IMG/VR virus record: IMGVR_UViG_3300037961_003440
Span: 30,365-94,364 of that record
Length of the DNA stretch: 64,000 bases
Origin: a virus
Direction: 5' to 3' (one strand)
Part shown: piece after piece, positions 1 through 64,000 of the stretch
Numbering within the stretch: the first letter of the stretch is position 1
Layout of the letters: every line of letters begins with the position of its first letter
Made by a program: the position numbers and the translations under genes
The notes under the pieces: generated by a model
Told to the model about the DNA's origin: nothing
The model's input: the letters and a program-made list of their open reading frames with translations, nothing else
Database searches by the model: none

Positions 1-522
1 AATGCATGGATGGATGCTTTTGTTTCTTTTGGTGATTATGCTTCAAGAAGGCCACTAACTCTTAACTTGCTAAATACTGCTCTAAGAGAATTGCAAATTC
101 GTGGTGCTTCACCAAAGGTTATTCTAACAGGATATGATACAATTCAAGCATTGGGTGAATTGCTACAATCTCAAGAAAGATTCATGGGAAGAACCGAAGT
201 ACTACCAACAGTAAATGGTATTAAGGGTGTAAAGGGTAGAGAAGTAGGATTTAAGGTTGCTACTTATCACGATATTCCTATTATTCCTTGTAAAGAAATG
301 CAAAGCACAGGTTCAGGTTCAGGACTAAGTGATATATTTATTCTTGATACAGACCATTTGCACTTTGCTACTTTGAAGCCAACAGAATACTTTGAAACAG
401 GTATTGATTCAGGCGACCCATTTTCAGTAAATGGTCTAAAGAACAAGGGTATGTATCGTACCATTGGTGAAGTAGTTTGTACATATTTGAAAGCACAAGG
501 AAAGATTACTAACCTATCTTGA
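1..522 (+). CDS. Major capsid protein, C-terminal part (HK97-like; truncated by window start)
   Basis: Frame is open from base 1. VATYHDIPIIP...IFILDTDHL...GMYRTIGEVVC..KAQGKITNL resembles an HK97-fold capsid C-terminus; first gene of the morphogenesis module. Confidence 0.75.
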   Translation, partial: NAWMDAFVSFGDYASRRPLTLNLLNTALRELQIRGASPKVILTGYDTIQALGELLQSQERFMGRTEVLPTVNGIKGVKGREVGFKVATYHDIPIIPCKEMQSTGSGSGLSDIFILDTDHLHFATLKPTEYFETGIDSGDPFSVNGLKNKGMYRTIGEVVCTYLKAQGKITNLS

Positions 523-552
523 GGTTTTTAGTTAATTAACAGGTGATTAAAA

Positions 553-1110
553 ATGACAAGTACAGTTACATTAGTAGCAGACCATTTAGGTTCTGATGCG
601 CCAAGAGTTATGGGTACTGAATATGTTGTTGATGCAATTATAGATGTTACAAGTTTTAACAGTTCTACAACTACAACAGGTACTTTTGACCATAATGAAA
701 ATACCTTTACTCGAACAACCGGTAATGCTTTACCTACTTTAGTAGCAGGGCAAGGTATTACAATTAGTAATGCAGCAACAGGTGGAAATGATGGTGCTAC
801 AACAATTGTTTCAGTAGCAGGAAATGTAATTACTCTCGGTGCTGTTGCGGCAAGTGATACAGATGATGAAATTACATTTATTCTTGATTCTGAAGCAATA
901 GCATATGCTAATTTTGGCCTTAGTACAGTATCTCAAGTAGAAATATTAGGACAGGAAAAACCGCTTCTTAATTGGAGAGTATCTTTGGGTACTGATGGAA
1001 ATAGTGAAATTGCTGACCATTTAGTTTTGAGATGTTTAACTGCTTCATCAGGTGCTTTAGCAACAGGTGATTCAGGTACAATTAGAGTTAGATTGCATGG
1101 ACAAATTTAA
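553..1110 (+). CDS. Putative capsid decoration/minor virion protein
   Basis: Thr/Ala/Gly-rich, predicted beta; directly after the capsid gene; GGTGA RBS. Confidence 0.45.
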   Translation: MTSTVTLVADHLGSDAPRVMGTEYVVDAIIDVTSFNSSTTTTGTFDHNENTFTRTTGNALPTLVAGQGITISNAATGGNDGATTIVSVAGNVITLGAVAASDTDDEITFILDSEAIAYANFGLSTVSQVEILGQEKPLLNWRVSLGTDGNSEIADHLVLRCLTASSGALATGDSGTIRVRLHGQI

Positions 1111-1120
1111 GGTGATTTAA

Positions 1121-1459
1121 TTGGTTAGAATTAGATACACTTTAGGTTTTGCCCGTCTATATGGTAAAGAATTTTATCAAAATGTATGGACTGAAGCAAA
1201 TGCTCAAACAGTATTTAAAATTAGAAATGCTGTTGGTTGGGAAGTAGAAGGTGAAGAAACAGTTGAAACATTAGATGTTGTTGAAGAAACAGTTGAAGAA
1301 ATTGTTGAAGAAACAGTAGAAGTTGTTGATGAAGTTGTTGATTTATCTACTTTAACAAAGAAAGAATTGCAGAAACTTTGTGATGAAAAGGGTCTTGAAT
1401 ACAAAGGCTTTGATAATAAGTCTGTTTTGATTTCTTTGTTATCTGATGAAGAAGAGTAA
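1121..1459 (+). CDS. Small acidic protein with C-terminal HeH/SAP/Rho-N-like motif
   Basis: DLSTLTKKELQKLCDEKGL...KSVLISLL after an E/V/T low-complexity linker; a type common beside head genes. Confidence 0.6.
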   Translation: MVRIRYTLGFARLYGKEFYQNVWTEANAQTVFKIRNAVGWEVEGEETVETLDVVEETVEEIVEETVEVVDEVVDLSTLTKKELQKLCDEKGLEYKGFDNKSVLISLLSDEEE

Positions 1460-1479
1460 TAAAAACTAATAATTAGATT

Positions 1480-1528
1480 TGAGTGAGTGTCGCTACTTTT
1501 ATTAGTGGCGGCCTCTCTCATTTCTTTT
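1480..1528 (+). terminator. Hairpin plus T-rich tail after the capsid cluster
   Basis: GTCGCTACT/AGTGGCGGC stem (G-U pairs on + strand) extended by TGAGTGAG/CTCTCTCA, followed by TTTCTTTT. Confidence 0.6.
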
Positions 1529-1536
1529 AGCGATAG

Positions 1537-1845
1537 GTGTTTAACATGGGTAGAATTCAAACTTCAAGAATAACAGGCGATACAAATATAGTACCAACGG
1601 CTGAAAGTCCTTGTGTCTATAATGGAATTATTTTAAGTCCAACAGATACAATAAATGCAGCAATTACAGTATCTATTTATGCTGATAATACAGGTACAGG
1701 CACTACAAATTTAGTAATAAGATATGTATGTACTCCTTCATCTACTATTGAGTTTCATTATACAGATGGATTACTTTGTAGAAGCGGATTAAGAGTAGAA
1801 TGTTCTTCATGGACTAATTTAGAAGCATTTGTTTTACACTCTTGA
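1537..1845 (+). CDS. Hypothetical virion-module protein
   Basis: 102-aa ORF, predicted beta-rich, in the structural operon. Confidence 0.5.
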   Translation: MFNMGRIQTSRITGDTNIVPTAESPCVYNGIILSPTDTINAAITVSIYADNTGTGTTNLVIRYVCTPSSTIEFHYTDGLLCRSGLRVECSSWTNLEAFVLHS

Positions 1846-1857
1846 GGGGTGTAAATA

Positions 1858-4800
1858 ATGGAAACAGAAGTCGGTGGATTTAGAGGTTTAGATAAATATC
1901 AAGATGGTTTTAAATGGAATGTTGATACAGCATTAGAATTTTTTTATCAATTTATTATACCTCAAGACCAATCTCATTCAGTAATACAAAGAAGAATTAG
2001 AGCGCAATTACTTCGTTGGGTTAGAAGTAGTAAAAAGTGGGAAACAAATCCTACTTTTAAAGATAATTGGGATGCTAATACATTTAATAGTATTAATAAA
2101 CAAGCCTTAGATATTTTATTTAATACTAAATTAAGTGATTTAAATGCTAATAGATATTATCAAATTGTTGAAGGTAAAGAACCTAAAGAATTCAAATTTA
2201 CCAATGATAAAATAGAAGCACTTTCAAAAGATGGAAATACAATTGAATATGAAATTTCATATGGTAAAAACTTTAAGGCTAATCCAAAAGGTCTTAGAGT
2301 AGAAGATATGGAAGCATATAATCAAGCAAGAAATTTATTGTTAAATTATGACTATCAATTTGAATTACTTAAAGCAAGATTTGAACAAACAAAATCAGAA
2401 AAGGTAAAGAAGGCTCTACAAGCAAAACTTAAAGACTTAAATAAAGCAAAAGAAGATGCTGAAGTATTGTTTGAAAATGCTAAAAAAGATATGTTTAACG
2501 ATAATATAACATTAAGACAAGTAATGAATAATGACCCTATTATTGAACAATTTTATTCTGCTGTTAGTTTAGAACCCCGTACTGAAGCAGAAAAAATAGC
2601 ATTAGGTATATTAATAGAAACAGTAGAAAAAACCATTGATAAAGATTTATATGAAACAAAATATAAATTTATAACAGGTAATGAATTAACCTATGAAGAA
2701 TTTAAAAAAGAAGTAAGTGATAGAGAAGCAAAATATTTAAAGATGCTACCATTACCTCTTCAAGTAGAAAATAAATTAACAGGTGTTAGTACAGACGAAG
2801 AAGAATTAGATATTAATATTAAATTAGAATCTTTATTAGAAAAAACTATGCTAAATGAATTAGCAGAAGAAATTAAATATCCTATTGAGTTTAGTAATGA
2901 AGAAATAGACTCTATAAATGACAAAGAACAATTTATAGAATTTATAAAAAGTAAAGATACACAGTTAGTTGTAAGTATGTTGGAAAGAGCAATTAATAAT
3001 TGGAGTAAAGTAAATATTGAACCTCTCGTAAATGCACAGGCAAAATTTACTATTGAAACAAAAAAATTAGAAGAAAGAGAACTCGATGATATTAGAGATA
3101 GACCTGTAAAGTTAAGCAAAGATTCAATTAAAGAATTTATTATTTACCCCTTCGTAAATCAAAGTAATAGAACAAATCAAAATAAAATTGAAGTTAAATT
3201 GGATGAAATAGAAACTAATAAAACTAAATTTAAAATTCCAATAGTATTTCCGAAAGCAGAAGTAGATTTTGAATCTGCCTATGCAAGAACAATAGGTGCT
3301 ACTTCAAGAAATGTTATATCTTCAGAAGTTAATATAGATACAAAAAGAAAAAATGCGCCTGTAAAAGAAGGTAAAATAAAAATTAATTATGTTAGTAGAA
3401 TATCTAATGAATTAGCAGAAGTGATACCGGGTATTAGTGGAGATTATCAATGGAAAATAATAAGAGATGTTTTAACTAATTTTTATAGAGCACAAAAAAC
3501 AACTACTGAAGAAAGGCTACAAAATAAAGTTAAAAAATATATTACTACTGATTTTATTGGTAAAATGGAAATGATTGGAGATATAATAACTACTGTTAAA
3601 AAACTTCAAGATGATAGGCTTGATAAAGGAGATATAATTAATTTATCAGAATATGTGCCCTCGTCTTATTTTAAGAAAAACGGTTCATTTAAATTTACAA
3701 GAGATGAATTAAGAGATAAAGTAGTAAAGGAATTTAGCGAAAAACAAGCACAAAATTTTATTAATAAATTAACTAAATTTCAAAAATCTATGATGGCTAT
3801 AATAGCCTTTGCAGAAGAAAATGAAGAAATTATTAATTTAATAGATGAAGAAAATGATGACGGTAAAGATTTAACTACTGAAGAATTTGAAGAGAGAATG
3901 AAAAATGAATCTGCTAAATTAAGAGATAGACAAGAATTACTTGAAGAAGCAGAAATGGAACAAAGAGATGAAGAAGGTCTAATGCAAGGTACAGAAGGTG
4001 AAACAGCCGGCCAACAAATGATGGTAGATGAATCATTTGAAGATTTTGACGACTTAACAACAGGTAAAACCTTTGACTTAATGAAGGAAGAAGAATTTTT
4101 AGATGCTTTACAAGAAATGATAAAATTTCAATCTGATGCCGATATATTAAATAATAGACTTACGCTTCTTAGGGCAGAATTAGAACAAGTAGAAAAAACA
4201 AAAGCGGTTAATATTCAGACTGATTCATTTAAAAAGATACTAAATCAATGGGGAGAACTCGTAGGATATGATATGACACCTCTAAAAAATATAATTGATA
4301 ATGAAATTGATGAAGAAAAAGATGATGAAGGCAATTTTGTTAATGAACAAACTAAAGTCAAAGAAAAAATTAAACAAGAAAGAACAAAAATAGAAAGTTA
4401 TTGGAATGAAACAAGACAAAAAGATAAATTTAAAGAACCAACTGAAACAGTAATACTTGCTCTTTTAGGTGAATTAGATTTAGAAAATGCTATTGTTGAT
4501 GATTTGTATGATAATGTGTTATTTAATAATGGTAAAAATGGTAAAGTAGAAATGGAAATGAATAATTTTGAAGCACAAATTGATTATGCTAAAAATAGAA
4601 TATTATTGAAGGGAGAAATAACTTGGGCATCAAAAGCAGAATCTTATGTAGGTTATAAAATACAAAGGGGTAGAACAAAATCTTTTAGAATGCCTATTGT
4701 TGTGGGTACAGGTTTATCTGATGCACAAAAGAAAAAAGTAGGTGGTAGAAGAGTAGCACCAACAGGTAGAGTACAAGATTTTAAATTAGCAGGAGAAAAT

Positions 4801-4875
4801 ACAGACCCAGATAGATTAGAATTTTTAGAAAATATAAAAAGTAGAACAAATGTATTAATGCAAGCGGTGAGATAA
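1858..4875 (+). CDS. Large acidic coiled-coil protein, unknown function (possible internal head/ejection protein)
   Basis: 1005 aa, E/K-rich, no recognisable catalytic motif; lies between head and adaptor genes. Confidence 0.4.
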   Translation: METEVGGFRGLDKYQDGFKWNVDTALEFFYQFIIPQDQSHSVIQRRIRAQLLRWVRSSKKWETNPTFKDNWDANTFNSINKQALDILFNTKLSDLNANRYYQIVEGKEPKEFKFTNDKIEALSKDGNTIEYEISYGKNFKANPKGLRVEDMEAYNQARNLLLNYDYQFELLKARFEQTKSEKVKKALQAKLKDLNKAKEDAEVLFENAKKDMFNDNITLRQVMNNDPIIEQFYSAVSLEPRTEAEKIALGILIETVEKTIDKDLYETKYKFITGNELTYEEFKKEVSDREAKYLKMLPLPLQVENKLTGVSTDEEELDINIKLESLLEKTMLNELAEEIKYPIEFSNEEIDSINDKEQFIEFIKSKDTQLVVSMLERAINNWSKVNIEPLVNAQAKFTIETKKLEERELDDIRDRPVKLSKDSIKEFIIYPFVNQSNRTNQNKIEVKLDEIETNKTKFKIPIVFPKAEVDFESAYARTIGATSRNVISSEVNIDTKRKNAPVKEGKIKINYVSRISNELAEVIPGISGDYQWKIIRDVLTNFYRAQKTTTEERLQNKVKKYITTDFIGKMEMIGDIITTVKKLQDDRLDKGDIINLSEYVPSSYFKKNGSFKFTRDELRDKVVKEFSEKQAQNFINKLTKFQKSMMAIIAFAEENEEIINLIDEENDDGKDLTTEEFEERMKNESAKLRDRQELLEEAEMEQRDEEGLMQGTEGETAGQQMMVDESFEDFDDLTTGKTFDLMKEEEFLDALQEMIKFQSDADILNNRLTLLRAELEQVEKTKAVNIQTDSFKKILNQWGELVGYDMTPLKNIIDNEIDEEKDDEGNFVNEQTKVKEKIKQERTKIESYWNETRQKDKFKEPTETVILALLGELDLENAIVDDLYDNVLFNNGKNGKVEMEMNNFEAQIDYAKNRILLKGEITWASKAESYVGYKIQRGRTKSFRMPIVVGTGLSDAQKKKVGGRRVAPTGRVQDFKLAGENTDPDRLEFLENIKSRTNVLMQAVR

Positions 4876-5954
4876 TGAGTATAATAAGACCTTCAGATAC
4901 AGCAATAAATTCTTTAAATTATGATTCAGGAGTAGGTCATTATACCGATATGACAAAAATTTGTGATTTGTTAGGTATTGCGCCTTTTACATCAGATACA
5001 ATTCCAACACTTGCTAATATAGGAGAATTAATTAGGTATGCTGAAGATTATATTGATGAATATACAAAACAATCTTGGCGACCATCTATTGTAGAAAATG
5101 AATTAAAAGATTTTTATTTAGATTTTCATAGAATGTATAGATATAGTAGTGTTAGTTATACAGATTATGTCGGGTTTATTAGACTAAATAGAGAAGATGT
5201 AAGAAAGGTTTTAAGATTGGCCGCATGGAAAGGTGATACTTGGGAAGAATTAGCAGGTGCTACTTGTAAAATTAATATTACTGATTTTACTAATATTACA
5301 AATATAGTATTACAATTACCAAATAACGGAACAACATTTACTTTATTAACACACCCAACAGATTCAGGGAGTTTTAATAACCAATTTGGTAATACCACAA
5401 CAGCACAAGAAATTGTATATTTAATTAACGAACAAGTACCATCTAATACGAGAGATTTTACAGGACAACATGGTAAAAAATCTCTAAATGGAATTAGTAA
5501 GTTTTTTTACGCATCTTTAGAAGATGATAATTCAATTTTAATTTCTTCTTTGCTACCTTCTGATGATGGTAAAAATTGTACTATTACAGTTACAGGTACA
5601 GGTATTACAAAAGAAGATTTTACAGATAATGAAAATGTTGGAAGGGATAATGATTGGTGGATAGAAAATCAAACAGGTACAGTTTTCTTTAAAAGTACAT
5701 ACCCTTTACAAGTTAAACATTCTTTAAAATGTACTTACCAAACAGGAAAACAAACTGTTCCAGCAGTAATTACAGAAGCCGCTACAAAATTAGTTTGTTG
5801 TGAATTAATGTCATCAGATGATAATACAATTTTATTAGGTGAAAATAATAATTCAGGTTTAGATATTAAAACTAAGTTTGATACATATAGAGCCGATGTT
5901 GAGAAGATTTTAAATATGAAGAAACGCCTAATATATTTGATAGATAGTGATTGA
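4875..5954 (+). CDS. Head-tail adaptor/connector with internal insertion
   Basis: N-terminal ELIRYAEDYIDEYT and C-terminal YQTG..VPAVITEAATKLV helices typical of gp6/gp15-like adaptors. Confidence 0.6.
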   Translation: MSIIRPSDTAINSLNYDSGVGHYTDMTKICDLLGIAPFTSDTIPTLANIGELIRYAEDYIDEYTKQSWRPSIVENELKDFYLDFHRMYRYSSVSYTDYVGFIRLNREDVRKVLRLAAWKGDTWEELAGATCKINITDFTNITNIVLQLPNNGTTFTLLTHPTDSGSFNNQFGNTTTAQEIVYLINEQVPSNTRDFTGQHGKKSLNGISKFFYASLEDDNSILISSLLPSDDGKNCTITVTGTGITKEDFTDNENVGRDNDWWIENQTGTVFFKSTYPLQVKHSLKCTYQTGKQTVPAVITEAATKLVCCELMSSDDNTILLGENNNSGLDIKTKFDTYRADVEKILNMKKRLIYLIDSD

Positions 5955-6177
5955 TATGCCTTTTATTACAAAAGAACAAGTAGAAAAAATAAGAACATTA
6001 AAAACTTCTATTGATTCTATTCGTAATAGAGTAATAGAAGAAAACGAAACTTTACAAGAAATTACTAAAGAATATTTAGGTGAAGGTTATGATGATAAAA
6101 TTATGGCTAAAATAATTGAACAAGAAATAGATAAAGAAATTTCAGATAAATTAAGGAGGATTATATTTGGTGAGTGA
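5947..6177 (+). CDS. Small hypothetical protein (head-tail region)
   Basis: Overlap-coupled to both neighbours. Confidence 0.5.
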   Translation: MIDMPFITKEQVEKIRTLKTSIDSIRNRVIEENETLQEITKEYLGEGYDDKIMAKIIEQEIDKEISDKLRRIIFGE

Positions 6178-6790
6178 ATCAGGTTATCTTGTAGATTTAT
6201 TAGATTCTAATTGGAATGATGCTATTACAGCATTAAATACTACTAATGGTAATGGTACATTATTAGATGTTCATGCTGTACATCCAATTATTATGTCCAC
6301 GAGTGATTTTACAACAGGAAGAACAGTAGATGCACAAGGTAGGTCAAGAGGTGGTAATAGAATTAATACTGCAAGTAAAAAAGAATCTACTAATCCTGAT
6401 GGTTTTATTTATTCAAAAGATATTATAGTAATAAGTACATCAAGTGCTTCTACTGAATATCCTACTTATGCTTATGATATTAGAAATGAAACCTTTACAA
6501 TGTCTATTAGTATTAGAACAAGACAAGATGATAGAATATTAAATGATAATACAAGAGTTAATCCTACAAGTAATTTTGGTAAAGAGAGAATCCGTAGCCT
6601 TTATTTACTTGTTAGATATATACTCGAACAAAGGAGAAGAGGTTGGTTTAAAACAGGCTCGCAAATTTATGAAAATATTAATTTGATAACTGTACAAGAT
6701 AGAACAGATGCGAATGATAAAAAGAATAGAATTTTTGGATATAAAGTGAATGTTGTTATGAAACGATTAGCAATCCCCGTAGGTTGTTAG
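6167..6790 (+). CDS. Putative tail terminator/completion protein
   Basis: Position just before the tail tube; alpha/beta pattern. Confidence 0.45.
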   Translation: MVSESGYLVDLLDSNWNDAITALNTTNGNGTLLDVHAVHPIIMSTSDFTTGRTVDAQGRSRGGNRINTASKKESTNPDGFIYSKDIIVISTSSASTEYPTYAYDIRNETFTMSISIRTRQDDRILNDNTRVNPTSNFGKERIRSLYLLVRYILEQRRRGWFKTGSQIYENINLITVQDRTDANDKKNRIFGYKVNVVMKRLAIPVGC

Positions 6791-6817
6791 GGAAAAGTAA
6801 AAAAACGGTGATAAAAA

Positions 6818-9079
6818 ATGGTAAGTACAGAAACATGGATGGGTTCAGGACAATCAGTAACCTTAGCCCCAGAAAGCGAATTATTCTTAGGTTTTATGCC
6901 TTTAGGCCCAACTTTAGGAAGAACAGGAACGAACAAAGCACATCTAATTAAATATTCATTAGGATATGGTTTAGATGCAACAAATGTAACTCCAACATCA
7001 ACAGCAAAATTTTCAGATTATTATGAGTTAGTTCCAGATTTATATACAGGATGTACTGCTGAATTTTATTATACCGATGATAGTTCTGCACCAACATTAA
7101 GATTTAGTGCTAATGTAGCGGGTAATGATGCAGATGCAATTTATTTTTCAGGTCAATTAAATGATTTTCCTTCATTATTTAATAATGATACAAATGCGAC
7201 TACTGCTAACCCAAGAGGTTATATTATTTTAAAATCTAATGGTGCTGTAATTCCTGCACCTAATTCTTTTGAATTAATTGATAATTCACTTACACAACTT
7301 TCAACAGGTGATGCAACAATTACTAATGTTACAGGTAATGCACAAAAATATGTTGTAGGAGATATTATTAGAAGTTCTACCGGAGTAGAATTAGGAAGAG
7401 TTGTTAATTCAGGTACAGGCAGTTTAGGAACATCAATTACTGAACCTACATCATCAACAACACATTTACATCTTATTACTAATTCATTAGCAACAGTTAC
7501 AAGTTCAACAATCGCTTCAGTAAAAATTTGTACTATTGTTACAAGTACAGATTTAACGGGTATATTAACAGCAGGTGATGAAGTAAGTAATCATGCTTCT
7601 GCCGCTACATCAAGTGTTGTAATGGGTAGAGTTATTACAGTAGCATCAGATTCAATTAAAGTAGCATTAGACAATGCTAATCTTCAACCTACTAACGCAG
7701 ACCAAATTTATTTAGGTAAATTACTACCATCATCGGGCAACACTCTTGATGCAATTTATAGAGTATCGCCAAGAATTTTGTCTAATAATTGGATTGGACT
7801 AACTAATTCTGTTGGTATTCCTCAAGTAGAAATGGAAACTAAACAGATGAATTTATCTTTAGCAGGTAGTAGAAATTACTCTTATCAATATAGAGGAATT
7901 GAAACAGCAGGTGCGGCAAGTCTTGATGTTAATTTAAATCACGGAACATGGCTTTATTACGCATTTGGTAAATTAGCAAGTGCATCTTCAACAGTTGTAG
8001 ATACAGACCCTGCAACAAATCATTTTCAAAGAGCAGCAGATGGTAGTGATGTAAATAATGTAGCAATAGCACATCAGGTTTATGCAGGATATAATACAGA
8101 CCCTGATAGAGATTATGATAGTCATTCACAAAACGGTAAATTCCATAGAGTATTAAAAGGTACAACAACAATTTGTCCTCCTTTGTTGCCTAATACGGGT
8201 ATTGCTAAATTGACATTACCTAATGAACAACCAAATGGTGTTAGTAGCAATTTGATTACTTATACCTTTGGAGAAAGAAATGATAATGAATTACCATCCT
8301 TTGCTTTAGAATTGTTAGTACAAAAGGGTAATGTATTAGACGGTACAAATAAAACTTTGATGGTTGATAGAAATACATATAGTGAAAGTGTATATGCACA
8401 AATATATCCTAACTGTGTAGTTTCTGATATGTCTTTGTCTGCAAATGAAAATGAAGAAGTAAAGGTTACTTTAAATCTAAATACTAAGAGAGTATTTGAA
8501 GCACCTGCTGGTTATGTTGGTAAGTGTTATGATGCTACTAATAATGATACTTCAGAATTTAAGAATTTGTTAAACTTTGGACAACAAACAGGAAATAACA
8601 GTAATATTGTTCAGTCATTCGTAGACCCATTCTTTTTCTCTAACGGTTCTATTACATTATTCGGACAAGAATTTATGAAAGTTAGTACCTTTAGTATTAG
8701 TCTAAATAACACATTGACTGACAAAAGATATGTTGGTAATTATAATAATCAAATTAAGTATTATGTACCCGGCCAAAGAACATACGAAGTTACATTTCAG
8801 GCTATGGTTACAGACAGAAGAATATTTGATGAATTAAGAAAACAAAGTCCACATCGTTTTAACTTAGGAGAAACTGCCGATGGTTCAAATGCTAAAATTG
8901 CTTTATCATTTACAAAACCAAATGGCGAATCTATAAGTTTAGAATTTGATGATTATATGATTAGTGCCGCTTCTTGGCCTATTCAAGATGATAGAGGCCC
9001 TGTAATGGTAGACTTTACTATTATGCCTATTAGAACAGGAACAATTAATGCTTCAAGTCATTGGGTATTACAATCATAA
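6818..9079 (+). CDS. Major tail tube protein with large insertions
   Basis: C-terminal FFFSNGSITLFG...FSISLNNTL...GQRTYEVTF pattern of siphovirus-type tube proteins; followed by chaperones and tape measure. Confidence 0.7.
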   Translation: MVSTETWMGSGQSVTLAPESELFLGFMPLGPTLGRTGTNKAHLIKYSLGYGLDATNVTPTSTAKFSDYYELVPDLYTGCTAEFYYTDDSSAPTLRFSANVAGNDADAIYFSGQLNDFPSLFNNDTNATTANPRGYIILKSNGAVIPAPNSFELIDNSLTQLSTGDATITNVTGNAQKYVVGDIIRSSTGVELGRVVNSGTGSLGTSITEPTSSTTHLHLITNSLATVTSSTIASVKICTIVTSTDLTGILTAGDEVSNHASAATSSVVMGRVITVASDSIKVALDNANLQPTNADQIYLGKLLPSSGNTLDAIYRVSPRILSNNWIGLTNSVGIPQVEMETKQMNLSLAGSRNYSYQYRGIETAGAASLDVNLNHGTWLYYAFGKLASASSTVVDTDPATNHFQRAADGSDVNNVAIAHQVYAGYNTDPDRDYDSHSQNGKFHRVLKGTTTICPPLLPNTGIAKLTLPNEQPNGVSSNLITYTFGERNDNELPSFALELLVQKGNVLDGTNKTLMVDRNTYSESVYAQIYPNCVVSDMSLSANENEEVKVTLNLNTKRVFEAPAGYVGKCYDATNNDTSEFKNLLNFGQQTGNNSNIVQSFVDPFFFSNGSITLFGQEFMKVSTFSISLNNTLTDKRYVGNYNNQIKYYVPGQRTYEVTFQAMVTDRRIFDELRKQSPHRFNLGETADGSNAKIALSFTKPNGESISLEFDDYMISAASWPIQDDRGPVMVDFTIMPIRTGTINASSHWVLQS

Positions 9080-9111
9080 GGTGTGGAAAATTATGTATAA
9101 GGTGAAATATT

Positions 9112-9480
9112 ATGGAACAAAAGAAAGTTTTAGGAGATAAAAGTAAAATATTAGTAGGTGCAGAAGCAAAATTACATTATGTAAAAATAGAACCTGATAG
9201 TGATGAACATCTAAAGGTTTGGATTAAAGAGCCTACTTATTTACAATTAGAGCAAGCACAAATGAAATTGTTTAATGTTGATGTAAATAGCAAAGATGTA
9301 TCATTTGATATGAATGAAGTTTATAGATATTTATGGGATGCATTTGTACACAAAACAGAACCTGCTTTAACCGCTATTGATTTACTTAGGTTAAAGCCTT
9401 ATGTTGGTTCACAGATTAAAGCAATACTTCCCGACCCATTTAGTTTAATGGAGGGGGATGATAATTTAAAAGAGAAGTGA
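9112..9480 (+). CDS. Tail assembly chaperone (gpG-like)
   Basis: Between tube and tape measure; ends at a slippery site. Confidence 0.75.
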   Translation: MEQKKVLGDKSKILVGAEAKLHYVKIEPDSDEHLKVWIKEPTYLQLEQAQMKLFNVDVNSKDVSFDMNEVYRYLWDAFVHKTEPALTAIDLLRLKPYVGSQIKAILPDPFSLMEGDDNLKEK

Positions 9481-9524
9481 GAGTTGCTATTAGGTCAGGT
9501 AGAATATCTAACCCTAAAGTAGCA
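9465..9524 (+). other. Programmed -1 ribosomal frameshift signal (T TTA AAA plus downstream hairpin)
   Basis: In-frame X XXY YYZ heptamer at 9465-9471; -1 frame runs into ORF 9477..9686; stem TGCTATTAGG...CCTAAAGTAGCA at 9485-9524. Confidence 0.75.
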
Positions 9525-9686
9525 TCAAGACTCTCGCTATATACTTTGGCTAAAGAATTACACATATCTCCAAAAGAGGTATTTGAATTACCATTTAGTT
9601 TAGTACAAGAATTATTGATGGTACACTCAGAAGTAGAATCGTATAAAGCAGATGAATTAGAAAAACAAATGAATAAAATAAAGTGA
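9477..9686 (+). CDS. Tail assembly chaperone frameshift extension (gpT-like)
   Basis: LAKELHISPKEVFELPF motif typical of gpT-like segments; in the -1 frame relative to the upstream ORF. Confidence 0.7.
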   Translation: MRVAIRSGRISNPKVASRLSLYTLAKELHISPKEVFELPFSLVQELLMVHSEVESYKADELEKQMNKIK

Positions 9687-9690
9687 TACA

Positions 9691-11760
9691 ATGTCTGTTA
9701 AAGAAGATGCAGAAAAACTTGAACAAGTTTTTGATAACTTAACTCAATCTATTCAAGATGCATCTAAGACATCAAACAAATTAAGAGATACATTTTTAGA
9801 ATTGTCTAAATCTGGTACTGCGGCTGGAAATGCTTGGACTGTTATTTCTCGTTTAACTTCAGGTACAGGTTTTTGGAGAATACAAAATAGGGTTCGTGCT
9901 ATTTCTAACTTTTTACAATTTCAAGATAAAAGAGCAGAAGCAATCGCTGAAAGTGAAAATAAAGCAATAGAAAGATTAGCAAAACAAGTTAAATTGAAAA
10001 AAGAAATTGACGGGGCACAAAGACTATTAGATAAAGTTATAATAGGTACTGCAACTGCGGAAGAAAGAGTTACATTTTATAAATCAGAACAATATAGATA
10101 TTTAGAACAAACAATGGGTGGAACAAAGGCTTTACAAGAAATGACAGGTAGATTACAATATGCTTCAGAACAGTTATCTAAAACTGATGCTATTACATTA
10201 CAAAATAGAGCAAGAAACTTTCAAAAAGAATTAGAAAGCCGACAATCATTACTAAATATAATTACTAATGGTAGAAAAGTAGATGCTGCATCTTCGGATT
10301 TACAATTAAAAAGATTTAAAAAATTATCAAAAGAGCAACAACAAAGTTATATGCAATATATAGATTTTTCAGAAAAAAGAAAAAGATATGAAGATGACCA
10401 AATTAAAGCACAAACAGAATTGTTAAATATAACAGGAACTTTAGCAACGGCTGAAGATGAACTTGCAAGGAAAAAAAGCGTACATCAATCAAAAATAGAT
10501 TTAATAGATAAAGAGTTAAAAAAGGAAGATGGAGAAACTAATGCAAGTAAAGTAGAAATTAGGAGACTTAATGAAAAAAGAGATGAAATGAAAAGAAAAT
10601 TTGAAGAAGAAAATAAACCTCTTAAAGAAGAAATAGAAAAACAGAAAAAAGAAAAAGAATTTTTACAAAAAGAAACAAAGCGTCTTGGAGAAGAATTTGA
10701 TGCTTCAGAACAAAACGCTAAAGATGCTAAAGCAAAATTAAAGAAAGATAATATTGATGTTTCAATGAAAGATGGTGGAACAATAGAGAATGACCCTCAA
10801 AATCAAAATAGAGGTTTTAGAGAATTTCTTAAAAATAGAATTCCGGGCGGTAAAAAAATTGATAAAGTTATAACAATGGCGATGGCGTTTTATGCTTTAA
10901 ATAAAGCAGAAAAGATAGAAAAATTAAGAAATTTAGTAAGAGGTAGTTTAAGACTAATAACACGATTTTTAAGAGGCGTATTTATATGGTTGCCTCTTTT
11001 AATTTTTGGGTTAATGGCTCTAAAACAAACAGGTTTATTTGATGTAATAATAAATTTTGCGAAAACTGCGGTTAGGGTTGGTTATAATATATTTCAAGGT
11101 ATTCTTGAAATAGGTGTAATAATAGGAGAAATATTTGGAAACGCTCTTAATTTTATTGATGCGTTATTTAATGGTGATAGCGGAGATGCGTGGAATGCTC
11201 TTAGTACTTTATTTATGTCGGTACTGGATTTAGTAGGTAAATTATTTGAATTTATATTTATAGATGTATTATGGGGATTAATATCAGGTTTCTTTGTTGG
11301 TTTATTTGGTAAGTATTTTGCAGAAGCCGATTCAAAATTTTCTGCTATTGTTAAAGCAATATCTGATATAGGACTTGTAGTACTTGCTATTAAAGTAGCA
11401 TTATTATTATTACCTACAAGTCTACCACTTGCTATTGCAGGTGCTATTGTAACTGCCTTTATCGGAGGGGGAATAAGAGATTTATTATTTAATCTTGTAG
11501 GTATGGCTGATGGTGGTTTAGTAACTAAATCATCACCTTATTTAGTGGGTGAAAGAGGGCCTGAAATAGTTAATCTAAAAGCAGGAGATTATGTAACACC
11601 TAATCATAAAATACCAACAGGTTCAACTACTAATATTACAGTAAATGTAAATGGTAGATTAGGCGCATCTGATTCTGAATTAAATGATATAGCAAATAAA
11701 TTAAGTAGAAAAATATCTTTAGAAATGAATAGAACCAACCCAACAGGAGTTTATAGGTGA
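9691..11760 (+). CDS. Tail tape measure protein
   Basis: Coiled coil, hydrophobic segments, C-terminal MADGGLV...YLVGERGPE motif. Confidence 0.85.
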   Translation: MSVKEDAEKLEQVFDNLTQSIQDASKTSNKLRDTFLELSKSGTAAGNAWTVISRLTSGTGFWRIQNRVRAISNFLQFQDKRAEAIAESENKAIERLAKQVKLKKEIDGAQRLLDKVIIGTATAEERVTFYKSEQYRYLEQTMGGTKALQEMTGRLQYASEQLSKTDAITLQNRARNFQKELESRQSLLNIITNGRKVDAASSDLQLKRFKKLSKEQQQSYMQYIDFSEKRKRYEDDQIKAQTELLNITGTLATAEDELARKKSVHQSKIDLIDKELKKEDGETNASKVEIRRLNEKRDEMKRKFEEENKPLKEEIEKQKKEKEFLQKETKRLGEEFDASEQNAKDAKAKLKKDNIDVSMKDGGTIENDPQNQNRGFREFLKNRIPGGKKIDKVITMAMAFYALNKAEKIEKLRNLVRGSLRLITRFLRGVFIWLPLLIFGLMALKQTGLFDVIINFAKTAVRVGYNIFQGILEIGVIIGEIFGNALNFIDALFNGDSGDAWNALSTLFMSVLDLVGKLFEFIFIDVLWGLISGFFVGLFGKYFAEADSKFSAIVKAISDIGLVVLAIKVALLLLPTSLPLAIAGAIVTAFIGGGIRDLLFNLVGMADGGLVTKSSPYLVGERGPEIVNLKAGDYVTPNHKIPTGSTTNITVNVNGRLGASDSELNDIANKLSRKISLEMNRTNPTGVYR

Positions 11761-11764
11761 TTAA

Positions 11765-12517
11765 ATGACAATATACAATACTAATTATATTTCAGATGCT
11801 ATGTCAAGTGCTGATAGTACTAAACCAATGCACCATGTTTTTTTAAATCTAAAAGCAAGAAATGATGACCATACAGGAAAAAATTTTGAAACAAACAGAA
11901 TAGGTTTAAAATGTGAATCTGTAAGTATTACTACTTCAAGAACAGTACCTTCTATACCAATTCCCGGTGTTGGTGTAGTTACAGGTGAATCACAATCAAT
12001 AGGATTAGATTTGGGTATGGCTACTAAATCAATAAATTTATCAGGTATAATTACTAATCAAATAATAAGTAAATCATTTGATGATGTAGAAGGTTCAGAA
12101 CCTGAAAATCCAACAGTAGAAATGACAGCATTTGAAATAGGTCAATTGCTACACGCATATGTAGATTCATCAGGTTTTCAAAAACATCAATCTATGAATG
12201 AATTAATTATATTAATTCCAAGTAGAGTTAATCATCAATTTCAATATCATACGGGATTACCTGAAGCAACAGGGGGTTCTTTATCACCTATTGAACATTT
12301 ACCTTTAATACCATTTACATATAAAACAAGAAATCAAGATAATAAAGGTACAGTATATGGTGCTATACCTGACCATTCTAATTTTCCTAAACCAATACAA
12401 GATACAGAAGAAGTAGAAGGTCTTAGAGGTTTTATTAGAAGTTTTAATTGTCAAATAACTGCTGGTGTACCATATTTGACATTTACTTTAGATTTTGAAG
12501 TTGCATTTATAATTTAA
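11765..12517 (+). CDS. Putative distal tail/baseplate (tube-fold) protein
   Basis: Directly after the tape measure; DLGMATKSINLSG and FTLDFEVA patterns. Confidence 0.55.
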   Translation: MTIYNTNYISDAMSSADSTKPMHHVFLNLKARNDDHTGKNFETNRIGLKCESVSITTSRTVPSIPIPGVGVVTGESQSIGLDLGMATKSINLSGIITNQIISKSFDDVEGSEPENPTVEMTAFEIGQLLHAYVDSSGFQKHQSMNELIILIPSRVNHQFQYHTGLPEATGGSLSPIEHLPLIPFTYKTRNQDNKGTVYGAIPDHSNFPKPIQDTEEVEGLRGFIRSFNCQITAGVPYLTFTLDFEVAFII

Positions 12518-12529
12518 GGAGAATATATT

Positions 12530-13885
12530 ATGACAGTTAGTGCTTATGTTGATGAAGGAAAATGTTTAGTTTTTCCTACAATGTGCGATGCATATATTCA
12601 CTTAGAATATGCTAAACATAATATGAATACAAATAATGGATTGTGGAATATTAATGGTTCTTTTACAGGTCAATTTATTATTAAGCCTTATGATGTAAAT
12701 GGTTATGGTGATAATACAGGCCAAACAAATAAAGATTTAGTAGCAAATGGTGGGGCAGGAAATATTACAAATAAAAAAACAATGCCAGCAATTGCTGATG
12801 GTGCAAAAGATAGTTTTGCTGCTCATGTTTTTAGAAATAATCAAGCCGAAAAATATTTACCAAATAGAGAAAGATATTTGGCTAAAGATATGACTGGTCA
12901 AATAATAAATAATAATCCGCATGAAATGTGTTTGTTTCATAATAACAATATAACTGTCAATTTAGTTAATACTACTGACCATAATCAAAATAATCCTGCT
13001 GAATATAAAGTACAATTTAAATTAACCATAGATGGAACAGAAACAATATTGGAATCAACTAATGTATTTACAAGTAGAAAATATCATTATTCTGATGTTT
13101 CTAAAGTTAGAAATCAAGTTATATCTGATGGTTCTACTGTAACTGTATTTGATGATTATCATTTGCAATTTGTTTATGACAAATATAAAATTATAGGAAA
13201 AGAGGCAGGACAACCACCTCATTCATTAATAGGTAATGAATACAAAGAAGGATATACAATAAAATTTACACCGGGAAATACACCAACTTCTGAATTTAAT
13301 ACAAATTTAAATCAAGCAGGAATTGTAATAAATGACCCTACGGGTAATCAACCAACTCCTTTTGAATCTATACCTATTGGAACAGAAATGTTCACCGAAG
13401 ATGGAATATCATTAGGTAAAGTAATGATGGTTATTCCTAAAGCACCTCCTATTTTCCCAAATCATGCTATTGCATTTCACCCCCTTCCGGCAGGTTCTAC
13501 AATACCAATTTTAAGAGATGGTGCTAAAATTTATACTGCTATTCACCGTGAGCCAATGTATATTCATACCACTACGCATATTTCTGTTGCTTATGAACAA
13601 ACTACAAGAAGAATGAGTATATTCGCAAATGGTATAGAAGTGGCTACTACAACACACGATTCTACAACAGGTAGTTTTTCTTTAGATGCAAGTGATGTAT
13701 ATATTGGTCAAAATGCTACTTTAGCATATCCTAACGATAGAAAAACACAATTTATGGGTGAGTTAGACAGTATATTATTTACTGATACATATATGACTAA
13801 TTATACGCATTTATTTAATCCTGTTGCGCCATACCAAAATATAATGCTTTATTACGATTTTAGTGAGGGGAGAGATAATGGTTAA
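12530..13885 (+). CDS. LamG/concanavalin-like tail protein
   Basis: HISVAYEQ..RMSIFANGIEV...VYIGQN...FMGELDSI LamG signature, interrupted by an insertion. Confidence 0.7.
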   Translation: MTVSAYVDEGKCLVFPTMCDAYIHLEYAKHNMNTNNGLWNINGSFTGQFIIKPYDVNGYGDNTGQTNKDLVANGGAGNITNKKTMPAIADGAKDSFAAHVFRNNQAEKYLPNRERYLAKDMTGQIINNNPHEMCLFHNNNITVNLVNTTDHNQNNPAEYKVQFKLTIDGTETILESTNVFTSRKYHYSDVSKVRNQVISDGSTVTVFDDYHLQFVYDKYKIIGKEAGQPPHSLIGNEYKEGYTIKFTPGNTPTSEFNTNLNQAGIVINDPTGNQPTPFESIPIGTEMFTEDGISLGKVMMVIPKAPPIFPNHAIAFHPLPAGSTIPILRDGAKIYTAIHREPMYIHTTTHISVAYEQTTRRMSIFANGIEVATTTHDSTTGSFSLDASDVYIGQNATLAYPNDRKTQFMGELDSILFTDTYMTNYTHLFNPVAPYQNIMLYYDFSEGRDNG

Positions 13886-16800
13886 TGTAGAATATAATTC
13901 AACCATAATACCATTAAATGTTGGTGTTCCGCTTCTTAGTCCTGTTTCAACATGGCCTCATACTTCAGGTACTTATAGCGATACGGGTTCTACAATTAAA
14001 AGTGCTTTTTATAATGTAAGTCAAAATCCAAGAATAATTATTAAAAATACATATGTTGGAAAAAGTATTAATTGTTATGAAATACACAATTCTCCAGATA
14101 CACCTTTATCGAGTGTTGCTTCAAATGTTTTTGAAGTTAAAAATATACAACGCTCAGGTGGTTTTAGTACTTCGGTATTAAATAGAGTCTATCCTTTTAA
14201 TTTAAATCTTGAAAGTTATTTAGAAGTAAGTGCCGCTACAAAGGGAAATAGAATTTGTTTAGAAGGACAAGGTGCATTAACAACATTAATTAGTGGTTCT
14301 ACTTTAGATACAGCAAGTGATTATTTTGTTGTAATAAATGCAGATGACCCTTTAAATCATCATATTGCTAAAATTACAGAATTACATACTTATGAAGTAT
14401 TTGGAGATGGTTTTGATTTTGAACCTGCTTATCATAAAGAAGTTCCAAAAGGTACTAAAATTAGTATATATAAAGGCCCAGATTCAACTGATACACATAT
14501 AGTAGCAGTAGGTTATGGATTATTAGGAGATTCTACAACAAGTGATGAAAGACACGATAGTTATGTAGAAGTTAGTAGACCAACATTTTATTTTTACGAA
14601 GATAGATGCGATGTAAATAAATTACTCGGAGATACAAAATATAAAGTTACTAAAACTTCAGCACACGGTTCAGGTGACCCATTTACCGGAGGTAGTTTAA
14701 CTTTTGATTTTGGTAAAAAACAATCAACAGCACATAGTTTATTTCATTTAACAACACCAGATTTACATAAGTTTGGTTCTTCTATATGTTTTAAAACCAC
14801 ATCTTCACACGGTAATTTTATTCAAGATAAATCAAGATATAGTCAATTTGGTTTATTAAAAGATAATTTAAAAATAAACGATGAAACTATAACACAAGCA
14901 TCTGGAGTAATGAAACAAAGAATAGTATCTAATGGTGCAGTAGAAGTTTATAATAACCCTAATATAGATTATATATGGAATACACAACCACATTCAGAAA
15001 CATATGATACAAGTTTAGGTGAATGGGATAAATGTTTTAAAAATATAAATAGAGATGGACATCATTTAACAACAGGTTTAAGTAAAGAATCTTATGATTC
15101 TAATATTAAAAGATATGTTGAATATGAAAATTCTGATACAAAAAATAACGCAATACCTCAAGTATCTAATATAGATATATATGAATCAATAGTTAGTGTT
15201 GGTAATTTTATTGAGGTAAATATACCTGACCCTAATAGAATAGTAGATTTAAAAATAAAACCATATGATAAAGTATCTTTAAGAGAACAATTAGATGATA
15301 TTGATTATGAAGGAAGAATGAGCATACCTTTAATTGGTAATGCTAACTCAAGTACAACAGGTTGGAGTTTAACAATAAAAGGGTTAAGTCCAAATCAAGA
15401 CTTAAGAACAATATGGGGAAGTTCAGATGTTGCCGCTTTAAATCCAGATGGAGTAGCGCATAGTGATAATTTAAATAAATTAAGAATAAAAAATATTATT
15501 TTTATGGGAGATTTTAATTCTGCACCGGTTCAGGGTGATGATGGTTATGAACAAGTATTTACTATTACACATAGAAGAAATGTAAATACAGATGCTACTT
15601 GGGTAGTTTGTACAGGTAATTGGTCTTTAGAAGATTTTGTAAATGAAACTGCCTTTGTTTATACTTACAATGGTAGAACTAAATTATTTAATACTAATGT
15701 ACAGATAGATACAGAATGGGATGGTACTAATTTAAAAAGAGATGGTAATATAGTCGGAATTAATGATTCTTATTTATCTAATACAGAATTTTTTGTTAGA
15801 GATAGAGATTTAACGGGTTTTAGAATACCAATAAAATATGGTGACAAAAATTTAAATTATCTTAAACCTTTATATGATGATTATGATTGTTATCAAATTA
15901 AAACTACCGTAAGAGGGAATAATAGCATTGTTAATGTACCTAATTTATATGAATATATTAATGGTAATATTATATATGATAATAAACTATTTGAAGGAAA
16001 TGTAGAATATCTGGAAGATGAAATACAACCAAGCGGTATATTACAATATAAATTTAAAGGAAGAGATAGAGTTTCTGATGTATTAGATATTGTAGTTAAT
16101 CATAATTTTACTCATACTTCAGATTATATTTACACAACTAATAATCCTACTAATGATTTAACTACTGTAATATTTAATTCAAATGCAAATACAGTAAATA
16201 TAAAAGATTTTGATTATGGAGATACCGTAATTAGTTTATTTAGTTTTGATTCTATTATTAGCACTCAAACCAATATAGAAGTAGGAGATACATTATTTTG
16301 TAATATTAATGGAAAGTGTAGATTAATAGGTATAATACAAAGTATTTCAGGAGAAACAGCAGTATCAGGTACTTATTGGAATGGTTCAACAAGAACGGCT
16401 ATTCCTCAACCTAATAATGGGTATAATATTACTTTAACAGAAGCAACAAATTACTCTTCTAAAAATAAAACCTACGGTGCAGATAATTTAAGAGTTAGTA
16501 AAAAGACTACTTCTTTAGGAAAGGCTTTATCTTCTAATTTATCTAATAATATAAGACCTACTTCATTAGAAGGTTGTTCAAACAAAGGACTATTATTTGT
16601 TGACGGTAATAGTATAAATTTAACAAGTGGAGAAAAAATAGAAAAATTAAGCAATTTATCTGCTATTGATTCAGAATTTTCTCAAGGTTTTCCTATTTCA
16701 AATATAAAAGGTAATGAAATAAGTGCAAATTTACCAGATTATAAATTTAACATAACCACAGATATTAATGAAAATATTATTAAAAAGTATGATACTATAA

Positions 16801-19800
16801 GTAGTCCGACAGAAATGGGAGTATTAAAAATAGAAGCATTAGAAAATAAACTATCGCTTATTACTTTAGCACCAATTTTTCCTGTTGTATTAGCAAAGAC
16901 AGCCGAAAATACATTAGACACTACTTTAACAAATTCACAAGGATTATATTTTGTAAATACACAGGGGTTATCTAATGGAGGATTTTTACATTATCTTAGT
17001 AGTGAAACTAATAATAACGGGGCATCTAAAACCTTTACAAATCCCGGATATATTGATGACCCAACAGATGTAGATGGTATAGATTATAGACTTGAAGATA
17101 ATTATGGTACATTTATATGGAGATATATTGGTCTACAAGAATCAGATAGCACATTGGTTTGGAATAATGCTATGATAGATAGAGTTTGGAATGTTAAATA
17201 TAGCCAAACAAATAGAGAATTAAATCATATGTATGGAAATAAATCTCCTATTAATGGTTATGCTTCTGCTGTTAGAATAGAATATGATGGAGTAGTTAGA
17301 AATTGGGATTATCAATCAGTAATAACACAAGCATGGTTAAAGCAAAATTCACCTGAAGGTAGAGAAGGATTTTATAATATTGAAGGTTCAAGATTTTGGG
17401 ATATTCTTAAAATGCCTAATGAAATTAGAAATCAAATTGCAGGTTTTGGTTTAGTGCTTAACCCAACATATGCGTTTAGAGAATCAAGTCTTAGAAGTTA
17501 TTATCCTAAACTTTCTACAAGAATAGGTTTTCCCGGAGATTTAATTAACAATTTAACAGGTACATATTATCAGTATAGAGAAAATTATGAAGCATTTGAT
17601 AAAGGTATAGAAAACTTTTATTTATTTTCAACAGGAGATATATATCCTGATAGTTATAAAAGAACAAATAGTATAGGTTTTACAAATAGAAATTTGTCAG
17701 ATTATGGTATTATTTTTAAATCAAAGGGTGTTAAAGGCAATACTATAATAGAACATAGTAATTATAAAGGTACAATAGTAGATACATTAGAAAGTGACAC
17801 AAGTTATGAAATAATGCCTATAAATAATTCTAATAAAAATACTTCTGAATTAAAAAGAATGGGTTTAATGAGATTAATAGAGGTAACCTATGATTGGCAT
17901 TTTAATGAAGTAGATTATGAAAATTTAGATGATATAGTAAAATCAAGAAAATCAAGATTTACAACTGAAATAAAACCATTAGGTGATTATGTAGAGTTTT
18001 TTCCGGGCGAAATAGATATGTTAAAAACATCTTTTGGTAATCCAAAAGTAATAGGTTTTAGTATAGATGGTTCTACACAAGCAAATGGAGAATATACTGA
18101 ATCAGGGTCACTTAACGGTAGTGCTTTACCATATTATATTATAGAAGAAGGTTCAACAACAATTCCAAACACAGTATCAGGGGTAATGGACTTTTTTAAA
18201 ATATATACAGATTATGATAATTTTGATACAGGTTCAACTAATTTACTTGGTACTTATCAAGCCCAAATTTTAGGATTAACAAATATTGAAGGTGGTTATA
18301 GAACAGTCAATACAGGGCCTAATCAATTAAGATTACAAGGTTCTTGGCATACAGAAACAGGTATATTAGCAGGTAATTTAGCATCAAGTGTTACACAACA
18401 ACCTATTGGTGGTACTGTTGGTACTTATACTGCTGTTGTTACTACAACAAATAATACCAATAGAGCAAGAGGATTTATTTGTGATATTACATTAGATTCA
18501 CCAACTAATGTATCATCTATAGTATTTCATGAAGAATCAAGTAGCGTATTTATTGGTAAGAATATACATTATAAAGGTGCTCATTATCAAGCAGGAGATA
18601 CTGTTACAATTGCTGGTTCTGCTGTGGGTTCTTCGCAAGACATTATTATTACCCTACAAAATTCCGATTTAACTACCGAACATAGAATATATTTATTTCA
18701 AACCGGTCAAGCATCTGGGCAAAATAATAATGCACTAAATTATGAAGATGTAATTACAGGTACTAATATTAAAAGATGTGATTATACCGGTTTATTAAAA
18801 ATGACAGCAGATGGACAAGATGAGCCTCAAGATATACATTCTTATGAAGTAAGAACAAATGAAGGTGATTTTATTGCTAATAGTATTGCATATACAGGAT
18901 TAAGAGCAGAAAACTATTTCTTTAACTATACTACAATTTTAGGTGCATTAGATAATGATGATGGATTTTATAAAGGAGTATATGAAGATACAGCAATAAC
19001 TACTCAGACTGATGCAGAAAAACAAAAGGGGTATCATATATTTATTCCTTATCATGTAACAGGGGGAAGCAGAAATAATTTACATGAATCTGTTGGTGCA
19101 TTACCATTAAAAAGAGGTACGCCTATAAGATTTGGTAGTCTATTACCTTTTTCACAAGGCGTAGATGTAGATTTAAGAAGTACACAAGGTAACACAACAA
19201 AATCTTTATCAAGAGTTATAGATGCATTTTCTGAATGGGATGATGGAACACAAACTGCAAATACAAGACCTGTTGGTTATGCACCAAGTCATTTATATAC
19301 AGATACTATGTTAGTTATTAAAAGATTAAAAGCACATAATCATTCAATGCTTGGACAATCAAAAGGTTTTCCTATGCAAAATGCTCATATTTATGGCGAT
19401 ACAACTTCTATTAACACTAAGATAAATACAGAAGAAATTTATAATGGTTCTACAATACCAAACTTACATTTATCTTTTTGTTTTACAGATTCACAATCTT
19501 CATTCCCTTCAATTTTATACGCTTATAATTTTACAGATGTATCACAATACCCTAATAGAACAACTTATGGTTTTGAATCTACGGGTACTCAGGCATATGG
19601 TTCTGTATCAACAAATAACCATAGATTTTTATCTTCAACAGGAGGTAGAAATGTAGTAGATGATAGAGGAAATGATTTATTGGATAAATCAGACCAAATA
19701 TACGGGGCAGAAATTTTATTTAAATTAAATTTATCTTTACTTGCCAGCAATGTATCAGTTATAGAATTAGATAATTTATCTCAAACAAGTGGAAGTTTAA

Positions 19801-21644
19801 CACTTAATGCTAATGGCTCTACTACAAATGGTAGAGCAGTAATTAAAATTGAACAAGTAGATATTGCATCTGAGGATGGTTTTTCTACAAATAATGCAGG
19901 TACATTAGTTAATGTAGATGTGTCCTCATCTTTTAATAAGATTAATCAATGGGTTAATTTTGTTAATGATTTAACAGGTCATTATTTAGTTTCCGAACAA
20001 GATTTATCTAATAATGATATTCCTTTGTATATACACTCAAGAAGAAATGATGTACAAGAATCTACGGCAAATCTTATACATCAAGTTATTAGCCATAATA
20101 TTAATCATAACGGTACTACAATAACACATTATATAGAAATAGATAATGTTCCTTATTCAAATGGTTCTCATCAATTATATAATATGTATAGAGTTATGAG
20201 AATAGCAAAGGACTGTACTTTTGATTTTACCCCTAATGATGTAGAAATGTATAAATTATCAAATAGATTTACTCGTATGCCAGCAGAAAATAAATGTTAT
20301 ACATTAGTAGGAAATTCAAATATTTTTCCTCATCGTGGTGCAGCAAGTACAAATTTAACAGCGTGTAATGAAGCAGTATTATCTATGTATGTAGGTTTAG
20401 ATGTAGATGGAAAACCTAATTCAGATTATATTGTTAAAAGAGTTAATAATAGTTTTGCTACTGTTGATGGTAATAATAATACATTTATTAAAAATAAATC
20501 TTATAATTGTTTAGTTACAGATGGGATAACAGATTTAAATAAAGATTTATTATTTACAGGTGACGGTAGCCTTTCAAACCCCGATAGAATTGTATTTTCA
20601 GGTCAAATGAAAAATTTAAAAGGTATAGTTTCAATAGGTGAAGCATTTTCAGTAACTACTCAAAGAAATCCAATAAACAATACTGTTAAAAGATGTAATA
20701 TAGCAAGCACAGTAGATATAGTAGAAGAAGTAGATGAGATAACAAATACTATATTAGAAACTAATAATATACAATTTAATCCAGAATATAATGTTACAAA
20801 TGATTTATATTACATAGGTAACAATTACATAGGTAATAATGCCTTTTCAGTTATTAATAGATTATTAAATTATAAAAATAAAAGATTATATATTGATGGA
20901 AGAAATATAAAAGGGTTAGATAATATTCCTGACGAATGGAAAACTAATATAGTTTTATCAGAAAATGATGTTGATTCTCAAGTTAGCAATATTAAAAGAA
21001 TACAATCTACATTTGATTTCTTTAATCATGTAGTAGTTTATGGTGATGGAGTAAAAGGTACTGGTAGAAATAGACAATCAATAAAAGAAACTGATAGAAC
21101 AATAACTAAGGAAATAACAGACTTAACAATAAAAACACAAAAGGCCGCAGATGATTTAGCAATATCAACAGTAGAAACTCTTGATTCATTAAATAGTCAA
21201 GTAGAATTTCAAATACCCAGATTTAAAATACCATATCTAAAGGCCGGTCATATTATTACATTAGATTATCCTACTCAAAAAATACCAACAAATTTTTATC
21301 AAGTCTTAGAAATACAAACTATATTTGGACAATTGCCTAAAGTTATATTAGGTAAGTATAGTCAATCTTTAGCAGGAGTATATACAGATATTATAATTAA
21401 AAATCAAGAAACAGATGGTCAATTGAGGGGAGATAATTTTACTGATGAAACAGCAAATGTTTCCGAAGATGATGATTCCTTTATTCAACCAATGAAACTA
21501 AAAATAACTAAAACAACAACGGCATCAAGTTCTAATAGTACAATAGGGTTTAATAACCTAATAGGGTTTAACAGTAGTGTAGGGTTTGTTTCTACATCAT
21601 CAAGTAGCCAAGAAGTAATATTAGATGAGGACTTAACGGGGTGA
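13863..21644 (+). CDS. Giant baseplate hub/central tail adhesin
   Basis: 2593 aa. Hub-like segments FEGNVEY..YKFKGRD and FNHVVVYG...LKAGHIITLDY..YQVLEI flank a very large N/T/S-rich insertion. Confidence 0.6.
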   Translation: MRGEIMVNVEYNSTIIPLNVGVPLLSPVSTWPHTSGTYSDTGSTIKSAFYNVSQNPRIIIKNTYVGKSINCYEIHNSPDTPLSSVASNVFEVKNIQRSGGFSTSVLNRVYPFNLNLESYLEVSAATKGNRICLEGQGALTTLISGSTLDTASDYFVVINADDPLNHHIAKITELHTYEVFGDGFDFEPAYHKEVPKGTKISIYKGPDSTDTHIVAVGYGLLGDSTTSDERHDSYVEVSRPTFYFYEDRCDVNKLLGDTKYKVTKTSAHGSGDPFTGGSLTFDFGKKQSTAHSLFHLTTPDLHKFGSSICFKTTSSHGNFIQDKSRYSQFGLLKDNLKINDETITQASGVMKQRIVSNGAVEVYNNPNIDYIWNTQPHSETYDTSLGEWDKCFKNINRDGHHLTTGLSKESYDSNIKRYVEYENSDTKNNAIPQVSNIDIYESIVSVGNFIEVNIPDPNRIVDLKIKPYDKVSLREQLDDIDYEGRMSIPLIGNANSSTTGWSLTIKGLSPNQDLRTIWGSSDVAALNPDGVAHSDNLNKLRIKNIIFMGDFNSAPVQGDDGYEQVFTITHRRNVNTDATWVVCTGNWSLEDFVNETAFVYTYNGRTKLFNTNVQIDTEWDGTNLKRDGNIVGINDSYLSNTEFFVRDRDLTGFRIPIKYGDKNLNYLKPLYDDYDCYQIKTTVRGNNSIVNVPNLYEYINGNIIYDNKLFEGNVEYLEDEIQPSGILQYKFKGRDRVSDVLDIVVNHNFTHTSDYIYTTNNPTNDLTTVIFNSNANTVNIKDFDYGDTVISLFSFDSIISTQTNIEVGDTLFCNINGKCRLIGIIQSISGETAVSGTYWNGSTRTAIPQPNNGYNITLTEATNYSSKNKTYGADNLRVSKKTTSLGKALSSNLSNNIRPTSLEGCSNKGLLFVDGNSINLTSGEKIEKLSNLSAIDSEFSQGFPISNIKGNEISANLPDYKFNITTDINENIIKKYDTISSPTEMGVLKIEALENKLSLITLAPIFPVVLAKTAENTLDTTLTNSQGLYFVNTQGLSNGGFLHYLSSETNNNGASKTFTNPGYIDDPTDVDGIDYRLEDNYGTFIWRYIGLQESDSTLVWNNAMIDRVWNVKYSQTNRELNHMYGNKSPINGYASAVRIEYDGVVRNWDYQSVITQAWLKQNSPEGREGFYNIEGSRFWDILKMPNEIRNQIAGFGLVLNPTYAFRESSLRSYYPKLSTRIGFPGDLINNLTGTYYQYRENYEAFDKGIENFYLFSTGDIYPDSYKRTNSIGFTNRNLSDYGIIFKSKGVKGNTIIEHSNYKGTIVDTLESDTSYEIMPINNSNKNTSELKRMGLMRLIEVTYDWHFNEVDYENLDDIVKSRKSRFTTEIKPLGDYVEFFPGEIDMLKTSFGNPKVIGFSIDGSTQANGEYTESGSLNGSALPYYIIEEGSTTIPNTVSGVMDFFKIYTDYDNFDTGSTNLLGTYQAQILGLTNIEGGYRTVNTGPNQLRLQGSWHTETGILAGNLASSVTQQPIGGTVGTYTAVVTTTNNTNRARGFICDITLDSPTNVSSIVFHEESSSVFIGKNIHYKGAHYQAGDTVTIAGSAVGSSQDIIITLQNSDLTTEHRIYLFQTGQASGQNNNALNYEDVITGTNIKRCDYTGLLKMTADGQDEPQDIHSYEVRTNEGDFIANSIAYTGLRAENYFFNYTTILGALDNDDGFYKGVYEDTAITTQTDAEKQKGYHIFIPYHVTGGSRNNLHESVGALPLKRGTPIRFGSLLPFSQGVDVDLRSTQGNTTKSLSRVIDAFSEWDDGTQTANTRPVGYAPSHLYTDTMLVIKRLKAHNHSMLGQSKGFPMQNAHIYGDTTSINTKINTEEIYNGSTIPNLHLSFCFTDSQSSFPSILYAYNFTDVSQYPNRTTYGFESTGTQAYGSVSTNNHRFLSSTGGRNVVDDRGNDLLDKSDQIYGAEILFKLNLSLLASNVSVIELDNLSQTSGSLTLNANGSTTNGRAVIKIEQVDIASEDGFSTNNAGTLVNVDVSSSFNKINQWVNFVNDLTGHYLVSEQDLSNNDIPLYIHSRRNDVQESTANLIHQVISHNINHNGTTITHYIEIDNVPYSNGSHQLYNMYRVMRIAKDCTFDFTPNDVEMYKLSNRFTRMPAENKCYTLVGNSNIFPHRGAASTNLTACNEAVLSMYVGLDVDGKPNSDYIVKRVNNSFATVDGNNNTFIKNKSYNCLVTDGITDLNKDLLFTGDGSLSNPDRIVFSGQMKNLKGIVSIGEAFSVTTQRNPINNTVKRCNIASTVDIVEEVDEITNTILETNNIQFNPEYNVTNDLYYIGNNYIGNNAFSVINRLLNYKNKRLYIDGRNIKGLDNIPDEWKTNIVLSENDVDSQVSNIKRIQSTFDFFNHVVVYGDGVKGTGRNRQSIKETDRTITKEITDLTIKTQKAADDLAISTVETLDSLNSQVEFQIPRFKIPYLKAGHIITLDYPTQKIPTNFYQVLEIQTIFGQLPKVILGKYSQSLAGVYTDIIIKNQETDGQLRGDNFTDETANVSEDDDSFIQPMKLKITKTTTASSSNSTIGFNNLIGFNSSVGFVSTSSSSQEVILDEDLTG

Positions 21645-21648
21645 TAAA

Positions 21649-21984
21649 ATTTTAACAGAAACAGGCAAAGCAAAAATAAGAGATTTAATTAGTGCTGAAT
21701 TTAATACAATGAAAATAGGTACAGGTGGAGATAGTACTAATCCTATGGCTACCGATTTAGATTCACCATTAGCAAGTACAACTGCTACAAAAGTTAGTAC
21801 AGGGCAATCGGCATTAGATTTTATAGGTACATTTTCAGGTGCAACAATAGCAGGTCAAACAATTAAAGAAATGGCTATTTTTAATTCAGCAGGTATTATG
21901 TTGAGTAGAGTCAGTTTTAATCCTATTGGCCCATTTACAGCATCAGATTCAATAGAATTGGTTTTTACATTAGAGGTGAATTAA
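21649..21984 (+). CDS. Tail-collar/baseplate-like small protein (probable upstream non-ATG start)
   Basis: ILTETGKAKIRDLI...MKIGTGG...IKEMAIFNSAGIMLSR is typical of tail-collar proteins; frame is open upstream of ATG 21709. Confidence 0.6.
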   Translation: MLTETGKAKIRDLISAEFNTMKIGTGGDSTNPMATDLDSPLASTTATKVSTGQSALDFIGTFSGATIAGQTIKEMAIFNSAGIMLSRVSFNPIGPFTASDSIELVFTLEVN

Positions 21985-21985
21985 A

Positions 21986-24244
21986 ATGGTAGATTATGCA
22001 AATCAAGATAAAATAACATCCTTAAGCGCAGCAAGTACAGATGGAATAACAGATGGTGTAGACCATCTTCATAGCGGTATAATTAAAGTATTGTCAAAAA
22101 TAAATAAAGGTAATTATATTGCAGAATATGGTTCTTCTGTATTTCAACAAATAGCAGGTAGTAGCAGAACCAAATTTAAATTTAATGGTGATATAAAATA
22201 TGTTAGAGATGGAAGAATATATGTTGGTACTCCGACTGAGGTTGAATTAACTTCAGACCCTAATGCGTCAAATGATAGGTATGATTTAATTGTGATTTCA
22301 GGTTCAGCATTAGCAGTTAGAACGGGTAATGATAATTCTACACCCGTTGTACCGGATTTACAAAATGATGATATTCCCGTTGCTTTGATAAAGGTTGTTG
22401 GTGGTTCAAGTGCAAATGCGACAGATAGACATATTCAACTATATGGATATGACAAAACTACTTTTGCTCAATCTATACAAAAGTTATACAACAATGTTGG
22501 TACAGAATCTGCGACATTAGAAGCAAATGGAGATGTATCATTAACAGGTAGTTTAATCGTAGGAAGTAATATTATCAAAGCATCAGACTCAGGAAGCACA
22601 ATTACGATGGACACCAACGATAATGTAACCATTGGGAACAACTTAACAGTAGGGAATGACTTAACTTTAGGAAATAATGTAATTAGAGCATCCGATGGAG
22701 GAACAGTAATTACAACAGATACAAGTAGTAATGCAACTATCATTAATAACTTAACAGTAGGTGGCGATTTACTTGGGCCGGTTAATGGTACATTTAATAT
22801 TGCTTCAATGCAAAGTATGGTGTTTAAAGTAGATACTCAAAATAATCGTAATGATACTTGGGCTTTTATGAATGGGGCAGGTGCTACGGTTGTTTCAATT
22901 GATGAAGTAGGTAATGTAAGTATGAACCATTTAGATGTCAAGGGAGGTATTATTGATTCGTCGGTAACAGGAACAATAACTATGCAACAACATACAGTAC
23001 TTAGTAATGGCCTTACTGTTACACCAAGTAGACCAATTACAAATCAAGGTTATAGAGAAACCGTAGCAAGTAAATATATGGCTTTAACGGCTAATTCTAA
23101 TTCAACTTCCGGTACTGTCATTCCTGATGGTAATCCAAATGCTTTACCGATAAATAGTACGGATTATGTTATAAGGCAAAATCTTATGGAAGCGATACAA
23201 TATCCTTTAGATTGCTTAAAAGAAGTATATTATTTAGGTACGAATGAAGATGACCAAGTTGCTATGATTAATACTTTATCAAGCGGTTTATATTCAGGAG
23301 GTTCAAGTGACCCACTTTTTGAAATGAATATAGGTTTAACAGCAACAAATTTTCAAAATAATAATGGGTTATATGGTAGCGGTGGATTTGTATGTTTAGC
23401 AACAGACCCGCTTTCTGGTGGTGTAACGGATTTTGAAAATAGAAAAATTACATTAGTAAATACCAGTAATACACCTGTTTATATATTTACTTATTTAGGT
23501 ATAGGGGAAGAAGGCTTCAATAAAATGATTGCACCGCTTTTTGGTAAGGGTATTTTTACACAAAATAGATTGAGTGGTTTGACAGCCATGAATTGTGTTA
23601 ATTTACAATCTATGCTACATACTCAAATATTAAATACAATAACACAAGCCCCACATAGTCTAACATTTTATACAGGTGGTGGAGGCAGTACACTTAACGT
23701 ACTTGATGCTTATGTTTTAAAACCAACAGAAAGTGTTACATTACAAAACTTTAGCGTTGATACTGAAAATCCTGAAGATGAAATGATGCATCATCATGGA
23801 TTTATGAGTAATCAAATAATCTCTCAATTTTATAATCCACCAATTTCAGGTAATAGTGGGCCGCTTCATTATTGGATGCCTATTGCTAATGCAACAAATA
23901 CTATAACAAGTAAAGTATTGTATAATGGTGTACACGATAGTATATTTCCTCATGTTGCACAATCAGGTTATACAATACATTCAGCAAAAGTAGGCGGTAG
24001 TTCAATTAATTTACCACCTCATGCACCTCAAGGAACACAATATTTTGTTTATGCTGAAACAGCAACTGTTGTAATATGTGCTAATCCAAGTGGAGGACAT
24101 TCAATAGAAACTGCTGGTATTGCTTCACAAGATGTTTTTACTAACTCTACCGCAACAACAACAGGACAATCAGATACATTAGCGGCAGGTGAAATGGCAA
24201 CTTATGTTAAATTGGCTGCTAACAAATGGTTAAAGGTGGGTTGA
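21986..24244 (+). CDS. Tail fibre protein
   Basis: N-terminal NDRYDLIV..PVVP..IPVALIKV anchor; beta-repeat shaft (GNNLTVGNDLTLGNN; IKASDSGSTITMDT and IRASDGGTVITTDT repeats). Confidence 0.7.
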   Translation: MVDYANQDKITSLSAASTDGITDGVDHLHSGIIKVLSKINKGNYIAEYGSSVFQQIAGSSRTKFKFNGDIKYVRDGRIYVGTPTEVELTSDPNASNDRYDLIVISGSALAVRTGNDNSTPVVPDLQNDDIPVALIKVVGGSSANATDRHIQLYGYDKTTFAQSIQKLYNNVGTESATLEANGDVSLTGSLIVGSNIIKASDSGSTITMDTNDNVTIGNNLTVGNDLTLGNNVIRASDGGTVITTDTSSNATIINNLTVGGDLLGPVNGTFNIASMQSMVFKVDTQNNRNDTWAFMNGAGATVVSIDEVGNVSMNHLDVKGGIIDSSVTGTITMQQHTVLSNGLTVTPSRPITNQGYRETVASKYMALTANSNSTSGTVIPDGNPNALPINSTDYVIRQNLMEAIQYPLDCLKEVYYLGTNEDDQVAMINTLSSGLYSGGSSDPLFEMNIGLTATNFQNNNGLYGSGGFVCLATDPLSGGVTDFENRKITLVNTSNTPVYIFTYLGIGEEGFNKMIAPLFGKGIFTQNRLSGLTAMNCVNLQSMLHTQILNTITQAPHSLTFYTGGGGSTLNVLDAYVLKPTESVTLQNFSVDTENPEDEMMHHHGFMSNQIISQFYNPPISGNSGPLHYWMPIANATNTITSKVLYNGVHDSIFPHVAQSGYTIHSAKVGGSSINLPPHAPQGTQYFVYAETATVVICANPSGGHSIETAGIASQDVFTNSTATTTGQSDTLAAGEMATYVKLAANKWLKVG

Positions 24245-24245
24245 T

Positions 24246-25112
24246 ATGGATTTTCTTTTTACTAATTTAAAAAAGGGTACAAAGATTCGTAAAAAAAGAT
24301 TAGCAGGTGGAGGTGGAGGTGGAGGTGCTCAAACACCATCTACTAAATTACCCCCACCAACTAATATACCTATAAATTATCAGTTTTATTTAGGAACACC
24401 CGGTTCTAATGTTTATCCTGCAATTCATTTTACTTTTGTTAGTTTTGCACAAAATACTGTTTCAATAAGTACAGAAAACTTTGATACTTATACAGATATT
24501 ACTTCTATGTCAGTAAATCCACCAACATCAAATCCTAATAATCCAATATCTCTTGTTCCAGAAACGACATATCAACAAGAAATATCAGTACCTGTTGCAA
24601 CTGCTAATTCAAATATGGGTCATTCAGCAGGAATAGAAATAATCATTGGTGCTTTATTTAAGTTTAATCAATCTTATTCTCCTACACATTATTATGATTA
24701 TGAATTAACAATTGTTTCTCAATCATTATCAAACGGTGCAACACTTAATGGTTTTGCAAATAGTAATGTACAAGGGCCAGCATCTACTATTCCTAATACT
24801 ACTAATTGGCCGGCAGGTGGTAAAAGTGGTTGGTTTATAGACCCATTTTTAACACAAAGTAATCAAACACCAGATACAGGTATTTACGGACAAAATTATA
24901 GTTTTATATTTGCTAATCCACCGTCTGTAACTAATGCTAATTGTCCAAGATTATTTATATTATATGGTGGTGGTAAAGGTTCTCAATTACCAATGCAAGT
25001 AGGAGACACATTCACTTTAAATTTAAAGGCTGGGTTAGATTTTAATGCTAATTATCCAAGTTCAACAACACCAATTTTTTATAATCATAGGATAGTGGTT
25101 ACTTTAGTATAG
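24246..25112 (+). CDS. Putative receptor-binding/fibre-tip protein
   Basis: Basic N-terminus, poly-Gly linker, beta-rich N/T/P domain. Confidence 0.45.
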   Translation: MDFLFTNLKKGTKIRKKRLAGGGGGGGAQTPSTKLPPPTNIPINYQFYLGTPGSNVYPAIHFTFVSFAQNTVSISTENFDTYTDITSMSVNPPTSNPNNPISLVPETTYQQEISVPVATANSNMGHSAGIEIIIGALFKFNQSYSPTHYYDYELTIVSQSLSNGATLNGFANSNVQGPASTIPNTTNWPAGGKSGWFIDPFLTQSNQTPDTGIYGQNYSFIFANPPSVTNANCPRLFILYGGGKGSQLPMQVGDTFTLNLKAGLDFNANYPSSTTPIFYNHRIVVTLV

Positions 25113-25120
25113 GTGTTATT

Positions 25121-25264
25121 ATGGGTTATTGTTTAGCAAATTATTGTTTTACGGGCTATGAAATAACTATTTTAATAATATTAGAAATATTATTTTGGGC
25201 TGGATTAGGTTTTTTTGGGATGAAAAAGATAAAACGCAAAATTAAAAAAATACCTAAAAATTAA
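25121..25264 (+). CDS. 47-aa single-TM protein with basic tail (holin-like candidate)
   Basis: Not in the ORF track; MGYCLANYCFTGYEITILIILEILFWAGLGFFGMKKIKRKIKKIPKN with AGGTG RBS. Confidence 0.55.
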   Translation: MGYCLANYCFTGYEITILIILEILFWAGLGFFGMKKIKRKIKKIPKN

Positions 25265-25282
25265 AAATTGCGATTTTTGCAT

Positions 25283-25323
25283 AAAAAAAAACGAGGCATG
25301 GCCGAAAAACCGACCATACCCCG
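25283..25323 (-). terminator. Hairpin plus poly-T terminator of the minus-strand replication operon
   Basis: Minus strand CGGGGTATGGTCGG-TTTT-TCGGCCATGCCTCG-T8, at the convergence point. Confidence 0.7.
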
Positions 25324-25344
25324 AAATTTTATACTCAATTTATT

Positions 25345-25950
25345 TTACCAATTTACTTGCAACTCACCAAATATACTTTTTTCTTCATCAAAGTATTTAA
25401 CTACACCATTATCTTGTCCATATTTCCACAAATCATATGTCAATTGTGAATCTTTTAAACAATAATCTACCACATCATCATAATCTCCTGCTTTCCATTT
25501 TACCACAGAATCAATACTACTCATATTTTTCTGGTCATCTATGGTACATTTAACTAAATTATCTAAATGAATTCTTTTACCATGTTCTTTTAATAAATAA
25601 GCACTTGTATCAATACATCTATTTGACTTATCTTCTAAAAATTTTCTTACAATATAAATATCCATAGAATCTCTAAGAACAGGTAAATCAAAAGCGTTAA
25701 TATTATGCCCTAATAGAATTCCTCCTTTTTGGAAATGTTCGTCTAAATCAAATTTAAACTCTCTTAATTCTTTAATTATAACAGTAGTATCTTTTTTTAA
25801 GTCTTTAAGAGGTTCATCTACATATATTACCCCATTATTTCCATCCCATGTTGTAATACAAGCAACTTTGAATAGGTGAGTATTACCCCAACCTCCAATC
25901 TCATAACTTAAGTTTTTAGTTTCTATATCAAACGATAATACATTACTCAT
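25345..25950 (-). CDS. DEDD 3'-5' exonuclease (RNase H-like)
   Basis: FDIETK, GHNINAFDLP, YCLKD = Exo I/II/III motifs. Confidence 0.85.
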   Translation of the reverse strand: MSNVLSFDIETKNLSYEIGGWGNTHLFKVACITTWDGNNGVIYVDEPLKDLKKDTTVIIKELREFKFDLDEHFQKGGILLGHNINAFDLPVLRDSMDIYIVRKFLEDKSNRCIDTSAYLLKEHGKRIHLDNLVKCTIDDQKNMSSIDSVVKWKAGDYDDVVDYCLKDSQLTYDLWKYGQDNGVVKYFDEEKSIFGELQVNW

Positions 25951-27469
25951 CTTCTTTCACCTTTAATTTTACATAAGTCTGTGATTTTCTTAATTCTTCA
26001 AAAATATGTTTTACACTTTGCCAATGACGATAAAATTTATTTCTACCACATTGTTCATTTTTTCTGAAGGATTCAATCATCAACTTCTTATCTACCCAAC
26101 CATCTGTACCATTAACTTTAATCTTTGGGTTCGTTGAGTTATAAGCCGCAATATACATCTTCTCATTATTTTTATCAGAAAACCTTTTTGGTCTTTTCTT
26201 TAGTTTTTCTGTGAACCAACTTGTTATAGAATCAAAAGATTCATCTGTTAATTGTCTACCTTGTTTAATATGCTTTGCTGTAATCTTACTACTTCTTTCT
26301 GATATAGCACATAAAGCGGCCGCAATAGAAATGTTATTAATCATATTCATTAAAAAGGTATTTAGTGCTTCATAAATATTATCATCAAAAGTATTCATAT
26401 ATTTCTTCATACCTCTCCATACATTCTTTAATGCTTTTTGACCATCATCTGTCCATTCAATAACTTTTCTTTTATCTCCATCAACAGCATCTAATCTATC
26501 TTGAACCCATCTATAAGTATTATAAAGCATCTCAGAAAATTCTTCATGATAAACTGCTGAACCATCTTCATCTTCTAAAATTTCTCCAACCATATCAATA
26601 TAATCTTCTTCCATTTGTGCTCTTAAAGATTCAGGTACATCTCTAACATAAAGCCACATTCTTTGGAATACACCTTTTGTTAAAATAACTTTTTCTAATC
26701 CTTCAGGTGGTAATGTCGTAGCCCACAAACTTCTTTGTGAATCAACAACTAAATCTCTACCCCATTCGGTTAGTCTTTTCTTAATTAAATGGCTCTTAGA
26801 ATCTAAACGATTCATAAACTTTTGAAACAGCATAACTGTTTCTTGTTTATGTTGTGATTCTTTAAATATACCAGAATGTTCAAACTCATCAAAAGCAATA
26901 ATACCACTACCATAAAGGCTACCAAAAATGGTTAAATCAATAACTTTAGGTATATCGTATTCGTCATCATCTCTTGCTTGTTGTCTATCATAGTCAGGAT
27001 TATCTACATTTATTTTCATTGTTCCTAATAATGCTTGGTCTGTAAAACTATCAGGATTATTTAATGTAAATTGTCTAACTCCCGATAATGGTAAATTATT
27101 TCTTGTTGTAGGGTATGCGTTAATTAATTCAAAGGTTCTTTCCCATACAGGTTCAAGAAAATCAAACATAGTAGTCTTTCCACTTCTTGAAGTTTGAATC
27201 CAACAGTAATGGATTCTTGGGTCAAGCGTTAGTCTACCAATTGGTACTCTAACTATATCTTTTAATATTTGTCCTAATGTTACAAAATATGACATCGTTG
27301 CTGAATAATCATTGTAAAGAGAAAACTCTCCTACTACATTTTTCCATCTAATAGCATCTTTAGGTAATTCAATTTTCTTTGAGCGTATTACCTCTAAACT
27401 ACTATTATCATTTACTTTTGCTAACGCATCATATAATTCCCATTCATCTACATTTAAATCTTCAGCCAT
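25943..27469 (-). CDS. AAA+ ATPase, candidate MCM-like replicative helicase
   Basis: Walker A SRSGKTT, Walker B IIAFDEFE, arginine-finger-like GVFQR; adjacent to the primase cluster. Confidence 0.6.
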   Translation of the reverse strand: MAEDLNVDEWELYDALAKVNDNSSLEVIRSKKIELPKDAIRWKNVVGEFSLYNDYSATMSYFVTLGQILKDIVRVPIGRLTLDPRIHYCWIQTSRSGKTTMFDFLEPVWERTFELINAYPTTRNNLPLSGVRQFTLNNPDSFTDQALLGTMKINVDNPDYDRQQARDDDEYDIPKVIDLTIFGSLYGSGIIAFDEFEHSGIFKESQHKQETVMLFQKFMNRLDSKSHLIKKRLTEWGRDLVVDSQRSLWATTLPPEGLEKVILTKGVFQRMWLYVRDVPESLRAQMEEDYIDMVGEILEDEDGSAVYHEEFSEMLYNTYRWVQDRLDAVDGDKRKVIEWTDDGQKALKNVWRGMKKYMNTFDDNIYEALNTFLMNMINNISIAAALCAISERSSKITAKHIKQGRQLTDESFDSITSWFTEKLKKRPKRFSDKNNEKMYIAAYNSTNPKIKVNGTDGWVDKKLMIESFRKNEQCGRNKFYRHWQSVKHIFEELRKSQTYVKLKVKEDE

Positions 27470-28152
27470 TAATATCTCACTTCCTTTTCTTCATTTAATG
27501 CCTTTAAAATATTTTCAGCAGTTTTATTTCCTATGCCTTTTATTTTAATAATATCTTTATTATTAGACATTGATATTTCTGCTATACTTCCAAAGGTCTT
27601 TAATAGGGCTTTTGCTTTTTCTACTGAAACACCCTGTATTTCAGAAAGCACATCTACTCTTACATCATCTGTTTTTATTTTCTTAGGTAATTCTTTGTGT
27701 ATAATTAAATTTTTATCTATATGTTCTGTTGTTGCTAATATAATATGAGCCGCAGTTCTATAACTATCTACCCATATAGGTTTTACATCTGTATGTAATG
27801 CTATTGAAGTTAAAGCACCAACAAACATTTTCTTTAGTTTTGTTCTCCATGAGGTTGAATTATAATTTGTTCTATGTAAATATTCTATTGCGTCATCTAA
27901 TGTTCCGTATATTAGTATTATGTTTTTATTGTAAGTTCTATCCATATTATCTAATTGATTAAATATTCTTTTGTTTCTTATAGATTGTAAAAAGTCTGCG
28001 GCTGATTTTGCTTCTATACAACAATCACCAACAATATAATCACCAATCTCTAACCATTTCTTTTCTGTTTCTATTTTTGCTTTTTTTGCTATTGTTTCTA
28101 ATGTTCTACTTAACTGTGAGTTTTCTCTACTATCAATTATTATCATGACCAT
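27469..28152 (-). CDS. XPF/ERCC4 (Hef-like) structure-specific nuclease with HhH2
   Basis: IIDSRE, LEIGDY, IEAKSAADF, C-terminal IKGIGNKTA. Confidence 0.9.
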   Translation of the reverse strand: MVMIIIDSRENSQLSRTLETIAKKAKIETEKKWLEIGDYIVGDCCIEAKSAADFLQSIRNKRIFNQLDNMDRTYNKNIILIYGTLDDAIEYLHRTNYNSTSWRTKLKKMFVGALTSIALHTDVKPIWVDSYRTAAHIILATTEHIDKNLIIHKELPKKIKTDDVRVDVLSEIQGVSVEKAKALLKTFGSIAEISMSNNKDIIKIKGIGNKTAENILKALNEEKEVRY

Positions 28153-29194
28153 ACCTCCAACACTTTCCTATACAAAGTCCTTCTTCAATTAAAGTATTAC
28201 AATTAGGTGACATATATCTTCCATCTACAATAAAACTAACGTGTTTTTTTGTTTCACTTGAATTATAATCAATCCATGTATCTTCATTAGAAGCGATTGT
28301 TTTTATTTCATGTTCTATTAATGCCTTAATATCATTTAAAGCATTACCAGATAAATTTCTTGGTTTAATATCTAAGTTTTCTTTTACAATAACAAGTTCA
28401 GATAAAAACTCATTATACCATTGTACTAATAAAACTCTTGCTCTATGATTAGGATTTTCAGCCATTACTGCATTTTTTAAACAAGGTAATATTGGTAAAT
28501 CACCCGGACTATCAACACTATCAATTTCTATATCAGCAGTTTCCATTTTTTTAACTTTAGGCCAATTAACTAATTTATTACCATAATAAATAGGTTTTAT
28601 ATTTCTTTTACCTTTCTGAGAGAGTTTATATATACTGGGCAATCCATTTAATAAATCATCATGTGTAATAGGAATACACCAACGGTTTGCTTTTAAATGA
28701 AAAGTATTTTGTATTCTTCTAAGTCTACTTGTATTAATAACAACAGTATCAAGATAAGGACTTTTATTTACAACATCATAACATATATTAAAAAAGGCTT
28801 TAATTTGTCTAAATGATTTTGCTATATTACCATATACAAATATATGAAATCCTCTACCAGAAAAAGATATATTATGTTTGTAATCTTTTTCTAATAACCA
28901 ATTGTGCATTTTTAATACATCTTGATACAATTCGGGCATGGATTTTTCATTACCATGTGCATCAAAATCTAAAAATATCCTGTCAAGAATAATAGAATAT
29001 TCTAAACCTCTATTACTTGTAAAGTGTTCATAATTATAAACGGATGTAAATAAATTCATTTTACCGTTATACATATTAATAAAGTCTTTATATTCCTTTT
29101 CATTTTTAACTACAATTCTTCCCGCTTCTCTTGCATTATTTCTTAGACTCCCTGCCCACATTTCTCTCGGAAAATACATATTTATCACCTTCAT
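28133..29194 (-). CDS. Archaeo-eukaryotic primase, PriS-PriL(Fe-S) fusion
   Basis: FLDFD, SGRGFH, then LPCL..NHRAR..SPNC...GLCIGKC. Confidence 0.85.
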   Translation of the reverse strand: MKVINMYFPREMWAGSLRNNAREAGRIVVKNEKEYKDFINMYNGKMNLFTSVYNYEHFTSNRGLEYSIILDRIFLDFDAHGNEKSMPELYQDVLKMHNWLLEKDYKHNISFSGRGFHIFVYGNIAKSFRQIKAFFNICYDVVNKSPYLDTVVINTSRLRRIQNTFHLKANRWCIPITHDDLLNGLPSIYKLSQKGKRNIKPIYYGNKLVNWPKVKKMETADIEIDSVDSPGDLPILPCLKNAVMAENPNHRARVLLVQWYNEFLSELVIVKENLDIKPRNLSGNALNDIKALIEHEIKTIASNEDTWIDYNSSETKKHVSFIVDGRYMSPNCNTLIEEGLCIGKCWRYGHDNN

Positions 29195-29267
29195 GTATTG
29201 AACAAAATAAATTATTAGTGTTAGTTAATTCGGCCTTACAGCCTTTAACCTTACACCTTTTACTCAT
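29136..29267 (-). CDS. 43-aa zinc-finger microprotein (C-x4-C...C-x2-H)
   Basis: Not in the track; MSKRCKVKGCKAELTNTNNYFCSIH..., ATGA-coupled to the upstream gene. Confidence 0.5.
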   Translation of the reverse strand: MSKRCKVKGCKAELTNTNNLFCSIHEGDKYVFSERNVGRESKK

Positions 29268-29791
29268 TCCATTCCTCTCTCTTTCAATTCACTATCACTT
29301 AATTGTTTAGTATCTGCTTTTATTCTATCTTTTAAAGTCATTATCTTTTCATTTTCGTTAGAACCGTCTTTAGGTCTTTCCAACTCTCTTTCCAATTCTT
29401 CTTCCATTTCTTTATTAATTTCTTCAATTGGTTCATCATTAAAATTCACCGTCGCTGTTTTTAAATACAAAGATAGTTTTGCGGTAATCCATTCCTCTAC
29501 TCTATCAAATGTTGTATTATATATTGCTTTAGCAAAAGACATTTGACCTTTTGGTAATTCTGTATCACAGATAATATAATATTTAGTTTCTATATCCATG
29601 TCAGATATTAATTCTCTTGCTAATTCTGATACAATATCTTGTTTATTAATAATATCATTTAAAGTCCATTGTCTTTCCATTATTTTATTTTCTATTATAC
29701 CGCTTTCATAAAATGTTTGACCTGCATTATTAGAACCAATCGTCATTTTGACTTCCTCCATCTGCCGCTTCACAATGGTCATAATGTCCAC
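29264..29791 (-). CDS. Hypothetical protein
   Basis: ORF in operon; true start may be downstream. Confidence 0.55.
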   Translation of the reverse strand: MDIMTIVKRQMEEVKMTIGSNNAGQTFYESGIIENKIMERQWTLNDIINKQDIVSELARELISDMDIETKYYIICDTELPKGQMSFAKAIYNTTFDRVEEWITAKLSLYLKTATVNFNDEPIEEINKEMEEELERELERPKDGSNENEKIMTLKDRIKADTKQLSDSELKERGME

Positions 29792-30608
29792 AATGAATAC
29801 ATTTTTTATAGAAATAAGATGCTTTCCATTCTTGTTCTAAATATGATTCAATTAACTTTTCAAATGAAGCCTTAACTGCGGTTTCAGAACGCTTAGAAAC
29901 TTTTTCAGCATATACATAATTACTTGCTGGATAATACCAAGCCCAATGAGTAAAAGGAATATCAGGGTCTAATCCTAATTTTCTAATTTGTTCGGGGTCA
30001 GCATTTTCAAATAGTATTTTATAAAACGCCATTTCTTTTCTCATAACTGTTTTCTTAGTATCTTTCCAAGCACCTGTTTTTAATTCCATAGGTATATATC
30101 CTCCATCTTCAAAAAATAGTCTATCAATAATACCTTGCAAGTGTACTTCAATACCTGATTCAGTAGTGTACTTTGCATCTAACATTATTTCATTTCCAAT
30201 AGGAATAAATGTATCAAGAGTTTCTTCTTGATGACATTCAATAAACCTTTCAGTATTATAAGCAGACATAGCCGTGTATAAATCTTCATAATCTTCTTTA
30301 TCTGTTTCGGGGTAAAGACTTCTAAAATGCTTTTGTAATTTCATAGGTTCTTCTATAAATTCTAACGCATCATCAATCTTTACAATTTTCCAAAACTCTT
30401 CTTGGGCATTATGTACAATTGTACCTTTAATCATAGCAGGACTTGTTTTTTGTTTTATATCGTCAATATATCCATACTTATAATTAAGGTTACAAAAGCC
30501 ATAACTACCAATAGAAGATTTTGTAATCTTTAATATAGGCGGTTTTCCATCTGTATTTCCTTCCCATTTATATGTGTATTCTCCATTTTCTTTTCTCATT
30601 CTAAACAC
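29730..30608 (-). CDS. Cas4-like/PD-(D/E)xK exonuclease
   Basis: KGTIVH, GIIDRL, MELKTG, N-terminal Cys plus C-terminal CxxCxxxxxC. Confidence 0.85.
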   Translation of the reverse strand: MFRMRKENGEYTYKWEGNTDGKPPILKITKSSIGSYGFCNLNYKYGYIDDIKQKTSPAMIKGTIVHNAQEEFWKIVKIDDALEFIEEPMKLQKHFRSLYPETDKEDYEDLYTAMSAYNTERFIECHQEETLDTFIPIGNEIMLDAKYTTESGIEVHLQGIIDRLFFEDGGYIPMELKTGAWKDTKKTVMRKEMAFYKILFENADPEQIRKLGLDPDIPFTHWAWYYPASNYVYAEKVSKRSETAVKASFEKLIESYLEQEWKASYFYKKCIHCGHYDHCEAADGGSQNDDWF

Positions 30609-30637
30609 CTTTTCTATATTTTTATTTGGGAGGATTT

Positions 30638-31111
30638 TTATTTCGCTTTTTTTAGTTCGTCAATTAATTGACTTGCCCCCTGTCGGGTAAGCCCTTCAGG
30701 TATATCTCCACCCAATTTTTTGATATACTTGATTTGATTATCTGTTGGTTCTTTATCTGCATTTTCTTTAGATACTCTTGAAGTAGCACCTTCTAAATTA
30801 GTTCTTAACATAGAAGCAGTAGTTAAATCATGACACGCTTTACATAATTCAACAACATTAGACCTTGCACTAATTAAGTGAAGTAGTCCTTCTTTTTTAC
30901 ATTTATGTTGAGATATTATATGATGCCATTCAGTATATCCATCTTCAGGGGCTTCTAAACAAATACTACAAATGCCTGTTTTAACCCAAAGATTTTCTTC
31001 TTCAAGTTGTAACTTAGCAATTTTTTCTTCAGCCTTGTTATACTTTTCTTCCAACCTATCCATTTCATTCTTCAATTTTTGTATTTCCTTAATATTACTT
31101 TTTTCTCTCAC
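30638..31111 (-). CDS. HNH endonuclease with C-terminal helical module
   Basis: CSIC..EWHHII..NVVELCKACH; tail PTDNQIKYIKKLGG..LTRQGASQLIDELK. Confidence 0.75.
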   Translation of the reverse strand: MREKSNIKEIQKLKNEMDRLEEKYNKAEEKIAKLQLEEENLWVKTGICSICLEAPEDGYTEWHHIISQHKCKKEGLLHLISARSNVVELCKACHDLTTASMLRTNLEGATSRVSKENADKEPTDNQIKYIKKLGGDIPEGLTRQGASQLIDELKKAK

Positions 31112-31112
31112 A

Positions 31113-33515
31113 TTACCACCAATTATCTAATGTTGTTTGTCTGCCGTCATTGGCTATCGCTGATAAATCCCACCTTAGAGATTCGTATATTAAACTGACT
31201 TTCTTATTTATTTCAGAATCGGCCAGCCTAACCCAATTTATCGGAAAGTTATCTATAACTTCCTCCAATTTTTTAAATGCAATATAATCCACATTTCTTA
31301 TTCTTCCCTTAGTTTCATACTGTCTTGGGAAGTTCTTAATACCTTTGTTATCTACATTGTAATAATAATAACTATCACCTACATTTATTGTTCCTATTTC
31401 TTGATTGTAAAACAGAACACCTGCTGAACCACCTGCAATAGAATCATATTCGTCTAATGGTCGTCTTAATCTACTTTGTTTGATAACTGATGAGGATTTA
31501 TATTTACCACCTTTTACTAATTTGTACATGGCTTTAGCATACTTAGTTACTTCTTCTTCGGTTTTACCTAAAGCAACCATTTTTAATATTTTAGATTGTA
31601 CTTCTTTTGCTAACTTAGTTTCATTTGATTTCTTCATTTCAAAACCCATAACAAAGAATTCATCTTCTATATCCTTTCCATCTTTCCAAGAAAGATAACC
31701 ACAATAACGATTCTTTTTCTTAGATAGGAAAAATGATTTTGCATATTTTTCAAATTCTAATACAACATGATTATTAAATACTTCATTTTGAATATAGTCA
31801 TTTAATTTTTTACAAAGAAGCGTAGCATCTGATGTATCTTTTACTTTTACAAATATAGAATCAGTATGTCCATAAATTACTTCATAACCTAATTCTATTG
31901 ATTTAAATGCTACACTTCTCATCGCTTCTCTTGCACTTGCTGTAATTGCTTGAGCCATTTCCATATCTCCCCAACCATAACCGTCTTTTGCTAATACTCC
32001 ATATAAAGCATTTACACCACGCTTAGTAGCCATTTGTGCTGAATCCCATTTACGATATTCATCATCATTTTTAGCATTCTTTCTTTTGGTTTTATATTCA
32101 TCACGCATTTTCATTAGTGTTAAAACTGCTTGAGGCAAGATACCAATATTATCTTTACAGAATGATACACTTGGTTTTTCTCCTTTCCACTCAACTAAAT
32201 TTTTAGGCATAGAAAAATAAACATTATGTCCATCATCGCTAATAGTTTTTGTTTCCCATGAGATATTTCTTGCGGCCATCATACTTGGATATAGAGATTT
32301 GAAATCAAATACAGCAACATTTTCATGTAATCCAAAAGTTTCTTCTTCTTCAGGATTCATTACGAAAGCCGCTTCATATTTAGTTTTCATACCCTTCATA
32401 CCTGTTGGTGCTTTCCAATTAGAATGTCGCATAAAATATGCCGCACCCATTTGTGAATTATGAAATACACATTCAAAAGGACAAATAAATAGATGTTGTA
32501 GAGCAATATCATTTTCACTAATATTCATTTCATTGTCCATTCTAACCATCAATTCTACATCTACTCGGTTATACTCAAGGAATACTTCAGTATCTTCTAA
32601 CCATGAGCGTCTAAAGAAATCATCATCTGTAAATTTAGCATTTGTTCTTTTCTTACCTGCATCTTCACCAAGTAATCTTTTAGAACAATAATCTAATTTA
32701 AGAGAAGGAAGTGTACCTCTTTGTGAGTCAAGCCATAGTCTTTCAAAACGAGTCATCAAACAATAAGTAATTCTTCCCTTGATTGGTTGTGAAGTATTTG
32801 TATATTTAATATTATAAATTCTGTTATGAGATACGCCTCTAACTTCTCTATGTGGTGATAATTTTTGAGGATTGATTTTGTTTTCTAACAACCTACTAAT
32901 AATTGTAGGTATATCAAAACCTAATACATACCAACCTATAATCATGTCAGGGTCTTTATCTTCTACAAATTTAACAAAAGCATTTAACATATCTTCTTCA
33001 TCATCATAAACTAATACGTCTTTATAATAAGGTAGAGGTTCAATAGGAAAATGAGTCATTACATAATAGTATTCATCGTATGAATCATAAAATGTAATTG
33101 CATTTATTTGTCCATCATATCTTCCACCAACCTGTGTTTCAATATCAAGATACCATTTTCTTAAATTATATTGAGGTATAGATTCCATATTATCATTAGT
33201 ATATTTTCTTGCTAAACCTATATCGGCTTCATAAGTTTTAATCCAATTATTCTTAGCATTATGAAAATCACCAACTGTTTCAAAAGAAACTTTTGTTAAA
33301 GGTTTATTATCAAGAGAAACCCAATCGCCAAATGTATATGTTGGTTTTATTCTATTATTAGAATACTTACTTGATGAAGCAATATACTCAGGCATATCAT
33401 CATTTCTATCAATAAAAAGATATGGTTTAAAATTAGTAATAGTTTTATTAACTCTTTTATTATCACTATCTCTCCAACGCATTTCAATGTTATTTTTTAC
33501 TTCACTAATAATCAT
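31113..33515 (-). CDS. polB: Family B DNA polymerase
   Basis: LDIET exonuclease, FDFKSLYPS, KRGVNALYG, YGHTDS; C-terminal PIP box QTTLDNWW. Confidence 0.97.
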   Translation of the reverse strand: MIISEVKNNIEMRWRDSDNKRVNKTITNFKPYLFIDRNDDMPEYIASSSKYSNNRIKPTYTFGDWVSLDNKPLTKVSFETVGDFHNAKNNWIKTYEADIGLARKYTNDNMESIPQYNLRKWYLDIETQVGGRYDGQINAITFYDSYDEYYYVMTHFPIEPLPYYKDVLVYDDEEDMLNAFVKFVEDKDPDMIIGWYVLGFDIPTIISRLLENKINPQKLSPHREVRGVSHNRIYNIKYTNTSQPIKGRITYCLMTRFERLWLDSQRGTLPSLKLDYCSKRLLGEDAGKKRTNAKFTDDDFFRRSWLEDTEVFLEYNRVDVELMVRMDNEMNISENDIALQHLFICPFECVFHNSQMGAAYFMRHSNWKAPTGMKGMKTKYEAAFVMNPEEEETFGLHENVAVFDFKSLYPSMMAARNISWETKTISDDGHNVYFSMPKNLVEWKGEKPSVSFCKDNIGILPQAVLTLMKMRDEYKTKRKNAKNDDEYRKWDSAQMATKRGVNALYGVLAKDGYGWGDMEMAQAITASAREAMRSVAFKSIELGYEVIYGHTDSIFVKVKDTSDATLLCKKLNDYIQNEVFNNHVVLEFEKYAKSFFLSKKKNRYCGYLSWKDGKDIEDEFFVMGFEMKKSNETKLAKEVQSKILKMVALGKTEEEVTKYAKAMYKLVKGGKYKSSSVIKQSRLRRPLDEYDSIAGGSAGVLFYNQEIGTINVGDSYYYYNVDNKGIKNFPRQYETKGRIRNVDYIAFKKLEEVIDNFPINWVRLADSEINKKVSLIYESLRWDLSAIANDGRQTTLDNWW

Positions 33516-33524
33516 AATATCACC

Positions 33525-34577
33525 TTAATATAATCCATGAGGTTTTGCTTCTAATTGTCCTGCTTGTGTAACTCTACAAAATGTTGCTTTAGTTTGAAAA
33601 TCAGTAATAGTATGTGCGCCTACATAACTCATAGAGGATTTAATTCCATCAGATATATCATTAACTATTCTTCTTACCTTTCCTTTATATGGTGTAATTT
33701 TAGAATTACCTTCTACATTTTTAGTTTCTTCCCCTCGTGCTGTTTTAGAATCAATAGAAGCAGAACCTTGATACTTTTTGTATAATTGTTCATTAGGCCA
33801 TTGACCCATTTTAGATATAATTCCCGGAGTTTCTTTTGTTCCTGCAAATAAAGAACCTACCATAACTGCATCAGCACCAAGAGCAATTGCTTTAGGAATA
33901 TCTCCTACTGTTTTACAACCGCCATCAGCAACAATATATGGTATTTCATCTAAGTCTAAAACTTCGTTTATATGATATGCAATATCTAATAATGCTGTTG
34001 CTTGAGGAACACCAACACCTGCTCTAATTCTTGTTTCACACATAGAACCATTACCAATTCCTACTCTTAAAGAATCAGCACCTGCTTCAATTAATCTTTC
34101 AGCCGCACCTTTAGTTACAATATTTCCAGCCATTACATGAATGTCCTCAAATTCTTCTTTAATATAAGCAATCATTTCACCGACTAATTCATGGTCGCCA
34201 TGTGCAACATCAATACAAACACCTTGAATATTAGTATAACCTACTAATGAATCAAATCTATCTTTACCTTTTTGACCTACACCAACTGCCGCAATATATT
34301 GTCCTCTTACTTCTGATTCAATATCATAACATAATGCTACTTGTTCTTTAATAGATTGAAATCTATGTAATACACCAATACCACCAAGTTTTGCTAATTC
34401 AATACACATTTCTGTACCGCATACCGTGTCCATTGGTGAAGCAATTAATGGTACATTTAAATTAAAATTACCAAATTCTACCGATGTATCACAATGACTT
34501 CTTGATTTTATATCCGACATATATGGTATAATACTAATATCATCATAAGTTAAACTATCTCTTTCTTCTATTTTCAA
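33525..34577 (-). CDS. IMP dehydrogenase/GMP reductase family (no CBS domain)
   Basis: [42 protein letters not shown]. Confidence 0.92.
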
Positions 34578-34827
34578 TTCTATCTCTCCCTAATACTTTA
34601 TCTTTAGACATTTTAAGGTCGCCTAAAACCCATCTGAGAGAATTAATTACTCCCTCTAAACCTTTATAATTATTCCAATGAGATTGTCTTAATGGTTTTG
34701 GACAAGTTTGAAATGCTGTCCATCTTCTATTTTGTTCTCTTTCGGCTTCATCTAATAAGTTTTCAATTTGTTCCCATGTTCTATCATAAGCAAAATTTTC
34801 GCTATCTTGGTGGTCGCTCATTGTCAT
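34555..34827 (-). CDS. Hypothetical protein
   Basis: Operon-coupled ORF. Confidence 0.6.
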   Translation of the reverse strand: MTMSDHQDSENFAYDRTWEQIENLLDEAEREQNRRWTAFQTCPKPLRQSHWNNYKGLEGVINSLRWVLGDLKMSKDKVLGRDRIENRRKR

Positions 34828-35065
34828 TTGTTTTACTCTCCTTTTTCATCTCTTCCATTATACAAATAGGACATTGTGTTTTTCCATTTTCATCTTTTGC
34901 TATTAGTTCATCACACCAACCTGTATTATGTAATACACTTGCTGTTTCTATGTTTAGTGCGTTAGCCATGTTTTGAGTCATCAATAATAATCTTTCTATT
35001 AATTCTCTTTGGCTTGTTTTTTTGCTTGTTTTTTTCTTATTCTTTTTCTTACTCATTTTTTTCAC
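34802..35065 (-). CDS. Small basic protein with H/C zinc motif
   Basis: HNTGWC...CPIC. Confidence 0.5.
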   Translation of the reverse strand: MKKMSKKKNKKKTSKKTSQRELIERLLLMTQNMANALNIETASVLHNTGWCDELIAKDENGKTQCPICIMEEMKKESKTNDNERPPR

Positions 35066-35066
35066 C

Positions 35067-35831
35067 TTAATGTTCTATTCTTGGTGCTCTTAACATTCTT
35101 AAATTACCACTTAATATAGCAACAGGAGTTTCATCTTCAAAGGATAATATCGTTGTTCTACCATCTAAGTATTTATGAATAGGCGCACTAAATTCCATAC
35201 ACGCTTTTTCTCCTACTGTTTGCATAGGTTCTAATTTTACCATTACTAATTCTGTTCCATTAGAAGAAGAAATATTTAGATAATTACCATCAAAATCTAA
35301 TTGAAAAACCGAATTACCAACGGCTTCACAATCTGATAGTGCATTTACTAAATCATCTGTACTAACTTTTATTCTTGTTTTTAACTTAGTTCTGGGGCTA
35401 ACTACAACCTCTTTAGACATATCTCTATTAATAATTAGATTCTTTTCTACAAATAAAATACTATCATTATTTTCATGTCTTTCTATTACAGGTATTCTTA
35501 CTGTTTTACTTTCAGAAAGAACCTTAAGTGTATTATCTTCAAGATGCAATATACAATCTTCTTTAGGTAAATACTTTAGTAATATTTCTGAATCTACGGA
35601 AACTCTACCAGATTTACTATCATTACAATCAATAGTATCTATAACATTACTAACATAAGTAGATGGATTACCATTTGTTAATTTACAATTGGATTGTTCA
35701 TCATCAACACTAATAATAATAGAAGGACATAAAATAGTATTTTTATTATTACTACCATTATTCCATTTACCTTTTAGTAAAACACTTTCAATTTTCTTTC
35801 TCATTTCTGTTCCATTTAATTTACATTTCAT
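35067..35831 (-). CDS. pcn: DNA sliding clamp (PCNA-like)
   Basis: About 254 aa from the likely start MKCKL; ends SFEDETPV..MLRAPRIE like PCNA; RFC and PIP-box proteins nearby. Confidence 0.7.
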   Translation of the reverse strand: MKCKLNGTEMRKKIESVLLKGKWNNGSNNKNTILCPSIIISVDDEQSNCKLTNGNPSTYVSNVIDTIDCNDSKSGRVSVDSEILLKYLPKEDCILHLEDNTLKVLSESKTVRIPVIERHENNDSILFVEKNLIINRDMSKEVVVSPRTKLKTRIKVSTDDLVNALSDCEAVGNSVFQLDFDGNYLNISSSNGTELVMVKLEPMQTVGEKACMEFSAPIHKYLDGRTTILSFEDETPVAILSGNLRMLRAPRIEH

Positions 35832-35972
35832 ATTATCATCTCCATAGTATAGGGGGAATATTAGGATTGGAGGAAAAACCCCGTTTGCATGATACCGTTT
35901 AATATTCAATTACCGCTTAACAAAACCCTATCATCGGTTGTGTAGGTTAATTACTTAACCCGTATAACCAAT

Positions 35973-36887
35973 TTAAAGAGTACCTTCCCTCAATGCAGGT
36001 ATTCCATTCCAAACAATTTCCTTACCATCATTTTCCATAATAGTAAATGTTTGACCTACATTTTCTGCATTGGTTTTAGATTTTCTAACTAACCCAGATA
36101 GTTTAAATGTTTTACCTCTTTCTTCCATTTTACATTCAATATGTTGAAATAATTTGGCTGTTGTAGATTTCTCCCAATCGGGTTTTAAACCTACTATTTC
36201 AAAGCCATCATGTACTTCTTTCATATGTGTAATAAAGAATTTATGACATCTTAATTGACAAGCCGCCTTAAATAATCTTTTATATTCTTCAGTTCTTGCA
36301 TACCATTGTGTCGGAACCATTTTTACTTTATCTGCGGCTCTTGGGTCTTTACCCTTAATATGATTTAATCTTGCAATCATATTTGTAGTATCTAACCATG
36401 AATCAAGACCATCAAATACAATAGCCTTTACACCTTCAATTTTAACAGTTTCATCACCATCTTCTATTTGACCTGTTTCTATTGCTTCTTTAACCATAGC
36501 AATAAAGAATCTCGCCATATCAGCAGTAGCCATATAATCAACAGTCATATCATCATTATACATATATGGATTAAAGATAACAATCTTTTCATCATTAGCC
36601 CAATGTTGTCGCCATGTAGGTTCAGCACCTTCATCAAAATCAAGAATAAATAACCAATGTGTTTTTCTTTCTTCTTCGGTTCTACAATCTAATGCAATAC
36701 CTGTTTTACCTGTTCCCGGATTTCCACTAATTCCACAAATCATATATGCTGATTCTTGCTCAAGTAATTTCTTTCGCTGATTCATAGCCCTTATCTTTGC
36801 TTCTTTAAAAGCGGATAATCCACTTTCTTCTTTTGCACTTTTCAATACTGTTCCTGCCGCATTTCCTTTCTTATTTCCTATTCCCAT
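35973..36887 (-). CDS. RecA-superfamily ATPase (Sak4/RadA-like recombinase)
   Basis: GNPGTGKT, ILDFDEG, IVFDGLD, FITH. Confidence 0.7.
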   Translation of the reverse strand: MGIGNKKGNAAGTVLKSAKEESGLSAFKEAKIRAMNQRKKLLEQESAYMICGISGNPGTGKTGIALDCRTEEERKTHWLFILDFDEGAEPTWRQHWANDEKIVIFNPYMYNDDMTVDYMATADMARFFIAMVKEAIETGQIEDGDETVKIEGVKAIVFDGLDSWLDTTNMIARLNHIKGKDPRAADKVKMVPTQWYARTEEYKRLFKAACQLRCHKFFITHMKEVHDGFEIVGLKPDWEKSTTAKLFQHIECKMEERGKTFKLSGLVRKSKTNAENVGQTFTIMENDGKEIVWNGIPALREGTL

Positions 36888-36892
36888 TTATT

Positions 36893-37117
36893 TCACTTCC
36901 TATCTATTAGTTCTTTATATTGTTCTTTTAGTTCTCCAAATTGAGTTTCAAATAATTGTCTTGAATACATTTTTCCACTCTTTAGATGTATTCTTACTGA
37001 ATACAAATCTTTGTTCGATATATTTTCATCATCATCTATTTTTTTCCACTCAATTGCTTCTACTTCAGCCAAGTCAAAACTTAACTGATTCATTCTTACA
37101 TATCTTTCATTACTCAT
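36893..37117 (-). CDS. Hypothetical protein
   Basis: ORF with GAGG RBS. Confidence 0.55.
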   Translation of the reverse strand: MSNERYVRMNQLSFDLAEVEAIEWKKIDDDENISNKDLYSVRIHLKSGKMYSRQLFETQFGELKEQYKELIDRK

Positions 37118-37187
37118 TTGAATACCTCATATATCGGCTTCGCACCGTTTTGACCGTCATTAACGCCTACGATTACACAACATAAAA

Positions 37188-37343
37188 TCAAAGTATTTCT
37201 TCAACCCTATCTGTTAGAAGTAATAGTGCTGATGCCCACAATCCAACAAAGATACCTAAGTTTTCATCATGTAAAGCATAAATAGCAATACTACCAACAA
37301 TAGAAATTAAACTACTATAAAATCCTAATTTTTTCCAATTCAT
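37188..37343 (-). CDS. 51-aa two-TM membrane protein
   Basis: Not in the track; MNWKKLGFYSSLISIVGSIAIYALHDENLGIFVGLWASALLLLTDRVEEIL. Confidence 0.65.
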   Translation of the reverse strand: MNWKKLGFYSSLISIVGSIAIYALHDENLGIFVGLWASALLLLTDRVEEIL

Positions 37344-37348
37344 TAAAA

Positions 37349-38584
37349 TCACCAATAACTTAATTCATCATCTACTGTTTCTACTTCATTTGGTACACCA
37401 AGAGCAACTCTCGGTAAAATACCATATACATTCATAGATACAGGGTTATATTCATCATCAAGATAATTACCATCTTCATCTCTCTTTTGTGTTTGATTTG
37501 TTCTACCAATTACAATAATATCAGAACCTACACCAAAGTCAATATTTACATTTTCAGGAATCCAACATGGTGTTGATTCAGGAATATCTGCTTCTTCAAA
37601 TCCATAACTTGCATCAGCAGGTTCAATCCATAAAACTCTATTTCCTGTCTTTTCATTAACAGTTAGATTCATACTACTAACAATACCATCAGTAATACAA
37701 AGTTTCATTCCCGGATTTGACATAATTGTAGAATGATAATCTTCAATCTCTAATAAATCAGCAACATAATCGCCCATACAATCAGCAAGTAAATCTTCCA
37801 TAGAAGGTAGTTTGCTAACAAACAAATCGTTATCTTCATCTAAATTATCATTGTATTGAATAGAAGCCAGCGTTCTTCCTTTAATACCATAACAAGCATT
37901 TCTTTCATCATTGAATAAAGCATTTAGATGTACCCATTCAAAAGGTCTAACATCCCATTCTTTAGCGGCAATATTCTTCAAACCAAAAGTCCAATATTGA
38001 AAGTCGCCACCGTCTTTCTTAGCAATAAAATGTACTCTTCTTCTAAATTCTTCAGCAGGTAGTGGCTTACCATAGCGAGGATTTGAATCCCCACTCATAA
38101 AAGATTTAATATTATCAAGAGGAACAATCCACTTATTTTCTTCTACCTCAATTGCTGAATTAGGTATTTGTGGTAGTATCTTAGTTTGAACATCACCATC
38201 TACAACTTGACTCTTTTCATATCCTGCATCAGTTAATACAATTTCAGCGCATCTACCTTCATTAAATACAGTATTAGAGTTAGCGTTATAATCACTAATT
38301 AGTCTTTTTCTATTCCATTCTTGTACATCTCTTGCAGGTTCGCTACCAACAACAAACCCAAAAGCATCATTACCATATCCACCTTTCTTAGATGATGTAT
38401 TTCCTTTCAAAGAACCTCGTACAAAGTTTCTTGTTAGAGTTAGTGCAATCATAGCCTGTCGCTCATTCTCTAAATCAAGGTTGTTGCTTTCTGCAATTTC
38501 CTCATACTTAGTCATTATTTCTTCTTCTGTTTTGTTCAACTTATTAGCCAAACCTTTCAACTCATTTTCTATTCTTTCATTCAT
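37349..38584 (-). CDS. RPA-like OB-fold ssDNA-binding protein
   Basis: Archaeal RPA-like N-terminal helices (MNERIENELKGLANKLNKTEEEI), OB-like C-terminus (FGVGSDIIVIGR), acidic-aromatic tail. Confidence 0.6.
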   Translation of the reverse strand: MNERIENELKGLANKLNKTEEEIMTKYEEIAESNNLDLENERQAMIALTLTRNFVRGSLKGNTSSKKGGYGNDAFGFVVGSEPARDVQEWNRKRLISDYNANSNTVFNEGRCAEIVLTDAGYEKSQVVDGDVQTKILPQIPNSAIEVEENKWIVPLDNIKSFMSGDSNPRYGKPLPAEEFRRRVHFIAKKDGGDFQYWTFGLKNIAAKEWDVRPFEWVHLNALFNDERNACYGIKGRTLASIQYNDNLDEDNDLFVSKLPSMEDLLADCMGDYVADLLEIEDYHSTIMSNPGMKLCITDGIVSSMNLTVNEKTGNRVLWIEPADASYGFEEADIPESTPCWIPENVNIDFGVGSDIIVIGRTNQTQKRDEDGNYLDDEYNPVSMNVYGILPRVALGVPNEVETVDDELSYW

Positions 38585-38612
38585 TTTTTTCACTTTCCTT
38601 TGCTTTACTTTT

Positions 38613-39530
38613 TTAATTGTCAATGAATTGTGCCGCAAACCACGACACGATTATTTTTGGAGTCATTGACTTACTTCTCCATTCCATTTCTCCAATATGA
38701 CTTAGGCACTTAAACATAATGCTTCTTCCTAAATCCATTTCTAATACATAACTGTGTAGATTATTACATATTTCTTTTACAGAACGACCACTTAAAACCT
38801 CTTTCATTAGTATTTCATTCGCTTCAAAGACTTCTTTATTTATTAGATGATTCATAATCTTCTCATAATTTTGCATATATACCTTTGTCTTTTCTGACAA
38901 ACTGCTACTGCTAAAAGCGGTTGCCTGTAATTCATTTATTGCTCTACGCATATCACCATTAATAGCATTACAATAATTTAATACTTCATCATAAGTAAAA
39001 ACAGTTTTTTCTTCATTTGCTATTTCCATTAATGCTTTAGTCATTACTTCAGGTTGTAGTCCTTTAAACCAATAATTAGCACAACGACTTCTAATTGCAT
39101 AGTCTACTCCTGTATGGTCATTACAAGTAATAATAAAACGAACATTGTATGCTCTTTCCATTGTTCTTTTTAATGCTCTTTGAGAATCTCTTGTTAGACC
39201 GTCTACTTCATCTAACAGAATCATCTTAAATGGTGCATCATCACTACCTTTAGTATTGACAAAATTAGAAATCGTTGTTCTAATAGTGTCTAACTTTCTA
39301 TCTTGACTTGCATTAATCTCTAAGAAATTAACACTTTTACTATCACCTAAAAATTCATTTGCTAAACAATGTCCTGCTGTTGTTTTACCATTTCCGGGAT
39401 TTCCATAAATTAATACATTTGGCATATCATTATTTTCAATCCACGAATTTGCATCTTCTACAAATTTATTCTGTCCTATTATATCACTTACTCTTTTTGG
39501 TCTGTATTTTTCTGTCCAATTCATTTTCAA
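38613..39530 (-). CDS. rfcS: Replication factor C small subunit (clamp loader)
   Basis: WTEKYRP, GNPGNGKTT, LEINAS, LLDEVD, IRSRC, GDMRRAIN. Confidence 0.95.
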   Translation of the reverse strand: MKMNWTEKYRPKRVSDIIGQNKFVEDANSWIENNDMPNVLIYGNPGNGKTTAGHCLANEFLGDSKSVNFLEINASQDRKLDTIRTTISNFVNTKGSDDAPFKMILLDEVDGLTRDSQRALKRTMERAYNVRFIITCNDHTGVDYAIRSRCANYWFKGLQPEVMTKALMEIANEEKTVFTYDEVLNYCNAINGDMRRAINELQATAFSSSSLSEKTKVYMQNYEKIMNHLINKEVFEANEILMKEVLSGRSVKEICNNLHSYVLEMDLGRSIMFKCLSHIGEMEWRSKSMTPKIIVSWFAAQFIDN

Positions 39531-39606
39531 TCACTCCTAATCCTTTACATTCTGAACAAGACATATCAATTGCTACGCCTGTTCCATCACAATATTTACA
39601 AATCAT
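39484..39606 (-). CDS. 40-aa DnaJ-type zinc-finger microprotein
   Basis: Not in the track; MICKYCDGTG...CSECKGLG. Confidence 0.6.
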   Translation of the reverse strand: MICKYCDGTGVAIDMSCSECKGLGVIENELDRKIQTKKSK

Positions 39607-39731
39607 AATAGCACTAATCCTATCATGATTACAGTTAGAATATTAACAATTGTGACAATAACTAATATTCTGTTTCCTCTCTCAATGTTATCATTAAGTT
39701 TATTCAATAACTGATTCGTTTTCTCCATCAT
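39603..39731 (-). CDS. 42-aa single-TM protein
   Basis: Not in the track; ...GNRILVIVTIVNILTVIMIGLVLL, ATGA-coupled. Confidence 0.45.
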   Translation of the reverse strand: MMEKTNQLLNKLNDNIERGNRILVIVTIVNILTVIMIGLVLL

Positions 39732-39906
39732 CTGTATTCACCTTATATTCAACACCATACATATAATCGGTATGCTTCGTTGGTTTTCCTAAAACCCACA
39801 TTCTTGTATGAATAGATTTAATCACACAATTGTTGCAGACTTTATATTTACCACAATGCATTCCTACTGATTCAGCATTTTTTAATCCGCACATTTCACA
39901 TTCCAT
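39700..39906 (-). CDS. Zinc-finger microprotein
   Basis: CEMC...VCNNC. Confidence 0.55.
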   Translation of the reverse strand: MECEMCGLKNAESVGMHCGKYKVCNNCVIKSIHTRMWVLGKPTKHTDYMYGVEYKVNTDDGENESVIE

Positions 39907-40017
39907 ATTTTTCCCTCATCTTTTTTATTTCACAAGGATAAACCCAATATGAGGTCATGCCGGATAATCCTCTTTCTGTATATCTTTTACAATCTTCACT
40001 TCCGCATTTTTTACATT

Positions 40018-40368
40018 TCATTCTTCTTCACTCTCACTATTACAATCTTTGCAGTTTTTATGACTAATAAATCCTGAGCCATCACAGGAATTACATAAAT
40101 CCAATTTAACATATGTGTTTGCTTTTCTATTTACAACCTTTCTGTATCTTTTAGCATCATTAACATAATGTATTATTTTCCCCTTTGGCGGTACATAACT
40201 AAATGTTAATCCATTTGCTTCAATATAAGTTAGAATTGCATCTACAATTTGATTAGGGCTTCTTTCTTCGCCATCATTCATGGCTCTATCAATAAACCTT
40301 TCAGCATATGTTTTATTTCTTTTTCTTCTTTTTCCGTTAATCCAATTTCTTTTTACCACTATAAACAC
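40018..40368 (-). CDS. Putative wHTH protein with C-terminal DnaJ-like Zn finger
   Basis: RSPNQIVDAI helix; CNSCDGSG..CKDC. Confidence 0.45.
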   Translation of the reverse strand: MFIVVKRNWINGKRRKRNKTYAERFIDRAMNDGEERSPNQIVDAILTYIEANGLTFSYVPPKGKIIHYVNDAKRYRKVVNRKANTYVKLDLCNSCDGSGFISHKNCKDCNSESEEE

Positions 40369-40498
40369 CTTTCTGCTTCTTCAGGAGTCATGTTTGCTTC
40401 ATAACATAATCTCAATCTTTTTGTTGTTGTTTTGTCTATTAAGTCATTTTTTATTTTACCTAACCATATTGTATATGCTATACCTTGAGATTTTTTCA

Positions 40499-41326
40499 CT
40501 ACCAATCACCTAACTTTGTATTTACTACTCTTATGGATTTCTTTCTTGGTTTTTTCAAGCCTAAAATTTTACACTCATCTCTATCCAATTTACTGATAGC
40601 CCATTCTTTATATGCGGGGTTTTGTAAAAGAGATTTAACTAAATAAGCATCTTTTTGTTTTAGACCTAATTTATTACATATTTTAGGAACAGGCGAATAA
40701 CTATTTCTTTTTGGGAAATTTACTCTACCCCCATGATTACCTGACCAAGAATAAGTTAGTATCTCATAAAAATAATCTGTATTCCAACGCCTCATAATAT
40801 TATCAGCAAATGCTATATTTCTTACATCTATATTAGGTTGAATCCAACTAATTAACTGCATATCAGATGGTTTATTATATTTAATTAAGTTTAATACTTC
40901 TTTTCTATCTTTATTTTTTAGATAAGAAATGTTAATATCATAAATACTTTTTTCATACTTCTTAATTGATTCAGCGTTAGGTGCAACCTTTTTGATTTGC
41001 TGTTGTCTGTTATCAGTTTGACCCATTCTTTTTCTTACACATAAATTCATTATAGAATCAGGAACATCTTTTTCATTTAAAGAAGTTAATGCTACATAAT
41101 CTAATACAAGTAAAATTTGTAATATCTTTTCTTTATCAGGTTTATAATGTACATCTTCTATTAATATACCATGATTTCTTGGATATGAATATACATCGTC
41201 TATTTTAATATCATTAGCCTGATATATAACAAAAGGTCTTGAACCTAATTGTTGCTTTGCTCTTTTGGTTTTTCCACTACCATTACCGCCTACATATAAA
41301 TTAAATTTCTTTTCTTTTCCTTTCAT
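40499..41326 (-). CDS. Reduced RFC large subunit-like protein
   Basis: GGNGSGKT, degenerate Walker B LIEDVH, RFC-L-like C-terminus, terminal PIP-like NTKLGDW. Confidence 0.6.
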   Translation of the reverse strand: MKGKEKKFNLYVGGNGSGKTKRAKQQLGSRPFVIYQANDIKIDDVYSYPRNHGILIEDVHYKPDKEKILQILLVLDYVALTSLNEKDVPDSIMNLCVRKRMGQTDNRQQQIKKVAPNAESIKKYEKSIYDINISYLKNKDRKEVLNLIKYNKPSDMQLISWIQPNIDVRNIAFADNIMRRWNTDYFYEILTYSWSGNHGGRVNFPKRNSYSPVPKICNKLGLKQKDAYLVKSLLQNPAYKEWAISKLDRDECKILGLKKPRKKSIRVVNTKLGDW

Positions 41327-41723
41327 TGGTTATCAACTCTATCAATCCATTCATTCCTTCTTCTTCTAAATGTTTTTTATCTTGCATATCTGCTATAACT
41401 TTATCAATCAATTCCCAATTAGCATGAGAACATGGTATGTAGTCAGGCATCAAATCTCTTAATATTTTAATTGAATCTCTTTTGCCTACTATTAAAACAG
41501 GTGATTCTCTATTAACTCCTTCTATAAGTCTAAGTATAGAATCAATTTCTAATTGTTCAAATTTTCTTTGTAAAGCAATAAGAAAAGATTTCTTTGCCCT
41601 AAACATTATCCTTGTTCTAATAGTCCAACCTGTTTTACTTTGTGATTGATATGCTGTAACTTCAGGTCTTGCCGTTGTTAATAAAATACCTTGTAATTGT
41701 CCTTCGTTAAACATATTTATCAC
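41301..41723 (-). CDS. Degenerate LAGLIDADG-fold protein
   Basis: QLQGILLTTARPEV helix, beta strands, KHLEEEGM tail; acidic catalytic residue absent. Confidence 0.55.
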   Translation of the reverse strand: MINMFNEGQLQGILLTTARPEVTAYQSQSKTGWTIRTRIMFRAKKSFLIALQRKFEQLEIDSILRLIEGVNRESPVLIVGKRDSIKILRDLMPDYIPCSHANWELIDKVIADMQDKKHLEEEGMNGLIELITNERKRKEI

Positions 41724-41749
41724 TACACCTTATTATAATATCTGTATAT

Positions 41750-42016
41750 TTATTCTTCCTCTCGGAAATCATCAAGTGTAGTCTGTCCTGTTTCTTCAAA
41801 TGGTAGGGGTTTATTTAGTTCATCTACTACTGCTGTAAATAAATGTTTAGGTAATACACCCTCAATTCTATAAACCATTAATTTACCAACACATCTTAAA
41901 TGATAATATGATTCTTCACCATTTGGTAGTAATTGTATTAAACCTTCTTCTACACCATTAAATTCTTCTCTACAATAATGACACTTTTTTCCTTGTTCTA
42001 TTTTTCTTATTTTCAT
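41750..42016 (-). CDS. Zn-finger protein with PIP box
   Basis: CHYC...YHLRC; GQTTLDDF. Confidence 0.6.
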   Translation of the reverse strand: MKIRKIEQGKKCHYCREEFNGVEEGLIQLLPNGEESYYHLRCVGKLMVYRIEGVLPKHLFTAVVDELNKPLPFEETGQTTLDDFREEE

Positions 42017-43515
42017 AGTTTCACCTCTAATTCTTTTATTTGAGTTGGTTCAGATTTATCATCTCGGTGCTTAACATATCTTGGGAATCTTAAACCATAT
42101 TCACCAGATTCGTTTTTAGTAATCATATCACCCTTTACCTCAATAATAATATCTTCCCTATCTTGTTGGTTATACAGTCGGGTTAAAAATATTATGTCCT
42201 CTTCTGTAAAACCACTACCTACTCTACCAAAAGAAACTAATTCATCTTCATCTTTAATAGCAATATCAAATGAAGAATAATATCCTGTTAATCTTCCTGA
42301 ACCTGCATGGGCATCAGTAATTATAACATCAATATCAACCATAGGAGGTTTATATTTTAACCAACCTTTACTTCTTGCACCAAAATCATAAGACATAGAT
42401 GGGTCTTTTACAATAACACCTTCAAATCCTGCTTCAATTGCTTCATTATAAACTTCTATAAATTCTTCTTGAGTATTGACCTCTACCATATTAGCAATTA
42501 ATTCATTACCAAAGTGCATTTTTAGTGTTTCCCAACGGGTATCTAAATCATCTTCAAATACAGGTTGTCCACCATACATTAAACAATCAAACAATTTAAT
42601 AGTTACAGGATTACGATAAATTACTTCTTCGGTCTTACCGTGAATGCGACTCATAATATTCTTAAATTCAGCAGGATTACCTTCTGTATCAACAGGATAA
42701 ATTTCACCATCAACAATCCAATCCACAGGGTCTGAGTTTTTACCAATTAAAGGTATCAAATCATTTTCAAACTTAGATGTAATATCATCACCTTTACGAT
42801 TAAATATTTTAATACCATCTGCATTTTGATGAACCTGCGCTCTAATTCCGTCATATTTATAATCACAAAATCTACGATTTCTTACTGTAAAGTTTCCACC
42901 TTTTGCTAACATTGGTTTCATATAATTACCTGCCTCCGGTACATATACCAAAGCGTTATTATTAACACATTGAGATATAACATCCTCAATAGGCAAAAAA
43001 CTTACAGCCTTTTTAATATCACTTGCAGGTATTCCATATGTCTTTTGTAGTATTTTCTTAACGACATTTGTGCCGCATTTGTTTCTTGTTTGGTTTAACA
43101 AAAATGCTGCTAACCATTTTTTACCTAAAGCATCTACATTATCAAAGCAATACATAATTTGATTAAATACAGAATCCATATTTTCACCATGTAAAGCAGT
43201 ATAAACTTCTGCTACTGTAATATCATTATTTCCATCAGCCTCATCAAATAATGTTTCAATTGCTTCTCCTAATCCGCCATGTATTTCTACTAAGGTTTCT
43301 ATTGTTTCACTATCTACATTATATTTATCAGCGACTCTTTTAATAAGACCCGTTTCACCTGCACCATTATTAGGATAATTTCTTGCCCATAGGTTTAACA
43401 TTTCTTCAACATTATCCATTGGATTATCATCAAAATACTTTACCATTTGTGTAGGTGTCATATCTATAAATTCTTCATTAATTCTTGCAAAATCGTTCCA
43501 CATCATTTTTTTCAC
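42013..43515 (-). CDS. lig: ATP-dependent DNA ligase
   Basis: KYDGIR, VDGEI, EGVIVK, WLKYK, RVGSGFT, LRFPRY. Confidence 0.97.
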   Translation of the reverse strand: MKKMMWNDFARINEEFIDMTPTQMVKYFDDNPMDNVEEMLNLWARNYPNNGAGETGLIKRVADKYNVDSETIETLVEIHGGLGEAIETLFDEADGNNDITVAEVYTALHGENMDSVFNQIMYCFDNVDALGKKWLAAFLLNQTRNKCGTNVVKKILQKTYGIPASDIKKAVSFLPIEDVISQCVNNNALVYVPEAGNYMKPMLAKGGNFTVRNRRFCDYKYDGIRAQVHQNADGIKIFNRKGDDITSKFENDLIPLIGKNSDPVDWIVDGEIYPVDTEGNPAEFKNIMSRIHGKTEEVIYRNPVTIKLFDCLMYGGQPVFEDDLDTRWETLKMHFGNELIANMVEVNTQEEFIEVYNEAIEAGFEGVIVKDPSMSYDFGARSKGWLKYKPPMVDIDVIITDAHAGSGRLTGYYSSFDIAIKDEDELVSFGRVGSGFTEEDIIFLTRLYNQQDREDIIIEVKGDMITKNESGEYGLRFPRYVKHRDDKSEPTQIKELEVKL

Positions 43516-43591
43516 TCTCCTATAAATTCACCGATAAACGGCATTACACTAAACTTATCTAATATACTTATCAAATATATTTCAAAAAACA

Positions 43592-43810
43592 TCATTCTTC
43601 ACTCTCCCTGAGTTCTAACATTTCTTTATATTCATTTTCATACTTGTATGGTTTCTCTAACGCATAAAGTAAATCATCTACACTTACACCTTTTACATCA
43701 TGTAAAAATCTACATAGTGCTACGATATTATTATGGTCTGCATACCATTCCCAATATTTTTTATTTTCCATTTTATTCATCTTCATCATCTCCTGTATTC
43801 CATTCTCCAA
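43592..43810 (-). CDS. Hypothetical protein
   Basis: Operon ORF. Confidence 0.55.
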   Translation of the reverse strand: MENGIQEMMKMNKMENKKYWEWYADHNNIVALCRFLHDVKGVSVDDLLYALEKPYKYENEYKEMLELRESEE

Positions 43811-44054
43811 ATTCTAAATCATCTTCTTTCTTTTCTATAACCCTATCATTAAAATTAACTGATGCTATCTTAACATGATTAACAGTTAATCTTGTTTTTG
43901 TTTTATCTCCACCTGCTTCTTCATTACAAAATTCAGCAAACTGTTCCAAAATTCTTTCGGCTCTTGTTTGAAATTCTGTAATTGCTACCAAAGGCAATTG
44001 TCTATCGGGTGCTATCTTCTCAAATATTCTTTTTATTTCTCTTACGCTAACCAT
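43773..44054 (-). CDS. Histone-fold protein with acidic tail
   Basis: REIKRIFEKIAPDRQLPLVAITEFQTRAERILEQFAEFCNEEA..KTKTRLTVNHVKIA matches alpha1-L1-alpha2-L2-alpha3 spacing. Confidence 0.7.
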   Translation of the reverse strand: MVSVREIKRIFEKIAPDRQLPLVAITEFQTRAERILEQFAEFCNEEAGGDKTKTRLTVNHVKIASVNFNDRVIEKKEDDLEFGEWNTGDDEDE

Positions 44055-44464
44055 TTATTTACACTCTCCTTGTTGTAAAAATATTTTGGATTTTCAACTT
44101 CTTTAAGGTTCAAGGCAATCCAAACCGAACCACTTAGAGAATCAACTCTAATTACTTCATAGTTTTCTGTAACAATATATGTTTCTACATTTGGCGTTTT
44201 ACCATACAATCTTTGTATTTCTTGTGATACCGATTGAATATTATCAACAATATATTTTATTATTAACGGCATTTGTATTTCCACATATGGTTCAGAATCT
44301 AATTCATATATCCCTGTTTGATTACAAACATTACAATTTTGTCCATTACATATAGGGCATTTAATTTCTAAATTAGATAATACAGGAAACCTTACTCTTC
44401 GGACTCGTCTAATTCCATTAGATTCGTCTTGCTTAGAAATTGCTTTTCTTTGCTTTTCCACCAT
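44042..44464 (-). CDS. Zn-finger protein (CxxCxG..CxxC)
   Basis: CPICNGQNCNVCNQTG. Confidence 0.55.
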   Translation of the reverse strand: MVEKQRKAISKQDESNGIRRVRRVRFPVLSNLEIKCPICNGQNCNVCNQTGIYELDSEPYVEIQMPLIIKYIVDNIQSVSQEIQRLYGKTPNVETYIVTENYEVIRVDSLSGSVWIALNLKEVENPKYFYNKESVNKWLA

Positions 44465-44817
44465 TTCATTCTCTCCTTATCACCAATTACAATTGCTGAA
44501 TTAAGAATAGGTAATTGAGTATTAATAGTATTCCAATCTGTATCACTAAAATAAGCCGCCCCAAATGGGTGAGTATGAATCCAGCATTTAAGCGGTATTC
44601 TCATACCAACAACTGATTCATCTTCGTAATCAACAAAACTTCTTGTACCTTTACTAATAAACAAATTATCATTACTGTCTACTATAACTGATACTTCTTT
44701 TTCATTTAGTATTTCTGTTGATAATTCCCATATAGCATTTAAGAAAACCTCACTTTCATAATTACTTTCTTCTTCATCAAACATTTCTTTTAATTTATCT
44801 TTTGCTTCTGTCCACAT
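44392..44817 (-). CDS. JAB/MPN+ metalloprotease (deubiquitinase-like)
   Basis: E(KEV)...WIHTHP...FSDTD = E-HxH-x7-S-x2-D JAMM motif. Confidence 0.88.
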   Translation of the reverse strand: MWTEAKDKLKEMFDEEESNYESEVFLNAIWELSTEILNEKEVSVIVDSNDNLFISKGTRSFVDYEDESVVGMRIPLKCWIHTHPFGAAYFSDTDWNTINTQLPILNSAIVIGDKERMKWWKSKEKQFLSKTNLMELDESEE

Positions 44818-45023
44818 TATTCATCACCTTCATATTCAAATCCTAATTGTTCTTGTCTTTCTTTTCCACAATCAAAAGGGTTAGAGTGGATTTGACCACT
44901 AATCCTTGAATTGATTATTTTTATATTTGGTTCACCTTCTTTAATTAGTTTCCCACATAATCTACATTTTGCATTTCCTGTTCCTACACTTAATATCCAT
45001 TCTGTCATTATACACACATCCAT
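44817..45023 (-). CDS. Zn-finger microprotein
   Basis: AKCRLCGKLIKEGE...H....C. Confidence 0.5.
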   Translation of the reverse strand: MDVCIMTEWILSVGTGNAKCRLCGKLIKEGEPNIKIINSRISGQIHSNPFDCGKERQEQLGFEYEGDE

Positions 45024-45541
45024 TTTGGTTTATCTCTTTTCTTATATTCACTTCTCCAACCTTTCCATTGTTTATCACCCATGTAAAAATTACGATAAGC
45101 CAACAAACTATTTCCTTCTACTTTATATTCATCAGGCATACATTGAGGCGGTTCTTGAAATCCATTATCTTTTAATCTTGATGGTGGTTTTCTCAATAAC
45201 TCTCTCAATTTACTATCCGATTCATGTACTTTACCGTAGCGATAAGTATATTCATCACATAATGCTTCAAATACATCATACATAAAATTGTAATGTTGTA
45301 CAGATTCTCTAACCCAAATTGTTGTAGGGTGATTCAAATGAGCAATCTTATACAGTTTTTGCATATCTTTTGGTAATCCTACAAATACATATTTACCATC
45401 TACTTCATGATAATATTGGTCTACAACCCTATGAGTCGTAGATAGCATTTGTGCATATTCTAAAATCATCTTAATACAATGTGCATTATTATGACTCTTT
45501 GCAATTTCTTTAGCGGTTTCTTCTATGTAAAAGAAATTCAT
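45008..45541 (-). CDS. Pyrimidine-dimer DNA glycosylase/T4 endonuclease V-like family
   Basis: MNFFY..H..KMILEYAQMLST..HLNHPTTIWVRES..LCDEYTYRYGKVH..PPQCMP. Confidence 0.75.
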   Translation of the reverse strand: MNFFYIEETAKEIAKSHNNAHCIKMILEYAQMLSTTHRVVDQYYHEVDGKYVFVGLPKDMQKLYKIAHLNHPTTIWVRESVQHYNFMYDVFEALCDEYTYRYGKVHESDSKLRELLRKPPSRLKDNGFQEPPQCMPDEYKVEGNSLLAYRNFYMGDKQWKGWRSEYKKRDKPKWMCV

Positions 45542-45718
45542 TCATCTTCCTCCATTATGTCAGGGTACAAAACTCTCCCAATACAATACAATATAATCAT
45601 TCCCATAATTCCTATAAATAATGTTCTCATTAATCATCACCTTCATCGCAACAATCATCATTTAATGTAGAAACTCCTACACCTATCCCAAATAACCAAA
45701 ATAATAATCCCACATTAA

Positions 45719-46276
45719 TCACCCATTTATCCTAAAATGCTTTTCAACATAATCTCCATTAAACCATCTTTGAATCCATTGAGCACCATAACCTGCAATT
45801 ACAACTTGCATAAAATTAACTCCTTCAGGTTCTCCTTCCCAAGAATCACCTTGACAACTAAAACTACCATCTGGGCCACTTGTAAATACATTATATAATT
45901 CAGGTTTTTCTAAATGTGAAATCATAGCGGCATTTCTCGCTTGCGCTCTAAGGTCTAACCATTTAACTTTAGAATTATACATTGTTCTTCTAATATCTAA
46001 ATTGTCGGCACAACAAACAACTAAATCATATCCTTTTAATTGTCCTGCTGTTAATACAGGATAAGGTTGTGCATTAACATTATACCTTTTAGACATAGCA
46101 TTAACTTTCTTTTCATCTAAATCTTCTTTGGTAAAGTTTTGATATGTTAGATTCTTTTCCTCTACAATATCAGGGTCATAAACTGTTATATCATATATCC
46201 CTACTTTATCCAATAGTGGTATTAGAAAACTTCCAATTCCACCTGCGCCTATCAACATTACTTTTCTCTTACTCAT
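45719..46276 (-). CDS. E1-like ThiF/MoeB adenylating enzyme
   Basis: GAGGIGS, DPDIVEEKNLTYQ, KV, CADNLDIRR; C-terminal SCQ Cys. Confidence 0.9.
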   Translation of the reverse strand: MSKRKVMLIGAGGIGSFLIPLLDKVGIYDITVYDPDIVEEKNLTYQNFTKEDLDEKKVNAMSKRYNVNAQPYPVLTAGQLKGYDLVVCCADNLDIRRTMYNSKVKWLDLRAQARNAAMISHLEKPELYNVFTSGPDGSFSCQGDSWEGEPEGVNFMQVVIAGYGAQWIQRWFNGDYVEKHFRING

Positions 46277-46898
46277 TTTTTCTCACTTTCCTTAAGTTCC
46301 TTTTTAATCTCGGCAAACTAACTCCGAATTTTTTACACACTTCTTTTTGAGTATATGGTGTGTGTTCATATACATATGCGGCAATAATACCTCTTGTTAG
46401 AGTCTGCGATTTATTCCAAAATTTACACGCATCGCTAACTTCTTTAGAATTGATTTCCATATTAAATAAAAACTCGTCAATATCATTTATACCAAACACT
46501 CCAGAATTAGAATAATGTCTTGCAATCTTTTTTGCTAATCTTGATGCTCTTGATATTTTACAACCTAAGAATTTACAATACTTTCGCAAATTTGTCGGTT
46601 TATTTAAATCTCTCATTGTGTAATATAATATAGCGACAGCCCTTTCAGCACTATCATAACTATAATATAAATTAGTATAAGATATATACTTGTCATTTTT
46701 TAATACTTCTTCCTTATCTTCTATGTCATATTCATTTAATAACATTGTTAAATCATTTATCATTACCTTATTATTAGGTAATATATCATTAACCTCATAT
46801 ATTCTATAAGCCTGAATACATCCACAAACTGAACAAACAGGGAGATTAATTTCTTTGTTTAAGTTCAGGTGCTTCGCTTGACAATTTACACACGGCAT
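46269..46898 (-). CDS. Transcription factor B (TFB/TFIIB)-like protein
   Basis: N-terminal Zn ribbon CVNC..VCSVCG; two cyclin-like repeats (AVAILYYTMR; IIAAYVY..TQKEVCKKFGVS). Confidence 0.8.
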   Translation of the reverse strand: MPCVNCQAKHLNLNKEINLPVCSVCGCIQAYRIYEVNDILPNNKVMINDLTMLLNEYDIEDKEEVLKNDKYISYTNLYYSYDSAERAVAILYYTMRDLNKPTNLRKYCKFLGCKISRASRLAKKIARHYSNSGVFGINDIDEFLFNMEINSKEVSDACKFWNKSQTLTRGIIAAYVYEHTPYTQKEVCKKFGVSLPRLKRNLRKVRKNE

Positions 46899-48093
46899 CC
46901 CAATCTAACCTAATATCAGTTTGTTCTTTTTCATGCCCATTAATATATCTACTAACTGTTGAAACTAATTTTACTAACATAGTATCATTCATACAAGCAA
47001 ATGCTCTTGCTGCAAATTGGTCACCAACAGATGCACCACTTGATAAATTATCAATACAAATTGGCCCTGCCCAATAAGGTTGTTTATCGGTATTATTTAT
47101 TACATTAGGTATTTCAAGATTAACATTTTGTGTAGTTTGTGTAGTTAGTACATATGTGCTAACATCTTGAATACCTCTTTTAGATTGATTATCAACAATC
47201 ATCCAATCAGCAAATTTACCTCTAACAAACATAGCCAAAACTTCTTGACCATTTCTTGTAAAAGTGCCTTTAGTAACATTATCGTATTTATTAACCATAT
47301 CATTAAACAATTCCATAGCCCTTTGTTCAGCCAAATCACTTCTTCTATTTTGCTTCAAAAATTCTTTCATAATTTTAATCTGTGCAGGAGTGGCTTTTTC
47401 ACCAACAGTTCTAAACCATAATTCAGCAGGTGAAACCATATACCACTTACCCGTTCTTTTATTATAAAGATAGGAATTGATAAATGTATTCAAATCTCTT
47501 GTACTAATTTCACCCCATACACCACTACTAATTTCAAGTGCATAGTTATCTTCAGCGATTCTCATCAAAGACAAACGAGTATTTCTTTCTTTGACACCTT
47601 CTGTTGTTCTTTCAAAGAATTTATACGGCACTCTATTTTCCATAGCATAAGATACATTTTCAGGAACATAAATACATCTAAAGAAATAATCATCTAACGC
47701 TTCTTGTGCTTCTTCTCCTTCGCCATTAATATAAGCAGAACGCATTATTGTTCTACTAATTGCTTTCATAATAGTATCAAGGTTAGCAAATTCACCGTTA
47801 GCCATATATCTATTGCCGACTTTACGCATATTAATTAGATATTTGCAATTACCAATTCTCATCATTATACTTTTCTTTGGGTCAGACCTAACAATAGAAA
47901 CGATACCTATTGTGCTTTTTAATGCACTATGTATGCTTTCAATTGTTGGCTCTTTAGAAATATTATTTCTTTGTCTTTGTGCCCAAATATCAATATTTCT
48001 ATTTCTTGGTATTTGTCTTGAAACTAATTTAGTTTCTATTATTGCCGTTCTATCATCGCTTGCGTGTCTTATTCTAAAAATTATTTCTCCCAT
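46846..48093 (-). CDS. Hypothetical protein with candidate E2-like active-site motif
   Basis: IPNV...GPICIDNL resembles UBC HPN...GxICLDIL; two genes upstream of E1. Confidence 0.35.
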   Translation of the reverse strand: MGEIIFRIRHASDDRTAIIETKLVSRQIPRNRNIDIWAQRQRNNISKEPTIESIHSALKSTIGIVSIVRSDPKKSIMMRIGNCKYLINMRKVGNRYMANGEFANLDTIMKAISRTIMRSAYINGEGEEAQEALDDYFFRCIYVPENVSYAMENRVPYKFFERTTEGVKERNTRLSLMRIAEDNYALEISSGVWGEISTRDLNTFINSYLYNKRTGKWYMVSPAELWFRTVGEKATPAQIKIMKEFLKQNRRSDLAEQRAMELFNDMVNKYDNVTKGTFTRNGQEVLAMFVRGKFADWMIVDNQSKRGIQDVSTYVLTTQTTQNVNLEIPNVINNTDKQPYWAGPICIDNLSSGASVGDQFAARAFACMNDTMLVKLVSTVSRYINGHEKEQTDIRLDWDAVCKLSSEAPELKQRN

Positions 48094-48094
48094 T

Positions 48095-49291
48095 TTAATT
48101 ACCTCTTAATTCTGTTATCATTTCACTTGCTTCAGTTTTTGTTAGACCATCTCTAACTGTTCCACCTAATCTCTCAATATATTTTATTTGTTTTAGTGTA
48201 GCGGGTTGATTGGGATTAGGTGCAATAATGTTAAGTAAAGCATTTAATTGTTTAACGGATAGTGGTTTTCTGTTGATTATTCTATTTGACATATCGTTTA
48301 GAAATGTTTTCTCCCAAGCATTTTTACCTTCTTCAACTGAAAATACAGGTATATCATAATATTCACAGGCTTCTTGTAAAGCATTATTATCATATTCTGT
48401 TTTTGTTTCAGCACGAATTCTTTTTGCTTCTTCAATCATTCGCTGTCTACTTTCTTCTGCTAATCTATCTTGTTCTGATTGTTGTTCACGAATATATGCT
48501 ATTCTTTGTTCAACCTCTTCTCTCTTTTCATCTAATTGTTTTTCAAACTTTTGTGTTTTAGCAAACAATAACTGAACATCTCTCCATAGTTTTTCATTAG
48601 GATAACCTCTTGTTTTAATTTGCGCTTTAGGATTATCTGGGTGATTCCATCTCCAAACAACAGAAGCCATTTTACCTAAAGAACCCGATTTAGTTTTAGC
48701 AATTACATAGTGAGGTTCATATCTCTTAGTTTTATAATCATAATATTTACCCTTTGAACGAACATTAATTCTAATATCTAAATTCTTAACTTCATTAAAT
48801 AATTCATTCCAATCATCACCGTGTTCTTTCCACCACCATTCGGCTTTCATAGTTTTAACGGATTCTTTCATCCATTCAATAATTTTTTCTTCGGTAATTG
48901 CATCTTCAGGTATTCCTTTATTTTCTTTTAGATGTCTAATAATCATCCAATTAGTAATATGTTCACTACCAAGAATTTCTAATATTCCATTTTCAGTATT
49001 TTCTACTTCAAAATGCCAAGCAATAGGATGTCCACATACACAATAATTAGGGTGATTATCACAATGAGGTTCAGGTAATTCAAGATGTTCTGTATGAGCA
49101 TATCTTAAAGGTCTATACCAAACATTACCTGTTGCTCTCCATTCATGTTTTACTTCTTCCCAATCATCAGATACACTAATTTCAGTTAGTCTATTAATTA
49201 ATGCTTGATTTAATGCACCGCTTTTTAATTCAATATTATGGTTTTCTTCACCTTCAATATTATATTCTATAAAATCTTCCACATTAATCAC
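48095..49291 (-). CDS. Zn-binding protein with coiled coil and shared C-terminal helical module
   Basis: CVCGHPI...GSEHI; tail ATLKQIKYIERLGG..LTKTEASEMITELR. Confidence 0.55.
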   Translation of the reverse strand: MINVEDFIEYNIEGEENHNIELKSGALNQALINRLTEISVSDDWEEVKHEWRATGNVWYRPLRYAHTEHLELPEPHCDNHPNYCVCGHPIAWHFEVENTENGILEILGSEHITNWMIIRHLKENKGIPEDAITEEKIIEWMKESVKTMKAEWWWKEHGDDWNELFNEVKNLDIRINVRSKGKYYDYKTKRYEPHYVIAKTKSGSLGKMASVVWRWNHPDNPKAQIKTRGYPNEKLWRDVQLLFAKTQKFEKQLDEKREEVEQRIAYIREQQSEQDRLAEESRQRMIEEAKRIRAETKTEYDNNALQEACEYYDIPVFSVEEGKNAWEKTFLNDMSNRIINRKPLSVKQLNALLNIIAPNPNQPATLKQIKYIERLGGTVRDGLTKTEASEMITELRGN

Positions 49292-49539
49292 TCCATACCT
49301 GCATTAAACAATTGCTGCTCTAAATATCCATCACACATTTGATTTAGTTTTTCTGCTAAACTTTGTGTAATTCCCGGAATAGTACTTCTGTTTAAACTAA
49401 GCCATATAGTATGTGCCCTATTCAATACAATAATACATCCATTATCATGTTCATTCTTTTTAATTACCACAGGTGGTAATTCTTCGCTTTCTATCAATCT
49501 AAATTCTACTGCTTTCTTTTTATTCATCATTTTTATCAC
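49288..49539 (-). CDS. Hypothetical protein
   Basis: ATGA-coupled ORF. Confidence 0.55.
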   Translation of the reverse strand: MIKMMNKKKAVEFRLIESEELPPVVIKKNEHDNGCIIVLNRAHTIWLSLNRSTIPGITQSLAEKLNQMCDGYLEQQLFNAGME

Positions 49540-49751
49540 TCCATATTCATTAAATGTGTTAAGGGGTCTGTTTTCATCAATTGTTTGCTGAGTAAAATAT
49601 GAGGAAACTTAGATAATAACATTGGTATTACCTTGTTCCAATCAATTTCACTTTCATACTGCTTTGTCCAAACGCTACCGTTTGATTTCAAAGAAGTTAT
49701 CCTTATCACTTTATGCTTTTCTTCATTTTCATAATCCTTGCTTTCGCTCAT
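49536..49751 (-). CDS. Hypothetical protein
   Basis: ATGA-coupled ORF. Confidence 0.5.
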   Translation of the reverse strand: MSESKDYENEEKHKVIRITSLKSNGSVWTKQYESEIDWNKVIPMLLSKFPHILLSKQLMKTDPLTHLMNME

Positions 49752-49862
49752 TCTATCACATCATTTTTTTCTTATTTTTTTTTAAATTCTTGTTTTACCG
49801 GAAGTTTTCGGAAGGAATCCGAAAATTTTAGTATTTTAAGAATTTATATGACACAAAATGTA

Positions 49863-51758
49863 TCATATTTCACAAAGGCCACCTGCACACGCAATCTCGC
49901 CTTGTAAATCTGTATTATCTTCTGTTTCAATTACTTTGGTTAAGTCTATTTGCTTAAGTCCTGCTATCATTTGGTCGTATTGTAAGCGTGTAATTGATTC
50001 AAAAGGTGCTTGGACATAACTACCACCATCATAAGGCAATACAGACAAACCATTGTAGTATTTTCTATTATTCCACATCCAATTTCCTACTTCTTCCCAT
50101 TCCCATTTTCTAATTGAAATTGTAGCAGAAACATTGTGAGTATTCATACCTTTTGTATGACCTTTATTGACCCAATTTGTTGCTACATATTTTACTCTTT
50201 CAAGTAATTGAATTGCATCTTCACTTCTTGTTGTAGAACCTTCCGGTGCTTTTTGAGGTAAAGAAATTACAGCAGTATCATGTGGTCTAAATTGTTCATC
50301 TTCAATTATAGAAGGATGATTATTAACTAAATAATTATAAATTGCTTCATTCTTTCCTACTCTAATTCTTCTAATATAATATTCGTCATGCCAAGCATGA
50401 ATACCACTTGAAGTTCCTAAAACACAAGATGTAGTTCCAGCAGGTTTAACACAAGTAATTCTTGCCGCAGGATTTATACCAATTTGTTCTGCAATTAATT
50501 TATTAACAGACTTTGATAATTCTGCCGCTTGTTGTAAATCTAATCCTTTTAATTTATTAGAAGCAATACCTGTCATACTAACTCCAAGTAAAGCATCTTT
50601 TTCTGTTGTAGTTTTCCATATTTCTCTAAGATAATGAAAATCAGTATAACCTGCTTGTAATGTTGCTAATACAGTTGCCGCAGAAACTCTTGCATTTAAA
50701 TCATCTTGGTCAATAACATCACTTACATTTATTTCTGTTAAATTACAAAACTGATTTGGTCTCAGGGCTATTTCGCAACAAGGATTTGTTCCCCAATCTT
50801 TATCATTTGAAAAATATATTCCGGGTTCTCCTGAACCTGATTCTTTAATTCTCTTCCATAATTTCATGAAGTAATCTTTATCAATTCTGCTTCTAATAAG
50901 AACGGCTGAATTATTAGCCCTACCTCTTTGTGGATTTAACTCCCACCAATTACCGGATTTAGCAGTTATCATATCCATATCATCTGCACTAAATAAAGAA
51001 ATTAAAGCGGCTCGTCTAATACCACCTGCTAAAACAGCATCAGCAATATGACACATAATATCATGTGCTTGGATAGGAGTAATTTTTTCACCCGAAGTTA
51101 TATCTTTTAGTATTCCTTCTACTTTAACTAAACATTCTTTTAACGGTTGAGGGCCGGGTGCTTTTCCACCTGATGTAATTAATCTTTCACCTTTTGCTCT
51201 AATATCTGAATAATCAAAATCAGGTGTTGATGAAAGTCTACCAAAATATGATTTAACTAAAACCTTAATTGCATCAGCCCAACCTTCAATAGAATCTCCA
51301 ATAAGATACCTTCTTTTTCTATTAGGGTTAGGGTGTTGAATTACAGGTAATTTGTCAATATGATTATATTGTACTGAATAACCAACGCCTGTTCCACCAA
51401 GAAGTAAAAACATTGATTCCCAAAAAGCAGCAATATTATCAACAGGCATATAAGCACAGTTATAAATTCTATTAGGTGCTACTTCTATTGGCTTACCACC
51501 AAATTGTAGACTTCTCATTGAAGGTAAAACTTTCTTAGGTTGTACAAAGTTAGTATAAACATCCATTATTTGTTCTTCTAATTTAGGGTATTTTTTAATA
51601 TGCATCATCATATTTCTTGTGCATAATTCTTCCCATGTTTCCCTTCTTTCTTTTTGTTCTACATATTTTGCATATTTCATATGTACAGTTATATCGCTTA
51701 AAATTTCACTTGCTTTATTCATTATTCCACTTCCTTTCTTATTGGTAAATTTTCCCAT
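49863..51758 (-). CDS. nrdJ: Class II (B12-dependent) ribonucleotide reductase, monomeric RTPR type
   Basis: YNCAY, GGTGVGYS, AGGIRRAA, TNPCCEI, FCNLTE, VKPAGT, C-terminal CAGGLC; likely start at 51722. Confidence 0.93.
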   Translation of the reverse strand: MGKFTNKKGSGIMNKASEILSDITVHMKYAKYVEQKERRETWEELCTRNMMMHIKKYPKLEEQIMDVYTNFVQPKKVLPSMRSLQFGGKPIEVAPNRIYNCAYMPVDNIAAFWESMFLLLGGTGVGYSVQYNHIDKLPVIQHPNPNRKRRYLIGDSIEGWADAIKVLVKSYFGRLSSTPDFDYSDIRAKGERLITSGGKAPGPQPLKECLVKVEGILKDITSGEKITPIQAHDIMCHIADAVLAGGIRRAALISLFSADDMDMITAKSGNWWELNPQRGRANNSAVLIRSRIDKDYFMKLWKRIKESGSGEPGIYFSNDKDWGTNPCCEIALRPNQFCNLTEINVSDVIDQDDLNARVSAATVLATLQAGYTDFHYLREIWKTTTEKDALLGVSMTGIASNKLKGLDLQQAAELSKSVNKLIAEQIGINPAARITCVKPAGTTSCVLGTSSGIHAWHDEYYIRRIRVGKNEAIYNYLVNNHPSIIEDEQFRPHDTAVISLPQKAPEGSTTRSEDAIQLLERVKYVATNWVNKGHTKGMNTHNVSATISIRKWEWEEVGNWMWNNRKYYNGLSVLPYDGGSYVQAPFESITRLQYDQMIAGLKQIDLTKVIETEDNTDLQGEIACAGGLCEI

Positions 51759-52189
51759 TTGTTAAACTGCGCCAACAGTTTGTTTTCTTTTTTAGTAACT
51801 ACTATCCAATCCATATCTTGAACCCAAGTCCAATTTTTCATGTCTGCAATTACTTTATCTCCGTATATTCTAACTAATTGGCCTATTTCCCAAAATTCTT
51901 TATTATCATATTTTATAATGGGATGTCCACACGCTTGAATTATACTTTTTCGGCTTTCTGCAATTATCTGACCATCACTATAAAAGTTAGGATTAGAACA
52001 GGTAATTTTTAAGTCATTAAATTTTCTATGAAAATTTGCTAATGTTAATGACTCTTTTATCTTCCAACCTGATGCTTTTAAATCACTTTCAAAAATGCGA
52101 CTTGGTAGGAAGTTTTCATCTTCTTCGTCTATATTATATTCGTTGTAAAAATTTTTTATATTCATATTATCACCATATATATTACCCAT
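51722..52189 (-). CDS. Hypothetical protein
   Basis: Operon ORF. Confidence 0.55.
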   Translation of the reverse strand: MGNIYGDNMNIKNFYNEYNIDEEDENFLPSRIFESDLKASGWKIKESLTLANFHRKFNDLKITCSNPNFYSDGQIIAESRKSIIQACGHPIIKYDNKEFWEIGQLVRIYGDKVIADMKNWTWVQDMDWIVVTKKENKLLAQFNKWENLPIRKEVE

Positions 52190-52260
52190 TATGCTAATTT
52201 CCTTGATTTATCCAAAAAAATTTGTTTTGATGGGCCGTTCCACTTCATTTTTTCAAAAAA

Positions 52261-52557
52261 TTACTCTATTTCTTTAGATATTAAATCGTGATATTTTACT
52301 GATTTGTTATTTTGTGTTTCAAAACAGTCATCACACATACAAAAAACAATTCTCTTGTCTGAAAATTCTCTATAATGAAAGTCATGCCTACTAAGATATG
52401 TAGCATAAGCCATTAATTCTACGCCACCTATCAAAGATTTTGTCTTTTTGTCTGTTGATAATTTTTTATCGCAAGTTAAGCAGGTTCTTTTGCTATCACT
52501 TGGTTGCATTTCCTTCTTTATCCACTTTTCTTTATTTGGTATCATTGTTGTACTCAT
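52261..52557 (-). CDS. Zn-finger protein
   Basis: CLTC...CDDC. Confidence 0.5.
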   Translation of the reverse strand: MSTTMIPNKEKWIKKEMQPSDSKRTCLTCDKKLSTDKKTKSLIGGVELMAYATYLSRHDFHYREFSDKRIVFCMCDDCFETQNNKSVKYHDLISKEIE

Positions 52558-52853
52558 AATTCTTCACCATCTTTTCTAAAAACTTTTCTTACTGAGGACT
52601 TAACCTCGTGATAAACCCCTTTTGATTTAGGGCTTCCTGATACAGTAATTAATTTTACAGTATCGGTAGCAGGATTTTTTACCCGTATCTTAATATGTTT
52701 GCTAATTTGAAACTCTACGATTTCTACACCTAAAGTTTCTATTGCTTTCATCATCTTCTTAATCTCTTTTCCGTTCATAACCATCACATCATTGTATCGT
52801 TTTACTATAACATATGTTATATTTCTTAATATACGCCAAAAGAGTTGCTTCAT
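52554..52853 (-). CDS. HicA-like (dsRBD-fold) protein
   Basis: KEIKKMMKAIETLG...SKHIKIR...ITVSGSP; true start probably near 52778. Confidence 0.55.
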   Translation of the reverse strand: MKQLFWRILRNITYVIVKRYNDVMVMNGKEIKKMMKAIETLGVEIVEFQISKHIKIRVKNPATDTVKLITVSGSPKSKGVYHEVKSSVRKVFRKDGEEL

Positions 52854-53100
52854 GTTCCATATTTCTATCGCTATAATCTAATGAAAAATATTTTTCAACA
52901 AATTCTTCCAGAAATCCACCAAGTATTTCTTTGGGCAATATCATTTCCATTTCTTCAAACTGATTTAAAAATGTAGGTAATATTCCTTCTTCTTCTCTCA
53001 TTTTATGTACTTCTCTAAGCCAAGTTTCATGAGCACGAATTTCTTTCCATGTAGGTTTTAACATTTTTAGAAATATCCAAAAGTCTTTTAAAATATTCAT
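52789..53100 (-). CDS. Hypothetical protein
   Basis: Operon ORF. Confidence 0.45.
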   Translation of the reverse strand: MNILKDFWIFLKMLKPTWKEIRAHETWLREVHKMREEEGILPTFLNQFEEMEMILPKEILGGFLEEFVEKYFSLDYSDRNMEHEATLLAYIKKYNICYSKTIQ

Positions 53101-53480
53101 TCAAAAGCCGCCTCTTTCTTAAAATAATAAATCATATCTTTGGCATTTCTAAATCTTTCTTGAGCAGATTTACCATCTTTCCAAGATATATTATAAGAAG
53201 CATAACGATTTAATTTGTTAATTAGGGTTGATTCATACATTGACTGTTGTGCAACCATATCATCTTTAGCATATTGTTCAGCATATTCTTTTGATTCTCT
53301 TTTCATATCTTTTAATTGAGTATTCCAACCCTTTTGTAAAATAGGGTATCTAATAAAACTCATAGGTGAGGGATAATTACTATAACTGTAATAATCTTTC
53401 TTTTTCTCAACCAAGTAGTCTATAATTTCAATAAATTCTTCTGCGCCTGTATCTTTTCTCCAATAACTCATCACTATCAA
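53097..53480 (-). CDS. Hypothetical protein
   Basis: Operon ORF. Confidence 0.55.
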   Translation of the reverse strand: MIVMSYWRKDTGAEEFIEIIDYLVEKKKDYYSYSNYPSPMSFIRYPILQKGWNTQLKDMKRESKEYAEQYAKDDMVAQQSMYESTLINKLNRYASYNISWKDGKSAQERFRNAKDMIYYFKKEAAFE

Positions 53481-53608
53481 TAAAAAAATCCCCCCATTAT
53501 TTTAAGTGGCGGGGGGAAACCACTATCCTATGAAAAATAGTTTTATCAGTAAAACTACTAAAAACTGTATGCCATTAGTCGCATACTAACTAACAGAATT
53601 GACCTGTA

Positions 53609-53830
53609 TTAATCGTCATCACTAATACAAGAACCGCCAACAATTGCTTGAGTTAGTACGACTTCATCAACCGCATTAAAATCAATGTTAGCAATATCTT
53701 CTCTTGAAACCAATTCACCATCAACATATGCCCAATGTGTAGGGTGGTCAATTATTTGGTCAAGTGCTTCAGTTGCACTTAGAGTTAATTCTGTATGTCC
53801 TGTTTCATTCAATATTGTTATCTTTACCAT
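53609..53830 (-). CDS. Ubiquitin-like (SAMP/ThiS beta-grasp) protein precursor
   Basis: MVKITIL...WAYVDGELV...DEVVLTQAIVGG followed by a 7-aa extension SCISDDD. Confidence 0.8.
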   Translation of the reverse strand: MVKITILNETGHTELTLSATEALDQIIDHPTHWAYVDGELVSREDIANIDFNAVDEVVLTQAIVGGSCISDDD

Positions 53831-53844
53831 TTATTTCACTTCCT

Positions 53845-54162
53845 TTATTCTTCATTTTCAAAAATTGGTCTGCCATTTTCAGTAAATAGTCCACCGTTTG
53901 TAATATGCTTTACAACAGCCTTTTCCATTTTCTTTCTTGTACTTACCATTCTCTTTTCGCTTACAACATTCAAGTTTGATAGTGTATTTAGAGTTTCATT
54001 AATAAAACTCTTAGCCAATTCAAATTGTGCATTTTGACTTTCATCAAGATATACACCACCTGTTGCACGACTCATAATTCTACGAAGTTCAAAATCCGTA
54101 ATAAGTCCTGCTTCTACTTGTTCTTTCAGCATTGTTTCCAATTCATTCACATTTTTACTCAT
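53845..54162 (-). CDS. Hypothetical protein upstream of the Ubl gene
   Basis: ORF with GGTGA RBS. Confidence 0.6.
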   Translation of the reverse strand: MSKNVNELETMLKEQVEAGLITDFELRRIMSRATGGVYLDESQNAQFELAKSFINETLNTLSNLNVVSEKRMVSTRKKMEKAVVKHITNGGLFTENGRPIFENEE

Positions 54163-54315
54163 TTCTTTTTCACCTTTTTTCTTTTGTGGACATTGGGCTG
54201 TTCCTCACCATATTTACATAAAAAACTGAGCCTATTAAGGTTCTTGTTAATTTATGTTTGCTATAATGATATAATATCATCATATTAAATCGCACATAAT
54301 GTACGACTTTAGAAT

Positions 54316-54561
54316 TCAATCTTTCCAAGTCCAAAGACAACCCTTGTAAGTATTCATTGAAATACCCTGAATTCTTTGTACATCAACCTTATGAAATGTA
54401 CGGGTCTTAGCCAACACATTATTTAATGCCTGCATTTGAATGCCGTATCTTTCACCATTATTGATAAATTCGTATATTTCTTGTGTACTTCGGGGTTCTT
54501 TGGCTTCTTTGAGATATTTTTCTATCTTAATTCTTATCCTTTTGTATTTCATTAATATCAC
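54316..54561 (-). CDS. Winged-HTH DNA-binding protein
   Basis: EPRSTQEIYEFIN...LNNVLAK..FHKV...WTW. Confidence 0.55.
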   Translation of the reverse strand: MILMKYKRIRIKIEKYLKEAKEPRSTQEIYEFINNGERYGIQMQALNNVLAKTRTFHKVDVQRIQGISMNTYKGCLWTWKD

Positions 54562-54772
54562 CTTTCAATCCATTAATATCATCTTGTACCTTTCTTAATG
54601 TTTTCATAACATTAGATACTATCTCACTTACTTCATTAAGTTTTTCGTCTATCTCTTCTTTCCATTCTGTTTTCGGTTTCATTATCTTACCTACCTTTTC
54701 ATAGCATTTATCACAAAGTATTGGATTACCTGTAATTCCTTTGTAACAACCACACATTAAACATTCTCCCAT
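54527..54772 (-). CDS. Zn-finger plus coiled-coil microprotein
   Basis: CLMC...LCDKC. Confidence 0.5.
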   Translation of the reverse strand: MGECLMCGCYKGITGNPILCDKCYEKVGKIMKPKTEWKEEIDEKLNEVSEIVSNVMKTLRKVQDDINGLKGDINEIQKDKN

Positions 54773-54778
54773 CTTTAA

Positions 54779-55153
54779 TCACCTATATCTTTTTGCTTGT
54801 TTTCTTGAGGATATAGAACCACTAAATCTATTATCTACTCTCCATGTTCTTTCATCGGTTGATGTATTGCGAACATCCTTATTGTTTCTAATTGCATCAA
54901 GTACATTAGACTCATGAGCAGATAATCCAAAATCAGTCATCTTACCTTCAAGTTTTTTAATTTCATTTTGTGTTTTCTTAATCGCCTTTTTCTTAGATTC
55001 AGCCTTATCGGTTAATACTTTATTCCCTAAAGGTTTGCCGTAATTAGCCACATCTTTCTGTATCTTATCCTCAATTTGATTAAGAATCTTCCTCAGTTCT
55101 CTCTTTTGTTCCGTCAATCTTTGCTTCAACATTATTTTCCTTTTCATAATCAT
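54779..55153 (-). CDS. Basic coiled-coil protein
   Basis: K/R-rich ORF. Confidence 0.5.
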   Translation of the reverse strand: MIMKRKIMLKQRLTEQKRELRKILNQIEDKIQKDVANYGKPLGNKVLTDKAESKKKAIKKTQNEIKKLEGKMTDFGLSAHESNVLDAIRNNKDVRNTSTDERTWRVDNRFSGSISSRKQAKRYR

Positions 55154-55286
55154 TCCTCATTTCTTTTGCAATTGCTTTACACTTATGCCAATTGCCAACA
55201 CGACCATTACAAAATATATACCATGCAATTCTATCTTCGCTGAAATTATTTTGTAACATATAATTGATATGTTTCATTTTACCCAT
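55080..55286 (-). CDS. Hypothetical protein
   Basis: Operon ORF. Confidence 0.4.
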   Translation of the reverse strand: MGKMKHINYMLQNNFSEDRIAWYIFCNGRVGNWHKCKAIAKEMRNDYEKENNVEAKIDGTKERTEEDS

Positions 55287-55287
55287 T

Positions 55288-55581
55288 TCATATCTCCCTA
55301 ATTTTAATCAGAAGTAAAACCAAATAGCCTATTAAATCTTTGACCACATCTTCATCAGATTCAATGCTATCATTACCTTGCATTAATCTATTGAGTTTAT
55401 CGTCAATTCTAACTCTAAGCCCTTCGTCAATTCCTGCTTTTGAAAAAACCCTAATTGGGTTCATCACGGAATCGCCATATTGTTCATTCTTTTGAATTAG
55501 GAAATCCCTAATTTCATCCATTGTTTCTTTTATTTTCTTTTTTGTTTCCATACTGTCCACCAGAACATCAGTCTTTTTCAT
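55288..55581 (-). CDS. Nucleotide-modification-associated domain protein (DUF1599-like, MazG-related fold)
   Basis: KNEQYGDS..GLRVRIDDKLNRL..EDVVKDLIGY. Confidence 0.8.
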   Translation of the reverse strand: MKKTDVLVDSMETKKKIKETMDEIRDFLIQKNEQYGDSVMNPIRVFSKAGIDEGLRVRIDDKLNRLMQGNDSIESDEDVVKDLIGYLVLLLIKIREI

Positions 55582-55589
55582 TTAATTTA

Positions 55590-55970
55590 AAACTTTATCT
55601 CTTACAAAATGACACCTTTTCCCATTTTCCCATGCTACAAAATGTATGAGATAATATTTTGCATGAGATAATCCAATTTTCTTAATCATTTTGATACCTT
55701 TTCCCATTATCCCACTTTTCCCACACTTTGACCCTCTTACATATATACACAAATATATACAAAAATAGATAGAGAGTAAAGTAAAGTAAGTAAGGAAGGA
55801 AAGGGAAAAGGGGAAAAGATACTAAAATAAACATAATGATTAAGATAATATAATTATCTAATACAAAATGTTTTCTCATAGTAATGGGAAAAGATGGGAA
55901 TTCCCATCAAATAAATTATGTCATACAAAATGACTGACATCTTTTAAACAAAGATAAATGATTAAAACTA
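55590..55970. repeat. Origin-like non-coding region with iterated TACAAAATG and TTTTCCCA motifs in inverted arrangement
   Basis: TACAAAATG at 55603, 55636, 55862, 55924; TTTTCCCA on the left arm and TGGGAA on the right; AT-rich centre and flank. Confidence 0.55.
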
Positions 55971-56297
55971 ATAAAATAAAACTATATTAAAATGATTAGT
56001 TATAGTTTATATATTGTTCTGGTTATTGTTAGATAAATAAGACAATTTATCCAAAAAACTTCTGTGCGAATTGCCCAAACCGACACCACCTATGACCCCC
56101 TACCCCTTATAAGGCAAGCCGACCCCCTCCGACCTGCCTATATATCACCAATTAGATTGTTTTGTCAGAAGTTTAGAACCATATGGTAATAATAACTAAT
56201 AGTGTAAATTTGTGGAACGCATTATTACCCCAAAGGGCGACATTTTTTGTGAGAAAATGCCGAAAAACTCCCTCAAATTGAGGCTTAATCCTCTTCA

Positions 56298-56777
56298 TCA
56301 AGCCTCATTTGAATTAACCCCATAAGTGCCGGATAAATTTCCGGTTTCTTTGAAATTCCTGCGACCATCACGCTCATCGGCTTCAAGTTTTGCTTTCAAA
56401 TATGATTCAAGTGTATGTTCATATCTAACACCATCTTCAACAAATGTCGGTTTGAGTTTTGAATTCTCAAAAAATATTTGGTGATTAACTTGATTATCTT
56501 TTGCCTGTTTTGAGTTAGCCTTTAGCACATCTTTGTCAAGTCGGACACTTCGCCAACCTTCAAATTCATTATCAGCAAATTCAAGTTTTAGACTCTTGAC
56601 GATTTTTTCACGGTTTCTAAGTGATTCACCTCGCTTCATTTGATATTCGGCAAGGTCAATTTTGTCAAGAATAACCTCATCTTCACTATTCTCATTTTCA
56701 ACAATCCACGCCTTAAGAGGGGCGAGAAATTTGTTATATATCTCATCGTTTTGGTATTTCGTTTTCTTTTCGGTCAT
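56298..56777 (-). CDS. Hypothetical protein, distant paralogue of 59622..60248
   Basis: Likely start MTEKK; shared DE..N, D.I.L....RG, E..D and terminal F..TG...G patterns. Confidence 0.6.
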   Translation of the reverse strand: MTEKKTKYQNDEIYNKFLAPLKAWIVENENSEDEVILDKIDLAEYQMKRGESLRNREKIVKSLKLEFADNEFEGWRSVRLDKDVLKANSKQAKDNQVNHQIFFENSKLKPTFVEDGVRYEHTLESYLKAKLEADERDGRRNFKETGNLSGTYGVNSNEA

Positions 56778-56810
56778 ATTAATTACCACTAAATAGGACT
56801 TCTTTAACAT

Positions 56811-56882
56811 CATAAGGTTTTCACAAAGTTACAACCATATGGTAAGGCCACTTTGTAGGCACGAACCTTAAGGTCATATGGT
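56811..56882. promoter_or_regulatory. Bidirectional element AAGGT-CAAAG-ACCATATGGT-CTTTG-ACCTT between divergent genes
   Basis: Palindrome at 56834-56843 with mirrored arms; TATA-like CCTTAWG on each side. Confidence 0.6.
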
Positions 56883-56893
56883 ATTCTAATACC

Positions 56894-57103
56894 ATGTTTT
56901 CATGGAGAAAAATATCAAGAAAAGAGCGTAAAGAAGAAACACAAAAGAATTTTACCCTTAAATTAAAACAGGATAGATATAAGAATTGGATTTGTGAATC
57001 TGCAAGGGTTCAAGGTAATACAATTGAAGAGGTCAAAGAAAGAATGGATTTATTATTGGCTGCAATTGTTGAAAAATTAGATGAAGCAAACGGAGATGAA
57101 TAA
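56894..57103 (+). CDS. Small hypothetical protein (first of a + strand cluster)
   Basis: Leaderless-type spacing from the TATA-like box. Confidence 0.5.
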   Translation: MFSWRKISRKERKEETQKNFTLKLKQDRYKNWICESARVQGNTIEEVKERMDLLLAAIVEKLDEANGDE

Positions 57104-57341
57104 AATGGATAACATACCAAAAGAAGTAGAAAAAACAATAGAGCAAATAACACGAGAACAGAAAAAAGTATTTGAGGATTATTACGATACACAAATTAGA
57201 AAATGGGTTTGGTATTGTTGTAATAAGGGCTGTGCAACAATTAATGTAAAAAATCCTTTAGATAGTGTAGTTTTTGTTGATGCTTGGAGATATTTAGAAA
57301 CAGAATGTCTAAAAAATAGCAAGGTGAATAATAATGAGTAA
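57081..57341 (+). CDS. Hypothetical protein
   Basis: Operon ORF; start probably at 57105. Confidence 0.5.
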   Translation: MKQTEMNKMDNIPKEVEKTIEQITREQKKVFEDYYDTQIRKWVWYCCNKGCATINVKNPLDSVVFVDAWRYLETECLKNSKVNNNE

Positions 57342-57467
57342 ATTATTGAAAGAAGCACAAAGTAAAACTCTTGAATTGTTAAAAATTGAAGAGGATTTGG
57401 CATATCATAGATGGTTAAGAGCAAAACAAATGGTTGAATTTAAGAAATTATTGGAGAGTGAGGAAGA

Positions 57468-57725
57468 ATGAAATACAAATATGATATGACTAAAGAAGTT
57501 TTGATTGCTTCATGGCTAAAAGATTTTGATGAATTACCACATACTAAAAGTGTAGTTTATAGTTTCTTTAGTATTATTTCCGAAACTGATGATGAAGAAA
57601 TAATTAATTCTTATTATACTTCTATTGTTGGATTATTAAAAGACTGTAAAGGCTATCCTCTAAAAAGAGGTTGGAATTTTAAGAAAAGTAATATTGAATT
57701 GCTAAAAGAATTAGGGTGGTATTGA
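57468..57725 (+). CDS. Hypothetical protein
   Basis: GAGG RBS. Confidence 0.55.
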   Translation: MKYKYDMTKEVLIASWLKDFDELPHTKSVVYSFFSIISETDDEEIINSYYTSIVGLLKDCKGYPLKRGWNFKKSNIELLKELGWY

Positions 57726-57913
57726 TGAAATACAAAAATAATCAATTAATTGCAATTATTCAAGAGATATGTGCAATAATTTATTTTCAACAATCATTAA
57801 AACATCAAGATAAATGGTTGAATGACAGAATTAAAGATGGGCTTTGGGATTTAGAATTGTGTGAAGATGAAGAATATGAAAATGGATTTAAAAAAGAAGG
57901 TGAGGAAGAATGA
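57716..57913 (+). CDS. Hypothetical protein
   Basis: Coupled ORF. Confidence 0.5.
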   Translation: MVLMKYKNNQLIAIIQEICAIIYFQQSLKHQDKWLNDRIKDGLWDLELCEDEEYENGFKKEGEEE

Positions 57914-58185
57914 TAAATGAAATAATGAATGAATTAGTAGAATTAAGATTTAAAGTAATAGGTGCTAAAGATAGCAATACAGGTAAAATACCGGATTATA
58001 GAAATTATGCTGTAACATATTTTTTGAATATGAATCATGCTTATGTTGATTATGGTATTGAAGGTTTGAGAACACAAATTTTGTATGTTATTTCAAATCT
58101 TGAAGATTGGAATTGTGTTGAAGGTATGAAAGTTAAAAATCAATTAAAATTGATTACTATTAAATTAAAGGAGATGTTAAAATAG
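57910..58185 (+). CDS. Hypothetical protein
   Basis: ATGA-coupled; GLRTQILYVISNLEDW. Confidence 0.6.
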   Translation: MINEIMNELVELRFKVIGAKDSNTGKIPDYRNYAVTYFLNMNHAYVDYGIEGLRTQILYVISNLEDWNCVEGMKVKNQLKLITIKLKEMLK

Positions 58186-58458
58186 GTAAATTTCAAAGAA
58201 GGCATTATGAAATATTAGCCGCTACAATTGCTTTATTTAATGAAAATGAATTATATGAAGTAGATGATATAATCAATAAAGTTACTGATATGCTAATAGC
58301 GGATAATCACAGGTTCAAATATAATCAATTTGTTGAAAAAATTGAATTTATAAGAAATAGATTTGTTCCGAGATACGATTAGATTTATCATACCTCCGTG
58401 TGCAGTTTTTGGGTTCTGCATTATTAAAAACCCAATTTTTTTGAGTTTTAAATTATTT

Positions 58459-58508
58459 CAAGGTACTGCAAAGCGTACCATATGGATGCCGCTTTTGCAT
58501 AATCCTTA
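58459..58508. promoter_or_regulatory. Second copy of the AAGGT-CAAAG-ACCATATGG element
   Basis: caaggtactgcaaagcgtaccatatggatgccgcttttgcataatcctta upstream of 58554. Confidence 0.55.
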
Positions 58509-58553
58509 GATAATAATCGAAACCCTATTTATCACCTAATAGGAGGTAGTAGT

Positions 58554-59030
58554 ATGAGTAATACAGAAGAAGAAATGCAAGACGAAAACAAGAAAGCAAC
58601 CAAAGAGGATGTCATTGAATTGGCAGAATCAATGGGGATAAATAGAGGCACTTGTTCATGGGATAATCCGGTGAACAAATTTGTAATAATGTTGAATACA
58701 TTATTCATGAATACCTTAGCAAGTGAAAGAGTGAACCAAGATTGTTTGATGATTTTAGTCGGCCAACCAATAGGTCAATTAAAAGCCATCAAAGAATCAT
58801 ATGATGCTTTCAAAGCGGCTGAACAAAAGCAACGAGATTATTACAAGGCTGAAAGAACCAAGAAAGATGAATGGGAAGAAAAATATAATTCTGTTAAATG
58901 GAAAAACAGACATATTCAATCTTCTAATAGATTCGCACGAGTCATCGCTCAGATGGCTTTAGATGATTCAAGAAGATTGAGTTATGCAATATCGGAGGCT
59001 AATGATATGTTTAGTTTCGACGATGAGTGA
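58554..59030 (+). CDS. Hypothetical protein ending MFSFDDE
   Basis: Strong GGAGGT RBS. Confidence 0.65.
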   Translation: MSNTEEEMQDENKKATKEDVIELAESMGINRGTCSWDNPVNKFVIMLNTLFMNTLASERVNQDCLMILVGQPIGQLKAIKESYDAFKAAEQKQRDYYKAERTKKDEWEEKYNSVKWKNRHIQSSNRFARVIAQMALDDSRRLSYAISEANDMFSFDDE

Positions 59031-59061
59031 TTAATTTCACTACTAAACTACTGCAACAAGT

Positions 59062-59106
59062 CCGGTTCAGGGGGTAATTTATTGGTTCAATTACTCCTTG
59101 AATCGG
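59062..59106 (+). ncRNA. 18-bp RNA hairpin
   Basis: CCGGTTCAGGGGGTAATT/AATTACTCCTTGAATCGG; all three mismatches are G-U on the + strand. Confidence 0.55.
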
Positions 59107-59202
59107 CACATCATCGGCTTTGTTTCATTATACAAAAGTGTCATTTCACAAACCATATGGTTGTCCACGATAGTAAAATGGACACCGCAGGAGGGTAATT
59201 TA

Positions 59203-59223
59203 ATGTTTGATTGTGATGACTGA
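59203..59223 (+). CDS. Candidate micropeptide MFDCDD
   Basis: GGAGGGT ends 6 nt before the ATG. Confidence 0.35.
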   Translation: MFDCDD

Positions 59224-59297
59224 TTATTATCATTACCAAACATATTACCATATGGTTCATGCGTTAGCATATTATGAACCGCAGGAGGGTGAACAGA

Positions 59298-59321
59298 ATG
59301 TTCTTTGACGATGACGAGTGA
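59298..59321 (+). CDS. Candidate micropeptide MFFDDDE
   Basis: GGAGGGT ends 7 nt before the ATG. Confidence 0.35.
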   Translation: MFFDDDE

Positions 59322-59621
59322 TTAAGTTAAGAACATTATTATCTGTTACCATATGGTAAGCACTTTGTAGCGCACCTTACAAAAATAAAATTAATAAAAA
59401 AATAAATTAAAAAAAAAGGTGGGAAGAAAATATATTACTATTTTTTTATAAGATTTGATTAAGAAAAAAATCTACACAAATCTTATGAAGCCTGACAAAC
59501 GAACAACTGAACACAAGTTTAAGTTTAAAACTTCCCATGATGGATTTTTACTAAGAATCCTAACTTAGACATACAAGATTATGACCTCTAATTATTTACT
59601 TGAAGAAATTAATCTTCTTCC

Positions 59622-60248
59622 TCAAGCAGAATCATCTGTGGATTCCTCCGTAGAAACTTCTTCTGCTATTGGTGGTTTAATGTTTAGACCTTCTTCAAGA
59701 TTTAATTTACCATCCCAACGACCTGTTGTAAAGTATTTGGTAAATCTTTGTTTTACAGCAAAACCTCTTGCTTTAGCCATTTCTAAACCATCAGGATATG
59801 GTGAACCACCCATTTCCTTATTTCTATCTGAAATAACATTTGTTTGTTGAATAACAAGATTGTTGTTCCAAAAATCAACGGTTGCATCAATTGTCATTTG
59901 TTCTAATGTAGACAAACTTGCTTGAACAAATGCAGGCAAATTAGATTCTGCACCCTTTTGTATAGGCCAATTTGTTGCTAATGCACCATCTGATTTTTCA
60001 ACAGTTAAATCTCTTCCTTCAATTAGAATTTGATTCCATAGATTCTTCCGCTTTGCAGAATTTCTATTACCTCTTCTAATATTCATTCGTATCAATTCAA
60101 CAGCATCAATTATATCATCATTAGAATTCAAGTAATCTTGATTACCTTCATGGTCTAAAAATTCTTCAACCTTTGTTATTCTGCTATTCCATTTTTCATC
60201 TGTCATTGACAAATCTTTTTCTTTCTTTTCTGTTTCTTTCTTAGGCAT
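59622..60248 (-). CDS. Hypothetical protein, distant paralogue of 56298..56777
   Basis: See paralogue; same upstream element. Confidence 0.65.
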   Translation of the reverse strand: MPKKETEKKEKDLSMTDEKWNSRITKVEEFLDHEGNQDYLNSNDDIIDAVELIRMNIRRGNRNSAKRKNLWNQILIEGRDLTVEKSDGALATNWPIQKGAESNLPAFVQASLSTLEQMTIDATVDFWNNNLVIQQTNVISDRNKEMGGSPYPDGLEMAKARGFAVKQRFTKYFTTGRWDGKLNLEEGLNIKPPIAEEVSTEESTDDSA

Positions 60249-60321
60249 ATTTTTTCACTTCCTTATTTTTCTTTTCTTACTTCCCGTTTTTGGGAAGTGC
60301 TATATCAATCCCACAATAAAT

Positions 60322-60356
60322 CATAAGGTATTGCTGCAAAGCGCAAACCATATGGT
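60322..60356 (-). promoter_or_regulatory. ACCATATGGT-CTTTG-ACCTTATG element upstream of 59622..60248
   Basis: cataaggtattgctgcaaagcgcaaaccatatggt, collinear with 56811-56843. Confidence 0.6.
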
Positions 60357-60662
60357 TCTATTCTTAGGTTCATTCGTCATCATCTCTTATGGCGGAGGGT
60401 TCTTTTTATTCTCTATTCATTCTTCAATCCATATGGTTCTACTTTGGAGGTTCTTGATTTTTTATTTAATTAAATCAAATCTTTTTTTCTGTGATTGCGA
60501 AAACTGCATATTCTTGTCGAAACACCTTTCAAACAGACTATGACAGTAAAATATACATCATTCTGTATAGTAAAAAAGCAGATACAGCAAAACCGATACA
60601 TTTTACCAAATACATACTGTTATAACCCTCTACATACCCTGATATAACATGAGGATTACCTA

Positions 60663-61025
60663 ATGGTGTTCAATTTTTACATTAATCAGGGTTCTGAACC
60701 TAAACACTCAGAAGAATTAGAAGAAATATTAAAGAAAATGGAAAATCATTTCGCAGATTGGGAAGATTTCTATACCTTTTATTCTAAGAGAGCAGGAATA
60801 CCAGAAAAAATGAAAGAACAAATAAGACAATTATACATTGATTTGCGAGAAGATTTTATTAGTATAATTAAACAATACAACAAGAATATACGCCATTTTG
60901 CAGATATACATTCATCAAATAATCCAGATACAGACTTTGAGAATGAAGTTATTAATCAAATGAAAGAGATGGCAAATAACTTTAATAAAAAAGATACAGA
61001 TAATTCTTTTAATATGTATAATTAA
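60663..61025 (+). CDS. Hypothetical protein
   Basis: 120-aa ORF with upstream GAGG. Confidence 0.55.
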   Translation: MVFNFYINQGSEPKHSEELEEILKKMENHFADWEDFYTFYSKRAGIPEKMKEQIRQLYIDLREDFISIIKQYNKNIRHFADIHSSNNPDTDFENEVINQMKEMANNFNKKDTDNSFNMYN

Positions 61026-61189
61026 ATCTTATTTCTTATTTCGGGAATAGAATTTAATTAAAAAAAAAATTTTCGCTAACGCCAAAAAAATTTGCGGCCA
61101 TTTTTCTGAAAAAGGCTATGGTATATTTTTTACCCTTTTTTATTTTTGCAGCATTATAGTTAAATAGTATTTAATTTTTACATTTTAAT

Positions 61190-61297
61190 ATGACAAGGTG
61201 TAATTACTTAGATGAATGGTTTAACGCTAAGTCAAAAGAAGTTGACAAGAAAGAAAATAAAACCAAAAAATGTTTTGTTACCGGTGGTAAAAAATGA
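61190..61297 (+). CDS. 35-aa leaderless microprotein
   Basis: Not in the track; MTRCNYLDEWFNAKSKEVDKKENKTKKCFVTGGKK; TTAAATA about 25 nt upstream; ATGA overlap with the next gene. Confidence 0.5.
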   Translation: MTRCNYLDEWFNAKSKEVDKKENKTKKCFVTGGKK

Positions 61298-62364
61298 ATT
61301 GGGAAGATATACTTAAAATAAAAGATACTGCGGGTAACAATCTAATTGTTAGAGATGTAGATAACTTTATTGAAAGATTAAGAGCCGCAGTTAGAGTTGC
61401 AGCAAGTCAATATTTTGGAGAAATATCACAAGCAAAAAGAGAAGGAGAACCAAGAGTTTCTAATATTAATATAAGACAAAATTATATTTCCGATGAAATA
61501 CTAAGAATAAGAATTTCATATAGACATAGAGAATCTAAAGAAAGAGAATTCTTTGAAATTATTTTAAGAGAAGATGAAACAGGTGATTACTATTTCCTTA
61601 GAATAAGTGGGCCGGGAGTTAATTTAACAGATAATAGTATTGTAAGTAGTGAAACAAAATTAATTACTATTATTGTAGAGGCTGTTGAAAGAAATATACA
61701 ATTTAATATTCCTGAAAGTAAAGACCTTAGAGATACTTCAGGTGAAGATAGACAAACTTCTGAACAAACTATTAGAGATGTTGAAGAAGCAAATCCGGGT
61801 TATTTGTATATTAATCAAAAAATGTATAAAATTACAGATTTAGAGGAACAAGCAGATAAAGAGGGTATTACCTATGAACAATTGTTAAGAAGATTAGGTA
61901 GAATTACTAAAGCATTTGGTCAACAACAAACTCCTAAACCATCATTAGGTTCTAAAGCCAAAAGAAAGAAAAAACCATTACCCACAGCACCAGATAAATA
62001 TATAATATATATGACAGAAAAATATAATTCACGAATGTATAGAGGTATTTGGATTCCTATGTGGCGAGATAATCCTCAAAAATTTGATTCAAGACAAGAG
62101 GCTTTAGATTGGCTTACAAGAATGATGATAGAAAGAGGTAATCCGAGAGGATGGACTGTTGAAGGTAATACATATAGTGGTCATGCTGTTGTTTATGATG
62201 GTATTTATGAAATGATAATGGCACCAAGTTATTATTATTATATTGCTGAAGAAAATGAAGAATTACCTGACCCTAATAATCATAATATAAGAGTAGACAA
62301 TACTACAAGAGATAGAGTTTTAGATAGATTAGAGGGTAAAAAATATGACACAGAAAGATACTAA
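61294..62364 (+). CDS. WEDILK-motif protein (putative virion-internal polyprotein)
   Basis: MNWEDILK start; internal ITKAF...KRKKKPLP. Confidence 0.6.
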   Translation: MNWEDILKIKDTAGNNLIVRDVDNFIERLRAAVRVAASQYFGEISQAKREGEPRVSNINIRQNYISDEILRIRISYRHRESKEREFFEIILREDETGDYYFLRISGPGVNLTDNSIVSSETKLITIIVEAVERNIQFNIPESKDLRDTSGEDRQTSEQTIRDVEEANPGYLYINQKMYKITDLEEQADKEGITYEQLLRRLGRITKAFGQQQTPKPSLGSKAKRKKKPLPTAPDKYIIYMTEKYNSRMYRGIWIPMWRDNPQKFDSRQEALDWLTRMMIERGNPRGWTVEGNTYSGHAVVYDGIYEMIMAPSYYYYIAEENEELPDPNNHNIRVDNTTRDRVLDRLEGKKYDTERY

Positions 62365-63913
62365 TTGGGAAGATATTTTAAAAAATCTTTCTTTTGCTAA
62401 TCAAATAACTACAACAGGTGGTAAGACTAAGAGAAAGAAAAAACCATTACCCGATTTTGAACCTGAACCTAAATGTTGGCCTAAAATAGAATTATTTTTA
62501 ACAAAGTTAAGTAACGCTTTTGGTTTATTAGACCCCGAAGCAACCAGAATTATTAATTATCCGTTTAGAGAAGCATTTGATGAAAGTCAATGGTGTAAAT
62601 CATATGATAGTTTAATTAATAATAATATGGCTATTAAAATAAATGGTTTTGATATGCGACCTAATGAAACTAAATATGTAGTTATGCGTATGTTTTTCCA
62701 TTTAGAAAATGACGATTATAATTTAATGCTTAATTGTCATGCAAGATTTGAACATGATAAAGTAGAATATCAAAGTATAAGATTTTACGGGTCGGGTGAA
62801 AAAACGCTCGGTACTGTTTTCGGTGTAGATATATTTGACTTTCAATATACCTCTAATAGAGGCACGAGAGAATTAAATGAATATAACGATTTTAGCAACT
62901 GGGCTTATCAATCAAGAGTTTTAAGATTTATAGATGCTATACAATCTATTGCTAATGAATATACTACGGGAGTAAATATAATAATGGGTACTGAACCATC
63001 ACTTGAAGAACTAAAAACAAGTTTTGTTGAAAAATTCTTTACAAGTAGAAAACCGAGAGGTAGAGATATAAATAAAAGTTTAATTGGACAACAAAAAACT
63101 ACAACGGGTGGTAAGGTAAAAAGAAAAAAGAAACCTTTGCCTGATTTTGAACCAAGTACAGAATGTTATGATTGGTTAAAAGGTTTAGAAAGTGTAATAG
63201 AATCAACAACACCTTTATCAAAACATCATTTCATACACCTCAGTCCTAAATTAGCACAAAGGGAAGATTTATGTTGTTTTATTAAAAGTCATATAGAAAA
63301 AATGTTTAATGAAAGAATGTATTATGATGAACCCTTTAGGAAATTAAATCAAGAAGAAGAAATATATTTTGGTGCAGTTACCAATATGATTGAAAATCCT
63401 GACCATCAACTATTTTTTCAACTTACGGTTGACCCAATGATGGATAAAAGATTGTTTAGATTAGAAGTAGAAATATGCTCTTTTATTTTTCCTAATATTG
63501 CTGCTTATACTCCTTTTCCCGAAGAAATTTTTGAACAAGGTAATACGATATATGGTGATGCTGAAGATTTTTCAATTTGGGTTTCAGACCCCGATTATAG
63601 TGCATATTTTGATGTTTATGATTTGGATATAAAAAATATAGAAGATTATGAAAGCCAAATAATAGATGAGTTAAAAAAATTAAATAAATTTGTAGATTAT
63701 ATAGGTAATAATGATTTTAAATCATCACTTAGGCGTTGGCTTATAACAAAAGCAGCCGAAATAAGTACTACTGATGATGAAATATTTAGTGAAAATTTTG
63801 ACACCAAATTAGCGGAGAGAGCAACTAAATTTAATTTAATGGATGACAGGGTTTTATTTTCAAGTAATGCCTTTTCGTTTTTAGTTAAAGTAATTCAGCA
63901 AAACCTCCCTTAA
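62345..63913 (+). CDS. WEDILK-motif protein with duplicated TTTGGK.KRKKKPLPDFEP repeat
   Basis: Repeats at 62402-62464 and 63092-63154. Confidence 0.6.
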   Translation: MTQKDTNWEDILKNLSFANQITTTGGKTKRKKKPLPDFEPEPKCWPKIELFLTKLSNAFGLLDPEATRIINYPFREAFDESQWCKSYDSLINNNMAIKINGFDMRPNETKYVVMRMFFHLENDDYNLMLNCHARFEHDKVEYQSIRFYGSGEKTLGTVFGVDIFDFQYTSNRGTRELNEYNDFSNWAYQSRVLRFIDAIQSIANEYTTGVNIIMGTEPSLEELKTSFVEKFFTSRKPRGRDINKSLIGQQKTTTGGKVKRKKKPLPDFEPSTECYDWLKGLESVIESTTPLSKHHFIHLSPKLAQREDLCCFIKSHIEKMFNERMYYDEPFRKLNQEEEIYFGAVTNMIENPDHQLFFQLTVDPMMDKRLFRLEVEICSFIFPNIAAYTPFPEEIFEQGNTIYGDAEDFSIWVSDPDYSAYFDVYDLDIKNIEDYESQIIDELKKLNKFVDYIGNNDFKSSLRRWLITKAAEISTTDDEIFSENFDTKLAERATKFNLMDDRVLFSSNAFSFLVKVIQQNLP

Positions 63914-63961
63914 TCAAAATTTATATATAGTTAATTAAAAAATAAATTATTGAGAGGATTA

Positions 63962-64000
63962 TATGTGGGCTACTATACTTAAGGGTAAAGCCACATCTAA
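63962..64000 (+). CDS. Start of another WxxILK protein (truncated by window end)
   Basis: MWATILKGKATS with GAGAGG RBS. Confidence 0.5.

Follow-up and report, generated by a model that had tools for sequence, protein, structure and literature searches.

Gene organization of the locus

An open reading frame for a protein of 93 amino acids was found in the window (the whole stretch of 64,000 nucleotides analyzed here, part of a 94-kb record), and its coordinates agreed exactly with those proposed earlier from the letters alone (referred to as the sequence-only reading) (Table 1). A GGAG sequence was located ~12 nt upstream of the ATG, and the start overlapped the stop of the gene for the zinc-finger protein Zn140: this overlap was observed in 13 of 13 loci of one set and in all 31 loci found through Zn140. 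The genes for the JAB protease, Zn140, and the histone-fold protein overlapped successively, and the order of JAB, zinc-finger gene, histone-fold gene, and DNA ligase was the same in every related locus examined that was long enough, even where the histone-fold gene and the ligase were only 30-38% identical. The previous placement of the gene two genes from a JAB protease was thus correct, including the assignment of the latter (a Prok-JAB match). On the other hand, the 72-aa gene was found between Zn68 and JAB in loci L001-L003 and was absent in L007-L010. In a wider context, the histone-fold gene was located among genes for PolB, an RFC-like ATPase, a RadA-like ATPase, ERCC4 and PD-(D/E)XK nucleases, and the ligase, and a TFB-like gene was found four genes upstream in every locus. 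Zn140 belonged to no Pfam or PHROG family, and in the ESM Atlas it was placed only in unnamed viral clusters; since the pLDDT of its AF2 model was only 55, a fold search with this model was not useful. Zn140 is a virus-only family and a likely partner of the histone-fold protein.

Table 1. Features of the histone-fold gene and its neighbors (positions in the window).
Feature	Positions	Strand	Evidence and remarks
ThiF/E1-like gene (start of conserved block)	45719..46276	minus	PF00899, E 5e-16; 71-90% identical across loci
JAB/JAMM protease gene	44392..44817	minus	PF14464 Prok-JAB, E 1.9e-4; directly upstream of Zn140, overlapping
Zn140 (140-aa zinc-finger protein)	44042..44464	minus	Basic N-terminus, CxxCxG...CxxCxxxG zinc knuckle, α/β C-domain
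Overlap of Zn140 stop and histone-fold start (13 nt)	44042..44054	.	Sequence
Histone-fold protein gene	43773..44054	minus	ORF, homologs, AF2 model, fold matches, purifying selection; 93 aa plus stop
Histone-fold core (residues 1-70)	43845..44054	minus	Helix positions, dimer interface, column counts, archaeal-histone alignment
Acidic C-terminal tail (residues 71-93 plus stop codon)	43773..43844	minus	Net charge -8
Conserved F-G-E-W-N motif (residues 82-86, inside tail)	43797..43811	minus	Column counts
72-aa small gene (between histone-fold gene and ligase)	43592..43810	minus	Place varies in relatives
ATP-dependent DNA ligase (conserved downstream neighbor)	42013..43515	minus	PF01068, E 1.1e-38; synteny

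Distribution and conservation of the family

Homologs of the histone-fold protein formed 22 clusters with 59-100% identity, all from marine metagenomes, and more distant members were also found. The dN/dS value of the gene was 0.20-0.46 with the tail included; the open reading frame is a genuine gene, and purifying selection acts on it. The family profile recovered syntenic orthologs of 81 aa with E-values of 1e-13 to 1e-17. All known sources of the family were marine metagenomic virus contigs: no record for any member was found in NCBI or UniRef, the window protein had no match in Pfam (E up to 10), NCBIfam, or PHROGs, and nothing was matched by tblastn among 50,697 phage records. According to a pattern scan, no species genome out of 185,579 encoded a relative. 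PDB sequence searches with the window protein and with the family profile gave nothing meaningful; the family member P0029 matched only armadillo and uL15 proteins in PDB, which were judged to be spurious. Only a short "C..EAAGD" stretch matched in P0030, a repeat protein of 411 aa, which was also set aside as spurious. A pattern search of IMG/VR gave no match for P0024; relatives were later reached through Zn140. Neither a PF00808 search nor a paralogue search of the virus's own 94-kb record turned up another histone-fold gene, and a search of longer proteins with the family profile (weak evidence) found no fused or longer forms. Within one magrovirus lineage, the family is a core gene with a fixed position, and it is unannotated in all sources. 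The conservation described below was counted in an alignment of 26 sequences, and an enlarged profile alignment contained 41 sequences.

Histone fold and its predicted homodimer

In the AF2 model (pLDDT 69), the protein consisted of α1 (residues 4-14), L1 (15-21), α2 (22-46), L2 (47-57), and α3 (58-85). All high-probability Foldseek matches (0.87-1.0) in PDB and BFVD were histones or TAFs, with E-values of only about 0.1-0.2. Among the best 50 chains of an unbiased PDB search using VIA-align, 48 had the histone fold, with Z-scores of up to 7.6 over 72-77 residues, a range (Z < 8) in which the tool warns of a possible common helical arrangement. The top matches were TAF11, a SAGA core-module chain, an H2B variant, NC2-β, TAF12, CENP-X, and TAF9, not archaeal histones. 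The nearest named clusters in the ESM Atlas all carried PF00808 or PF00125. For PF00808 (CBFD_NFYB_HMF: archaeal histone/NF-Y type), which has a gathering cut-off of 21.4 bits, the syntenic ortholog L117 scored 22.7 bits (above the cut-off), four further orthologs 15-20 bits, and P0029 19.5 bits, and the window protein had no match; for PF00125 (cut-off of 26.4 bits), two distant family members scored 13.8-16 bits and the window protein again had no match. At the level of sequence profiles, PF00808 appears to be the sole link of the family, pointing to the archaeal/NF-Y type.

When two copies were modeled together, an antiparallel handshake homodimer was predicted, in which α2 helices cross and L1 lies against the L2 of the partner: contacts were found at 35:35, between α1 and the partner α2, and between L1 (20 and 24) and the partner L2/α3 (56, 58, and 61), with the pairs 20:56 and 24:58/61. 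The ipSAE value was 0.63, and the best of 3 controls gave 0.00; among proteins of solved structure, this mark was attained by 20 of 30 one-chain pairs and by 1 of 23 single chains. The pass may reflect likeness because solved histone dimers exist. Contact agreement among the runs was at least 74%, and the partner pLDDT was at least 69. Structure prediction as a homodimer, which had been proposed as a check, hence gave the handshake type of contacts.

The protein might instead be a generic three-helix protein with a histone likeness arising by chance. The Foldseek E-values, Z-scores below 8, pLDDT of 69, and absence of a direct HMM match for the window protein are in line with this explanation; however, the 48 unbiased matches represent one fold and span the full domain, L117 exceeds the PF00808 cut-off, the predicted dimer contacts are those of a handshake, the alignment with archaeal histones is in register (see below), and the language-model neighbors are histones. 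We regard a chance likeness as very improbable. The histone fold of the window protein is well supported by these models, and the helix spacing from which it had been proposed was borne out by AF2, Foldseek, and VIA-align.

Limited resemblance to H2A

The sequence-only reading had described the protein as H2A-like. H2A chains headed both Foldseek lists (PDB and BFVD), with 19-22% identity and E-values of only ~0.1, and VIA-align placed H2A below TAFs, H2B, and NC2. The proposed resemblance from L2 to α3 held as far as the register (K-T-R...H...A) is concerned: the pattern T-R-h-h-x-x-H-h-x-h-A agrees with the H2A motif quoted in the sequence-only reading, and an acidic or regulatory C-terminal extension is shared with H2A and the viral H2A-like proteins of iridovirus and Marseillevirus. 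This likeness is real but slight and local, and, at ~20% identity, not diagnostic. In contrast to H2A, the window protein has no αN (it starts at α1, residue 4), no αC/docking domain (α3 is followed by the acidic, low-confidence tail), no H2B-type partner gene, and no match with PF00125, is predicted to form a homodimer, and has post-fold lysines that are not conserved. Together with the profile link to PF00808 only, these differences do not support assignment to the H2A type.

Conserved residues of the core and the acidic tail

Five arginine residues, R5, R9, R18, R31, and R55, were conserved in 26 of 26 sequences each, and C43 (25/26) and H60 (23/26) were nearly invariant. C43 and H60 may lie in the region (the end of α2 and α3) that forms the four-helix bundle in histones. 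In an hhalign comparison of the family (41 sequences) with 62 archaeal histones, columns 5-65 were aligned with 6-64 (E 0.0023; a weak probability of 12.5%), and this value was reached only once divergent syntenic orthologs were included: the earlier 26-sequence family gave a null result (probability of 0.2%). The archaeal histone genes in these alignments were real sequences, and an HMfB sequence served only as the retrieval probe. In this weak alignment, R9 corresponded to archaeal R10, R18 to R19, K53-T54-R55 to R52-K53-T54, and H60 to the Asp of α3. Archaeal R10, R19, and R52-K53-T54 are the DNA-binding residues of HMfB known from mutagenesis. By this profile alignment, three of the five invariant arginines would occupy the DNA-contact positions of archaeal histones. 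The RxTxxxD-type motif of nucleosomal archaeal histones (PMC11390915) was replaced by K-T-R...H, in which Thr and Arg are swapped and R55 is invariant.

The pI values of the family were mostly 4.3-4.8, and up to 5.9 in short-tailed members; the net charge of the core was +3 to -4, mostly 0 to -4. Acidic archaeal histones were reported to retain a basic DNA-binding ridge (PMC13260811). The acidic tail noted previously was confirmed and is conserved. Its pLDDT was below 50 from residue 77, and dN/dS for the tail only was 0.10-0.86. This tail carries a motif unmentioned in the sequence-only reading, F82-G83-x-W85-N86 (F82 and G83, 24/26; W85, 23/26; N86, 22/26), which was also found in distant members and was missing from the 81-aa subfamily (L117-L126).

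Possible functions

The handshake homodimer and the invariant arginines at α1, L1, and L2 make a role in viral chromatin or DNA architecture plausible; to this extent the earlier suggestion of a viral chromatin protein is supported by the predicted structure, and the H2A type and the argument from a ubiquitylation site attached to it are not. In the explanation that we prefer, and which we rate as somewhat short of an even chance, the product is a histone-like protein that binds DNA as a homodimer and belongs to the viral replication module, with the tail as a docking or auto-inhibitory peptide. The fold and dimer are here predicted, and we infer the DNA binding, the partnership with Zn140, and the role of the tail. 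A virus-specific histone-fold protein would pair with itself as a classic handshake dimer and would bind double-stranded DNA, most likely through the L1-L2 and α1-α1 surfaces, with contacts by the invariant R5 and R9 (α1), R18 (L1), and R55 (L2). It would be made together with Zn140, the stop codon of which overlaps its start, and would probably coat viral (or host) DNA or serve as its architectural protein. It would thereby act within the replication/early-gene block of an archaeal tailed virus that resembles magroviruses. The tail with F-G-E-W-N may be a short linear peptide that docks the dimer onto Zn140 or a replisome protein; alternatively, it may fold back on the basic DNA-binding ridge and gate binding.

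Many histone-fold proteins, such as TAFs, CENP-S/X, and NC2, bind proteins and do not wrap DNA, and in VIA-align they scored equal to true histones, which weighs against the preferred explanation. Alternatively, a host or viral protein and not DNA may be bound, either by the dimer or by its tail with the acidic and aromatic residues; the candidate partners are host histones or chromatin proteins (as a decoy or cap) and TBP/TFB (as for NC2 or TAFs), and host chromatin or transcription would then be redirected. The strong overall acidity of the protein, the best VIA-align matches listed above, the TFB-like gene at its constant distance upstream, and the resemblance of the conserved tail with its F and W to a short linear docking motif all favor this view, whereas all five invariant residues are arginines, three of them at canonical DNA-contact positions, and the 81-aa subfamily keeps these arginines without the F-G-E-W-N motif. 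We consider a protein-binding module unlikely. The poisoning of host histones, suggested previously, is itself unlikely to proceed by heterodimer formation if the host belongs to Poseidoniales, because the histones of this group were reported to be fused acidic quadruplets (PMC13260811); capping or tail-mediated binding of host histones may occur. Another alternative is an accessory replisome subunit, similar to Dpb3-Dpb4 of DNA polymerase ε or CHRAC, that would hold the DNA duplex behind the polymerase or ligase with its tail docked on the viral clamp, polymerase, or SSB. The gene adjoins the ligase within the replication block, Dpb4-Dpb3 and CHRAC dimers were among the VIA-align matches (Z of 5.7-6.0), and C-terminal acidic-aromatic peptides are typical of replisome docking, as in the tails of bacterial SSB and T7 gp2.5. 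Nevertheless, no sequence similarity to Dpb3/4 was found, the tail motif misfits the canonical PIP box, and a homodimer was predicted, not a heterodimer, and we judge such a subunit to be improbable.

The neighboring genes raise the further question of regulation by a ubiquitin-like (Ubl) system, in which the histone-fold protein (perhaps with Zn140) would be modified by Ubl, or its tail trimmed by JAB, as an activity switch. The order from E1 through JAB and Zn140 to the histone-fold gene was invariant in related loci reaching that far, the last three genes overlap, position 62 (K62) was occupied by Lys in 22 of 26 sequences, and position 8 (K8) held Lys or Arg throughout. The KK pair after the fold, on which the proposal of a Ubl substrate had been based, is present in this copy (K75 and K76), but Lys was found at K75 in only 3 of 26 sequences and at K76 in 6 of 26, and several homologs had only Arg, Gln, or Glu there; since the pair is not conserved, the ubiquitylation-site argument fails, and the protein is linked to the Ubl system only by its invariant arrangement with the JAB and E1 genes. 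Moreover, no lysine is invariant family-wide, the tail contains no Gly-Gly site, and the gene order fits a simple co-expressed early/replication operon equally well because the ligase is just as fixed a neighbor. An activity switch of this kind is rather improbable, and quite improbable is the extended version in which JAB, Zn140, the histone-fold protein, the nearby E1-like enzyme, and the Ubl gene of the sequence-only reading form one unit, with the histone-like protein switched by Ubl attachment or removal or by JAB trimming of its tail.

Comparison with known histone-fold proteins

Similar to the archaeal histones HMfA/HMfB and HPhA, the viral protein has a single fold of ~65 residues without an N-terminal tail, a predicted handshake homodimer, and arginines in α1 and L1 equivalent to R10 and R19; the ortholog L117 passes PF00808, and HPhA was matched by VIA-align with a Z-score of 6.4 and an rmsd of 2.1 over 65 residues. 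In contrast, the window protein showed no significant direct sequence similarity to archaeal histones, had K-T-R in place of R-K-T in L2 and His in place of Asp in α3, and carried a 23-residue acidic tail with F-G-E-W-N; its pI is ~4.7, and it is found only in viruses, the pattern scan of species genomes having given no relative. Compared with HMf-type histones, α2 was about one turn shorter and L2 ~4 residues longer; these deviations, the altered K-T-R...H signature, the acidity of the protein, the lack of a direct family match for the window protein, and the weak profile alignment run counter to the preferred DNA-binding explanation.

TAF11/13, TAF4/12, NC2, and CENP-S/X gave best or near-best matches (Z of 7.1-7.6, below the limit of 8 noted above), and Dpb3/4 ~6.0. 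These pairs use small histone folds for protein assembly or DNA bending in larger machines and are obligate eukaryotic heterodimers; the viral protein differs from them in the absence of sequence similarity and of a second fold gene, and in the predicted homodimer.

Among viral proteins, the "phage histones" (Schwab et al. 2024, PMC11390915) and the Caudoviricetes clusters VTTHFP and VHHHFP of the hLife 2025 survey (PMC13681535) are also small histone folds of tailed viruses from marine metagenomes, with a C-terminal extension after the fold and conserved basic residues near 5, 9, ~30, and ~50. These families were described as having an α3 of 3-4 residues, an α2 shortened by 4-5, K10-G17-R30-K49, and a C-terminal tetramerizing helix (PMC11390915, PMC13681535). 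By these descriptions, the present family appears to be set apart from phage histones and VTTHFP by a long modeled α3 (from residue 58), a residue 17 other than Gly, R9-R31-R55 spacing, and an extension that is an acidic, low-confidence tail. Because it has no NCBI or UniRef record, the family was probably outside the InterPro-based survey set. The acidic histones of Poseidoniales, quadruplets of ~262 aa in which four folds are fused (cluster 5, PMC13260811), share acidity, the histone fold, and the ecological and host setting with the viral protein, which in contrast is a singlet with a tail. The family is a divergent new variant of the recently described virus-encoded histones.

Biological implications

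The virus is large, comes from the ocean, and probably has marine archaea as hosts, presumed from gene content and sampling to be Poseidoniales. In the surface ocean, few archaeal viruses are as abundant as magroviruses, and to our knowledge none of the latter has been cultivated. We know of no histone-fold protein of a tailed virus with a known role in infection. Such proteins were recognized only in 2024-2025 (PMC11390915, PMC13681535), and the searchable magrovirus papers contained no mention of histones, ubiquitin-like systems, or JAB proteases. The tail motif and the neighbors (zinc-finger, JAB, E1-like, TFB-like, and ligase genes) are unlike those of described viral histones. As the protein is small and easily expressed, the ideas of DNA binding and of a connection with Ubl and JAB are open to direct testing. 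DNA binding by the protein would mean that archaeal tailed viruses supply a chromatin protein of their own to a host in which unusual, fused acidic histones pack the DNA. A connection with the Ubl and JAB genes would amount to a novel form of regulated viral chromatin and, should these genes act as one unit, to an archaeal-virus counterpart of histone ubiquitylation that evolved outside eukaryotes.

The histone-fold gene and its virus

The bounds that the sequence-only reading had proposed for an H2A-like viral histone coincide exactly with those of a 93-codon, ATG-started open reading frame on the minus strand (see table). This is a real gene, with homologs in 22 protein clusters (59-100% identity), the longest contig being 103 kb; a few more members (34-51% identity) emerged when 1.8 billion representatives were searched exhaustively with HMMER. 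Pairwise dN/dS values against six relatives were 0.20-0.46, and the tail was under constraint as well. No NCBI or UniRef record was found for any member, the sole name in any source being "hypothetical protein", and the family was found neither among 185,579 prokaryote species genomes nor among 50,697 phage records.

The window covers bases 30365-94364 of a 94,364-base IMG/VR virus record. The 30 kb around the gene contain, on its strand, a family-B DNA polymerase gene (PolB; nearest to polymerases of haloarchaeal tailed viruses) and genes for an RFC-like AAA+ ATPase, a RadA-like ATPase, ERCC4 and PD-(D/E)XK nucleases, a ribonucleotide reductase and an ATP-dependent DNA ligase. This set corresponds to the replication block reported for magroviruses, which infect marine group II archaea (PMC5434244). 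Because of this gene content and the Tara/marine source of all homologs, we infer a magrovirus-like virus. A full-length gene of the IMPDH/GMP-reductase family (PF00478, E 2.7e-91), directly 3' of PolB, adds nucleotide metabolism to the replication block, and the structural half of the window contains a single 2,593-aa ORF on the plus strand.

Coordinates of features in the window and, where a locus is named, in related viral loci
Feature	Position	Strand	Length
Histone-fold gene	43773-44054	minus	93 aa
C43 codon of the histone-fold gene	43926-43928	minus	
72-aa gene	43592-43810	minus	72 aa
ATP-dependent DNA ligase	42013-43515	minus	
Zn140 (zinc-knuckle protein)	44042-44464	minus	140 aa
JAB/JAMM protease	44392-44817	minus	
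JAB/Zn140 overlap	44392-44464	minus	
E1-like (ThiF/E1-like)	45719-46276	minus	185 aa
Small cysteine-rich protein	40018-40368		
Small cysteine-rich protein	41750-42016		
Small cysteine-rich protein	44817-45023		
IMPDH/GMP-reductase family	33525-34577		
Large ORF	13863-21644	plus	2,593 aa
Long-tailed relative, locus L106	3336-3716		126-127 aa
Long-tailed relative, locus L108	3336-3719		126-127 aa

Evidence for the histone fold

The 93-aa protein very probably has a histone fold, as argued by four independent lines: a structure model, a dimer prediction, a sequence link and language-model neighbours. Direct sequence methods applied to the window protein (family profiles and PDB sequence searches) were uninformative about the fold. 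The AlphaFold2 model, built from a 21-sequence alignment, consisted of helices 4-14, 22-46 and 58-85, at moderate confidence (pLDDT 69, below 50 from residue 77). Foldseek against the PDB retrieved solely histone-fold chains at a probability of ~1.0 (TM 0.55-0.64, E ~0.1), and the ten best BFVD matches (probability 0.87-0.99) were histones, one TAF and unnamed proteins. In VIA-align, a Foldseek-independent search of 48,161 chains, histone-fold proteins accounted for 48 of the 50 best chains (65-78 residues aligned), including TAF11 (Z 7.6), H2B, NC2-β, TAF12, CENP-X, H3/CENP-A, H2A and archaeal HPhA; Z values below 8 are weak alone, and the weight comes from the uniform match list. In the ESM Atlas, every one of the nearest clusters with a name contained either archaeal histones (PF00808/PF00125) or viral TAF-like proteins. 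Together with the dimer and ortholog results below, these matches bear out the fold recognized by the sequence-only reading, and a protein with no histone fold at all is highly improbable.

The homodimer prediction proposed as a check passed, with an ipSAE of 0.63 (best of three controls, 0.00). Among proteins solved as pairs of one chain, 20 of 30 reach the ipSAE mark, as does 1 of 23 among those solved as single chains. Contact agreement among runs was at least 74%, with a partner pLDDT of at least 69. The lowest-error contacts (residue 35 with 35/36; α1 residues 7, 10 and 11 with partner 36-44; L1 residues 20 and 24 with partner 56/58/61) are, in the predicted model, those of a handshake dimer. 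Since many solved histone dimers exist, this pass may show likeness to them and not binding.

The sequence link came from orthologs in conserved synteny. An IMG/VR scan with the Zn140 protein recovered 31 loci, all 31 with a gene of the histone-fold family in the same overlapping position. The most divergent orthologs (81 aa, loci L117-L126) matched the family HMM with E values of 1e-13 to 1e-17, and one of them matched Pfam PF00808 over profile positions 7-64 of 65 with 22.7 bits (cut-off, 21.4 bits); four other orthologs scored 15-20 bits and P0029, a family member, 19.5 bits. When the family with its divergent orthologs was compared by hhalign with 62 archaeal histones, residues 5-65 aligned on 6-64 (E 0.0023, probability 12.5%; 0.2% for the narrower family alone), suggesting a weak profile-profile link.

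Relation to H2A and to known viral histones

The likeness to H2A held locally, and not as family membership. In the hhalign register, K53-T54-R55 lies opposite the archaeal R-K-T and H60 opposite the α3 Asp, so that L2-α3 shares the order Thr-Arg and the His with the H2A motif quoted earlier, and H2A or H2A-like proteins (19-22% identity) top both Foldseek lists; this likeness spans a dozen residues at E ~0.1. On the other hand, H2A ranks below TAFs, H2B and NC2 in VIA-align, the profile links of the family are to PF00808 only, the viral protein lacks the αN and docking domain of H2A, and a genome-wide search found no second histone-fold gene. From these points and the predicted homodimer, the protein probably behaves as a minimal singlet histone, outside the H2A family.

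Virus-encoded histones are already known from giant viruses. For tailed viruses, catalogues of histone-fold proteins appeared in 2024-2025, listing "phage histones" (PMC11390915) and VTTHFP, VHHHFP and other clusters (PMC13681535). The features that define these (truncated α3, shorter α2, conserved Gly17, tetramerising C-terminal helix; PMC11390915, PMC13681535) are not seen in the structure model and alignment of the present family. The magrovirus literature searched contained no mention of histone, ubiquitin, JAB or ThiF. In BFVD, two small viral proteins without a name, A0A516M0E3 (89 aa) and A0A516MG14 (79 aa), fit the model no worse than named histones (TM 0.64-0.76, ~20% identity). They share their accession series with A0A516LIY4, which Schwab et al. 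(PMC11390915) list as a "phage histone", and so may likewise be histone-fold proteins from viruses of marine prokaryotes.

Conserved residues and the acidic tail

R5, R9, R18, R31 and R55 are Arg in all 26 sequences, and these five persist in the 81-aa subfamily in the archaeal-histone alignment. By that alignment, R9 falls on the archaeal R10 position, R18 on R19 and R55 within the L2 K-T site; HMfB mutagenesis identifies these positions as DNA contacts. C43 (25/26) and H60 (23/26) map to the part of the fold from which histones build the four-helix bundle between dimers; C43, near the end of α2, is replaced in the 81-aa subfamily, and a redox or metal role is possible.

The acidic tail noted from the sequence is present in every member (net -2 to -16). 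Most members carry a motif F-G-[ED]-W-N near the C-terminus (F82 and G83 in 24/26, W85 in 23/26), which is missing from the 81-aa subfamily, where the acidic end is retained. Some relatives of 126-127 aa (loci L106, L108, L109 and L110) have a charged insert of 35-40 residues between the fold and the F-G-E-W-N end, as would be expected if a flexible linker displayed a peptide at the terminus. The pI is 4.3-4.8 in most members and up to 5.9 in short-tailed ones, with a core charge that is mostly neutral to mildly acidic.

Gene neighbourhood

Synteny was compared in 14 loci found via the histone-fold protein and 31 via Zn140, many contigs being common to both. The order g415, TFB-like, E1-like, (g177, Zn68), JAB, Zn140, histone-fold gene, (72-aa gene), ligase was unchanged wherever the contig extended, even where identity of the histone-fold gene and ligase drops to 30-38%; the position two genes from the JAB protease thus recurred in all loci reaching far enough. 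The Zn140 stop and the histone-fold start overlap by 13 nt (junction ...AAATGGTTAGYRTAAGA... in nearly all loci), with GGAG ~12 nt upstream of the start, an arrangement suggestive of coupled translation. Zn140 combines a basic N-terminus with a DnaJ-like knuckle of four invariant cysteines and an α/β C-domain (low-confidence fold prediction), and no known relatives were found in Pfam, PHROG or the ESM Atlas. Because of the tight gene pairing, it is the prime candidate partner of the histone-fold protein. In L001-L003 the 72-aa gene is found between Zn68 and JAB, and L007-L010 lack it; this small gene thus changes place inside the module and is not bound to the histone-fold gene. As annotated, it begins with a 38-nt overlap with the tail of the histone-fold gene, and its true start is likely a later ATG.

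In most relatives (L001-L011, L093-L126; no overlap at the alignment level in L117), the JAB and Zn140 ORFs share 25-73 nt that are read in different frames, both frames being conserved as protein in tblastn alignments. This could be a plain overlap with coupled translation, a later Zn140 start or a programmed frameshift fusion. The E1-like gene is by far the best conserved of the block (71-90% identity versus 38-89% for the ligase and 30-86% for the histone-fold gene; loci L096-L126), suggesting unusually strong constraint on this minimal E1-like protein. Four small cysteine-rich zinc-ribbon/zinc-knuckle proteins, Zn140 among them, are encoded within 5 kb; one weakly matches the DnaJ CxxCxGxG motif (PF00684, E 8e-4), to which the Zn140 knuckle is similar, and no known family was found for the four.

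Possible function

A role as component or target of a ubiquitin-like protein (Ubl)-E1-JAB system would be in line with the gene order. The lysine argument for it failed: the KK pair after the fold, offered as an H2A-type ubiquitylation region, is Lys in 3/26 (K75) and 6/26 (K76) sequences, with several homologs having no Lys there, and we regard this role as improbable. Use of the fold for protein binding, of the TAF/NC2 or decoy type, is rather unlikely, and a replisome accessory of the Dpb3/4 type quite improbable. The proposed poisoning of host histones by simple heterodimerising is also unlikely, because in Poseidoniales, the presumed host order, each histone chain already pairs its own folds: these archaea are unique in having acidic four-fold fused histones (PMC13260811). 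Acidity is no bar to DNA binding, since acidic histones, a quarter of all archaeal ones, retain the basic ridge (PMC13260811).

We tentatively favour a homodimeric, histone-like DNA binder. The homodimer would bind DNA as part of the replication/early block and would be co-made with Zn140, and its acidic aromatic tail may dock on a partner or fold back onto the basic ridge and thereby gate DNA binding.

Follow-up and report, generated by a model that had tools for sequence, protein, structure and literature searches.

A magrovirus genome was found to carry, as a conserved and clustered set, the genes of a ubiquitin-like protein (Ubl) precursor, a minimal E1, a JAB protease and an E2-like protein. 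Since these four components occur together in a virus, the virus probably tags proteins itself, and a virus-owned Ubl conjugation system that includes an E2-like step is the reading preferred here, with a little more than even confidence. The window, i.e. the whole stretch of DNA that was analysed, comprises 64,000 nucleotides (positions 30,365 to 94,364) of the 94-kb IMG/VR record IMGVR_UViG_3300037961_003440 and contains the following features.

53609..53830, minus strand: Ubl precursor, 73 aa (open reading frame)
53633-53830, minus strand: mature Ubl, residues 1-66, ending in AIVGG (predicted cut after Gly66)
53612-53632, minus strand: predicted removable Ubl tail SCISDDD, following the GG
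46846..48093, minus strand: candidate E2, virus-only, 415 aa (fold-level support and co-occurrence)
46879-47337, minus strand: UBC/UEV-like C-terminal domain of the candidate E2, approximately residues 253-405 (model-based)
47056-47058, minus strand: invariant Cys346 in GPICIDN (family alignment)
46269..46898, minus strand: TFB/TFIIB homologue between the E2-like and E1 genes, overlapping both; a neighbour with no component role assigned
45719..46276, minus strand: minimal E1, ThiF-type adenylation domain, 185 aa (PF00899)
45854-45856, minus strand: invariant Cys141 of the E1 (family alignment)
44392..44817, minus strand: JAMM/JAB metalloprotease, 141 aa (invariant catalytic motif)
44042..44464, minus strand: 140-aa protein with the four-Cys knuckle CPICNGQNCNVC, following the JAB gene; a conserved neighbour only

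All four proteins of the set are small and open to direct in vitro testing.

Genome context and linkage of the gene set

Terminase, portal, MCP, PolB, RFC and TFB genes mark the carrier as a tailed archaeal virus. Judged by gene content it is a magrovirus (group B-like), as it fits the published description of a tailed-virus genome of ~95 kb with an archaeal-type replisome, RNR and two ATP-dependent ligases, one of them within the structural block (PMC5434244). In the present record the structural genes include those for terminase, portal and MCP, and the second ligase gene separates the portal gene from that of the prohead protease. Pfam scans of the open reading frames placed the gene set, on the minus strand, within a replication block of PolB, RFC, ERCC4, PD-(D/E)XK, ligase and RNR genes. 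The original prediction had reported the Ubl, E1 and JAB genes on one strand, which was confirmed together with the coordinates of all three; its description of the surroundings as a host-takeover region was not, this label being an interpretation of what is a replication block.

Linkage was analysed in the related IMG/VR contigs that continue for at least 9 kb downstream of the Ubl gene (71 contigs). In all 71 both the E2-like and the E1 gene were present, in 70 also the JAB gene, so that the co-occurrence across magrovirus relatives expected under the original prediction was observed. Wherever all four genes were found they kept one order and strand (72/72 loci). The set spans 9.4 kb in the window, where RNR and other genes intervene, and 4.0 kb in the shortest locus; two loci (L031 and L063) contain compact cassettes of Ubl, an ORF of ~100 aa, E2-like, TFB, E1 and JAB. 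The E2-like gene always has the Ubl gene on one side and the E1 gene on the other, whereas other neighbours shift. Because all 80 loci compared are relatives from within one virus group, co-occurrence partly reflects their shared core genome.

The neighbouring TFB gene keeps its position in distant relatives. Its 274-aa orthologue in L031 matched TFIIB core domains in the PDB (E ~1e-7) and the window TFB protein (E 3e-15). The gene of the 140-aa four-Cys protein was detected by tblastn downstream of JAB in 56/80 loci with its CPxC...CxxC motif conserved, and this protein matched no family in the family-model searches.

Modifier, protease and activating enzyme

The predicted beta-grasp Ubl with a capped di-glycine was corroborated at the level of the open reading frame, of an AF2 model, which is a beta-grasp, and of the relatives, most of which also have a tail after the GG. 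A search gave 134 homologues, and among the matches listed AIVGG was kept wherever the C-terminus was reached; in 116 of the 116 database homologues reaching the motif, AIVGG was invariant and a tail of 1-24 residues, variable in sequence, came after it. An invariant motif with a tail variable in length and sequence is what a cleaved precursor is expected to show. NETGHTEL and HPTHW were likewise invariant in an alignment of 40 sequences.

The JAB is predicted to trim this tail and probably removes conjugates as well. Its motif E41...H81-x-H83-x7-S91-x2-D94 is intact, as had been claimed, and invariant in relatives (37-66 sequences). The window protein matched Prok-JAB with 21.7 bits (E 1.9e-4), under the 25-bit cut-off; 28 of 37 family members matched this model, and a family profile searched against the PDB retrieved JAMM proteases only (AMSH-LP, 5e-4; STAMBP; Sst2; Rpn11). 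The E1 and JAB genes adjoin or overlap in many loci, and one protein of the same E1 family (P0385) is a natural E1-JAB fusion. The earlier explanation that the virus carries a JAB on account of the capped GG is valid in part. In 6/80 related loci, however, the Ubl is encoded to stop exactly at the GG and the JAB is still retained in all six, which implies a JAB role beyond maturation. Retention where the Ubl needs no maturation would also suit a counter-defence or decoy function, in which the JAB would clear viral proteins of host Ubl/SAMP marks and the viral Ubl and E1 would compete with or saturate a host Ubl defence. Borgs carry many JAMM 'deSAMPylases' that were proposed to counter host tagging (PMC12660748), and bacterial Ubl systems attack phage particles according to Hor 2024 as related in PMC12660748. 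Such a function is nevertheless very improbable, as it leaves unexplained why the virus retains, as a fixed set, its own highly conserved Ubl with invariant motifs that face the enzymes, an E1 whose Cys is invariant and the E2-like protein; Poseidoniales are without any known host Ubl defence.

The ThiF/E1 assignment of the original prediction was upheld. The protein matched Pfam ThiF PF00899 with 59 bits (E 5e-16; cut-off 28.1 bits) and was recovered again when the whole genome was searched in six frames. The nucleotide-binding site is invariant, the full set of invariant residues being G10-x-G12-G13-x-G15, D34, D36, K41 N42, D91 N92, R96 and F139-S-C141-Q. Profile matches in the PDB were a ThiF-type protein (9egc), UBA5, MccB, Cap2, Uba4, UBA3, MoeB and ThiF, and by HMM scores the enzyme is equally near to ThiF/MoeB and to conjugating E1s. 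Zn-binding CxxC pairs, a UFD or E2-docking domain and a rhodanese domain were not present in the 185 residues, and to our knowledge this enzyme is smaller than any characterised E1.

Sulfur carriage or conjugation

The same components could instead form a sulfur-carrier pathway, in which the JAB trims the Ubl, the E1 adenylates it, a host sulfurtransferase makes the thiocarboxylate and either a host enzyme or the 415-aa protein accepts the sulfur. The sulfur could, for example, serve to thiolate tRNA or nucleotides or go into a thio-cofactor, in parallel to ThiS/ThiF, CysO/Mec+ and QbsE/QbsC/QbsD. A capped GG paired with a JAB occurs in the sulfur-carrier systems QbsE/QbsD and CysO/Mec+; QbsE has a CF tail, which the frequent CY, NC and C tails of the viral Ubl relatives recall. 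JAB-trimmed precursors with residues after the GG are also documented for sulfur carriers by Iyer 2006 (PMC1779556). The cap therefore cannot separate conjugation from sulfur carriage. The original prediction of a viral ubiquitylation or sampylation pathway is partly supported: the Ubl-E1-JAB module is genuine, conserved and clustered, and its use in conjugation, its targets and its purpose (host takeover or counter-defence) are predictions. Moreover, the Ubl is short and ThiS/MoaD-like in length and C-terminus, some sources label its relatives 'sulfur carrier protein ThiS', and its model matched MoaD, ThiS, CysO and TtuB with the same Z as ubiquitin. The best NCBIfam matches of the E1 are ThiF models.

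Against sulfur carriage, neither the E1 nor any other part of the 94-kb record contains a rhodanese, and a PP-loop ATPase (thiolase), MoaE and PAPS reductase are likewise missing from the whole record. Pfam scans of its ORFs of at least 150 aa revealed no sulfur-transfer partner, ThiG and cysteine desulfurase included, which extends to the complete record the absence previously claimed for the window; host enzymes could supply these activities. The sulfur acceptors TtuA/NcsA and CysM are not encoded in the record either. The Ubl did not match the Pfam ThiS/MoaD model PF02597 even in a one-genome search, and its strictly linked 415-aa partner models as UBC/UEV-like, unlike known sulfur acceptors. 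Sulfur carriage is accordingly rated as unlikely, though with a real chance of being right.

The partner on which conjugation by an E2-like step depends is a candidate E2 of a new, virus-only family. The earlier nomination of the 415-aa GPICIDNL protein as candidate E2 has gained fold-level support and strict co-occurrence. In the model, its C-terminal domain consists of a helix, four strands, the Cys loop and helices, and its structural matches over ~100-120 residues are almost all UBC, UEV or RWD domains. GPICIDN follows strands 273-319 and 338-345 and precedes helix 356-368. GPIC346IDN[LM] is invariant in the family and resembles the UBC motif G-x-I-C-L-D-I-L, so that Cys346 has the E2 context G-x-[IV]-C-[LI]-D-x-[LM] between strand 4 and helix 2. 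The N-terminal ~250 aa are conserved and gave no confident fold match. An HPN motif ~10 residues before the Cys is absent from the family, the segment before W-x-GPICIDN varying in length and sequence. Pfam returned no match for the 415-aa protein, UQ_con PF00179 had none with E up to 10 when the six frames of this one genome were searched, a PDB sequence search gave no match, and among 1.84 billion representatives nothing beyond its own family was found; hardly any of 185,579 species genomes contains this family.

Conjugation might also proceed without an E2, as in archaeal SAMPylation (E1 UbaA, SAMP and JAMM), the 415-aa protein then being a substrate, an adaptor or a syntenic but unrelated replication or transcription factor. 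Its top structural matches are indeed non-catalytic UEV domains, and archaeal SAMP systems function without an E2 (PMC2948915, PMC4895103). Catalysis rather than binding is, however, favoured by the G-x-I-C-I-D context of Cys346 and its invariance in sequences with as little as 26% identity; the gene is fixed between those of the Ubl and the E1 while other neighbours move, and the E1 scored 31.9 bits against the UbaA equivalog NCBIfam NF047750, far below its 450-bit cut-off. E2-independent conjugation is hence judged quite unlikely.

Proposed cascade and relation to known systems

For the preferred conjugation system with an E2-like step, six steps are proposed, of which the first three are taken from family chemistry and the last three from fold, motif and context only. 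The 73-aa Ubl would be synthesised as a precursor, and the JAB would cleave after Gly66 to expose AIVGG. The 185-aa ThiF-type E1 would then adenylate Gly66 with ATP and probably form a Ubl thioester on Cys141. The Ubl may next be handed to Cys346 in the UBC-like domain of the 415-aa protein, whose conserved N-terminal 250 residues would select the substrate, which would make a separate E3 unnecessary. Finally, the JAB may also undo the modification. Since the genes share the orientation of the replication/early block in which they lie, and a viral TFB is flanked by them, the likelier targets are factors of replication or transcription, whether host or viral, and not virion parts. The most far-reaching joint reading, a complete minimal viral cascade whose E1 is the smallest known and whose E2 belongs to a new family with a fused, built-in E3, co-transcribed with TFB and tagging host transcription or replication factors (e.g. 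host TFB or TBP) so that the archaeal proteasome removes them, is distinctly improbable as a whole.

Clusters of Ubl, E2-like, JAB and E1-like genes were described by Iyer, Burroughs & Aravind 2006 (PMC1779556), and BilABCD consists of the Ubl BilA, the E2 BilB, the JAB BilC and the E1 BilD, its JAB pre-processing the Ubl one residue before the C-terminus (10.1101/2023.09.26.559546). The viral set resembles both in its clustered genes, beta-grasp GG modifier, ThiF-type E1 with an intact nucleotide site and a conserved Cys, and JAMM motif. With BilABCD it shares the four-part list (the viral E2 being a candidate), extra C-terminal residues on the Ubl (removed by the cognate JAB in Bil), a stand-alone ThiF-type E1 and the lack of an encoded E3. 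In contrast to BilABCD, it is carried by an archaeal virus in a replication block and not in a bacterial defence island, its E2-like domain belongs to a new virus-only family and is fused to ~250 further residues, its E1 has just 185 aa, and its genes are interleaved with TFB and, in the window genome, RNR. Bil/PADLOC models did not match the viral Ubl, E2-like protein or JAB, except for one marginal JAB match.

The best PADLOC matches of the viral E1 were 'E1-E2' models (E 9e-12) of the Cap2 type, i.e. the E2-E1 fusion of type II CBASS, where Cap3 is the JAB. The viral E1 matched Cap2 chains in the PDB over the Rossmann half only, and a JAB partner is present; unlike in type II CBASS, the virus has a free Ubl instead of a cGAS-like enzyme with a conjugated C-terminus, and the E2-like protein and the E1 are encoded by separate genes. 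Archaeal SAMP/UbaA/HvJAMM1, a system with known dual use in conjugation and sulfur transfer, likewise combines an archaeal setting, a small beta-grasp modifier with GG, a ThiF-type E1 and a JAMM protease, whereas SAMPylation operates without an E2, UbaA has ~270 aa and most relatives encode the viral Ubl with a cap. As in QbsE/QbsC/QbsD and CysO/MoeZ/Mec+, a few residues after the GG are removed by a JAMM enzyme (predicted for the virus) and the activator is of ThiF type; the E1s of those systems, unlike the viral one, carry or recruit a rhodanese and adjoin sulfur-accepting enzymes. Among archaeal elements, an E1-like gene was reported for the Helarchaeota virus 'Nidhogg' (10.1101/2021.07.29.454249) and JAMM deSAMPylases for Borgs (PMC12660748). 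These are single ubiquitin-system components, read as manipulating host tagging by using or countering the host system, whereas the magroviruses keep Ubl, E1, JAB and E2-like protein together as a single conserved set of their own.

No description of the magrovirus Ubl/E1/E2-like/JAB set was found in the searchable literature. Magroviruses rank with the most abundant surface-ocean viruses (PMC5434244). If the set conjugates proteins, a major marine virus-host system would have protein tagging among its core viral functions, and archaeal viruses would possess a ubiquitin-like pathway of their own instead of only hijacking one. A new and highly divergent E2 family would be added to the UBC-like fold, next to a minimal E1 of 185 aa, and both would inform the origin of E1-E2 cascades from sulfur-carrier systems. 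Should the improbable proteasome-targeting reading be true, it would represent a ubiquitin-proteasome-style host takeover driven by a virus in archaea.

Genomic setting

The virus record IMGVR_UViG_3300037961_003440 is linear with a length of 94,364 bp, and the window corresponds to its final 64 kb. Its structural block is of the tailed-virus type, with genes for a terminase, a portal, a prohead protease, an HK97-type capsid protein and a tail tube. The minus strand holds a replication block of archaeal type, which encodes PolB, an RFC-like clamp loader, ERCC4 and PD-(D/E)XK nucleases, an ATP-dependent ligase, a class II RNR and an enzyme of the GMP-reductase family. The gene of the latter adjoins that of PolB and is a nucleotide-metabolism gene within this block. 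The Ubl, E1 and JAB genes of the original prediction were recovered at the positions listed below, all of them on the minus strand and inside the replication block.

Features of the virus record (window positions unless another frame is named)
33525-34520, minus strand: GMP reductase / IMPDH-family enzyme (PF00478, E 6e-86)
44392-44817, minus strand: JAB
45008-45541, minus strand: 177-aa protein between E1 and JAB (PHROG 624, 'DNA binding protein', E 1.6e-46; no Pfam family)
45719-46276, minus strand: E1
46269-46898, minus strand: TFIIB/TFB homologue; orthologues in related viral loci at L031:11914-12738 and L063:8193-9014 (L031 orthologue against the PDB TFIIB core, E ~1e-7)
46846-48093, minus strand: 415-aa protein, candidate E2
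53609-53830, minus strand: Ubl
L082:6698-9199 (genome 25698-28199, outside the window): second ATP-dependent DNA ligase domain, in an 833-aa protein
L081:2942-3742 (genome coordinates, outside the window): PAP2-superfamily phosphatase near the left genome end (E 1.3e-14)

The gene of the second ligase is flanked by those of the portal and the prohead protease; a second ligase in the structural module is a trait of magrovirus groups A and B, and the gene combination of the record, with the RNR, agrees with what Philosof et al. (PMC5434244) give for groups A and B jointly and for group B. A megablast search of the region against the INPHARED phages gave no match. CheckV puts the completeness of the record, which is flagged as linear, at 61%, yet the lengths of its relatives cluster at 92-97 kb, and the structural and replication blocks are both present; the CheckV estimate may be too low for this virus group.

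Ubl, JAB, E1 and candidate E2 proteins

The 73-aa Ubl matched no Pfam, PHROG or NCBIfam model, and the ThiS model missed it even when the search was restricted to one genome. In metagenomes 134 close homologues were found, many of them on contigs of 88-110 kb, and an alignment of 40 sequences revealed the invariant motifs NETGHTEL, HPTHW and AIVGG. The proposed beta-grasp Ubl with a capped di-glycine was borne out: among the 120 homologues listed, two end short of the motif and two more were unreadable by the parse, and in all 116 others AIVGG is followed by a tail of 1-24 residues. The tails lack a conserved sequence (CY, NL, C, NC, Y or acidic runs) and have a median length of two residues among 80 IMG/VR loci. 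In six of these 80 loci (L037, L054, L055, L068, L075 and L080) the Ubl ends exactly at AIVGG, with JAB, E1 and E2-like genes retained. The fold alone does not decide between a modifier and a sulfur carrier. The tryptic remnant expected on a target comprises 23 residues (EDIANIDFNAVDEVVLTQAIVGG), and K-GG antibodies are therefore unsuitable for its detection.

For the JAB protein the Pfam Prok-JAB match falls below the cut-off; 28 of 37 family members are matched by this model. A perfect JAMM motif is formed by E41, H81, H83, S91 and D94, which are invariant among relatives, and the PDB matches of the family profile are exclusively JAMM proteases. The JAB ORF shares 73 nt (44392-44464) with the following ORF, taken in its longest form, which encodes a 140-aa Zn-knuckle protein; the true start of the latter gene is probably later or non-ATG. 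Two Zn-knuckle proteins (44042-44464 and 44817-45023) were considered as RING-type E3s and dropped, as they have four cysteines only and no RING pattern.

The 185-aa E1 matches ThiF above the Pfam cut-off. Its profile matched a ThiF-type protein (9egc), UBA5, MccB, Cap2, Uba4, UBA3, MoeB, ThiF and Uba1 at similar scores, in each case confined to the Rossmann half, and its top PADLOC matches were the CBASS 'E1-E2' models; a literature search for the PDB codes 9egb/9egc gave no paper. Among 35 aligned relatives (52-89% identity) the GxGGxG loop, D34, D36, K41-N42, D91-N92, R96, WLDLR and F-S-C141-Q are invariant. CxxC zinc pairs, a rhodanese domain and a UFD are absent from the protein, and ThiF, MoeB and UbaA are all longer. 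Judged by its sequence, the viral enzyme appears to be a stripped-down E1 with one invariant cysteine.

The 415-aa protein matched no family model and has many homologues, in which G343-P-I-C346-I-D-N, G357-D-Q-F, R363 and N369-D370 are invariant, as are E152-N153, Q248-N249-R250 and D296-W297 in the N-terminal two thirds. In the AF2 model (pLDDT 83.5) residues 253-405 begin with a helix and four strands; a variable loop leads to a further strand, which ends at Cys346, and helices follow. The C-terminal domain is somewhat more likely than not an E2-like catalytic domain. Foldseek of the whole model against the PDB returned no match at E <= 0.001, with E2s among the weak rows only, and the domain profile gave a chance match only against PDB sequences (Miro GTPase, E 0.36). 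The ESM Atlas search with the domain yielded no usable match, BFVD contained three viral homologues without names and nothing informative, and tblastn of the 415-aa protein against the INPHARED phages found no match. Against 1.84 billion representatives the profile recovered solely its own family (161 clusters), whose full-length members share the architecture of the 415-aa protein. When 185,579 species genomes were scanned, three matches were obtained, each from a short MAG contig that had been binned to an unrelated bacterium. From these searches the family appears essentially confined to viruses.

Linkage and order of the genes

IMG/VR was scanned with the Ubl alignment; from the 198 relatives that this gave, 80 loci were retained. 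The co-occurrence check suggested by the original prediction came out positive: where the Ubl gene has at least 9 kb of downstream sequence (71 loci), the E2-like and E1 genes are always present (71/71 each) and JAB is present in 70. All 72 loci with the four genes have them on one strand in the order Ubl, E2-like, E1, JAB, within a span of 4.0-10.2 kb. Where a member is missing, the sequence ends before the usual place of the gene; locus L007 has the full 10 kb downstream, yet barely extends to that place. Divergent relatives (E2-like domain ~30% identical) carry a compact cassette of Ubl, a ~100-aa ORF, E2-like protein, TFB, one or two small ORFs, E1 and JAB.

The E1 and JAB genes are adjacent or overlapping in many loci, and the positions of the PHROG-624 protein, a 398-aa protein and the RNR vary between related loci. 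Because of this varying position the 177-aa PHROG 624 protein probably does not belong to the Ubl set. The TFB homologue always lies between the E2-like and E1 genes and overlaps both in the window. One TBP is a SAMPylation target in Haloferax (PMC4895103); a functional tie between TFB and the Ubl set is speculation.

These E1 and JAB families are naturally fused in P0385, a protein of 453 aa from JGI metagenomes whose cluster has 192 members: residues 62-248 align with the E1 family, the S-C-Q cysteine motif included (hhalign probability 99.7%), and residues 327-409 with the JAB family (98.9%). All loci come from a single virus group, which makes co-occurrence by itself weak evidence; the gene order, which stays fixed while neighbours rearrange, and the E1-JAB fusion weigh more.

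Protein conjugation, sulfur transfer and known systems

The view that the set serves protein conjugation was upheld in part. It is supported by the linked UBC-like protein with its invariant cysteine and, as far as sequences tell, by the invariant cysteine of E1, as well as by the retention of JAB in the six loci where the Ubl already stops at GG; JAB-trimmed precursors, however, are also known among sulfur carriers. A role as sulfur carrier would further agree with the resemblance of Ubl and E1 to ThiS/ThiF in size and score; the pathway could be completed by host enzymes, and archaeal SAMPs serve both conjugation and sulfur transfer. Against it, no sulfur-transfer gene was detectable: none of the searches for rhodanese, PP-loop ATPase, MoaE and PAPS reductase gave a match while the ThiF control was recovered, which extends the absence of a partner from the window to the whole 94-kb record, and Pfam scans of ORFs of at least 150 aa gave replication and structural genes only. 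A sulfur-carrier role is considered unlikely, and conjugation of some kind likely.

As a candidate E2 the 415-aa protein is favored by its putative UBC-like domain, Cys346 and fixed linkage, but the HPN motif is absent and UQ_con gave no match, even in a one-genome search. Conjugation via this protein has a somewhat better than even chance, and conjugation without it seems distinctly improbable.

The closest known systems are bacterial Ubl / E2 / JAB / E1 operons of the Bil type (Iyer 2006, PMC1779556), in which JAB pre-processing of the Ubl takes place one residue ahead of its C-terminus (10.1101/2023.09.26.559546). On paper the magrovirus set works alike. It is not a member, however: it is viral and archaeal, the models of the Bil-type families match only one of its four proteins, and its E2-like domain forms a family of its own and carries 250 additional residues in fusion. 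E1-like genes of a Helarchaeota virus (10.1101/2021.07.29.454249) and JAMM deSAMPylases of Borgs (PMC12660748) are partial precedents, neither being a full viral set. A literature search, with magrovirus papers examined in the main text, found none linking magroviruses with ubiquitin, ThiF or JAB.

In Bacteroides phage crAss001 (gp77-gp76), bajarodcaudo virus 1 and Flavobacterium phage FpV4 (gp51-gp50), a ThiF-domain gene directly follows that of a ~415-aa protein, whose JAMM motif gave a weak JAB profile match (E 0.002-0.02, small local search). In these cultured Bacteroidota phages the two genes sit close to UDG and RNR within the replication block, and profiles detected no Ubl or E2-like homologue; it may represent a related but different E1-JAB module in growable phages.

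Ubl conjugation cassettes as such are known; in this putative one the carrier, the E2-like family and the minimal E1 are new.

Follow-up and report, generated by a model that had tools for sequence, protein, structure and literature searches.

Comparison with related viral contigs shows that two short tandem units, at 59152-59256 and 59247-59357 of the window, belong to a conserved family of cassettes of ~90-120 bp in magrovirus-like marine viruses. Each unit runs from the palindrome ACCATATGGT through a first hairpin (hairpin A), the Shine-Dalgarno (SD) sequence GCAGGAGGGT and a micro-ORF to a 3' arm, which completes a second hairpin (hairpin B). The units are probably translated, and the best explanation of the evidence may be that the short acidic peptide is itself the functional product, a reading to which a probability of about 0.4 is given.

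The window is the whole stretch of 64,000 nucleotides that was analysed, bases 30365-94364 of a 94,364-bp IMG/VR record, with a GC content of about 30%. Its minus strand encodes a family-B DNA polymerase, an RFC-like clamp loader, an ATP-dependent ligase and a ribonucleotide reductase; the closest cultured relatives of the polymerase are haloarchaeal tailed viruses, at about 25% identity. Magroviruses, which are viruses of Marine Group II archaea, have the same profile of size, origin and replication set and are among the most abundant archaeal viruses in the surface ocean (PMC5434244). From its size, marine origin and replication gene set, the virus fits a magrovirus-like marine virus, and its host is probably archaeal. 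Magroviruses are uncultured. Five marine metatranscriptome runs hold 7-18% of the sampled words.

The array sits in the gap between two convergent genes, a 158-aa ORF (58554-59030, + strand) and a 208-aa ORF (59622-60248, - strand), and is adjoined by an AT-rich non-coding tract at 59380-59620. Ten neighbouring small ORFs searched against Pfam and PHROGs gave no usable annotation, with one weak match to an unannotated PHROG, and a search of a protein atlas returned sub-threshold leads only. AlphaFold2 modelled the 158-aa protein with low confidence (pLDDT 68, pTM 0.40), and the model was uninformative.

The two units and their family

Exact copies of the palindrome at 59152, 59247 and 59348 are spaced 95 and 101 bp apart, and the repeat ACCGCAGGAGGGT is found at 59184 and 59278 (two matches against 0.19 expected). 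These positions confirm the tandem units of 95 and 101 bp given in the preliminary description. The same description stated that the units share only their junctions, which proved too narrow, since the SD, the type of ORF and the TTACC 3' end are also common to both. The ATGs at 59203 and 59298 sit 6 and 7 nt past GGAGGGT and open the peptides MFDCDD and MFFDDDE, each followed by a stop codon. The 215-nt stretch folds at -59.8 kcal/mol (z = -4.2), and none of 200 dinucleotide shuffles was as good. In the constrained MFE fold, both start codons are base-paired to sequence past their own stop codon, the ACC and GGU of the palindrome close the flanking hairpins, and AUAU stays unpaired. The stretch folds as had been described, withstanding the shuffle check proposed for it, and the sequestration of an ATG 6-7 nt past GGAGGGT within hairpin B is borne out by sequence and fold. 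The parts are as follows.

59152..59161, unstranded: palindrome ACCATATGGT, copy 1, left boundary of unit 1 (exact match)
59159..59186, + strand: hairpin A of unit 1, GGT-TGTCCA ... TGGACA-CC (constrained MFE fold)
59184..59196, + strand: ACCGCAGGAGGGT, end of hairpin A and Shine-Dalgarno of unit 1 (exact repeat)
59203..59223, + strand: micro-ORF 1, MFDCDD and stop (read from sequence)
59194..59249, + strand: hairpin B of unit 1, formed between the end of the SD with spacer and AUG on one side and the region past the stop codon up to TTACC on the other (fold)
59247..59256, unstranded: palindrome ACCATATGGT, copy 2, shared boundary (exact match)
59254..59280, + strand: hairpin A of unit 2, GGTTCAT-GCGTTAGCATATT-ATGAACC (fold)
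59278..59290, + strand: ACCGCAGGAGGGT, Shine-Dalgarno of unit 2 (exact repeat)
59298..59321, + strand: micro-ORF 2, MFFDDDE and stop (read from sequence)
59288..59350, + strand: hairpin B of unit 2 (fold and family covariation)
59348..59357, unstranded: palindrome ACCATATGGT, copy 3, right boundary (exact match)
59355..59376, + strand: generic arm past the last palindrome, GGT-AAGC-ACTTTGTA-GCGC-ACC, then TTACAAAAA (CTTTG arm)
59060..59109, + strand: strong terminator-like hairpin between the 158-aa gene and the array (fold of 58990-59400, G.U pairs on the + strand)

When viral contigs were searched for two palindromes 75-105 bp apart, tandem palindromes were found in 38 of them, against a rough estimate of 1-2 by chance. 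About twenty of these contigs carry units with the same order of parts, and 27 units were extracted. Across the family, the stem of hairpin A is closed by GGT...ACC and varies in between (TTCAT/ATGAA, AG/CT, CAT/ATG, TGTCCA/TGGACA), while the loop GCG-NN-AGCATATT is kept in most members. The SD is GCAGGAGG(G)T or a G-rich variant, and it is followed by an NTG start, an ORF of 6-11 codons, the back-pairing 3' arm, TTACC and the next palindrome.

A covariance model (R1) built from 18 units recovered, at E<0.02, 25 units that come from about 17 different related viral contigs; the homologues looked for in relatives by a covariance-model check are present. In five viral genomes of ~90-96 kb, R1 matched 2-3 units per genome, in the control region only, and in 443 kb of loci carrying the pattern by chance it matched no units. 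A scan of viral contigs for CCATATGGT-N16-34-GCAGGAGG added 50 loci, all of them chance matches with no R1 match. The tandem-palindrome pattern was also sought in 596 Gb of prokaryote genomes, where the 33 scattered matches were at about chance level by a rough estimate. The single true unit among them (L100) lies on a contig binned as an Altibacter MAG, which is probably a mis-binned viral contig.

RNA structure and coding signal

Covariation between the two units of the window had been described from their hairpins; it is real and extends over the family. In the R1-fitted alignment, 85.2% of pair cells are paired, compared with 35-49% in slid controls, which retain the relatedness of the sequences yet fall well below the observed pairing. 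Compensatory, double-sided changes occur in 13 of 19 pairs, and none of 500 shuffles matches the observed values; since the alignment is structure-fitted and the sequences are related, these figures lean toward structure and the shuffles overstate independence. The helices of hairpin A are 98.7-100% paired family-wide, with compensatory changes in all four pairs of its main helix (helix 2), and in the outer helix of hairpin B (helix 4) seven of eight pairs covary. In 20 of the 27 units, the sequence past the stop codon pairs with the start codon.

The single conserved fold that is supported is that of hairpins A and B. Pairing from one palindrome site to another is possible but invariant and hence uninformative, and equally uninformative was RNAalifold on a MAFFT alignment, which paired only the invariant palindromic ends. 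A search of Rfam gave no match at the gathering score, the hits at E<5 reaching only 13-17 bits against cut-offs of 37-65, and ARAGORN found no tRNA or tmRNA. A C/D-box sRNA was considered and rejected, the UGAUGA and CUGA motifs stemming from GAU codons and the stop and lying adjacent to each other. A CRISPR-like array was discarded as well: the identical blocks measure only 10-13 bp and the "spacers" are homologous, structured and coding.

The preliminary description noted G-U pairs of hairpin B on the + strand. Within the window the antisense strand folds equally well (z = -5.7), and therefore the strand assignment rests on family-wide asymmetry: the micro-ORF strand is the more stable one in 20 of 27 units (mean difference -2.3 kcal/mol, Wilcoxon p = 0.0017), G.U pairs number 84 of 779 on the + strand and 39 of 709 on the - strand, and one pair of hairpin B is a sense-strand G.U in 14 of 25 units. 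Taken together, these asymmetries favour a structure formed by the sense-strand RNA, at least in the case of hairpin B, and with a structured sense-strand RNA the transcript must include the SD.

The micro-ORFs encode peptides of the form M-[F/Y]-x(0-2)-[D/E/C]3-5 from ATG, GTG or TTG starts. Across the family they read MFFDDDE, MFDDDE, MFDDCE, MFDCDE, MYCDDE, MFCDDD, MFEDDE, MFNDEDE, MFDDDDE, MFYDDDE, MLYDDE, MFDEED and MYDDED, plus a few longer acidic ones. An NTG start, a strong SD upstream of it, the frame and an in-frame stop are kept in 27 of 27 units. Codons for Asp/Glu and for Phe/Tyr vary synonymously; the other, non-GAN triplets encode Phe/Tyr/Cys, Asn and a few others, and TGY triplets always fall in frame as Cys, recurring at positions 3-5. 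The units homologous to the first one of the window encode MFDDDE (L008) and MFDCDE (L012), while units of L008, L012, L013 and L032 encode MFFDDDE itself, from GTG starts and with codons that differ synonymously. Across the family, the aromatic and acidic character of the peptides persists although the codons differ. Every Asp and Glu codon has the form GAN, and the sequence by itself therefore cannot tell acidic coding from an RNA motif (GAN)n.

The 94-kb genome contains three SD-led ORFs composed of a start, at most 4 codons, at least 3 acidic codons and a stop, compared with 0.03 in shuffles. All three lie within 630 bp, and MFDCDD is a fourth. An ORF starting from the ATG inside the palindrome was tried and rejected, its frames and lengths not being conserved.

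Palindrome, recombination and ends of neighbouring genes

The palindrome had been presented as the junction of the units, which understates its distribution: it is a region-wide motif, found also at 56178, 56834 and 60347 and as variants at 58477 and 60428. All eight genome copies of CCATATGG lie inside the window at 56179-60429, a control region of 4.3 kb, where the palindrome also adjoins ordinary small genes.

56178..60437, unstranded: control region with every palindrome copy, at 56178, 56834, 58477 (variant), 59152, 59247, 59348, 60347 and 60428 (variant)

Related loci carry 5-16 palindrome copies per ~10 kb. On 112 of their 362 half-sites the palindrome is flanked by a CTTTG arm and then ACC(T/C)TA(T)A(T). 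This generic arm consists of GGT, 4-8 nt, CTTTG, 4-9 nt and ACC(T/C)TATAT, is often a short hairpin, and often precedes a GGTGA-type SD and a start codon by 25-35 nt. Hairpin A is a second type of arm, which in L037 and L023 precedes other sequences. Palindrome sites are located 50-80 nt upstream of gene starts, and the site at 56834 lies between divergent genes with an arm on each side. The association between an arm and a gene start on the same side is weak (25% vs. 11%, odds ratio 2.6, p = 0.019). From its position only, we infer a promoter role for the palindrome. Plausible core elements for a transcription start site are the palindrome itself, which is TATA-like, the TTATAT past the arm and GCATATTAT in the loop of hairpin A. 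Each of these candidates sits ~26 nt from some landmark. A literature search for the palindrome returned only noise from NdeI primers.

Comparison of the loci shows gain, loss and movement of cassettes through recombination at palindromes. In L041/L042, a single "empty" site stands downstream of the 158-aa homologue, and the sequences to its left and right can be aligned with those surrounding the two units of the window; the right flank of copy 3 aligns with the right flank of this single site and with those of L012 and L008. In the same two loci, one unit immediately precedes the 208-aa gene, and the 158-aa cassette has the opposite orientation to that in the window. The arrays consist of units c, b and a in L008, b and a in the window, and c and a in L012. 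Recombination at a perfect palindrome is possible in both orientations, and this would account for the inversions as well as the changes in copy number.

A similar arrangement is known from the PeSL cassettes of T4-type phages (PMC2839356, PMC4122927). There too, a short composite motif with dyad symmetry recurs between small genes of plastic regions, and insertions, deletions and replacements between related genomes end at the motif; here an inversion is found as well. PeSL consists of a sigma-70 promoter and a terminator, whereas the palindrome here is perfect, 10 bp long and flanked by covarying stems, and is a putative promoter. The haloarchaeal virus HGTV-1 is reported to have a TATA-box and inverted-repeat motif before ORFs in a similar layout (PMC3950731). 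The conserved cargo of a 6-8-codon ORF is unmentioned in both descriptions to the extent that they were available. By analogy, the element may be regarded as PeSL-like regulatory cassettes carrying minigenes.

The acidic motif also occurs at the ends of both genes that flank the array.

58994..59030, + strand: unit-like 3' end of the 158-aa ORF, with the tail MFSFDDE and stop (GGAGG, 8 nt, ATG TTT AGT TTC GAC GAT GAG TGA)
59609..59635, - strand: micro-ORF of a second type, MILLEEED and stop (GGAGG 9 nt upstream), out of frame over the stop of the 208-aa gene

The 158-aa protein ends in SEANDMFSFDDE, and its internal ATG is preceded by GGAGG 8 nt earlier. Over 31 nt, the end of the gene is 74% identical to micro-ORF 2. 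All seven homologue clusters of the protein keep an acidic end, and residues M152, F153 and F155 do not vary among them. In addition, R1 matches the gene end in L094 (28.4 bits) over the last ~100 nt, including a relic of hairpin A. Two CheckV-complete genomes have 2-3 units without a 158-aa homologue; therefore, the units are not copies of the end of that gene, and the 158-aa gene would more likely have absorbed a unit.

At the 208-aa gene, the overlapping micro-ORF in the alternative frame is conserved in six genomes. Counterparts of MILLEEED are MIREEED (L041), MIREDED (L008), MRGFEEED and MRFEEED (L003) and MNLLIEDED (L012). The alternative frame is conserved while the end of the main frame varies, which suggests that the second small ORF is itself under selection. 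A frameshift extension of the 208-aa protein was rejected, the alternative frame being open for 0-77 codons only.

Candidate functions of the units

Three readings had been offered at the outset. That of a micropeptide cassette or gated translation gives the best fit, since the SD, NTG start, frame, stop and composition are conserved, while the small-RNA array and the ribosome sponge found no direct support. In the peptide reading, each cassette would be expressed from or beside a palindrome-associated promoter, and the ribosome would load only once hairpin B opens. Translation would then produce, as a free peptide, the acidic C-terminal tail that the neighbouring early proteins bear, in frame in the 158-aa family and as an overlapping micro-ORF in the 208-aa gene. 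The free tail peptide could serve, for instance, as a competitor or ligand, tunable by dosage, for any partner that binds the tails, and its dose would rise with tandem copies. Against this reading, the sequestered SD and AUG argue against a high output. To our knowledge, a function is rarely known for free peptides of this size (6-8 residues) that are made by direct translation, and they would be short-lived.

What counts could instead be the act of translating rather than the peptide, as in a translation-sensing RNA switch of the leader-peptide or MgtL-like kind, which is the main rival though rather unlikely. Entry of the ribosome, or its stalling or fall-off on the D/E run, would open or fail to open hairpin B, and the altered pairing of the 3' arm and palindrome would affect how stable the RNA is, whether it terminates or how the next cassette is expressed. 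Hairpin B does couple access to the SD and AUG to the sequence running into the next palindrome, and micro-ORFs lie at the ends of transcription units, beside terminator-like hairpins and T-runs. The MgtL leader senses Mg2+ through ribosome destabilisation by an acidic run. Consecutive acidic residues near the N-terminus are the known trigger of this destabilisation (PMC9718836; bioRxiv 10.1101/2021.02.02.429294). Acidic leader-peptide switches have, like the units, a short ORF with an early D/E run and its own ribosome-binding site within RNA structure. Unlike them, the units are in tandem, have no regulated gene downstream in the window and carry a motif that doubles as a protein C-terminus. 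The leader-type layout, with a unit upstream of a co-oriented gene, is seen with the single unit directly before the 208-aa gene in L041/L042 and is not seen in the window, L008 or L012, whose arrays precede non-coding AT-rich DNA and not a same-strand gene. No conserved alternative pairing was found, and selection on the peptide is indicated by its aromatic residue at position 2, its recurrent Cys in frame and the in-frame occurrence of the motif as a protein tail. It also counts against a switch that we know of no demonstration of ribosome destabilisation in archaea. If the element were not translated at all, it could be a small-RNA array cut at AUAU or, acting at the DNA level, a set of protein-binding palindromes and G-rich boxes beside an AT-rich, origin-like region, with the ORF incidental; this is improbable. 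The AUAU left unpaired between hairpins, the equally good folding of the antisense strand in the window, the long AT-rich non-coding tract that the array abuts at 59380-59620 and the chance that (GAN)n is an RNA motif would all agree with it. Early genes of T7 have RNase III processing hairpins between them, and similarly stem-loops with single-stranded linkers punctuate an early transcription unit there; unlike those, the hairpins here enclose a translatable ORF and its SD. The preservation of NTG, SD, frame and stop in every one of the 27 units argues against an untranslated element, as do the confinement of non-GAN triplets to Phe/Tyr/Cys/Asn codons, the occurrence of the motif at the end of a translated protein and the lack of an Rfam match or tRNA-like element in the searches described above. 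The conserved G.U pair and the sense-strand asymmetry oppose a purely DNA-level reading.

Bar minigenes, ORFs of two codons, are known because they are toxic to hosts with defective Pth. The minigene format of SD, start, 2-8 sense codons and stop is found in the units, and an SD-led ORF of a few codons with a stop, and phage origin, are the points of likeness to lambda bar and synthetic minigenes (PMC2490762) and to the minigene regulator of the axe-txe operon (PMC8708949). A bar-like sink, in which repeated translation of the minigenes would let acidic peptidyl-tRNAs drop off and tie up tRNA-Asp/Glu or ribosomes and so dampen translation in the host, is nevertheless very unlikely. An SD, a start, 6-8 codons and a stop do fit the minigene format of 3-8 codons, which inhibits protein synthesis because peptidyl-tRNA accumulates (PMC2490762), tandem copies would add dosage, and N-terminal acidic runs favour translation abortion (PMC9718836). 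However, the virus's own D/E-rich early proteins would suffer equally, hairpin B masks the SD and AUG, and the in-frame and overlapping versions at gene ends are left unexplained. In contrast to bar minigenes, the units make up a family of related sequences in which the type of peptide is conserved, with RNA gating and a tandem arrangement, in a host that is probably archaeal. The known toxicity of minigenes depends on limiting peptidyl-tRNA hydrolase, which also speaks against a sink. The least probable reading, already disfavoured, is that the units are neutral debris of recombination, functionless leftovers of gene starts and ends from cassette exchange at palindromes. The number and position of units do vary between close relatives with breakpoints at palindromes, and the end of the 158-aa gene resembles a unit. 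Yet units are kept, with compensatory changes and peptide type, where the shared proteins are only about 45% identical (L003), and the two CheckV-complete genomes without the 158-aa gene still hold 2-3 units.

More broadly, it is possible, although doubtful, that SD-led micro-ORFs of the form M-hydrophobic-(D/E/C)4-stop make up a dedicated regulatory device, consisting either of trans-acting peptides, which as free tails would compete with tail-bearing early proteins for a shared partner from host or virus, or of an abortive-translation sensor of ribosome or Mg2+ state. If true, this would be a virus-encoded control element of a kind undescribed for archaeal viruses. In the portion of the magrovirus literature accessible to a term search, promoters, palindromes, repeats, Shine-Dalgarno sequences and such a family are unmentioned, and the acidic micro-ORF system has a fair chance of being new in kind. 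The element offers a sequence-defined handle on the magrovirus control region, with its boundary palindrome, its structured RNA and its tiny, apparently selected ORFs. If the peptides or their translation were functional, the micro-ORFs would be among the shortest conserved virus-encoded genes, and a rare case of a micro-ORF that is free, protein-fused and gene-end-overlapping. The three forms of the proposed device are the free, hairpin-gated tandem cassettes, the in-frame C-terminal tails and the out-of-frame overlaps at gene ends.

Inversion breakpoints and segments near the palindromes or the array

The cassette of the 158-aa gene (58554-59030, plus strand) is inverted relative to the 208-aa gene (59622-60248, minus strand) when the window is compared with the contigs L041 and L042, and the break points of this inversion fall at sites of ACCATATGGT, the 10-bp palindrome that bounds the units. 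Three segments close to the palindromes or to the array were also observed:

56100-56190: G-rich segment TTGGTGATATATAGGCAGGTCGGAGGGGGTCGGC, which comes after the palindrome at 56178, on its minus-facing side
59380-59620: long non-coding AT-rich tract separating the array from the 208-aa gene
60347-60437: segment of about 80 bp with ACCATATGGT on one side (60347) and, on the other, the variant TCCATATGGT (60428)

The last of these contains TTCATTCGTCATCATCTCTTATGGCGGAGGGTTC, which is about 91% conserved in four of the compared loci (L010, L017, L041 and L042). This segment, which resembles a unit in degenerate or composite form, carries a GGCGGAGGGT box on the plus strand and GATGATGACGAATGA (DDDE*) on the minus strand. 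The G-rich segment, for which a similar one is present in locus L008, is possibly structured, and no ORF of at least 100 aa adjoins it. In the AT-rich tract, A-runs are followed by GGTGGG and then by the block ACTGAACA...TTAAGTTTAAA, which is also kept in L041 and L042; the tract may serve the minus-strand gene as a terminator zone, or else represent a small RNA or an origin-like region.

Units and modules on other contigs

A full-scoring unit (92.6 bits) was found at positions 4737-4832 of L100, a 43-kb contig deposited within an 'Altibacter sp.' MAG. Most likely the contig is viral and was binned together with a bacterium; evidence on the host should not be drawn from its placement. At L037:12395-12576, a hairpin-A-type module (CATGCGTCAGCATATATGACC) lies downstream of a palindrome. 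The ORF behind it encodes a hydrophobic peptide of 22 residues (MIGFLEGSIFWIVFIYLINYFY*) in place of the acidic one and, therefore, the 5' module serves other small cargos too.

Acidic protein ends elsewhere in the window

The 73-aa ubiquitin-like ORF at 53609-53830 (minus strand) ends in ...IVGG-SCISDDD*, as verified by translation. The cap beyond its di-Gly is an acidic heptapeptide with Cys, matching the flavour of the micro-ORF peptides (MFDCDD* and MFFDDDE*). Several small early ORFs at 56894-58185 also have acidic C-termini (...GDE*, ...NNE*, ...SEEE*, ...GEEE*), because the gene that follows overlaps them and its purine-rich SD falls within their last codons. This overlap is an ordinary source of acidic tails, separate from the micro-ORF type.
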